From: a virus
Lineage: Duplodnaviria > Caudoviricetes
Virus record (IMG/VR): IMGVR_UViG_3300045999_000501
Span: 1 to 34,553 of that record
Direction: 5' to 3' (one strand)
DNA: 34,553 nucleotides
The notes under the pieces: model-generated
What the model was told of the DNA's origin: nothing
What the model saw: the letters and a program-made list of their open reading frames with translations, nothing else
The model's database searches: none
In this document: in pieces, positions 1 to 34,553 of the stretch
Numbering within the stretch: the first letter of the stretch is position 1
Layout of the letters: every line of letters starts with the position of its first letter
Position numbers and translations under genes: made by a program

Positions 1-127
1 TCTATAGCAGCTTTATATACCGCATTTATACAAATAGAACCCTTCGCATCTATGCCATTTCCGCCTGCCAAACGTGTAGAATTTGTGGTATGTAATAACC
101 CTGATCTATACGGTGAATACTCACCTG
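1..127. repeat. Terminal direct repeat, left copy (identical to 34427-34553); probable circular-assembly overlap
   Basis: tctatagcagc...gaatactcacctg occurs at both ends; 127 bp matches a common maximum assembler k-mer, and the repeat interrupts an ORF. Confidence 0.95.
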
Positions 128-327
128 AACCACATACCATTACAATTTCTAAAGGTCGCTGTGGGCATTTAGATACAGTTATAGCAACCCTTCTACATGA
201 GATGATTCACCAAATCATATACATTAAATATCCTAAATCAGAAAAATATCTATCACACAAAGGCGAGTTTAAAGCACTTAAAATGAAAGTCGCTAAACAA
301 TTTGGATTTGATCCTTTTGAACTATGA
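1..327 (+). CDS. SprT-like zinc metalloprotease, 3' part; true start is ATG 34409 across the circular junction (114 aa, MWITEDSIAALYTAF...)
   Basis: HEMIH (HExxH) plus downstream H-x-G-E-F motif; ATG 34409 follows the previous stop and is in frame with base 1. Confidence 0.75.
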   Translation, partial: SIAALYTAFIQIEPFASMPFPPAKRVEFVVCNNPDLYGEYSPEPHTITISKGRCGHLDTVIATLLHEMIHQIIYIKYPKSEKYLSHKGEFKALKMKVAKQFGFDPFEL

Positions 328-428
328 AAATACTAGACAAACTTAAAGAATTATTTACTAAAACCCCTAAGCCAGAACCAAAAGAACCACAACATCATCA
401 TCACAATCATGGGAGTTCTACAACATAA
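324..428 (+). CDS. Small His-rich peptide, 34 aa (MKILDKLKELFTKTPKPEPKEPQHHHHNHGSSTT), not in ORF track
   Basis: ATGA overlap with upstream stop and TAATG overlap with downstream start suggest translational coupling. Confidence 0.55.
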   Translation: MKILDKLKELFTKTPKPEPKEPQHHHHNHGSSTT

Positions 429-814
429 TGACTAGCTTATTATCACTTATATTACCAGCATTAGTGCCGGCAGTTGCTGACGGTGCTAGAGGTCTTATTG
501 CAAAGTTTACAGGTGGTGCAGGTGGACAGCCACAAAATATTAAAGAACGCATAGAACTTATGAAAGCTGAGTCTGAAAAGTTACAGGCTTTAGCTGCACT
601 AGATACACCTACTGGCGAACCTTCTAAATGGATTATTAATCTTCGTGCATCTTTTAGATATATCATTATTAGTTCTATTATGATCTTTACAGGCATTATT
701 GTATTTAATTCAAATGTTGTAGGTACTACTGTAGTTGCAATATTTCTTGATATGACTGGTGCTTGCATGAGTTTTGTTATTGGCGAAAGAATGTATTTGG
801 CTATTAAAAGATGA
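428..814 (+). CDS. Putative holin (3-TM type)
   Basis: N-terminal hydrophobic segment, two C-terminal TM helices, W..NLRASFR and F..GER motifs; directly upstream of the lysin. Confidence 0.65.
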   Translation: MTSLLSLILPALVPAVADGARGLIAKFTGGAGGQPQNIKERIELMKAESEKLQALAALDTPTGEPSKWIINLRASFRYIIISSIMIFTGIIVFNSNVVGTTVVAIFLDMTGACMSFVIGERMYLAIKR

Positions 815-1200
815 AATTACGACTAGAAAGATTTGAATATGGAAGCACATATACTATCGGCAGATTCTATATTGATGGTGTTTATCATAGTTTTTCTTTA
901 GAAGATGTAGTTAGAAAAGGGGATAAAGTTTATGGACAAACAGCTATTCCGAATGGCACTTACTCTGTCATTATTGATCTTTCTGCTCGTTTTCGTAAGC
1001 AACTTCCCCATGTATTAAATGTACCTAATTTTAAAGGTGTTAGGATTCATCCTGGCAATACATCTAAAGACACAGAAGGATGTATCTTACTTGGCACAAC
1101 TTGGACAGGTGGAGATTTTATAGGTAACTCTCGTACAGCGTTTAATTCATTTTTTGAAAAGTTAAAAGAAGCTAAAACAGCTACGCTTGTTATATGCTAG
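811..1200 (+). CDS. DUF5675-family putative endolysin (L,D-transpeptidase-like His/Cys motif)
   Basis: TAIPxGTY, IHPGNT and DTEGCILLG motifs; lysis-cassette position. Confidence 0.75.
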   Translation: MKLRLERFEYGSTYTIGRFYIDGVYHSFSLEDVVRKGDKVYGQTAIPNGTYSVIIDLSARFRKQLPHVLNVPNFKGVRIHPGNTSKDTEGCILLGTTWTGGDFIGNSRTAFNSFFEKLKEAKTATLVIC

Positions 1201-1301
1201 ATTACATTATCTGCTACACGCTTTGTGCTATAAATGACATTAAATATATTCTTGCAATTATCTTAATACTTATAGTGTATAATAGTGTAACTCAACACTA
1301 G
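1194..1301 (+). CDS. Small hydrophobic protein, 35 aa (MLDYIICYTLCAINDIKYILAIILILIVYNSVTQH)
   Basis: Fills the gap between lysin and exonuclease; one TM segment. Confidence 0.4.
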   Translation: MLDYIICYTLCAINDIKYILAIILILIVYNSVTQH

Positions 1302-1309
1302 GAGTAGTT

Positions 1310-2047
1310 ATGAAGATATTGCTTTTGGATATTGAATGTGCGCCAAATTTAGCAACAGTCTGGGGTATCTGGCAACAAAACGTAGCTCTTAACCAACTCT
1401 TAGAATCATCTTATACCTTATGCTACGCAGCTAAATGGTATGGTGAATCAAAAATCATGTTTGATTCTATTTACAAAACAGATCGTAAAAGTATGTTAAA
1501 TAGCATACATACGTTAATTGAAGAAGCTGACGTAGTAGTTCACTATAATGGTTTACGATTTGATATGCCAATGCTCAACAAAGAGTTTCTTGAAGCCAAA
1601 ATGCAACCACCAAGCCCTGTTAAACATATTGATTTATTAAGAGTAGTAAAAAGTAATTTTAGATTTGTTTCTAATAAACTAGATTATGTATCACAGCGTT
1701 TAGGATTAGGCAAAAAGACTGACCATGAAGGCCATGAATTATGGCTAAAAGTTATGAATAATGATCGTGCAGCATGGAAACGAATGGAAGAATACAATAA
1801 GAATGATGTTGTATTACTTGAAAAACTTTATGACAGACTTAAAGGATGGATTAAACAACATCCTAACCATAATGCGTATTCTGCAAATCCTTGCTGCCCA
1901 AATTGCGGTTCACGCAAATTAAACAAACGTGGCACAGTAAGATCAAGAGTATCAGTATTTCAAAGGTTTCAATGTCAATCTTGTGGTGCTTGGGCTAGAT
2001 CTGCTACTAAAGAAAAAATCGGTACAGAATCACTTATTAATATTTAA
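1310..2047 (+). CDS. RNase H-like (DEDD/DnaQ-type) 3'-5' exonuclease with C-terminal zinc ribbon
   Basis: LDIE (ExoI), YNGLRFD (ExoII), YNKNDV (ExoIII); CPNC...CQSC; RBS AGGAG. Confidence 0.85.
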   Translation: MKILLLDIECAPNLATVWGIWQQNVALNQLLESSYTLCYAAKWYGESKIMFDSIYKTDRKSMLNSIHTLIEEADVVVHYNGLRFDMPMLNKEFLEAKMQPPSPVKHIDLLRVVKSNFRFVSNKLDYVSQRLGLGKKTDHEGHELWLKVMNNDRAAWKRMEEYNKNDVVLLEKLYDRLKGWIKQHPNHNAYSANPCCPNCGSRKLNKRGTVRSRVSVFQRFQCQSCGAWARSATKEKIGTESLINI

Positions 2048-2055
2048 GGATATAT

Positions 2056-2238
2056 ATGGCAATCACAGCACAACAAATATGCGATCACCTTGTAGGTAAA
2101 ACTGTTGTGTCTGCTGAACTAGATTATGGCGATAACATAATCATCTTAGAAATATCAGATGGATCATATATTGAGATTTCAGGCGAAGAACTATCGCTAT
2201 ACGCTGAATTAAGCCAAGATGATGATACTATTCACTAA
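2056..2238 (+). CDS. Hypothetical acidic protein
   Basis: ORF with AAGGA RBS. Confidence 0.6.
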   Translation: MAITAQQICDHLVGKTVVSAELDYGDNIIILEISDGSYIEISGEELSLYAELSQDDDTIH

Positions 2239-2245
2239 ATAAAAG

Positions 2246-2269
2246 AAAAGGGCTAGAACAGCCCTTTTT
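2246..2269. terminator. Bidirectional intrinsic terminator between convergent blocks
   Basis: aaaagggct-agaac-agccctttt stem with A-tract before and T-tract after. Confidence 0.8.
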
Positions 2270-2368
2270 GTGCGTTTTAAGTACCGTTAAGCCTACGTTA
2301 GAGGATGTAATAAGTTTAGTATTTTTAGGCTTTCTGCTAAACGTGTAGTAATTACCAAATCTAGGTAC

Positions 2369-2656
2369 TTAATCATCTATCATTTCAATACGCTGTAATT
2401 GAGCAGCAATCTCTGGCGGATTAATAGCTTCAGGTGCATGTTTCTTTCTATGCTCTAATAACTTTTGTTTATAAAAATCAGATTTTTGCAAATCTAATTC
2501 ATAACTACCTTTAAATGGGTATCTCAAATCATAGGCCATTTTACTTCCCATAAGATAACCTTCAAATTGCTCAGGTGTTAGTTTTGCTTCAATTACATCT
2601 ATGCTTTCAATACCACCCACAGTATAGTGAGGTGGCTTGTTTACCATATCAACCAT
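2369..2656 (-). CDS. DUF3310-family protein (related to T7 gp1.7-type nucleotide kinases)
   Basis: DMVNKPPHY..GGIESIDVIE..GYLMG....YDLR....DLQK pattern. Confidence 0.75.
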   Translation of the reverse strand: MVDMVNKPPHYTVGGIESIDVIEAKLTPEQFEGYLMGSKMAYDLRYPFKGSYELDLQKSDFYKQKLLEHRKKHAPEAINPPEIAAQLQRIEMIDD

Positions 2657-2658
2657 GT

Positions 2659-2775
2659 TTATCCCCTTATAAAAAATAAATTAACAATATCATAACAACC
2701 ATATATAAAACCAAAAACACTCAAGCCAATTAACAAATAAATACACCAATCAATTACTTTTTCTAAAAAATCCAT
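2659..2775 (-). CDS. Small membrane protein, 38 aa (MDFLEKVIDWCIYLLIGLSVFGFIYGCYDIVNLFFIRG)
   Basis: Tiles between neighbours; GGAG upstream; single TM. Confidence 0.55.
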   Translation of the reverse strand: MDFLEKVIDWCIYLLIGLSVFGFIYGCYDIVNLFFIRG

Positions 2776-3014
2776 TTTCCATACTCCCTTCCAACTTCAA
2801 CAGATACATAATTTCTATTTTTAAATCGCTTATCTAATTCGTTATTATAAGTCCATTTAGGTAAAGTAAAATAGCCTTGACTTTCCAAGTATTTTAATCG
2901 CTTTCTACAAACCACACATTTTTGCACAATTTCTTTAATACTAGCATTTGGATTTTCTTGCAAATACTTAATAATAAATTTTGCTTGGCGTTGGTCGTCT
3001 AGCATAGTGTACAT
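2763..3014 (-). CDS. Hypothetical protein, possible winged HTH
   Basis: IIKYLQENPNASIKEI...RLKYLESQGY resembles a wHTH. Confidence 0.5.
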   Translation of the reverse strand: MYTMLDDQRQAKFIIKYLQENPNASIKEIVQKCVVCRKRLKYLESQGYFTLPKWTYNNELDKRFKNRNYVSVEVGREYGKWIF

Positions 3015-3247
3015 TATAGTCCACCATGAGCTTCTGCTAATCTTTTACTATCGTATTTAGATATGCCTTTATATTCTTCTACTTCATCACCTGCATACAA
3101 AGGTGTAATCTTTATGTGGTGAGTTGTATTTTTTAGATCATTTAAATATGACAACTGATTGGGATGAAATGACCATAGGTAAGATTTTTTAAGATCACCT
3201 GACTTAACGTCATATTCTTCGTAAAGGTAAGCTAGTGGAGTTTTCAT
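3014..3247 (-). CDS. Hypothetical protein
   Basis: Stop/start overlaps with both neighbours. Confidence 0.6.
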   Translation of the reverse strand: MKTPLAYLYEEYDVKSGDLKKSYLWSFHPNQLSYLNDLKNTTHHIKITPLYAGDEVEEYKGISKYDSKRLAEAHGGL

Positions 3248-3630
3248 TAGTAAAATACCATCCTTCCTATGTGTGTAATTTTTTTATGACCAAACCACGA
3301 ATGTTTTGGACTAATACTGTCATCATGGAAGTATAAAGCATTTGCAACTGGGTTAGCGTATTTATTAAATACAATTGCATCAAGCACCAGTAATTGCGTT
3401 TCAAGATATGTCTTTTTATCAATTTTCTTATGGCTTTTGTCTGAAATGCCAATAAATTGCCCAGAAGCATTAATAACACCGCATACACTAGAACCCCAGC
3501 GACCAGATTTAACCCTATTACGAATGACATTAATGACACCTAGCTTCTCCTCTAATGATCTTGTATTAACTTCATGGTAAACAGCAGTAGCATAACACGA
3601 AACGTCTAATTCTAAATGGTGTATATCCAT
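3247..3630 (-). CDS. SleB/Hydrolase_2-family cell-wall hydrolase (lytic transglycosylase)
   Basis: AVYHE (catalytic Glu), V..VIRNRV, VCGVI....QF, ALYFH and C-terminal IGRMVFY. Confidence 0.85.
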   Translation of the reverse strand: MDIHHLELDVSCYATAVYHEVNTRSLEEKLGVINVIRNRVKSGRWGSSVCGVINASGQFIGISDKSHKKIDKKTYLETQLLVLDAIVFNKYANPVANALYFHDDSISPKHSWFGHKKITHIGRMVFY

Positions 3631-3685
3631 ATATTACACTATAGCTTTTAATGATTTTACTGTTACCCCAAAACCTGTATAAGCG

Positions 3686-3717
3686 TATAATTCACATATA
3701 AATCTAAAAGAAAGGAG
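3686..3717 (+). promoter_or_regulatory. -10 box and RBS of pqqA
   Basis: TATAAT at 3686-3691 (weak -35); AAAGGAG at 3711-3717, 7 nt before ATG. Confidence 0.6.
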
Positions 3718-3724
3718 ATCTACT

Positions 3725-3796
3725 ATGTGGACTAAACCAGCAGCTACAGAAATGCGTTTTGGCTTTGAAGTTACAATGTACGTCATGAACAAGTAA
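3725..3796 (+). CDS. pqqA: Pyrroloquinoline quinone precursor peptide PqqA, 23 aa (MWTKPAATEMRFGFEVTMYVMNK)
   Basis: MWxKP...MRFGFEVTMY signature with the conserved E-x-x-x-Y; canonical length; strong RBS; too short for the ORF track. Confidence 0.95.
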   Translation: MWTKPAATEMRFGFEVTMYVMNK

Positions 3797-3806
3797 TTAG
3801 TTATAA

Positions 3807-3844
3807 ATGATGGGGATGCTCCTAGAAAGGAACATCTCCGTCAT
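3807..3844 (+). terminator. Long hairpin just 3' of pqqA (terminator or stabiliser)
   Basis: atgatggggatg-c-tcct-agaa-agga-a-catctccgtcat; pairs with G-U only on the + strand; poor U-tract. Confidence 0.55.
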
Positions 3845-4091
3845 CTTCAACATCTGCACCCTTAGCAGATTCTTGTGTGGGTTGTGTTCTTGGGATAGCT
3901 TGTTTACCAAGACTAAATTTCAAATCACCTTTTTCAGGCCTATCAGTAATATTAATGTAATAAGCTGTGTTAGGTTGTATATCTTCTGGTGTAATTAAAG
4001 TGCCTTGATAATCGGCCATCCAATCTTCAGTCTTTCTTGTGTTAGGTCTTAAATACGCAATTCCTGGTTTTGGTATAAATCCTTCAGCCAT
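3822..4091 (-). CDS. Putative single-stranded DNA-binding protein
   Basis: Acidic C-terminal tail DDGDVPF; follows exonuclease and annealing protein. Confidence 0.7.
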   Translation of the reverse strand: MAEGFIPKPGIAYLRPNTRKTEDWMADYQGTLITPEDIQPNTAYYINITDRPEKGDLKFSLGKQAIPRTQPTQESAKGADVEDDGDVPF

Positions 4092-4094
4092 ACA

Positions 4095-4643
4095 TTACTC
4101 CTTAATATAAATTGGTTTACGTTTCCATCTTGTTGGTTCTACATCTGTTTCTACAAACTCCATGAATTCTAGCAGTAAAGGTGTATACCAGTCAAGCCAT
4201 TTATCATCTTTCTTAATTAGCTCAACTGTAATGCCATTTGGTGTCCACACACTAAACCATCCCTGCTCAGCTTTATTACAATGTATTTGCATCTGTACTT
4301 GCCAATAATAGCGTTCAGGTATAGTAGGGTAGAATTCCATACTGAAAGGGCATTTTAGCTCTACAGTATCCCCTAATAAATAAGCATCAGGACTTGCACC
4401 CATAGGCAAAGTATCATGCACTATAAGTTTATTACCAGGCTTACATATCTCGCCCATTTCTCTTTCAAAAGCTGACAAAGCATCTTTCTCATGTAAGTTA
4501 CCCCATGCAGTAGCTTCATTACCTTCAAATGGTGGTTCACGCATAGTCATCTGCCGCCAGAGCTTTTGTCTTTCATTGACAGAAGCCCAAGCATTAGATG
4601 CTGTTACTATGTTATGCCTACGATTGTCAGTTAAGTGACTCAT
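4095..4643 (-). CDS. YqaJ/lambda-exonuclease family recombination nuclease
   Basis: TAS, WG..HE, GASPDA, ELKCP and YYWQVQMQ motifs. Confidence 0.9.
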   Translation of the reverse strand: MSHLTDNRRHNIVTASNAWASVNERQKLWRQMTMREPPFEGNEATAWGNLHEKDALSAFEREMGEICKPGNKLIVHDTLPMGASPDAYLLGDTVELKCPFSMEFYPTIPERYYWQVQMQIHCNKAEQGWFSVWTPNGITVELIKKDDKWLDWYTPLLLEFMEFVETDVEPTRWKRKPIYIKE

Positions 4644-5152
4644 GCAGACTTTTTAAGCTCATTAGCATATTCACGCAATTCTTCTTGAATAGCTGGTGTT
4701 AAACTAAAAAACGCTTCTTTAAGTTTACCTGTTTTGTTAGCTTCTAAAAGTTTGTTTTTAGCAACTGTTAATTGAGCTTCAGTAACCACTTCTTTAACTG
4801 GATTACTTTGTTGGTGAATAGCATTAACAACTTCATTAGCTGAAGCAAACTCACTACCAGCAAGACCAAGACAAGCCAAAGCCCTACCGATAGAAGAAGT
4901 TTCACAATTTTCCACATAAGATGTACCATTAATCTGACTAGCCTTTCTAAACTCTTGTGCATGGCCTGTAGCTACAATCTTGCTTTCAGGGTTTACAATC
5001 TGAGTTTTAATTACACATTGGTCATCATCAAGTTTTACAATTTCAGTCATAATTGACCAGCCTTTGTAAATTGTTGATTCCCTAAATTCATTAACTCTAA
5101 GGGCAACTGTTTTGTATTCCTTGCCACGAATATTTACGATACCGTTACTCAT
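4640..5152 (-). CDS. Putative single-strand annealing protein (Rad52/Sak-like)
   Basis: ATGHAQE...ENCETSSIGRAL...G motif; coupled to YqaJ exonuclease. Confidence 0.6.
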   Translation of the reverse strand: MSNGIVNIRGKEYKTVALRVNEFRESTIYKGWSIMTEIVKLDDDQCVIKTQIVNPESKIVATGHAQEFRKASQINGTSYVENCETSSIGRALACLGLAGSEFASANEVVNAIHQQSNPVKEVVTEAQLTVAKNKLLEANKTGKLKEAFFSLTPAIQEELREYANELKKSA

Positions 5153-5370
5153 TCACATTCTCCTTTGCATTTTCCACAGCAGATTCTAGCATCTCCAGTT
5201 CTTGCATCACTTGTTGATAAAACATCAGTTGATCCATATTTAGCATCCATCCTATCGTTATGTTCTTTTAAATCTTGGTTGATTAATTGTAACTGTTTTA
5301 ATATTTCTGATACAGGCTTTAACATATAATTCTCCAGGCAAAGTATGCTACAAACACGATCATAAAGCAA
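5149..5370 (-). CDS. Hypothetical protein (likely start at the internal MLKPVSE)
   Basis: GGAG precedes the internal ATG; the 5' extension overlaps another small ORF. Confidence 0.45.
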   Translation of the reverse strand: MLYDRVCSILCLENYMLKPVSEILKQLQLINQDLKEHNDRMDAKYGSTDVLSTSDARTGDARICCGKCKGECE

Positions 5371-5390
5371 ACAATAAATTTAGTCATCAT
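5319..5390 (-). CDS. Small membrane peptide, 23 aa (MMTKFIVCFMIVFVAYFAWRIIC)
   Basis: AGGAG RBS; tiles the early operon. Confidence 0.5.
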   Translation of the reverse strand: MMTKFIVCFMIVFVAYFAWRIIC

Positions 5391-5490
5391 GTTTCTCCTG
5401 TTGATCTAATAAATGTTCAGCTAACTGTTCTTGCTGTTCAAGACGTTCCATATCGTCTAAGTACGCATCAGGATCTAAATGTCTTTCCAT
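5380..5490 (-). CDS. Small acidic protein, 36 aa (MERHLDPDAYLDDMERLEQQEQLAEHLLDQQEKHDD)
   Basis: AGGAG RBS; TAATG overlap with upstream gene. Confidence 0.6.
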   Translation of the reverse strand: MERHLDPDAYLDDMERLEQQEQLAEHLLDQQEKHDD

Positions 5491-5585
5491 TATATTGCTC
5501 CTGCTAACTTGCCCATAACATATAGGCATAATGCTACATAACACCAGAACGCTATTGCTGTTACTATCATTGTTTTAATTTTCAT
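5490..5585 (-). CDS. Small membrane peptide, 31 aa (MKIKTMIVTAIAFWCYVALCLYVMGKLAGAI); first leftward early gene
   Basis: TAGGAG RBS; directly downstream of the leftward promoter. Confidence 0.6.
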   Translation of the reverse strand: MKIKTMIVTAIAFWCYVALCLYVMGKLAGAI

Positions 5586-5618
5586 GCTTTACTCCTAAGG
5601 GTTGTTGAAGTAATACCC

Positions 5619-5646
5619 ATGTTAGACCTATTTTGAAACATGTCAA
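5619..5646 (-). promoter_or_regulatory. Leftward sigma70-type early promoter
   Basis: TTGACA (5646-5641), 16 nt, TAACAT (5624-5619); AT-rich upstream. Confidence 0.6.
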
Positions 5647-5669
5647 GTAATTTATATAAAAAAAATAGT

Positions 5670-5698
5670 TTGCTTCTAGAATTTACATATGGTAATGT
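5670..5698 (+). promoter_or_regulatory. Rightward sigma70-type promoter with extended -10
   Basis: TTGCTT, 17 nt, TAATGT preceded by TGn; A-tract upstream. Confidence 0.55.
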
Positions 5699-5705
5699 TT
5701 TTCAC

Positions 5706-5882
5706 ATGGATATTTTGCGATTTATTATATTAGATGAATTTGACGGAAAACCGCTAAGAGCCTTTAGTAATAGGGCTTCTGCTAAGTGGTTTCTAGAGAA
5801 TAGGCCTAATTGTAAGTTGCAAGTTATACCTAAAGCAAAATCTGTGCCAATCACAGAATTATACGAAGAATGTTTATTTTAG
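5706..5882 (+). CDS. Hypothetical protein (MDILRFIILDEFDGKP...), probably leaderless
   Basis: Track start 5640 lies inside the promoter region; ATG 5706 is 7 nt after the -10 and has no SD. Confidence 0.55.
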   Translation: MDILRFIILDEFDGKPLRAFSNRASAKWFLENRPNCKLQVIPKAKSVPITELYEECLF

Positions 5883-5890
5883 GAGAATGT

Positions 5891-6484
5891 ATGAGAATTA
5901 AGAACTGGGATAAATACAATCATTACAAGCATAAATCAGATATGAAATGGTTTAAGTGTTATGGCCGAGATCTGCTAAATGACGCTGATTTTATGATGAT
6001 GGATGATGTTAAGCAAGTCACATTATTTAAACTTTGGTGTTTAGCTAGTGAATCACAAGGCAATTTACCACAAATTTCAGAGATTGCATTTAGATTAAGA
6101 AAGCCTATAGATTTTGTAGAAAAAATGTTGAAAGAACTTGATTCTTGGCTGGTTACAGGAGAAAGTCTAGATAAAGTCTATACAAATGCTATAGCAGATA
6201 AGATAAGAGAAGATAAGATAATAAAAACCTTTCGTAGGTTTGATGAATTTTGGAATGAGTATCCGAGTATCAGAAAACAAAATAAAAAAGGTTGTTTGGA
6301 AAAGTGGAAAGCAAAAGACCTTGACCTAATTGCTGATAAGGTGATAGGCTATGTCAAAATGATGAAACAAACTAGACAATGGAAAGAAGGATTTGTATGT
6401 GCGCCTATTGTGCTATTGAACCAGGAAAGATGGGAAGATGGTTCTTTAGAAAATGTGCGTAAAGTTTGGGAAGGTGGCATATGA
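5891..6484 (+). CDS. Replication initiator (lambda O-like)
   Basis: AGGAG before MRIKNW; WFK..., FDEFWNEYP and LLNQERWED motifs; internal iterons; precedes helicase. Confidence 0.75.
   Translation: MRIKNWDKYNHYKHKSDMKWFKCYGRDLLNDADFMMMDDVKQVTLFKLWCLASESQGNLPQISEIAFRLRKPIDFVEKMLKELDSWLVTGESLDKVYTNAIADKIREDKIIKTFRRFDEFWNEYPSIRKQNKKGCLEKWKAKDLDLIADKVIGYVKMMKQTRQWKEGFVCAPIVLLNQERWEDGSLENVRKVWEGGI
6162..6227. repeat. Putative replication origin: three 11-bp iterons plus a purine-rich (AGATA)n tract
   Basis: aaagtctagat/aaagtctatac/aaatgctatag then agata agata agaga agata agata. Confidence 0.6.
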
Positions 6485-7395
6485 ATTTAGGCGAAGTCAT
6501 TGACAAGCTCACAGTAACTCAAGAAGCAGTTAAAGAGTTTTACAATGGTGGATATGCACAATCCGAGTTTAAGGTAAAAGACACTTCGGTCTTTACAGAA
6601 GATGTTGTTAAATACTTTAACGAAGAAATACATTCAGGGAAGTCATTAGGATGGATAAAAACTGAAGATAAGTTTAGAGTCCGTCATGCAGAGTTTACTG
6701 TGATTACTGGGCCATCTGGTCATGGTAAATCTATGTGGTTATCACAAGTAATTTTGTCTATGATGAAGCAGCAAGGTAAATGTTTGGTAGCCAGCCTTGA
6801 AATGCGACCAGTATTAACTTTATCAAGAATGATTGCACAAGCATTAGGATCACAAGAACCTACAGATGATTACATACGAAAGTTTTGTGAAAGAGCTGCA
6901 GAAAAACTTTGGATATACGATCAGACAGGAACGACCACATCACAGGATATGTTTGCAACGCTTTATTATTCTAAACACATTCTTGGTGTATCAGTAGTGG
7001 TGATTGATAGTTTAATGAAGCTCCAAGATGTAACCGAAGAAAGTTTAGATAGGCAAAAAGCCTTTTGTAATTCTTTAGCTGTGATATGTCGTGATCTTGA
7101 CATACATGTATTTTTAGTAGCACATACAAGGAAAATGAAAGATGAAACTGAAATACCTGATGCGACTGATATTATGGGTTCTAGTCACATACGCAATCTA
7201 TGCGATAATATCATATGTGTATGGCGTAATCGTGCGAAAGAGAAATTAGTTGAAGAAAACAAAACCCCTGAAGAAGAACTTAAAATCATTCCAGATGCAA
7301 AAGTATTTGTTCAAAAGCAGCGCAATGCACAATGGGAAGGTAGCTTTAATTTCTGGTTTGATCCTAAAGGATTACGTTACAAGGAGAGTCCATGA
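6481..7395 (+). CDS. DnaB-like (SF4) replicative helicase
   Basis: Walker A GPSGHGKS, SLEM, VVVIDSL, LVAH and KQRN motifs; ATGA overlap with initiator. Confidence 0.9.
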   Translation: MNLGEVIDKLTVTQEAVKEFYNGGYAQSEFKVKDTSVFTEDVVKYFNEEIHSGKSLGWIKTEDKFRVRHAEFTVITGPSGHGKSMWLSQVILSMMKQQGKCLVASLEMRPVLTLSRMIAQALGSQEPTDDYIRKFCERAAEKLWIYDQTGTTTSQDMFATLYYSKHILGVSVVVIDSLMKLQDVTEESLDRQKAFCNSLAVICRDLDIHVFLVAHTRKMKDETEIPDATDIMGSSHIRNLCDNIICVWRNRAKEKLVEENKTPEEELKIIPDAKVFVQKQRNAQWEGSFNFWFDPKGLRYKESP

Positions 7396-7574
7396 GTGAA
7401 GAAAATTCTGGCAATAAGTTTATTAAAATTATGTTAGAAGGATTTCCCAAATCTGTATATAGAGCTGTCATGGATGATGGCAGAACATTTAAAAGCAAAG
7501 GATACGATCATGTTAAAATGGAGTTTGAATCAAGCAAATCTAAACGCCTTCGTAGAGAAACTAAAGACTCTTGA
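7392..7574 (+). CDS. Hypothetical protein
   Basis: AAGGAG RBS; ATGA overlap. Confidence 0.55.
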   Translation: MSEENSGNKFIKIMLEGFPKSVYRAVMDDGRTFKSKGYDHVKMEFESSKSKRLRRETKDS

Positions 7575-7863
7575 TTGGTCTAAACGTTGGTACGTTACAG
7601 TTACAGATAAATCTAATCGCAGTTTGGAACAAAATTTACGCCTGTGGGAATTGTATACAAGCATAGGTAATCATTTAGGGATTGAGAAAGATAAAATACA
7701 CGAACTCATGGGATATAAATTCTTACGTTATCAAACTGAAATTGCTGGTATGCCAGTAGAGATTGTTAAGTCTACCACTAAACTAACTACAACTGAAATG
7801 TCAGAATATCAACACCAAATAGAAATTTGGGCGCAAACTATGGGATGGGGTTGGGATTTATGA
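7474..7863 (+). CDS. NinB-like recombination protein (start may be 7510)
   Basis: RSLEQN.RLW and STTKLTTTEMSEY..QIE.W motifs. Confidence 0.75.
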   Translation: MMAEHLKAKDTIMLKWSLNQANLNAFVEKLKTLDWSKRWYVTVTDKSNRSLEQNLRLWELYTSIGNHLGIEKDKIHELMGYKFLRYQTEIAGMPVEIVKSTTKLTTTEMSEYQHQIEIWAQTMGWGWDL

Positions 7864-8150
7864 ACTATAGAAACCCTAAATTATTAAAATTAGCAGAATA
7901 TTCACCATGTATGATGTGTTCTATTTTAGATGGCACTATTGTAGCTGCACATAGTAATCAGTTAAGAGATGGTAAAGGGACAGGTATAAAAGCACATGAC
8001 CACCGTATAGCTTTTTTATGCCACCAATGCCACCACATAATAGATAATGACAAAAGTTTAGATAAACATGATAGAATAGCAGCATGGGAAGAAGCGCACA
8101 GAAAAACTATAGGTTGGCTATTCACTAACGATTATATAGGGGTAAAATGA
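7860..8150 (+). CDS. DUF1364/YbcO-like Zn-binding putative nuclease
   Basis: CMMC, VAAHSN...GKGTGIKAHD...AFLCHQCH; ATGA overlap at 7860. Confidence 0.75.
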   Translation: MNYRNPKLLKLAEYSPCMMCSILDGTIVAAHSNQLRDGKGTGIKAHDHRIAFLCHQCHHIIDNDKSLDKHDRIAAWEEAHRKTIGWLFTNDYIGVK

Positions 8151-8257
8151 AATATTTAGTGGGATTTATTGGTATATGCTTTTTACCTTTTGCAATAGTA
8201 TTTGTAGCTTTTGAAGCAGCTTGTAATTATGTAGCTAGTGTTTGTAAAGAGGAGTAA
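8147..8257 (+). CDS. Small membrane protein, 36 aa (MKYLVGFIGICFLPFAIVFVAFEAACNYVASVCKEE)
   Basis: ATGA overlap; fills the gap exactly. Confidence 0.55.
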   Translation: MKYLVGFIGICFLPFAIVFVAFEAACNYVASVCKEE

Positions 8258-8259
8258 TT

Positions 8260-8586
8260 ATGGCATCTAAAAACGATATAACAGGTGATGTATTGCAATC
8301 ACGCATGAATAGTAAACAGTTTGAAGAAAACTTTGATCTTATATTTCGTAGTCATTTAAAAGCACACAAAGAAACACATGAGCAGTTATCTCGTATTGAT
8401 ACCATAGGTCAAAATGGTAATGAAGGATTGCATTACGAACCTGATGATGGCCAACTTACAGATGAACAATACGCAAAGATTAAAGAATATGAATACGAAT
8501 TAAACAAGTCTACAGGTGATGTAGAAAAACGTTTTACGGATGGCATATCTAAACCTAATGGAGAACAATTTAATAATGTCAAATAA
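8260..8586 (+). CDS. Hypothetical protein
   Basis: GAGGAG RBS. Confidence 0.65.
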   Translation: MASKNDITGDVLQSRMNSKQFEENFDLIFRSHLKAHKETHEQLSRIDTIGQNGNEGLHYEPDDGQLTDEQYAKIKEYEYELNKSTGDVEKRFTDGISKPNGEQFNNVK

Positions 8587-9175
8587 AGACTGGACAGGCA
8601 ATAGTGTAGCTTACGCTAAAACATTAGGGGCAAGTAGTCACGCTAGTTATGAAAGAGAAAAAAATGATTACTATGCTACAGAACCTAAAGCTGTTAAATT
8701 ATTTCTTGAAGTAGAAAAGTTTGAAGGTAAAATTTGGGAATGTGCTTGTGGAGAAGGCAGCCTTTCTGAAGAAATGAAAAGACTTGGATATGACGTATAT
8801 AGTTCTGATTTAGTTGATAGGGGTTATGGGGAAGTAAAAGACTTTTTGTCTATAAAAAATAATCAACAAACAGATATGAACATTATTACCAATCCACCAT
8901 ACAAATATGCTAATGATTTTATAGTAAAGGCATTATCTATTATGCAACATGGTAAAAAGTTATCATTATTTTTGCCAATAAGATATTTAGAGGGTAAAGC
9001 ACGTAAAAAAATATTTAAAGAAAATCCACCTAAAATTATTTATGTAAGTAGTAGCAGATTAATATGTGCAATCAATGGTGAATTTCATAAACAAAAAGGT
9101 TCAGCAGTTTCTTATGCTTGGTTTGTATGGGAAAAAGGTTATCAAGGCTCAACAACTATAGATTGGTTTAATTAA
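8576..9175 (+). CDS. Orphan amino (N6-adenine-type) DNA methyltransferase
   Basis: DYYATEP, WECACGEG (SAM binding), ITNPPY (catalytic), YAWFVW; GGAG before ATG 8576. Confidence 0.85.
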   Translation: MSNKDWTGNSVAYAKTLGASSHASYEREKNDYYATEPKAVKLFLEVEKFEGKIWECACGEGSLSEEMKRLGYDVYSSDLVDRGYGEVKDFLSIKNNQQTDMNIITNPPYKYANDFIVKALSIMQHGKKLSLFLPIRYLEGKARKKIFKENPPKIIYVSSSRLICAINGEFHKQKGSAVSYAWFVWEKGYQGSTTIDWFN

Positions 9176-9492
9176 TGGCAACTAGCCCAACGCAGTTAAG
9201 TCTTAAGAAGTTAAGAGAAGAAGGATATACTGTTGCAATAGTAGAACACTACAATTATTTTGCTAAAATACGCCAAGATTTATTTGGTTTTATAGATATA
9301 CTAGCTTTAAAAGGTAAAGAAGTTTTAGCTGTTCAGACCACCACCGCCACAAATATGTCAGCGAGAATAACTAAAATTGGCAATAACGATTATGTAGGTG
9401 CAGTTCGTGAAGCTGGCTGGACTATTCATGTACATGGATGGCATCAAGACGATAAAAAGAAATGGCATTGTAAAGTTAAGGATGTTAGTTGA
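9175..9492 (+). CDS. PD-(D/E)XK nuclease, Holliday-junction-resolvase-like
   Basis: L..EGY.V, FGFIDILAL and LAVQ motifs. Confidence 0.6.
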   Translation: MATSPTQLSLKKLREEGYTVAIVEHYNYFAKIRQDLFGFIDILALKGKEVLAVQTTTATNMSARITKIGNNDYVGAVREAGWTIHVHGWHQDDKKKWHCKVKDVS

Positions 9493-9869
9493 AATTTCAA
9501 TCAGAACAGTATTACCATCAATACAAAGATGCAGTCATGGAAGCAATAGGTGAAGATAAAATGACTTGCCAAGAAATGTCTAAGAAATTAGATGTACATT
9601 ACAACAGAATTAAATGGGTAATGTTTAGGCTTAGAAACGAAGAACATCTTTCATCACATAAAGTAAATGATGTTGCGTATTACTACAAACCTAAACCACC
9701 TTTATTACAAGACATATTTGGTCACAAGGTAAACTTTACGGAAGATCAAATTAAAGGATCACAAATATATAACGAAAAAGACGCTAAACATAATTTAAGA
9801 TTTAATACAGAAAACGAATCATTTGGACATACAACACTTGGTGGTGACGGAGTTAAAATAGGAACATGA
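9489..9869 (+). CDS. Winged-HTH DNA-binding protein (TTG start)
   Basis: MTCQEMSKKLDV....IKWVMFRL; TTGA overlap. Confidence 0.55.
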   Translation: MKFQSEQYYHQYKDAVMEAIGEDKMTCQEMSKKLDVHYNRIKWVMFRLRNEEHLSSHKVNDVAYYYKPKPPLLQDIFGHKVNFTEDQIKGSQIYNEKDAKHNLRFNTENESFGHTTLGGDGVKIGT

Positions 9870-9988
9870 CACAAGAAGATATTATTGTTATATATAAAAA
9901 AGTATTTCCTACAGGATACGAACCAATTACTGTAGAACGTATGATACGGTTTGCTAGGCTTGTAGAGGAACATGTTAAAAATGCTTAG
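9866..9988 (+). CDS. Small hypothetical protein, 40 aa (MTQEDIIVIYKKVF...RFARLVEEHVKNA)
   Basis: ATGA overlap; tiles the operon. Confidence 0.6.
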   Translation: MTQEDIIVIYKKVFPTGYEPITVERMIRFARLVEEHVKNA

Positions 9989-10313
9989 CATGGATCGTTT
10001 ATTATGTATATGTGAGGACTGGGCATTGTATATGAAATCTCATGATAGCCATAAACTGGGATACCCTAAAAGTGCAGTTGGCTTTAGTTCAGGCGGTGAA
10101 TCTACAGCAGATGCGTTTGAGGATATGGTATCAGCACAAGACTTAAAGAATGTACACACAATAGACTCAATCATACATAGTTTACCTAAAGAACAGCAAG
10201 ACGCTATTTATTGTAGGTTTCTTAAAACTAGAAAACCTTTTGCATACGAGTTTAAATTAGAGTTGGCTATGGATAACCTTATAACTATTGGTGGCAGACG
10301 TATAAATGCCTAA
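9981..10313 (+). CDS. Q-like late antiterminator/activator
   Basis: L..W..YM...LGYP and ID..I.SLP..QQ.AI..R pattern; last gene before a promoter-terminator pair. Confidence 0.6.
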   Translation: MLSMDRLLCICEDWALYMKSHDSHKLGYPKSAVGFSSGGESTADAFEDMVSAQDLKNVHTIDSIIHSLPKEQQDAIYCRFLKTRKPFAYEFKLELAMDNLITIGGRRINA

Positions 10314-10320
10314 AATAAAA

Positions 10321-10349
10321 TACACAAGCATGGTGAATTTTGATATAAT
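10321..10349 (+). promoter_or_regulatory. Late promoter (pR'-like)
   Basis: TACACA, 17 nt, TATAAT with TGn extension; a second -10-like GATAAT at 10361-10366. Confidence 0.7.
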
Positions 10350-10384
10350 CGCAGTTGTGGGATAATTGTATCTATATGTTCCAT

Positions 10385-10412
10385 AAGCTCACTTAAAACG
10401 TGGGCTTTTTTT
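10385..10412 (+). terminator. Intrinsic terminator (tR'-like)
   Basis: aagctcac-ttaaaac-gtgggctt followed by a T-run. Confidence 0.8.
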
Positions 10413-10436
10413 ATATCTATTATTCGGAGCATTAAA

Positions 10437-10598
10437 ATTAAAATTGCTGTATGTGAAAGTTGCGGAGATGTGTACGACTACACAGGCTACCCCACTTGCC
10501 CTGAATGTATTAGAGATGGTGATACTACCAAGAAGTCTACAGATATACCCAAATTACTCCAGAAAGACCAAGATGCCTTACACAGCCAAACAAAATAA
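10437..10598 (+). CDS. Zinc-ribbon protein, 53 aa, ATT start (IKIAVCESCGDVYDYTGYPTCPECIRDG...)
   Basis: CESC...CPEC; GGAG 7 nt before ATT; no in-frame ATG/GTG/TTG upstream of the first CxxC. Confidence 0.6.
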   Translation: MKIAVCESCGDVYDYTGYPTCPECIRDGDTTKKSTDIPKLLQKDQDALHSQTK

Positions 10599-10734
10599 AT
10601 TATTTAGAGCTGCGGAACATAATCCAGAGATTGCTAAAAAAGTTGGCATACCACAGGCTACTGCTGCAAAACTAGCATCAGAAGGCATAAAGAAAAACCC
10701 ACATAAACTTGCTAAAGCACTAATGAGAAAATAA
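10573..10734 (+). CDS. Small basic protein (MPYTAKQNKLFRAAEHNP...KLAKALMRK)
   Basis: ATG 10573 preferred over track start 10444, which overlaps the zinc-ribbon gene. Confidence 0.65.
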   Translation: MPYTAKQNKLFRAAEHNPEIAKKVGIPQATAAKLASEGIKKNPHKLAKALMRK

Positions 10735-10735
10735 T

Positions 10736-11059
10736 ATGATTGGTTCACCAGAAAATAACTTTCAAACAATGATAACACCACAAACTACACCACAGCCACG
10801 CAATGTGATGTTAGGACAGGCTTTGCAAAACATGCCAAAACAGCCTAAAATGTTATCACCGAACCAATATGGTAACCCTACTCCACAAATGAGTAGCACA
10901 CAGATGCCACAATCAAACGTATCATTTAACATGCAACCACCTATACCTAACATGAATCAAACACCACAAGGCCCTATGAGCATACAACAAACTCAAGGCC
11001 AAAACAGATTTGGTGTAGGACTAGCAAGATCAATGCCACAATCAACTCAGGTATCCTAA
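10736..11059 (+). CDS. Q/P/M/N-rich low-complexity protein
   Basis: Tiles the operon; strongly biased composition. Confidence 0.6.
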   Translation: MIGSPENNFQTMITPQTTPQPRNVMLGQALQNMPKQPKMLSPNQYGNPTPQMSSTQMPQSNVSFNMQPPIPNMNQTPQGPMSIQQTQGQNRFGVGLARSMPQSTQVS

Positions 11060-11060
11060 C

Positions 11061-11417
11061 ATGAATGAATTTATCGCCACACTATTCTTAACTAGAGAAC
11101 TAGCACATAGATACCACTTATCTACTAAAAGCTACTCACAGCACAAAGCTTTAGGTAATTTCTACGAAGATTTACTAGACTTAATAGATGATCTAGCAGA
11201 AATGACACAAGGCGCACATGGCTTACTAGACATACCTATTCTTACAGAAAAGAAATCATACAAAGAAGCTCTATACTGTATCGCAGACAAACTACAATAT
11301 GTAGAATCTAATCGCTATAAAGCATATAGCAAACAAGACACAGCTATACAAAACAAGATAGACGAAATCGTAGCAGTATTTTTAAGCACTATTTACAAAC
11401 TAGAAAACTTAAAGTAA
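11061..11417 (+). CDS. Ferritin/Dps-like four-helix-bundle protein (DUF5856-like)
   Basis: AHRYHL...YSQHKALGNFYE.L..LID.LAE..QG and C-terminal IDEI......YKL. Confidence 0.8.
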   Translation: MNEFIATLFLTRELAHRYHLSTKSYSQHKALGNFYEDLLDLIDDLAEMTQGAHGLLDIPILTEKKSYKEALYCIADKLQYVESNRYKAYSKQDTAIQNKIDEIVAVFLSTIYKLENLK

Positions 11418-11426
11418 GGCTATAAA

Positions 11427-11600
11427 ATGACAGATAGCAAACCTGGACTATGGGCTAATATTCATGCTAAACGCAAAAGAATAGAAGCTGGATCAGGTGA
11501 ACGTATGCGTGAGCCTGGAAGCAAGGGTGCGCCATCAAAACAAGACTTTAAAAACTCACAAGCTGATCCTAAAAAATTAGCTAAAGCTCTAAAGTATTAA
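11427..11600 (+). CDS. Small basic protein, 57 aa (MTDSKPGLWANIHAKRKRIEAGSGERMREPGSKGAPSKQDFKNSQADPKKLAKALKY)
   Basis: Fills the gap; GL.ANIHAKRKRI..GSGE.MR.PGSKGAP is a motif I recognise from phage late regions. Confidence 0.75.
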   Translation: MTDSKPGLWANIHAKRKRIEAGSGERMREPGSKGAPSKQDFKNSQADPKKLAKALKY

Positions 11601-11608
11601 GTACAATC

Positions 11609-12502
11609 ATGGCAAGCCTAAGGGATACACTAGCTAACCTTGTAGAACAATACAAGGCAAGTGACACCCCAATGGCAAACTTAATGCGTGGTGACACAGA
11701 GGGTGCTAAGAAATCAGCAGCAAATGCGTTTGAAGGAATGGTTAAAGATCCTTATGGTGGATTAAACGCTTCTACAACAGTAGGATCAAAGTTAGCACCT
11801 ATGTTATTAGGTCATACAGCTTATCATGGTAGCCCACATTTATTTGATAAATTTATACTTGATAAATTAGGAACTGGTGAAGGCGCACAAGCATTTGGTC
11901 ATGGGATGTATTTTGCAGAAAATCCAAAAGTTGCAGAGGTTTATCAAAAGATAGTTCAAGGCCCTGAATCAACTGCTCAAGAATATTTAAAGATGTATAA
12001 AACCCCTGAAAATGCTATTTCTGCATTAGAAAGTGGAATAACACCAAATTTAACTGCTACAGCAAAAAAACATTCTCAGGATGCTATTGATGTATTAAAA
12101 TCAGGTAAAGAACTAACAGGAAATATTTATAAAGTAGATATACCTGATGAATATCTACCTAAAATGTTAGATTGGGATAAACCATTAAAAGAACAAAATT
12201 TTTCATTACTAGATTATGTGGATTATATTCCACCATCTCAACGTGATACTTTAAGTAAAGTAACATCTGATTTAAAAAATAGCGATCTTCCAGCAAGTTC
12301 TTTTTATGAAACTTTATCTCAAGAATTAGGTTCTCCAAAAAAAGCTAGTGAAGCATTAAACAAAGCTGGAATACCAGGCATTAAATATTTAGATGCTATG
12401 AGTAGAGAAGCTGGTGGAACAAGAAATTTTGTAGTATTTGATCCAAACGAAGTAAAAATATTAGACAAAAGTAAAAAACTATCAGATTTATTGAAACAAT
12501 AA
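11609..12502 (+). CDS. ADP-ribosyltransferase-fold protein (similar to ART domains of phage polyvalent proteins)
   Basis: AYHGSPH.FDKF, GEGAQAFGHGMYFAE....A..Y, GNIYKVDIP, GIPGIKYLD, NFVVFD. Confidence 0.65.
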   Translation: MASLRDTLANLVEQYKASDTPMANLMRGDTEGAKKSAANAFEGMVKDPYGGLNASTTVGSKLAPMLLGHTAYHGSPHLFDKFILDKLGTGEGAQAFGHGMYFAENPKVAEVYQKIVQGPESTAQEYLKMYKTPENAISALESGITPNLTATAKKHSQDAIDVLKSGKELTGNIYKVDIPDEYLPKMLDWDKPLKEQNFSLLDYVDYIPPSQRDTLSKVTSDLKNSDLPASSFYETLSQELGSPKKASEALNKAGIPGIKYLDAMSREAGGTRNFVVFDPNEVKILDKSKKLSDLLKQ

Positions 12503-12529
12503 CGAGGAATTGGGCTACCCCAATTATGA

Positions 12530-12820
12530 GTGATGAATGAAAACAAAGACTTAGGAATTGAAAATACCCAAAACAAAAGGGGTGCGCCAGTAGGTAATAC
12601 TAACGCTGTAAAGCCTAAAGTATGGAGTGACGCATTACGCAAAGCTATAGTTCAAGGACAAAACCTAGACTTATTAGCTCATGCTCTAGTAGAAAAAGCA
12701 TTAGCAGGTGATATTACAGCTTTAAAAGAGTTAGGCGATAGATTAGAAGGTAAAGCTACACAGCAAGTAGATCAAAAAACTGAACATAGTGGTGAAGTCA
12801 CTTACACATGGAAGAAGTAG
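12530..12820 (+). CDS. terS: Terminase small subunit (start 12530 GTG or 12533 ATG)
   Basis: GAPVGNTNA motif, A..GD..A.KEL.DRLEGK; overlaps terL. Confidence 0.7.
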   Translation: MMNENKDLGIENTQNKRGAPVGNTNAVKPKVWSDALRKAIVQGQNLDLLAHALVEKALAGDITALKELGDRLEGKATQQVDQKTEHSGEVTYTWKK

Positions 12821-14139
12821 TAATACCCTACACACCTAGAGAAGCGTTTTATCCATTACACGATAGTGATAAAAGATGGATGGTGGTAGTAGCTCACCGT
12901 AGAGCTGGTAAAACTGTAGCGTGTGTTAATCATCTTATACGAGATGCTATGACTACACATAGGTCTGATTTTAGAGGTGCTTACATAGCTCCATTCTATC
13001 GTCAGGCTAAATCAGTTGCATGGGATTACTTTAAATACTTTACAAGAGTTATACAAGGCACAACAATTAACGAGTCTGAAATGCGAATAGACTTTGCTAA
13101 CGGTGCAAGAATACAATTATTTGGTGCAGATAATGCAGACACATTACGAGGTCTGTTCTTTGATTGCATCATAGCTGACGAGTATGGTGACTGGAAACCG
13201 TCAGTATGGAATTATGTTATACGCCCAGCGTTAGCCGATAGACAAGGTAAAGCTATTATTATTGGCACACCTAAAGGTCGCAATCAATTCTGGGAAGTGT
13301 ATAACAGAGCTACCACCAGTAGCGAATGGCTGGCACTCAAGATCACAGCATCAGAAAGTAATATACTTCTGCCAAGCGAGTATCAATCTCTAAAGGATGA
13401 GATGACGGAAGACGCATGGCGACAAGAGATGGAATGTGATTTTGACGCTGCTATACCTGGTGCAATATGGGGTAGAGAGTTATATATGGCAGAGCAAGAA
13501 GGCCGTATCACAGAAGTTCCTTATGACAAAGAAATGCCTGTACACACAGTATGGGATCTAGGTTATAGTGATGATACTGCTATATGGTTCTATCAGGTCA
13601 TTCATGGTGAAGTCCATGTCATTGACTATTATGCTTCAAGTGGTAAAGAAATAGCTCACTATGCTGCGCAAGTGCTTACCAAACCCTATAAGTTTGGCAG
13701 ACATTATCTACCACATGACGCTAAAGCTAAGACGCTAGCATCTGGTGGTAAATCTATCGTAGAGCAATTAGCTACGCACTTTGAATGGAAGAACATGGGT
13801 ATTACTACCAATCTATCTATGATGGATGGTATACAGGCTGCAAGGTTAATGTTCCCAAGAGTATGGATAGATAAAGAGAATTGCTTAGACGGATTAGAAG
13901 CTCTAAAGCAATATCAACGTGAATGGGATGAGGATCGCAAGATATTCAAAGACAAACCTAAACACGATTGGACATCTCATGCTGCTGACGCATTTAGATA
14001 CTTAGCTGTATGTTGGCAAGAAGAAGCTAAGCCTGAGAAGAAAGATGACAAGCCTAGAGGTATTCATGTAGGTCAAACAGAAGTAACATTAAACGAATTA
14101 TGGGAATCAGTCCCTAAAACACAAGGTGGAAGGATCTAA
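12808..14139 (+). CDS. terL: Terminase large subunit
   Basis: HRRAGKT Walker A, IIADE Walker B, GTPKG, WDLG and HAADAFRY nuclease motifs. Confidence 0.95.
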   Translation: MEEVVIPYTPREAFYPLHDSDKRWMVVVAHRRAGKTVACVNHLIRDAMTTHRSDFRGAYIAPFYRQAKSVAWDYFKYFTRVIQGTTINESEMRIDFANGARIQLFGADNADTLRGLFFDCIIADEYGDWKPSVWNYVIRPALADRQGKAIIIGTPKGRNQFWEVYNRATTSSEWLALKITASESNILLPSEYQSLKDEMTEDAWRQEMECDFDAAIPGAIWGRELYMAEQEGRITEVPYDKEMPVHTVWDLGYSDDTAIWFYQVIHGEVHVIDYYASSGKEIAHYAAQVLTKPYKFGRHYLPHDAKAKTLASGGKSIVEQLATHFEWKNMGITTNLSMMDGIQAARLMFPRVWIDKENCLDGLEALKQYQREWDEDRKIFKDKPKHDWTSHAADAFRYLAVCWQEEAKPEKKDDKPRGIHVGQTEVTLNELWESVPKTQGGRI

Positions 14140-14140
14140 A

Positions 14141-14416
14141 ATGGCAGGAACAAATCAAAACGTAGGTGGTTATAAACTTATATCAGCAACAGGTAACGTA
14201 TCACCTTTCGGTGCTAGTTTACTAGGCATATTTGTTTCATCATCATCATCTGGCACAATTACAGTTTATGATAGTGCAACTAATACAACAACAGCTAAAG
14301 TAATTGACACAGTATCAGTATCAGCCGGCACTTGGTATCCAATGCCTGTAGGTACAACTGCTGGCATCTACATTGTTGTAGGTGGTACTCTTAGTGCTAC
14401 TGTGGTATTTGCATAA
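14141..14416 (+). CDS. Small beta-rich virion-associated protein
   Basis: AAGGA before ATG 14141; between terL and portal. Confidence 0.6.
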   Translation: MAGTNQNVGGYKLISATGNVSPFGASLLGIFVSSSSSGTITVYDSATNTTTAKVIDTVSVSAGTWYPMPVGTTAGIYIVVGGTLSATVVFA

Positions 14417-14418
14417 GC

Positions 14419-16626
14419 ATGACTAAAGTAGAGTTATATCTCAATACTGTTACGCAGTATGACAAAGAGTTTGCCAAATGGTCAGGCCGCACAGATAAGA
14501 TATTGCGTAGATACAGGGATGAACGTCAAGTTAATTCCATGCAATCACGCTATAACATGCTATGGGCTAACGTACAGACATTAAAAGCAGCTACATTCTC
14601 ACGCATGCCTAAACCGGATGTGTCACGCAGATTTAAAGACAACGATCCAATAGGTAGAGTAGCATCCATGATCTTAGAAAGAGCTATGGATTTTGAGATT
14701 ACTCACTATGAAGACTTAAAACATTGCTTAGAAGCGTCTGTATACGATAGATTCTTAGGTGGTCGTGGATCAGCATGGGTTCGTTATGAGCCTAAAATTG
14801 AATTACAAGATTATGGTGTATCTGAGCAAAACGAAGAATCAGAAGAATCAGCAGAATACTTAGACACAGAATCATCACCAGTAGACTATGTACATTGGAA
14901 AGACTTTGGACATGAGCCAGCTAGAACATGGGATGAAGTAAACAGAGTATGGCGTAAAGTCTACATGACACGCAAGGCTCTAATAGACAGATTTGGTGAA
15001 GAATTAGGTAACAAAGTACCATTAGATTCATCACCTGATGACCAAAAATACAAAGATTCAGATGGTATTGGTAAAAAAGGCTTAATTATTGAGCTATGGG
15101 ATCGTGAAACTAAAAAGGTTTTATGGATTTCTAAGTCACTTAATGAAATCTTAGATGAAAGAGATGATCCTTTACAGCTAGAAGAATTTTTCCCATGCCC
15201 TAAACCATTATATTCAACAATTACTAACGAATCATTAGTACCAATTCCAGATTTCACATTATATCAAGACCAAGCTAATGCTTTAGACGTACTCGCTACA
15301 CGCATTTCTGGGCTTATAGACGCATTAAAAGTTCGTGGTGTATATGACGCATCAGAACCAACATTACAACGCCTATTTACAGAGGGTGAAAACAATACAC
15401 TTATACCTGTAAAGAACTGGCAAGCATTTGCTGAGAAGCAAGGCCTAAAAGGTGCGATTGATGTAGTAGATATTACACCTATTGCTATGGCTCTTAAAAA
15501 TGCTTATGAAGCTATGGCACAGCTTAAACAAGAAATCTATGATATTACAGGTATTAGTGACATCATTCGTGGTCAATCCAATGTCATTGAAACAGCCACA
15601 TCAGCTCAAATCAAAAGCCAATTTGCATCACTACGCTTAAAAGAATATCAAGACGCTGTAGCTTGCTATGCTTCTCGTATTCTTAAGATTAAAGCACAAA
15701 TTATCTGTGGTCAATTTCAACCAGAAACATTAATCAAGATTGGTGGTGTTGAACAGTTATCACCATCAGATCAAGCGTTAGTACCACAAGCTATTGCTAT
15801 GCTTAAAGACAATCCTATGCGTACATTCCGTATAGAAGTTGCTACAGACTCTATGCTTTATCAAGATGAGCAACAAGAAAAACAAGATCGTGTAGAGTTC
15901 TTAGGTGCTGTCGGTACATATTTAGAAAAAGCTGTACAAGCTGCTCAAGCTATGCCACAAGAAGCAGTACCACTTATCATGGATCTATTAAAATTTGGTG
16001 TTACAGGTTATAGAGTAGGCAGAGTATTAGAAGGGGAGTTTGATAACGTGGCAGATGCTATTAAAGAACAATCTAAACAGCCTAAACAACCTAAGCCTGA
16101 TCCAGAAATGATGAAGATTGAAATGGAAGCACAAGCTAGACAAGCTGAGCTACAAAATGCTACACAAATGAAGGCACAAGAGATACAATTAGAAGCTCAA
16201 AAACAACAAGCTCAAGCTGAAAATGACATGAGAGAACGTCAGCACAAAGCAGAGCTAGATCAAGCCCTAGAAAAACAAAGATTAGAGTTTGACGCATGGA
16301 AAACTAAGCTAGATAACGAAACTAAGATACTTGTAGCAGAATTAGAGTCTAAAACAAAACTTAAACAACAATACATGCAAGCAAATCCATTAGCTGATCC
16401 GTTAGTAGACATTGACCATGAAGGTAACTTACATCTTACAGACGAAATTCAAGGTGTATTGAGTGCAGTAAATCAAAACGTAACAGAATTGATTAACGCT
16501 AACTACGCACACAACCAAGAATTAGCTATGAAACAAGAAATGGCACATAAAGCACTTGTTGAACAAATGACTAGACCTAAGACAATTATTCGTGATGCGA
16601 ATGGTAAGATTATAGGGGTTAAATAA
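14419..16626 (+). CDS. Portal protein with long C-terminal coiled coil
   Basis: 735 aa after terL; ITGISDIIRG...ETAT motif; Q/E/A-rich barrel helix typical of podovirus portals. Confidence 0.85.
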   Translation: MTKVELYLNTVTQYDKEFAKWSGRTDKILRRYRDERQVNSMQSRYNMLWANVQTLKAATFSRMPKPDVSRRFKDNDPIGRVASMILERAMDFEITHYEDLKHCLEASVYDRFLGGRGSAWVRYEPKIELQDYGVSEQNEESEESAEYLDTESSPVDYVHWKDFGHEPARTWDEVNRVWRKVYMTRKALIDRFGEELGNKVPLDSSPDDQKYKDSDGIGKKGLIIELWDRETKKVLWISKSLNEILDERDDPLQLEEFFPCPKPLYSTITNESLVPIPDFTLYQDQANALDVLATRISGLIDALKVRGVYDASEPTLQRLFTEGENNTLIPVKNWQAFAEKQGLKGAIDVVDITPIAMALKNAYEAMAQLKQEIYDITGISDIIRGQSNVIETATSAQIKSQFASLRLKEYQDAVACYASRILKIKAQIICGQFQPETLIKIGGVEQLSPSDQALVPQAIAMLKDNPMRTFRIEVATDSMLYQDEQQEKQDRVEFLGAVGTYLEKAVQAAQAMPQEAVPLIMDLLKFGVTGYRVGRVLEGEFDNVADAIKEQSKQPKQPKPDPEMMKIEMEAQARQAELQNATQMKAQEIQLEAQKQQAQAENDMRERQHKAELDQALEKQRLEFDAWKTKLDNETKILVAELESKTKLKQQYMQANPLADPLVDIDHEGNLHLTDEIQGVLSAVNQNVTELINANYAHNQELAMKQEMAHKALVEQMTRPKTIIRDANGKIIGVK

Positions 16627-18272
16627 TGGCAATAACCATTAAACATGCCAAGACGGATACCATAGCGGACTGGACACAGACCGATTTAGATGCACAGATT
16701 GCATTAGGTAACTTTCCACCTGGCACATTATTAGCCGACATTGTATTACCATCTGATTGGAATAACGATCATACAATATCAGGTACAGTTCCTATTGTTA
16801 ACGGTGGTACTGGTCAAACAACAGCTAACGCAGCTATCAATGCTTTATTACCTAGCCAATCAAGTCAAGCAGGTAAAGTATTAAGCACAGATGGTACAAA
16901 CACATCATGGATAGCAGCAGGCGGTACAGGTACAGTTACTTCTGTTACAGGTACAGCTCCAGTATCAGTAGCCACAGGTACAACTACGCCAGTTATATCT
17001 ATGGCAGCAGCCACAGGTTCTGTAAACGGATACTTAACATCTACTGACTGGACTACATTTAACAGTAAAGGTAATGGCACAGTCACAAGCATTACTGCTG
17101 GTACAGGTTTATCAGGTGGCACAATTACATCATCTGGCACTATTGCTATTGATAGCACAGTAGTTACGCTAACAGGATCACAAACACTAACAAACAAAAT
17201 TCTTACATCTCCTGTTATAAATGAAATATTAGATGCAAATGGTAATGAAGTATTAGGGCTGTTATCAACTGCTTCTGCTACTGATTATGTAGGAATTAAG
17301 AACGGAATAGGTGTCGGTGTACCGTTACATATATCTTCTGAAGGTTCTAGTACTAATATTGGATTACATATCCAGCCAAAAGGATCAGGATTAGTTACAA
17401 TTAGTGATGGTACAGACTTTAACAAAGGTATTCGTTTTAGAAGCTCAGGTAGTGCTGCAGGTACTACTACTTTATTAGATGCAGTATCTACAGCAGGTAG
17501 AGTAGTCACTTTACCGGATGCTACAACAACTTTAGTAGGTAGAAATACTACTGATACGCTTACTAATAAATCTATTTCAGGATCTACGAATACTTTAAGT
17601 AATATTGGTAATGCAAGTTTAACTAATTCTTCTATTACTATTAATGGCTCTGCAATTAGTCTTGGTGGTACAGTATCAGTAGGTACAGTTACAAGCGTAA
17701 CAGGTACAGCTCCAGTAGTATCGTCAGGCGGTACTACTCCAGCTATAAGTATGGCTGCAGCATCTACTACAGTTGATGGTTATTTAACATCCACAGACTG
17801 GAATACATTTAATAGCAAAGCTCCAGCTACTAGCGGAACATCTATTTTATATGGTAACGGTTCTGGTGGATTTAGTAATGTTACAGTAGGCACAGGATTA
17901 ACATTCTCTGCTGGTACATTATCAGCAACTAGCTCTGGTGGTGTTACATCATTCCAAACATCATTAAGCGGACTTACACCTTCTACAGCATCTACAGGCG
18001 TAGTTACTTTAGCAGGTACATTAGGAATTGGTAGTGGTGGTACAGGACAAACTACAGCAACAACAGCATTTAATGCTTTAGCACCATCACAAACATCTAA
18101 TACTGGTAAGTTCTTAAAAACTGATGGCACAAATACATCATGGTCTACACTACCAAGTAAATTGATAGTATTATTACATAGTGGAACATCTACTGCTGAC
18201 GTTCCAGTAGCAAATGGTGTGTTACCAATATTAACTAACGGTGGTTCTACAATTAATGTAGCGGTATCTTAA
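16626..18272 (+). CDS. Tail fibre protein with internal repeats
   Basis: G/T/S-rich; VLPSDWN..H N-terminus; repeated GTVTSV and GYLTSTDW.TFNSK. Confidence 0.75.
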   Translation: MAITIKHAKTDTIADWTQTDLDAQIALGNFPPGTLLADIVLPSDWNNDHTISGTVPIVNGGTGQTTANAAINALLPSQSSQAGKVLSTDGTNTSWIAAGGTGTVTSVTGTAPVSVATGTTTPVISMAAATGSVNGYLTSTDWTTFNSKGNGTVTSITAGTGLSGGTITSSGTIAIDSTVVTLTGSQTLTNKILTSPVINEILDANGNEVLGLLSTASATDYVGIKNGIGVGVPLHISSEGSSTNIGLHIQPKGSGLVTISDGTDFNKGIRFRSSGSAAGTTTLLDAVSTAGRVVTLPDATTTLVGRNTTDTLTNKSISGSTNTLSNIGNASLTNSSITINGSAISLGGTVSVGTVTSVTGTAPVVSSGGTTPAISMAAASTTVDGYLTSTDWNTFNSKAPATSGTSILYGNGSGGFSNVTVGTGLTFSAGTLSATSSGGVTSFQTSLSGLTPSTASTGVVTLAGTLGIGSGGTGQTTATTAFNALAPSQTSNTGKFLKTDGTNTSWSTLPSKLIVLLHSGTSTADVPVANGVLPILTNGGSTINVAVS

Positions 18273-18284
18273 CAAGGAAGAAAT

Positions 18285-19091
18285 ATGTCAAATTTTTACC
18301 CATTAGTACTTTCAGGAACTTCAATAGAAGAACTGCAAACTGCTGATGCTCTCATACTACAAACACCTGCTTCTGGTACATTAACAAATTGTACAGGCTT
18401 ACCACTTTCTACAGGTATTACAGGTACATTACCAGTCGCTAACGGTGGTACAGGATTAACTACTTATACGCAAGGCGATATTGTTTATGCTTCAGCTACA
18501 AACACATTAGGTAAATTAGCTGATGTAGCAACAGGTAATGCTTTACTTTCAGGTGGTGTGGGTGCTGATCCTGCATGGGGTAAAATTGGTCTTACTACTC
18601 ATGTTTCTGGTACATTGCCAGTTGCAAATGGTGGTACAAATGCTACATCTGCAAGTATTACTGCATTTAATAACATTACAGGTTACACAGCCACAGGTGC
18701 TACAGGAACTACATCTACAAACATTGTATTTTCTACAAGCCCTAGCATCACAACAGCTACGCTAACTAACCCAACCATTACAAATTACACAGAAACACTA
18801 TTTACAGCAACAGGTAGCACAACAATAGCGTTATCCAATGGTACTATACAAAGAATTACAACATCTGGCTCTACTACAATCACATTACCAGCAAGTGTAG
18901 CAGGTAAATCATTTACTGTAATCGTAAGTTACGCAGCAGCAGACGCTATTACATGGGCTGGTGGCTCTACATTAAGATGGGCAGGTAGCACAACGCCAAC
19001 ACCTACATCAGCCACAGGTAAGATTGATATATTTAACTTTTATCAAGACGGAACTAACACTTATGGTTCTATCTTCGGACAAAACTATTAA
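18285..19091 (+). CDS. Tail fibre protein
   Basis: GTLPVANGGT repeats; C-terminal ITW....W....P......KIDIF.F..DG domain. Confidence 0.7.
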   Translation: MSNFYPLVLSGTSIEELQTADALILQTPASGTLTNCTGLPLSTGITGTLPVANGGTGLTTYTQGDIVYASATNTLGKLADVATGNALLSGGVGADPAWGKIGLTTHVSGTLPVANGGTNATSASITAFNNITGYTATGATGTTSTNIVFSTSPSITTATLTNPTITNYTETLFTATGSTTIALSNGTIQRITTSGSTTITLPASVAGKSFTVIVSYAAADAITWAGGSTLRWAGSTTPTPTSATGKIDIFNFYQDGTNTYGSIFGQNY

Positions 19092-21547
19092 TGTTTAGTG
19101 CGTCTAAATCAGGTGCAGCAAGCACAGGATATAACTTAACTAATTCTTTAAGATTTAGAAGTAGTGCTAGTGCTTTTTTAAGTAGAACACCTGGAAGTGC
19201 TGGAAATAGAAGAATATGGACTTGGAGTGGATGGGTTAAACGTGGGCAACTTAGCGCACAAAACGGTATATTTTCTGCTGGAACTTCATTTGGTGTTAAT
19301 AACAATAACCTTGAAACAATTTCATTTCCTGCTGGAGATACATTAGAAATTGCGTCTGAGGTTAGCGGATCTACACAATATCGTTTAATTACAACCCAAT
19401 TATTTCGTGATCCATCTGCTTGGTATCACATCATTGTTGCTGTGGATACAACTCAAGCAACTGCATCAAACAGAATTAAATTATATGTAAACGGATCACA
19501 AGTAACTGCGTTTGGCACATCAACCTATCCATCACAAAATTACGATTGTTGGACAAATTCAACAAACGCACACAGAATTGGAAGTAGAGCATCACCTGAT
19601 TTTGATGGCTACATGGATGAAATTAACTTCATTGACGGACAAGCTCTAACACCATCATCATTTGGATCATTTAACGCTACTACAGGCGTATGGCAACCAG
19701 CTAGATACACAGGCACATACGGAACTAACGGATTTTACCTAAACTTTACTGACATAGCCCTTACATCAGGTTCTAACACAGGTTTAGGTCGTGACTTTTC
19801 AGGCAACGGAAACTTTTGGAATACTAATAATATATCTGTAACAGCAGGTGTCACTTATGATGCTATGACTGATGTCCCTACTAATACAAGTGCGACTACG
19901 GCTAATTATTGTGTTCTAAATCCCTTAAGATTTGGTGCTGGTTCTGGCTCAACTGCAAATGTATCAGAAGCTAATTTAAGGTTTACTTGCACAGGTAATG
20001 CTGGCTCTATTATTGGAACAATGAATATACCATCAACAGGTAAATATTATTGGGAAGCTGTAGTTCCTACTCAAACATTTAATTTTATGATGGTAGGAGT
20101 GATTGCAAATCAAGAGTCATTAGCAAATTTAAATTCTTCTGTTGGTGATTTGTCTACAGGTTATTCTGTTTATACATTTTCAGGTAGAAAATTTAATAAT
20201 GGTGCAAATTCACCGTATATGGCTGTTCCATCACAAAATACAGTTGTTACTATTGCTTATGATGCAGATACAGGTTCATTATTTGTAGGAGCTGGTGGTT
20301 CTTGGGCTAATGGTAGTGGCTCTACTAACCAAACATGGGCAAATGCAGTAGCAGCATATACAGGCATTACAGGTAATATTTCACCGGCAATAAGTTTTGA
20401 TACAGGTAATTGTATTGTAAACTTTGGTCAAAGACCATTCTCATACACACCACCTACAGGCTTTAACAGACTAAACACATATAACCTACCTGATAGCACT
20501 ATCAAAAAAGGTAATACTGTAATGGATGCTTATATATACACAGGTGATGGCAACTCTACTAGAACAATTACATTTCCAATTGTTGCAGATTTTGTTTGGT
20601 CAAAAAATAGAACAACTGCAAATGATAATGTATTGATAGATACAGTTAGAGGTGGAACTTCACCTGTAAGAGCATTATTTAGCAATGCAACAACAGCTGA
20701 AATTACAACAACTGCTGGATGGGGTGGATTTGGTTATCCTGATAGCTTAAGTGGAACTTCATATGCTGTAGTTAAAGGAACTCAAGCAACTTCATATACA
20801 AATAAATTAAATGATTCTTATGTCAATTGGTTATGGCAAGCTGGACAAGGTTCAACATCATCTAACACTTCAGGCTCTATTACATCTACTGTATCTGTAA
20901 ATGCAACTGCTGGGTTTAGTGTGGTGACTTGGGCAGGAACTTCAAGTGCTGGAACAATAGGTCATGGTCTTGGTGTTGCACCAAGAATGATTATTATTAA
21001 AGGTAGAAATTATAATGGTGGTAATTGGGGTGTTTATCATGCAAGTTTAGGTAATACAAGTGCTTTATATTTAAACCTTACTTTAGCAACTACATCTAGT
21101 GCTGCATATTGGAACAACACAAGTCCTACTTCAACTGTATTTAGTATTGGAACAGGAAATGCTGATTTTAATAGTTCATCTTATAATTATGTAGGATATT
21201 GTTGGGCAGAAATAGCAGGGTTTAGTCGCTTTGGTTCTTACACAGGTAATAGTTCTAGTGATGGGCCATTTGTTTATTTAGGTTTTAGACCTAAATTTAT
21301 TATGATTAAAGTTACAACAACAACAGATGATTGGTATATGTATGATACTTCTAGAAATACAGCTAATTTAACTAATTTAGTTTTATTTGCTGATTTATCT
21401 AATGCAGAAGCTACTGCAACTACAGCAGTTTTAGATATATTATCTAATGGATTTAAAATAAGAGGATCAGCAGGTATTAATGCAGCTCAAACATACATCT
21501 ACATGGCATTTGCAGAAAACCCATTTAAAAACGCTTTAGCAAGATAA
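19091..21547 (+). CDS. Receptor-binding/fibre protein with LamG (ConA-like) and SPRY-like domains
   Basis: SLRF, WTWSGWVKR, RDPSAWYHI, DGYMDEINFIDGQAL, GKYYWE, NFGQRPF, YIYMAFAE. Confidence 0.8.
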   Translation: MFSASKSGAASTGYNLTNSLRFRSSASAFLSRTPGSAGNRRIWTWSGWVKRGQLSAQNGIFSAGTSFGVNNNNLETISFPAGDTLEIASEVSGSTQYRLITTQLFRDPSAWYHIIVAVDTTQATASNRIKLYVNGSQVTAFGTSTYPSQNYDCWTNSTNAHRIGSRASPDFDGYMDEINFIDGQALTPSSFGSFNATTGVWQPARYTGTYGTNGFYLNFTDIALTSGSNTGLGRDFSGNGNFWNTNNISVTAGVTYDAMTDVPTNTSATTANYCVLNPLRFGAGSGSTANVSEANLRFTCTGNAGSIIGTMNIPSTGKYYWEAVVPTQTFNFMMVGVIANQESLANLNSSVGDLSTGYSVYTFSGRKFNNGANSPYMAVPSQNTVVTIAYDADTGSLFVGAGGSWANGSGSTNQTWANAVAAYTGITGNISPAISFDTGNCIVNFGQRPFSYTPPTGFNRLNTYNLPDSTIKKGNTVMDAYIYTGDGNSTRTITFPIVADFVWSKNRTTANDNVLIDTVRGGTSPVRALFSNATTAEITTTAGWGGFGYPDSLSGTSYAVVKGTQATSYTNKLNDSYVNWLWQAGQGSTSSNTSGSITSTVSVNATAGFSVVTWAGTSSAGTIGHGLGVAPRMIIIKGRNYNGGNWGVYHASLGNTSALYLNLTLATTSSAAYWNNTSPTSTVFSIGTGNADFNSSSYNYVGYCWAEIAGFSRFGSYTGNSSSDGPFVYLGFRPKFIMIKVTTTTDDWYMYDTSRNTANLTNLVLFADLSNAEATATTAVLDILSNGFKIRGSAGINAAQTYIYMAFAENPFKNALAR

Positions 21548-21560
21548 CAAAGGAAAAACT

Positions 21561-22073
21561 ATGTGGTACTCAACAACAGACGGACAATATGTTTATGCAG
21601 GTAATCAATTTACCATTGATGGCGTAGAATATCCATCTAATTGGCTTAATTTGTCTACTCCAGAAGAAAAAGAAGCTATTGGTTTAGAAGAAGTAATAGC
21701 TACTAATCAACCAGCAAACGATCAATATTACTGGGTATCTACAGAGTTAGATAAAGCTACTTTAACTTATGTAAATACTCCTAAAGAGTTAGAAAGTGTA
21801 AAAACTACTGCTGTTAGCCAAATTAACTCTACTGCATATTCTATTCTATTGCCTAGTGATTGGATGGTAGTAAAAGCTGTTGAAACATCTACTACAGTAC
21901 CTGCTGATTGGAATACATGGAGAGCAGAGATTAGAACACAAGCTCAAGAAGCTATTACAGCCATAGAAGCTGCAAAGAATGTAGATGAAGTAGCTACTGC
22001 TGTACAAGTGCAATGGGCTAATAATCCTAATACACCAAGTATTGTTGCTGATACTGAAAAACCTAGCGTTTAA
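21561..22073 (+). CDS. Tail fibre assembly/chaperone-like protein
   Basis: YP.NWL, L..SDW.V......VP..W..WR..IR motif; follows fibres. Confidence 0.6.
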   Translation: MWYSTTDGQYVYAGNQFTIDGVEYPSNWLNLSTPEEKEAIGLEEVIATNQPANDQYYWVSTELDKATLTYVNTPKELESVKTTAVSQINSTAYSILLPSDWMVVKAVETSTTVPADWNTWRAEIRTQAQEAITAIEAAKNVDEVATAVQVQWANNPNTPSIVADTEKPSV

Positions 22074-22086
22074 GTAAGAAGCCACT

Positions 22087-22461
22087 ATGTATTACTCTGG
22101 CTTTCAAAGCAATAGCTTTCAGCGTAATGCGTTTCAGATCATTGGATCTGTTACACCAGTACCTACCACACCTGTTACTAAAGGTGGTTATAAAAAACAT
22201 AACAAATCTTTTAAGCAAACTGTTAAGGAATCGCTAGAAGAACTATTAGGCGAACCAAAAGTAGTAGAGCAAGTACAAGAGATAGTATCTGAATACTCTA
22301 ACTCTAAAAACTTAACTTTAAGCTCTATAGATTTAAAACTATTATCTCAAAATGTAGCTGCAGCAGAACGTATTATTATGCTTGCAGAGAAATTACATTA
22401 TGAAAGATTAGAAGCACAACGTGAAATGGAAGATGAAGAAGCGATCCTTCTTTTAATATAA
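22087..22461 (+). CDS. Hypothetical virion-region protein
   Basis: FQSNSFQRNAFQ N-terminus; DEEAILLLI C-terminus. Confidence 0.6.
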   Translation: MYYSGFQSNSFQRNAFQIIGSVTPVPTTPVTKGGYKKHNKSFKQTVKESLEELLGEPKVVEQVQEIVSEYSNSKNLTLSSIDLKLLSQNVAAAERIIMLAEKLHYERLEAQREMEDEEAILLLI

Positions 22462-22742
22462 TGGCTAGATATATACAAGATCCTAAAACTCATAAACTTA
22501 TACCTGCTGAAGAATACTATACAGAGCAGGTAGATTCACATTACATTATGACAGACTATCAGCCTTACAAGTCTATGGTCACAGGTGAGATGATAGAAGG
22601 TCGTAAAGCACATAGAGAGCATTTAAAACGTCACAATTTAGTAGTGGCGGAACAGAGTTCAGCAAGACCACAGAATCCTGACGGTGGTCGGTTGAAAGAA
22701 CAAATCGCACGTCAGGTATATGAAAAACTACGTTATAAATAG
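22461..22742 (+). CDS. Hypothetical protein (conserved type upstream of scaffold)
   Basis: D..PYKS.VTGE.I.GR..HREHLKRH motif. Confidence 0.65.
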   Translation: MARYIQDPKTHKLIPAEEYYTEQVDSHYIMTDYQPYKSMVTGEMIEGRKAHREHLKRHNLVVAEQSSARPQNPDGGRLKEQIARQVYEKLRYK

Positions 22743-22751
22743 GAGAACTAA

Positions 22752-23117
22752 ATGACAACAACAGTAAATTTAATGGGTACTGGTAGCTCTGGTCTAAACG
22801 CTGAAGCAATCACAGGTATTGTATCACTAGCACAAACAGCAACAGGCGCAGCACAAGGTTCATTATCATTACCTACAGACTTTGTAGTATATACAACTTC
22901 TACAGCAGCTAATGGCCCAACATTACCAGCTACAGCACAATCTGGTGACAGCTTTTTAATTGTAAACAACACAGCTAACTCTATCAATGTATGGCCACCA
23001 GTAGGCTTTAAAATTGGTACAGGTTCTACAAATGCTGCTTTAGCAGTAGGTGCAGGTAAATCTTGCAAATTCTACGCTTTAGGTGATGGAAACTTTGCAG
23101 CAATATTATCAGCATAA
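22752..23117 (+). CDS. Putative capsid decoration/structural protein
   Basis: AGGAG RBS; small A/G/T-rich beta protein. Confidence 0.55.
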   Translation: MTTTVNLMGTGSSGLNAEAITGIVSLAQTATGAAQGSLSLPTDFVVYTTSTAANGPTLPATAQSGDSFLIVNNTANSINVWPPVGFKIGTGSTNAALAVGAGKSCKFYALGDGNFAAILSA

Positions 23118-23138
23118 TTAATTAACTAGGAGTTTTAA

Positions 23139-24140
23139 ATGGAAAACCAGACTACTCTGGAAACGCCATCTTTGCGTGACCAAATAGAAAGTGCAGTAGA
23201 AACAGTTGAAACAGTATCAGAAACACCAGTTGTAGAGTCAGAAGTAGAAGTAAAAGCAGACAAGCCAAGAGATGAATCTGGCAAGTTTAAAAGTACAAAA
23301 GAAGTTACAGAAGAAGCACCAAGTGAAGTCCAAGAAGAAGTCGTAGCAGAAGCTAAACCTGCTAAACCAAGACCATCTTCATGGAAAAAAGACTATGAAG
23401 AATCATGGGGTAAATTAGATCCTACATTACAGGATTATATTGCTCAACGTGAATCAGACTTTGCTAAAGGTGTATCTACTTACAAGGCACAATGGGATCA
23501 AGCTCAACCTATTTTAAATAGTATTGAAAAGTTTGCTCCTATATTACAACAAAATGGTATTGATCCAGCACAATGGATTAATAATTTAGGTACTGCACAT
23601 CAGACTTTGGTTTACGGTAACCCTGAACAAAAATTACAAATGTTTGCACAATTAGCAAACGATTACGGTGTGGATCTTGGAGTATTAACAGGTGGACAGC
23701 AATCAAGCCCACAATTCTCTATGATTGCACAGGAATTAAGCCAAATTAAGAATCAATGGCAACAATTTCAATCGCAACAAGAACAAATAGAACAAACCCA
23801 ATTAAAGGGTGAAATTGAATCATTCAGTAAGGACAAACCTTACTTTGATGAAGTGAGAGAAACTATGGCTGGATTACTCCAGAACAACATGGCAACTGAC
23901 CTTCAAACTGCTTATGACAAAGCAATCCGTTTACATGATGACATTTGGCAAAAGGTTCAGTCTGAACAGACTAAATCTAGCCAAACAGAGCAGAAAAGTA
24001 AACTTGCCCTAGTCAAAGCTAAGGCTATATCCCCTAAGTCAAGCTCGCCTACAGCGAACGTGAGTCTAGGTGGTAAAGGCAATAATCTTCGGGATCAATT
24101 AGCGTCTATTGTAGACACTTTTTCAACCGAAAATATTTAA
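23139..24140 (+). CDS. Capsid scaffolding protein
   Basis: Acidic N-terminus with RDESGKF, P.SWKK, Q-rich coiled coil, L..AYDKA; directly before capsid gene. Confidence 0.8.
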   Translation: MENQTTLETPSLRDQIESAVETVETVSETPVVESEVEVKADKPRDESGKFKSTKEVTEEAPSEVQEEVVAEAKPAKPRPSSWKKDYEESWGKLDPTLQDYIAQRESDFAKGVSTYKAQWDQAQPILNSIEKFAPILQQNGIDPAQWINNLGTAHQTLVYGNPEQKLQMFAQLANDYGVDLGVLTGGQQSSPQFSMIAQELSQIKNQWQQFQSQQEQIEQTQLKGEIESFSKDKPYFDEVRETMAGLLQNNMATDLQTAYDKAIRLHDDIWQKVQSEQTKSSQTEQKSKLALVKAKAISPKSSSPTANVSLGGKGNNLRDQLASIVDTFSTENI

Positions 24141-24163
24141 CTAACTAACTAAGGAGTTTTACT

Positions 24164-25159
24164 ATGGCATTTGCCAATTCTTCCGTTAGTGACATTATCG
24201 CTACCACCATTCAATCACGTTCTGGTGAATTAGCTGACAACGTAACTAACAACAATCCGCTTCTATTAAAATTGAAGTCAAAAGGTAACGTACGCCCATT
24301 CTCAGGCGGTAACGTAATTCTTGAAGAAATCATGTACAATGACACTTCAACAAACAACACAAACAGCTACTCTGGCTTTGAAACATTAAACATTTCTCCA
24401 AATAGCCCAATTTCTGCAGCTCAATTTAGCATTGCTCAATACGCTTCAGCAGTTACTATCTCTGGTCTTGAAATGTTACAAAACGCTGGCAAAGAACAAA
24501 TCATTGACTTGCTAGAAGGCCGTATCAAAGTTGCAGAAGCACAATTATCTAACCGTATCAACCTTGACCTTTATGGTAACGGTACTGGTAACGGTGGTAA
24601 GAACCTTACTGGTTTAGCAGCAGCAGTTGCTGATGCTCCATCAAGCGGTACTTACGGTGGTATCAATCGTGCTACATGGACATTCTGGCAAAACCAAGCG
24701 TTTTCTGGCGTGACTAACGGTGGTGCAGCAGTTTCAGCAGCTAACATTCAATCTTACATGACACAATTAGCTATCAAGCTAGTTCGTGGTACTGATAAGG
24801 CTGATTTAATCGTTGCAGATAACAACTACTACAATCTATATGTAAACAGCTTGCAAGCTATCCAACGTGTAACAGATCCAGAAATGGCTGGTTCAGGTTT
24901 CGCTTCACTCAAATTCTACGGTGGCGGTACATCTGCTGACGTGGTACTTGGTGGTGGTATTGGTGCGCAACAACCTGCTAACCATATGTATTTCTTAAAC
25001 ACAGACTACATTTTCTTCCGCCCACACAAAGACAGAAACTTTGTGCCAATCGGTGGCGAACGTCAATCTGTAAACCAAGACGCTATTGTTAAATTAATCG
25101 GCTGGGCTGGTAATCTTACCACTTCAGGTGCTCAATTTAACGGTGTCTTAATTGCTTAA
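24164..25159 (+). CDS. Major capsid protein
   Basis: 331 aa; LADNV..NN.LL, GG..I, LYG.GT......L.GL, YGGINR; TAAGGAG RBS and high-expression codon usage. Confidence 0.9.
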   Translation: MAFANSSVSDIIATTIQSRSGELADNVTNNNPLLLKLKSKGNVRPFSGGNVILEEIMYNDTSTNNTNSYSGFETLNISPNSPISAAQFSIAQYASAVTISGLEMLQNAGKEQIIDLLEGRIKVAEAQLSNRINLDLYGNGTGNGGKNLTGLAAAVADAPSSGTYGGINRATWTFWQNQAFSGVTNGGAAVSAANIQSYMTQLAIKLVRGTDKADLIVADNNYYNLYVNSLQAIQRVTDPEMAGSGFASLKFYGGGTSADVVLGGGIGAQQPANHMYFLNTDYIFFRPHKDRNFVPIGGERQSVNQDAIVKLIGWAGNLTTSGAQFNGVLIA

Positions 25160-25176
25160 TTAAAGGGAGAATATAA

Positions 25177-25470
25177 ATGACTTTTTCAGTAACCCCTTTA
25201 GTAGGGATTGATTTAGAAAACGTAGTAACAGCAGCTTCTATTGCGGCTGGACAAGAAGTTGTAAACCAATTATTAGGTGTACAAGTTTGGGGTTCAGACG
25301 GTAAGAGATATGTATTTGCTAAGGCAAATGCTACTATCGCTGCATCTACAGCAGTATGTACTGTAAACGCAACAACATTCCTTGCAACAGCTTCAGGTGG
25401 TTCATACCTATCTCCAGCTTATGGCATGGTAACAGGTGATTTTGGCTGGTTCGCAGCAGCATCTGTATAG
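25177..25470 (+). CDS. Capsid decoration (cement) protein
   Basis: G..V.GSDGKRYVFAKA...GDFGWF; follows capsid gene. Confidence 0.65.
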   Translation: MTFSVTPLVGIDLENVVTAASIAAGQEVVNQLLGVQVWGSDGKRYVFAKANATIAASTAVCTVNATTFLATASGGSYLSPAYGMVTGDFGWFAAASV

Positions 25471-25478
25471 TAACAAGT

Positions 25479-25552
25479 ACTCCCCTAGCAATAGGGGGGT
25501 TTCTCAAGTCTATTCATGGTGAGTAGGCTTGACAAACCAAACTACTTTGGAG
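25479..25552 (+). promoter_or_regulatory. Structured intergenic RNA (three hairpins) after the capsid genes
   Basis: GCAA-tetraloop stem 25479-25500; 13-bp stem 25504-25532; ccaaa/tttgg stem 25537-25550 over the SD. Confidence 0.6.
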
Positions 25553-25558
25553 AATTAA

Positions 25559-26158
25559 ATGTCAGAAACAGGCGCATTAGCAGTAAGATTTTATAGTAAA
25601 GAACTACAAAACGATTTTCTAACCAATAAAGAAGGCAGACCAATTAGTTATATGGCTGACTTTGTTAGAATTGAAATACCAGGTAATCAACTAAGTATTA
25701 TTGATACCTTTGTGAATAGCTCACATAAATCACAATTCCCTACACAATGGGCAATTTATTTAAACGAAAAGGCAGATGGTAATAACAATCCTGATAACGT
25801 ACAAGGTACATTATTAAGAGATTGGCCTATCCTTAACGCAGCACAAGCTACAGAATTAAAACACTTTAAGTTCTACACAGTAGAACAAGTGGCAGCAGCT
25901 TCAGATCAGCAACTTATGTCTATCGGTATGACAGCAGGTATGTCACCACTAGCATTAAGAGATAAAGCTAAAGCGTTCTTAGAAAACGCTAAAGACTCAT
26001 CTTTTGCACAAAGACAGTCAGAAGAACTTAAATTAAGAGAGCAAGAGATTGCTGATCTTAAAGATCAAATGACTCGTTTAGCTAAGATGGTAGAAGAAAA
26101 ATCTAAGTCTGAAAAATCTGAAGCAAAATCAGAAACGAAAGAACCTAAAAAGGACTAA
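25559..26158 (+). CDS. Hypothetical protein, conserved post-capsid type
   Basis: V.FY, FV.IEIPG, GTLL..WP, TVEQVAA.SD motifs; C-terminal coiled coil. Confidence 0.65.
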   Translation: MSETGALAVRFYSKELQNDFLTNKEGRPISYMADFVRIEIPGNQLSIIDTFVNSSHKSQFPTQWAIYLNEKADGNNNPDNVQGTLLRDWPILNAAQATELKHFKFYTVEQVAAASDQQLMSIGMTAGMSPLALRDKAKAFLENAKDSSFAQRQSEELKLREQEIADLKDQMTRLAKMVEEKSKSEKSEAKSETKEPKKD

Positions 26159-26161
26159 CTA

Positions 26162-27064
26162 ATGGCATCAACTCTTTTACAGCTCGTACAACAAGCTACA
26201 GGTGAAATGGGATTAAATCAACCTACGCAAGTTGTGGGTAATACTTCATCTGATGTAATTCAGTTATATTCACTTATCAATAGTGTTGGGTACGAAGTTC
26301 AAAGAGATCATAATTGGGAAGCCTTAGATAAAGAGTATAGATTTTATACTGTTTATACAACACTTACTTGTACCCTTGTGGAAGATTCTGTCAATGTTAT
26401 AACAGCAGAGCCAACCACAGGGTTAAGTAATTTATATATTGTAACAGGTACAGGTATTAATCAAGATACTTATGTAAATACTGTTACAGGCACTAATTCG
26501 CTTACATTATCACAAGCAGCAACACAAACAGGTGTATTTACACTATATTTTTCACAAGCTAAATACCCATTACCTAGCGATTGGGATAGACAAGTAGATC
26601 GTACACATTACGACAAGTCTAAACGCTGGGAAATGTTAGGCCCTACAGATGCGCAACAATGGCAATTTTTAAAGTCTAGCTATATTTCAACAGGCCCTAG
26701 AATCCGTTACAGAATTTTAGGTGGATACTTCCAAATTTGGCCTGCTATGAATACAGATGAGTATTTAGGTTTTGAATACATGAGTAACCAATGGGCTACA
26801 AGTGCTACAGGAGTGACACAATCATCATTCTTAGCTGATACAGATACTTGTATATTCCCTGATCGTTTAATGGTTACAGCGTTGAAAAAGAAATACTTTG
26901 AGATTAAAGGTTTTGATTCAACAGCGTTTACAAGAGATTATTTACAACAACTAAATTTTGCTAAAGCTAACGATTCTGGCTCTGCTACATTAAGCTTTGC
27001 TCCTACACCAGGTGCAATATTAATAGGCTTTGAAAACATCCCTGACGCTAACTACGGACAATAG
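26162..27064 (+). CDS. Head-tail adaptor (tail tubular protein A-like)
   Basis: TLLQLVQ....E.GL, H.W..L, YPLPSDW, FQIWP, FEY.S motifs. Confidence 0.7.
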   Translation: MASTLLQLVQQATGEMGLNQPTQVVGNTSSDVIQLYSLINSVGYEVQRDHNWEALDKEYRFYTVYTTLTCTLVEDSVNVITAEPTTGLSNLYIVTGTGINQDTYVNTVTGTNSLTLSQAATQTGVFTLYFSQAKYPLPSDWDRQVDRTHYDKSKRWEMLGPTDAQQWQFLKSSYISTGPRIRYRILGGYFQIWPAMNTDEYLGFEYMSNQWATSATGVTQSSFLADTDTCIFPDRLMVTALKKKYFEIKGFDSTAFTRDYLQQLNFAKANDSGSATLSFAPTPGAILIGFENIPDANYGQ

Positions 27065-27066
27065 TC

Positions 27067-27447
27067 ATGGATAAATACAATTTAAAGCTAGCAAAGTTAT
27101 TAAAAAATGCAACACCAGAACAAGGTGGATTAAGCGTAGGTAATTATCCTAATCCTTATGGTTTAAGAGCATATGAAAATGATGATGGCACTTATGGTGG
27201 TCAAATGATGCCTAAAACTACAGGATGGAAAGGTGTTAATTACAACCCTAAAGGTCAAGCAGTAACAGAATTATCTATTGGAGATCAATTAGGTGATTTT
27301 CCATCTATTGTACCTACACTTAACGCAAATGAATTAAATCAGATTGTGCAATATGAAAATATAACACCTTCTGCAAGACAAAAAGCACAAGAATTTGCAA
27401 ACTTAAGAAGATCACAAGGATTAAGTCCATTTAAGGATTATAATTAA
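27067..27447 (+). CDS. Hypothetical protein inserted between adaptor and nozzle
   Basis: Tiles the operon; TELSI....PSIVPTL...A...A..R...GLSPF. Confidence 0.6.
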   Translation: MDKYNLKLAKLLKNATPEQGGLSVGNYPNPYGLRAYENDDGTYGGQMMPKTTGWKGVNYNPKGQAVTELSIGDQLGDFPSIVPTLNANELNQIVQYENITPSARQKAQEFANLRRSQGLSPFKDYN

Positions 27448-28979
27448 TGTTTCCAGTAAAAAAAAGATCATCAGGAAGCGTATCATTACCAGCACCAGTA
27501 GGTGGATGGAACGCAAGAGATAGCTTAGGAGATATGCCTGTAACGGATGCAGTTTATCTTACTAACTGGTTTCCTGCTCCTACAGAACTTATACTAAGAA
27601 ATGGTTATGCACAATGGGCTACAGGTATTACAGGCCAAGTAGACACCATTATGGCTTACGAAAGTGGTTCTACTTCTAGGCTATTAGCTATTGCTGGCGG
27701 TTCTGTATATAACGTTACTAATTCAGGAGCTGTAGGCTCACCTTTATTAACCGGCTTAACTAATTCACGTTGGCAATATTGTAATATCACCACATCTGGT
27801 GGTGCATTTTTATATATGGCTAATGGCACAAATACGCCTTATCTATATAACGGTAGCACATGGACAAGCATTACAGGTGCATCTACACCTTCTATTACAG
27901 GTGTTACTACTACATTACTTAATAACCCTGTTGTTTTTAAAAGCAGAGTATTTTTTACAGAAGCTCAATCTTTAAGAGCATGGTATTTACCTACATTATC
28001 AGTAGGTGGAGCTGCACAGTCTATAGATATTAGTGCATTTGCTTACAAAGGTGGTTATATTGTACAGCATGCAACATGGACAATAGATGCTGGTTATGGT
28101 GTCAATGATTACTATGTTCTTTACACATCTAAAGGCCAAGTCATTGTGTATGGTGGTACAGATCCTACATCAGCTTCAACATGGGCTATGGTAGGTGTAT
28201 GGGATTTAGGTACACCAGTAGGCACTCGTTGCATGTATAAATATGGTGGCGATTTACTACTATTATGTAAAGACGGTGTTACACCATTAGCATCAGAATT
28301 ACAATCATCTAGGCTTGATCCTAGAGTAGCTATTACAGATAAAATTCAAGCTGCTGTATCAGAAGCTATTACACTTTATGGTAATGAATTTGGATGGCAA
28401 ATGTTGTTTTATCCAGACGAAAACCAATTATGGTTAAACGTACCAAACTCTATAGAAAAAACACAGTTTGCTATGAATACCATTACAAAAAATTGGTGTA
28501 ATTACACAGGATGGAACGCTACATGTTGGGAATTGTTTAACGATCAACCCTATTTCGGTGGAAATGGTTATGTAGGTCGTGCATGGTATACACAATCAGA
28601 TAACGGATCTAATATTAACGCTACTGCATTACAATCATTTTCAGCGTTTGAAAGTCCAGGACAATTAAAACGATTTACAATGTCTAAACCTATATTTAGA
28701 ACATCTGGCAGCCCTGCTATTTATTCTAATATCAATATGGACTTTAATTTAGATGTACCTGTTACAACCCTTAATTTTACGCCCACATCATCTGGAACAT
28801 GGGATAATGCTAGATGGGATATAGGTGTTTGGGGTGGTGGTTTATCTATTCTACAACAATGGCAAGGTTTAAATGGTGTTGGCTATTATGGCGCACCTAT
28901 TGTACAAACATCTTCACAAGGTATTGACGTAAGATGGGTTTCTACAGATTTAGTTATTGAAAAGGGTGCAGTACTATAA
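27447..28979 (+). CDS. Tail nozzle / DNA-stabilisation protein (P22 gp10 / T7 gp12-like)
   Basis: PAPVGGWNARD, A..L.NWFP; beta-rich 510 aa; position after adaptor. Confidence 0.75.
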   Translation: MFPVKKRSSGSVSLPAPVGGWNARDSLGDMPVTDAVYLTNWFPAPTELILRNGYAQWATGITGQVDTIMAYESGSTSRLLAIAGGSVYNVTNSGAVGSPLLTGLTNSRWQYCNITTSGGAFLYMANGTNTPYLYNGSTWTSITGASTPSITGVTTTLLNNPVVFKSRVFFTEAQSLRAWYLPTLSVGGAAQSIDISAFAYKGGYIVQHATWTIDAGYGVNDYYVLYTSKGQVIVYGGTDPTSASTWAMVGVWDLGTPVGTRCMYKYGGDLLLLCKDGVTPLASELQSSRLDPRVAITDKIQAAVSEAITLYGNEFGWQMLFYPDENQLWLNVPNSIEKTQFAMNTITKNWCNYTGWNATCWELFNDQPYFGGNGYVGRAWYTQSDNGSNINATALQSFSAFESPGQLKRFTMSKPIFRTSGSPAIYSNINMDFNLDVPVTTLNFTPTSSGTWDNARWDIGVWGGGLSILQQWQGLNGVGYYGAPIVQTSSQGIDVRWVSTDLVIEKGAVL

Positions 28980-29392
28980 TAATTCAAGGTCAAGAAGTTG
29001 GCGAATGGGTATGTGAAAAGGCTGGTGGTCAATGGAACTCACTATGCCAAGCTATTGGTCAAGTAACTGACGGTGAATTAGTTATAGGTGTTCTTTACAA
29101 TGGTTATACAGGTAGTTCAATATCTATTCATTCAAGATGTGATATACCTGCAAAAGTATCAAGAGAATTTTATTGGGCGATATTTAATTACCCATTTAAT
29201 GTATTAAAAGTCAAACGCTTAACAGGATTAGTCTCTACAGCTAATTTAAAAGCACAAAAATTAGATGAACATTTAGGCTTTGAAAAAGAAGCTGTATTAA
29301 AAGATTACTTTCCTGATGGTGATGGGATTGTTTATATAATGCGACCAAAAAATTGTCGTTTTTTAAAACTCGGAGATAGATATGCAAAGTAA
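28976..29392 (+). CDS. GNAT-family acetyltransferase-like protein, 138 aa, ATA start (IIIQGQEVGEWVCEKAGG...); missed by ORF track
   Basis: IFNYPFNVLKVKRLTGLV...N.KA.KL.EHLGFEKEAVLKDYFPDGD (RimL-like GNAT); fills a 400-bp gap; no ATG/GTG/TTG near the 5' end. Confidence 0.85.
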   Translation: MIIQGQEVGEWVCEKAGGQWNSLCQAIGQVTDGELVIGVLYNGYTGSSISIHSRCDIPAKVSREFYWAIFNYPFNVLKVKRLTGLVSTANLKAQKLDEHLGFEKEAVLKDYFPDGDGIVYIMRPKNCRFLKLGDRYAK

Positions 29393-30287
29393 GTTAGCTA
29401 GATTGTTAGATCCACTTTATAGATGGATTACAAGTTACATGGATAGCTGTGGTTTTATCATGTACGGTCTTGGTAAAGATGATCCGCCACCACCACCAGA
29501 TTATGCTGGAGCAGCTAGAGAAACAGCAGCAGGTAATATAGATGCAGCTAGAGTAGCTACAGCAGCTAACCGAGTAAACCAAGTTACACCATTTGGAAAT
29601 CTTACTTATACACAAACTGGTGAAGATAAATATGGCAATCCTATGTGGACTGCTACACAAACATTATCTCCAGAGCAATTAGAAATTGCAAATAAACAAG
29701 CAGATTTATCATCAGGACTTTTAACTACAGCTAAAGAAGGATTAGATTACGCTAGTAATGTAATTGCTAAACCTGGTATAGATACGTCTAAATTACCATC
29801 TATAGGCATTAATCCTGGTGAAACATATTCTGACGCTATTATGCGCAGACTTGAACCACAAATCAAACAAGAAAAAAATCAATTTGATGCACAAATGGCT
29901 AATCAAGGTATTGCTCCAGGAACAGAAGCATATAACAATGCTAAACGTGATTTTGACCAAAGACAAAACGATAAATTAACATCAGCAGTAGTAGGTGGCA
30001 TGAATACAGGTCTTACAGCTAATCAACAAGGATTTTATCAAGCTGGTTACAATCAAATGCAACCAATCAATGTTATTAACGCTTTAAGAACTGGATCACA
30101 AGTACAAGCACCAAATTATATTAATCCAGCGTTACAATCTACGACAGCAGGCCCTGATTTATTAGGTGCTACTACTAATAGATACAATGCAGAAGTAGGT
30201 AATGTTAATGCTAGAAACGCTAATACAGCAAACTTTGTAAGTGGTCTTATGAACATGGGCGGTCAAATTTACGGAGCAAAAGGATAA
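29382..30287 (+). CDS. Ejection (DNA pilot / internal virion) protein
   Basis: GK..PPPPPDY...A..T, NRVNQ.TP.G; Q/N/A-rich; follows GNAT. Confidence 0.7.
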   Translation: MQSKLARLLDPLYRWITSYMDSCGFIMYGLGKDDPPPPPDYAGAARETAAGNIDAARVATAANRVNQVTPFGNLTYTQTGEDKYGNPMWTATQTLSPEQLEIANKQADLSSGLLTTAKEGLDYASNVIAKPGIDTSKLPSIGINPGETYSDAIMRRLEPQIKQEKNQFDAQMANQGIAPGTEAYNNAKRDFDQRQNDKLTSAVVGGMNTGLTANQQGFYQAGYNQMQPINVINALRTGSQVQAPNYINPALQSTTAGPDLLGATTNRYNAEVGNVNARNANTANFVSGLMNMGGQIYGAKG

Positions 30288-30290
30288 AAT

Positions 30291-31310
30291 ATGGCAATCA
30301 TGGATTTTTTACCGCAATTTAAAGATAACACTCAAGATGTTAGTGGCGTACCTGCTAATGACACAATGGCTCAACTTGAATTACAACGTAAACTTAAAAT
30401 GGCTCAGGCACTACAAGAAGGCAAAGTACCAGAAGGACAAATGATTAGTGGTCACTATGTAGCTCCATCATGGACACAATCTTTAGCTAATGCTTATGGT
30501 AAATATAGAGGTAGCAAAGCTGAACAAGAAGCTATTAAACAATATGGTGAGTATACAAAAACTAAAGAGCAAAAACAAGCTGACGCTTTAAGAGGTTTTG
30601 TAGAAGGTATGCAACCTAGAGCAACAACTACTATGCAAGATAATTTTGTTACTAAACCATTAGAACAAGGTATGAATGTTCCTACATCACCTTTTGGCAC
30701 AGTAGATGAAGTAGCTCAAATTGCACCTAAATTTGGTATGGACTCACCTGCACCACAAAATATGCAAGGTGAAATGACTATGAATCAACCTACACCAGCT
30801 ACAACATATACGCCAAGAACACAACAAGAGCTTATTAGTAATTTCTATAACTATGCTCAAAAATCTGGCAATCCTGATATGGCAAGCAAGTTTGCAATGG
30901 AACAATTTGGTCAAGCTATTAAACCAAAAGTTACTAAATTTATAGATGTTGGCGATAAACAAGTTGAAGTAGATGAAAATAATACTCCTACTGGTAGAGA
31001 ATTACCAAAAGGATTAAGTCCAAATGAAGCATATCAAAGAGATTTTGAAAGATTTAAATTTGAAAATCCTTCTGCTAGTGATCTTTTACGCAATAAAACT
31101 ACTTTAAGAGGACAAGATTTAGTAAATGCTAGGGACAAAGAAAAAAATGATCCTTATCATATATTTGGTAGCACAAGTCCTGCAAACATGAGCAAACAAA
31201 CAAAACAAATTAAATTAGATAATGGTTCTACAGTAAATGGAACATTAGATGTTAATTCTGGTAAATATTATGTCATACAAGATGGCAAGAAATTTTGGGT
31301 AGAGGAGTAA
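30291..31310 (+). CDS. Putative ejection/internal virion protein
   Basis: R..KMAQAL....P.GQMISGHYVAPSW; position. Confidence 0.6.
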   Translation: MAIMDFLPQFKDNTQDVSGVPANDTMAQLELQRKLKMAQALQEGKVPEGQMISGHYVAPSWTQSLANAYGKYRGSKAEQEAIKQYGEYTKTKEQKQADALRGFVEGMQPRATTTMQDNFVTKPLEQGMNVPTSPFGTVDEVAQIAPKFGMDSPAPQNMQGEMTMNQPTPATTYTPRTQQELISNFYNYAQKSGNPDMASKFAMEQFGQAIKPKVTKFIDVGDKQVEVDENNTPTGRELPKGLSPNEAYQRDFERFKFENPSASDLLRNKTTLRGQDLVNARDKEKNDPYHIFGSTSPANMSKQTKQIKLDNGSTVNGTLDVNSGKYYVIQDGKKFWVEE

Positions 31311-31313
31311 TAT

Positions 31314-32141
31314 ATGGCAACATTAGTTCCAGATTCAGGTCAATATGCAAACGTAACAAGAGATCAATTATCAGGTGATGAATTTTTAAATACATTACCA
31401 AAAAATGTTCAACCATTAATTAAAAAGTATGCTAATGGTGAATTGGCTTTAACTCCACAAATGACAAGAACTCCAGCAGGTGCATCATTATTGCAAGCAG
31501 TTACACAATATGATCCTACATTTGATGCTACAAACTTTCAAAAACGTCAGCAAACTGCTACAGCTTTTTCTAAGGGTAAGCAAGGAGATGCTATTCGTGC
31601 AGCTAATCAAACTTTATATCACATGGGCAATTTGTATCAAAGAACAGAAGATTTAAATAATTTAGATGTTTTACCTGGCGTATTAAATGCACCTATTAAT
31701 TATATTCAAGAAAAAGGATTCGGAGATCCACGTCAAGAAAGATATAGACAATCTGCTCAAGCTGTTGCATCTGAATTGCGTAAAGTATTTGCTGGATCAG
31801 GCGGTGGTAGTTTACAAGAATTAAAAGAATGGCAACAATCATTTAATCCAAATGCAGGAGAAGAACAACAAAAAGCATACATTCAGAATGGTGTTGATTT
31901 GTTAAGAGGTGCTTTACAATCATTAGAATCACAATATCAATCTGGCATGGGCTTAAATAAAAATATGGGTGATTTATTAACGCCTGAAGCTAGAAATGTA
32001 TATCAAAAATTAGAAGCAGGTGAAAATCCTAATGTTAAAAAAACAAAATCACAAAAACAAGGCGATATTTTAGCCCAACCTAAACAAATTAATAATGATG
32101 CTGAATATGACGCTTTAGTATCTAAATATTTAAAGAAATAG
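31314..32141 (+). CDS. Putative ejection/internal virion protein
   Basis: Helical Q-rich protein; position. Confidence 0.55.
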   Translation: MATLVPDSGQYANVTRDQLSGDEFLNTLPKNVQPLIKKYANGELALTPQMTRTPAGASLLQAVTQYDPTFDATNFQKRQQTATAFSKGKQGDAIRAANQTLYHMGNLYQRTEDLNNLDVLPGVLNAPINYIQEKGFGDPRQERYRQSAQAVASELRKVFAGSGGGSLQELKEWQQSFNPNAGEEQQKAYIQNGVDLLRGALQSLESQYQSGMGLNKNMGDLLTPEARNVYQKLEAGENPNVKKTKSQKQGDILAQPKQINNDAEYDALVSKYLKK

Positions 32142-32148
32142 GACAAAA

Positions 32149-33252
32149 ATGGCTTATAACTACGACCAAGTAATGGATGCTTTAAAAGAAGCAGACAAAG
32201 CTGGAAATATAGAAGATGCTACAAAATTAGCGGCTATAGCTAACTCTATGAAACAAGCCCCTACAGTTAGACCAGGATTTGATCCGCAAACTAATGCACC
32301 TTATGATCCTTCTATACCTACTAATATGACATTAGAGCAAGGTAGAAATGCTGCACCTTATGAACCTACTATAATGGAAAGAATTGGTAGTGCTTGGGAT
32401 GCAAGTAAGCTAGAAGGTTTAGCACCAGAAGTCATGCCTATTGGTGGACTTACTCGCACACCAATGGTGCAAAAAGGTAAAGCTGCTACAGAAGCATTAG
32501 CTAGTAATATTAAAAAAACAGAAACTGCTCAAAAATTAGCTTCTTTATTAAGTAAATCTGGTGATGTAATTAGCTCAGTTCCTAGTAAACTTTTAGCTTT
32601 TCAATCTGGCAAAAGCCCTGAAGCGTTTAATACTATTTACCAAGCATACAAACAAAACATTCCTGAATTAAAGCAAGCTATTGATGAAGCTACGCCACTA
32701 GGTAAAAAATTGTATAACGATATGGTATATAACTATACAAGAAAATTACAAGTGCCACATGATGTAGCAATTATGGCAGAAGATTATACTAAAGGACATC
32801 CACAAGGTTTAGGTGCTTGGGATTTATTAACACAGCATTACAAAGACTTGCCTACAGATATGCCAGCAGCAATAAAAAGAACATTGATGCCAGAATATAA
32901 GGCTTTTGATAAATTAAGTGATGCTGAAAAATTAAAACAAGCTACTCAAGCTGGTGTTGATACTTCTGTATGGAATCCAATAGCAGCAAGAACAGGCAAA
33001 GATGATCTTGCTAACATTGCGTTTAGTCTTGGTAAAAAAGCAATATTACCTAGCATATTTAATGTAACAGCACCATTATCATCTCCTAGAGTTGCTCGTA
33101 TGGCAACTATCTTAGCAGGCAAAGGTGCAAATGTTGCAGGTAAGATTGGTGATACAGCTACAAATTTAGTCAATATGTTGCCTGAAGCATCATTAGACGA
33201 TATTATTAATACAGCTATTTTAACGAATAAAGCAAACAAGGAGCAACAATAA
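32149..33252 (+). CDS. Putative ejection/internal virion protein
   Basis: AL..AD.AG..EDA.KLA N-terminus; A-rich helical; position. Confidence 0.55.
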   Translation: MAYNYDQVMDALKEADKAGNIEDATKLAAIANSMKQAPTVRPGFDPQTNAPYDPSIPTNMTLEQGRNAAPYEPTIMERIGSAWDASKLEGLAPEVMPIGGLTRTPMVQKGKAATEALASNIKKTETAQKLASLLSKSGDVISSVPSKLLAFQSGKSPEAFNTIYQAYKQNIPELKQAIDEATPLGKKLYNDMVYNYTRKLQVPHDVAIMAEDYTKGHPQGLGAWDLLTQHYKDLPTDMPAAIKRTLMPEYKAFDKLSDAEKLKQATQAGVDTSVWNPIAARTGKDDLANIAFSLGKKAILPSIFNVTAPLSSPRVARMATILAGKGANVAGKIGDTATNLVNMLPEASLDDIINTAILTNKANKEQQ

Positions 33253-34199
33253 TGGCAAGAAATGGCGCAGGAACGTATACCTTACCAGCAGGGAATCCAG
33301 TCACCACAGGAACAACCATATCATCTTCATGGGCTAACAATACCCTAAATGATATTGCATCATCATTAACAGCATCTATTGCTTATGATGGACAAACATC
33401 TCCTGTAGCTAACTTACCTATGGCTACTTATGCTCATACTAACGTTGGTAATGCTACAGTAAGAAACATGTATGCTTCAGCAGCACAAGTACAAGATAGT
33501 ACATTACAATATTTAACATCTGTATCTGGCACTAATACTATTGCTGCTACTGCTCCTATTTCTATGAGTGCTTTAGCTGCCGGACAAATATTTAGATTTA
33601 TTGCTGCTGCTACTAATACAGGTGGCGTAACTCTTAACATTAACTCTATTGGTGCTAGAGCTATTACTAAAAATGGTACAACACCACTTTCAGCTAATGA
33701 CATTTTAATTAATAGTGCAGTACAAGTACTTTATGATGGCACACAATTTCAATTATTAAATATTGCTGCTGTTATTCCGCCTGGTGTTATTACTATGTGG
33801 TCAGGCAGTATTGCTACTATTCCTAGTGGTTGGTTATTATGTAATGGCTCTAATGGCACTCCAGATTTAAGAAATAGATTTGTTATTGGCGCATTTCAAG
33901 ATACTGCTGGCGTAGCTTATACTACAATCACAGGTGCTGATACACAAACTGGCGGCACTAAAGATGCTATTGTAGTATCTCATACCCATACTGCAACAGT
34001 TACAGATCCAGGACATTTTCATACTGCTGCTGCTTTATCTGGTACTAATGTAAATGGCAATCCAGGCGCACAAGTAGGAAGTGGCAATACAGGCACAGCA
34101 ACAACAGGAATTTCTGTAGCCATCTCTACAACAGGATCAAGTGGCACTAATGCAAACTTAGTACCATATTTTGCACTTGCTTACATTATGAAGGCCTAA
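33252..34199 (+). CDS. Tail fibre/spike with tail-collar domain
   Basis: MARNG.GTY.LP.GNP anchor; IPSGWLLCNGSNGTPDLRNRF collar; HTH; PYFALAYIMK. Confidence 0.85.
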   Translation: MARNGAGTYTLPAGNPVTTGTTISSSWANNTLNDIASSLTASIAYDGQTSPVANLPMATYAHTNVGNATVRNMYASAAQVQDSTLQYLTSVSGTNTIAATAPISMSALAAGQIFRFIAAATNTGGVTLNINSIGARAITKNGTTPLSANDILINSAVQVLYDGTQFQLLNIAAVIPPGVITMWSGSIATIPSGWLLCNGSNGTPDLRNRFVIGAFQDTAGVAYTTITGADTQTGGTKDAIVVSHTHTATVTDPGHFHTAAALSGTNVNGNPGAQVGSGNTGTATTGISVAISTTGSSGTNANLVPYFALAYIMKA

Positions 34200-34201
34200 T
34201 A

Positions 34202-34408
34202 ATGAACGACATTAACCCTGTGTCTTATGGCAAACTTATAGGCAAAGTAGAATCTTTAGAACATAAAGTAGAAAGCCTTGAAAAAGATATTAAAGAGTTA
34301 TTAGAACTTGCTAATAAAGGTCGTGGTGGTATGTGGGCTGGTATGGTAATTGTATCAGCATTAGGTGGCTTTGTAGGCTATATCACTCACAACTTTTTAG
34401 GCAAATAA
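34202..34408 (+). CDS. Coiled-coil plus C-terminal TM protein (holin/XhlA-like)
   Basis: VESLEHKVESLEKDIKELL then hydrophobic GGMWAGMVIVSALGGFVGYI. Confidence 0.55.
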   Translation: MNDINPVSYGKLIGKVESLEHKVESLEKDIKELLELANKGRGGMWAGMVIVSALGGFVGYITHNFLGK

Positions 34409-34553
34409 ATGTGGATTACCGAAGATTCTATAGCAGCTTTATATACCGCATTTATACAAATAGAACCCTTCGCATCTATGCCATTTCCGCCTGCCAAACG
34501 TGTAGAATTTGTGGTATGTAATAACCCTGATCTATACGGTGAATACTCACCTG
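34409..34553 (+). CDS. SprT-like metalloprotease, 5' part (continues into 1-327)
   Basis: ATG immediately after the previous TAA; open through the terminal repeat. Confidence 0.7.
   Translation, partial: MWITEDSIAALYTAFIQIEPFASMPFPPAKRVEFVVCNNPDLYGEYSP
34427..34553. repeat. Terminal direct repeat, right copy
   Basis: Identical to 1-127. Confidence 0.95.

Follow-up and report, generated by a model that had tools for sequence, protein, structure and literature searches.

Locus and surroundings of the phage pqqA gene

The 23-codon ORF at 3725-3796 (+) of the window, the whole stretch of 34,553 nucleotides analysed here, is a genuine and intact pqqA, a member of the PqqA family encoding a PQQ precursor peptide of 23 aa. 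Its coordinates and translation agree with those quoted in an earlier note on this DNA, and the identification as PqqA made there has been borne out by HMM comparison, with scores above the cut-off for both TIGR02107 (40.4 bits; cut-off 20) and the Pfam family PF08042 (42.4 bits; cut-off 21.1). The ExxxY core is formed by Glu15 (3767-3769) and Tyr19 (3779-3781) and, judging from its identity to host peptides, the product would be cross-linked by PqqD/PqqE and then converted to PQQ. PqqB has no match anywhere in the 34,553-nt window, and no other pqq family was found among the window ORFs scanned against PHROGs (56 ORFs) or Pfam (16 ORFs), in agreement with the lack of pqqBCDE described before; pqqB-E do not adjoin the gene as they would in a pqqABCDE operon, and it stands alone. 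It also runs opposite to its flanking genes, as had been claimed, the ORFs over 2369-3630 and 3822-5544 being all on the minus strand. The features of the locus are the following:

3247..3630, minus strand: cell-wall hydrolase gene of the Hydrolase_2 family (PF07486, 63.4 bits), divergent neighbour
3631..3821, no strand: 191-bp insertion as a whole, flanked by the genes for the SSB-like protein and the cell-wall hydrolase
3649..3663, plus strand: host pqq-regulon box, near-palindrome TMATGA-WWW-TCATKA, likely activator site
3686..3691, plus strand: -10 hexamer TATAAT with no recognisable -35; the 22-23-nt gap to the box recurs in relatives
3711..3717, plus strand: Shine-Dalgarno sequence AAAGGAG, 7 nt before the ATG, conserved in a three-way alignment
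3725..3796, plus strand: pqqA, matching TIGR02107 and PF08042, with E15/Y19 kept in viral copies
3807..3844, no strand: hairpin of 12+4 bp; its right arm belongs to the 3' coding end of the convergent ORF 4091-3822
3822..4091, minus strand: putative SSB-like convergent neighbour, 89 aa, with an acidic DVPF tail

The SSB-like ORF has no PHROG or Pfam match; its positional counterpart in MW202481 carries the annotation of a putative SSB. In one relative (L512), the SSB-like and hydrolase genes lie 18 nt apart without pqqA, and the 191-bp intergenic stretch of the window is therefore regarded as an insertion, with a net size of ~173 bp against this empty site, rather than the cost of about 150 bp given in the earlier note. 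Among 80 relatives fetched by the neighbouring protein 4643-5152, 58 reach the hydrolase gene and 56 of these have pqqA at the same site; the gene is likewise present in 57 of the 63 relatives with at least 1.5 kb of flank. The left junction is bridged by near-identical contigs in the independent runs X3, X7 and X9 and the right junction in the independent runs X3 and X7, with no one contig spanning both. Because both junctions are bridged in independent runs and the synteny is kept in relatives, a chimeric join at the pqqA segment, a concern raised in the earlier note, was rejected.

The window comprises an entire virus record (127-nt direct terminal repeat; CheckV completeness 100%) and represents a podovirus-like phage genome of ~34.4 kb that includes terminase, portal, capsid, tail and primase/helicase genes as well as a YqaJ recombination block (PHROGs, Pfam). 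The location of pqqA among the phage genes of a true viral genome is that expected of an auxiliary metabolic gene. The closest cultured terminase relatives, at 41-44% identity, are Rhodoferax phage P26218, HTVC010P-type pelagiphages and Venkman, and the samples matching the window best are mostly from lakes or other freshwater. No tyrosine integrase (PF00589) was found in the window genome or in four near-complete relatives, nor any integrase or repressor family in the window by PHROGs. A moron of a temperate phage would have a promoter and terminator of its own between conserved genes; here the insertion and promoter elements are present, the 3' hairpin has no T-run, and the temperate lifestyle has no counterpart in an integrase or repressor match. 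Elsewhere in the window, a 297-aa ORF at 11609-12502, directly before the terminase genes, matches the ART-PolyVal ADP-ribosyltransferase domain with 31.5 bits, a score at the Pfam cut-off of 31.2, and positions 11061-11417 encode a DUF5856 protein of PHROG 858 ('starvation-inducible transcriptional regulator').

Promoter, regulatory box and 3' hairpin

The perfect TATAAT and the AAAGGAG ribosome-binding site reported in the earlier note are both present at 3686-3691 and 3711-3717, respectively, yet the hexamer is weak evidence by itself, because the window contains 29 copies of TATAAT and no -35 accompanies this one. A sigma-70 scan of the window called nine sites (13.4 expected) and skipped the pqqA promoter because of the missing -35; leftward sigma-70 matches at 3681-3654 and 3666-3638 were at chance level and were discarded. 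The control unit of pqqA starts upstream of 3686, at a box at 3649-3663 that ends 22 nt before the -10; for a transcription start ~7 nt past the -10, its centre would fall near -41.5. From this position, the box likely replaces the -35 and acts as an activator site.

The box consensus was derived in the present analysis, and its regex, drawn by eye from the same data, matches 60 of 104 non-redundant regions upstream of viral pqqA; shuffled sequences gave 3.4 matches, and other phage genes 7 of 287. A matrix version gave scores above 9 bits in 23 of 30 held-out regions, and with a matrix built from other phages, 3649-3663 is the top site of the entire window (15.7 bits; next 10.1). The block 3648-3668 is invariant in the three-way alignment, and the box precedes pqqA in 115 of 130 viral regions and in 100 of 105 from hosts. 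Matches with one mismatch inside ORFs, as well as a recurring match at the start of an oligoribonuclease gene, were treated as chance.

The arrangement of the box differs between hosts and phages. In hosts, a strong site ends 45-46 nt before the -10 (60 of the 71 host regions with a strong -10), with a weak half-site 23 nt further on. In phages, a single strong site lies 22-23 nt before the -10 in 40 of 87 regions and 44-46 nt before it in 21 of 87. The orphan chromosomal pqqA genes of Methylophilaceae are like that of the window in being stand-alone genes for the same 23-aa peptide with the same upstream box, and differ in this spacing and in their additional half-site, the window phage having one strong site at 22 nt. 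When sites were classed with a host-only matrix anchored on the -10, by which 77 of 105 hosts and 71 of 130 phages could be classified (59 of 130 phages remaining unclassifiable), the strong site was distal in 76 of the 77 hosts and proximal in 49 of the 71 phages, the window included; the proximal slot in hosts holds only the weak half-site, and the host-like distal spacing is kept in 22 of the 71 phages. Phages with the proximal layout occur in 9 of the 27 context clusters, a single cluster comprising 89 loci. Only two of six named phages were classifiable, MEP301 (proximal) and Venkman (distal), and in 16 close relatives of the window a -10 candidate lies at 36 nt from the box instead. One 'host' pqqA with a phage-type proximal box (L211, genome_contigs) possibly comes from a prophage or a misbinned phage contig. 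With the strong site moved next to the polymerase, reliance on the host inducing signal may be lowered or removed.

An RBS-occluding hairpin in the 5' leader was considered and discarded as non-significant (z 0.15 and 0.36), and among Rfam families searched in 14 viral pqqA upstream regions, the window's own included, only a tRNA was found. A second, structured leader, located 66-91 nt upstream of the ATG, was seen in 10-11 of the 120 viral loci (L037, L042, L047, L070, L075, L077, L090, L093, L123 and L126, with L034 by a looser regex). It reads TCAA-[4-5 bp]-AC(C/T)T ... CTCT-[complement]-GA, with stem letters that covary across loci, has no Rfam match, and is absent from the window and from 1.86 Mb of host DNA; it is a candidate regulatory RNA.

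Downstream of the gene, the 3' hairpin of the earlier note is confirmed at 3807-3844 (-23.3 kcal/mol; z = -5.1 on the plus strand, with 0 of 200 shuffles equally stable, and z = -4.3 on the minus strand). It persists in relatives with altered paired letters, as judged by eye. Since it lacks a T-run and was not called by the terminator scan, its status as a terminator is uncertain, and 3'-end protection or a pause site are possible functions. Stable 3' hairpins are general, as 71% of 118 viral pqqA 3' regions fall below -15 kcal/mol vs 12% of random stretches. In two loci (L520 and L526), the place of the shared hairpin just 3' of pqqA is taken by another GC stem, there followed by a T-run as in a classic terminator, which suggests that the window hairpin also marks a 3' end.

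Distribution, selection and host

A tblastn search of phage records gave 12 matches, nine of which are cultured Methylophilales/Methylophilaceae phages, counting only the records that carry the gene: Venkman, P19250A, MEP301, MEP401, MEP402 and four Melnitz records. The other three were a spring-water phage whose peptide is identical and two weak matches to 'Acinetobacter phage MD-2021a'. Podo-, sipho- and T4-like methylophages all carry pqqA. The peptides of Venkman, P19250A, MEP301, MEP401/402 and Melnitz are 77-96% identical to that of the window, and in Venkman and MEP301 pqqA is convergent with recombination genes, as in the window. The expectation that gene callers miss pqqA proved right in the cultured-phage records inspected, as none of six annotates it, and in two of the six a hypothetical ORF is annotated on the opposite strand at this place (MZ577097, L006, 2961-3056; MW202481, L004, 2067-2195). 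The PqqA core pattern was found in an estimated ~2,700 IMG/VR stretches, which are stretches and not genomes. The viral pqqA loci are related, so that these counts do not represent independent events. The 18 plasmid matches, from Burkholderiales and at 60-80% identity or less, include no conspicuous phage-type pqqA. Of four runs of RNA, or possibly RNA, two from the same study contain 1.4-2.3-kb contigs of a relative covering pqqA and its flanks, from which strand and level are not readable, besides many short pqqA pieces from other organisms.

Glu15 and Tyr19 are kept in all 120 viral copies, which had been picked by a pattern in the N-terminal half only, and the pairwise pN/pS over codons 13-23 of 108 distinct viral CDS is 0.08, the pairs not being independent. 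This conservation bears on the notion of a decoy peptide that would sequester PqqD/PqqE and lower PQQ: with the two residues intact in every copy, a peptide that is letter for letter the host sequence and nothing found in its favour, such a decoy is extremely improbable. PqqB was found within 1.5 kb in 0 of 120 viral loci vs just downstream in 13 of 76 host copies.

The window peptide recurs unchanged in 34 of 126 chromosomal matches, for which the records listed come almost entirely from Methylophilaceae, and the nearest CDS, with 70 of 72 nt in common, belong to a Methylotenera MAG and a Methylophilaceae isolate. A host from the family Methylophilaceae is thus well supported from these sequences. 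With no cultured terminase relative closer than 41-44% identity, the LD28/OM43-type host suggested in the earlier note stands at the family level only, the genus being possibly LD28/OM43 or Methylotenera-like. Host genomes examined here have three to five pqqA copies each; for Methylophilaceae, the relevant passage of an earlier survey gives 3-12 copies per genome, usually with one pqqB-G set (Beck et al. 2014, PMC4109929).

Repeated recombination with host DNA could account for part of the near-identity between phage and host pqqA. The 70/72-nt identity would also fit a neutral hitchhiker or an integration-site remnant from the host, and small conserved genes can serve as attachment sites; however, the window genome and the four near-complete relatives have no tyrosine integrase, the gene is kept at its site in relatives under a low pN/pS, and its promoter layout is phage-specific. 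This origin is largely refuted and highly improbable.

A candidate PQQ-supply regulon and the probable role of phage pqqA

A two-site model was built from host pqqA copies with the Methylopumilus universalis locus left out and was run over that chromosome. The top matches were the three pqqA copies (34.1, 32.9 and 21.6 bits) followed by the pqqB operon (18.0 bits); the fifth match was a cytochrome b561 gene (17.5 bits), and the shuffled maximum was 16.3 bits. The M. universalis pqqB operon (G001:C1 near 576378; L390, L458) has no pqqA in front, all three copies being elsewhere. Perfect intergenic boxes were also observed in this genome at G001:C1:443342-443356 and 1202991-1203005 (L388, L392), before a rhodopsin gene (PF01036) and the cytochrome b561 gene, respectively, and the pqq-box regulon may reach energy genes beyond pqq.

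No regulator candidate was found beside the pqq genes of M. universalis among its three LysR proteins and eight response regulators, two of the latter being of the LuxR/NarL type and next to probable sensor genes. LysR-type activators recognise a T-N11-A dyad, with a distal site near -65 and a weak proximal site; the position of the host layout fits this scheme, but the dyad of the box is T-N13-A, with 23-nt spacing. The box core resembles the consensus of Fur, whose repressor sites lie before iron-uptake genes; in hosts, however, the best-scoring targets are pqqA and pqqB, and an arrangement in two sites is unlike that of a Fur box.

In two other Methylophilaceae genomes (L379/G004 and L380/G002), a perfect box precedes a TonB receptor gene, the product of which has PqqU as its best NCBIfam match, with 368-380 bits on a 479-aa part, below the cut-off of 1200. 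This receptor enters into two other explanations. One is that the box is a repressor or feedback operator by the -35 region, with pqqA on only at PQQ shortage, or that the cassette mainly titrates the host regulator. The box is found at genes for both synthesis and import, a pattern known from feedback regulons, and repression is also possible from a site near -41. This explanation is nonetheless unlikely, because the promoter has no -35 hexamer, so that it would be weak without an activator, and because a pure titration site needs no intact, selected ORF. The other is superinfection exclusion instead of energy: a PqqU-like TonB receptor used by competing or sibling phages would be filled or down-regulated through the extra PQQ. 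Besides the box before the receptor gene, it has in its favour that PQQ blocks a PqqU-targeting coliphage (described in a passage of PMC12124388). It is nonetheless quite unlikely, as the window phage has no known receptor, podo-, sipho- and T4-like methylophages with pqqA would hardly share one, and a dedicated exclusion protein would be faster.

The box is absent from all 11 upstream regions of PQQ-dehydrogenase genes analysed, including xoxF/mxaF (best two-site score 6.4), and its interpretation as a general methanol-regulon site was rejected for this reason. As these upstream regions lack it, the box marks PQQ supply and not methanol oxidation as such, and it does not tie the cassette to methanol sensing. 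The same absence at xoxF/mxaF agrees with PQQ being used in infection as an antioxidant or by other quinoproteins rather than for methanol energy, as do a LysR-type gene near pqqA in 12 host loci (e.g., L150:1412-2386) and catalase-like neighbours in some of them, OxyR and catalase being putative labels. Methanol dehydrogenases are, however, the main PQQ enzymes of these hosts, and such a use is very unlikely.

The phage gene probably serves to supply host enzymes with substrate, the likeliest of the roles considered, and would be switched on by a host pqq activator through a compact one-site promoter. Host RNA polymerase would transcribe the phage pqqA, helped by a host regulator that reads the same box at host pqqA and pqqB, and the strong site beside the polymerase would lessen or abolish the dependence on the host inducing signal. 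The extra precursor would feed the host's own PqqB-E enzymes, PQQ for methanol dehydrogenase would keep being made during infection, and the additional PQQ may raise phage yield. One PqqA is consumed per PQQ made, the PqqB-E enzymes being reusable, and the hosts themselves amplify pqqA only and not the rest of the pathway. PQQ is, on the other hand, recycled in catalysis, and a benefit would thus need new dehydrogenase loading or PQQ loss. The latent periods of 17-20 h given for the OM43 phages MEP401/402 in a passage of PMC10580990 would leave time for new cofactor synthesis. In Acetobacter pasteurianus, overexpression of pqqAB increased PQQ by 29% vs eightfold for the whole operon (from a passage of PMC7936290), and the precursor therefore need not be limiting.

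The remark in the earlier note that viral pqqA had been noted before was correct. The Lake Baikal population VP_266, with a predicted Methylophilaceae host, encodes a PqqA for which a boost of PQQ and methanol oxidation in infection was proposed (Coutinho et al. 2020, PMC7678222), and in these respects it resembles the window phage. VP_266, as described there, is T4-like and has a methanol dehydrogenase gene in addition, whereas the window is a 34-kb podovirus-like genome with pqqA as the only pqq/methanol gene found; the passages of that report on VP_266 treat neither promoter nor prevalence. Viral pqqA is also named in a list in PMC13188868. In the main texts on MEP301, Venkman and MEP401/402 the term 'pqq' is absent, and in that on Melnitz it occurs only in a medium recipe; pqqA may be listed in supplements or in the paper on P19250A. 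The published literature searched has viral pqqA only in PMC7678222 and PMC13188868, and nothing on the box, the scope of the regulon, the distal-to-proximal shift or prevalence. Viral pqqA and the idea of a boost are thus already published, while the site shift, regulon scope and prevalence were not found in print.

Cyanophage psbA and other auxiliary metabolic genes encode fast-consumed host gene products and are kept by many unrelated phages of one host group. The products of psbA-type genes are an enzyme or structural subunit, whereas that of pqqA is the peptide substrate of a biosynthetic pathway, and by supplying this consumed peptide alone the phage could tap a cofactor pathway cheaply. 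Tentatively, it is proposed here as a possibility that pqqA is a signature auxiliary gene of Methylophilaceae phages, overlooked in the isolates checked, and that many lineages may have rewired the two-site promoter, with the strong operator beside RNA polymerase, such that the host PQQ regulator would drive precursor synthesis without the inducing signal.

The cultured phage-host pairs with pqqA (Venkman, P19250A, MEP301, MEP401/402 and Melnitz) make the Baikal hypothesis of a viral boost of methanol oxidation directly testable. The box defines a candidate PQQ regulon and, together with pqqA, offers a practical way of recognising viral contigs that belong to Methylophilaceae hosts. If pqqA is indeed a signature gene with a rewired promoter, this would expose an undescribed PQQ-supply regulon (pqqA, the pqqB operon and a PqqU-like importer) and provide a 72-nt host marker for thousands of viral contigs.
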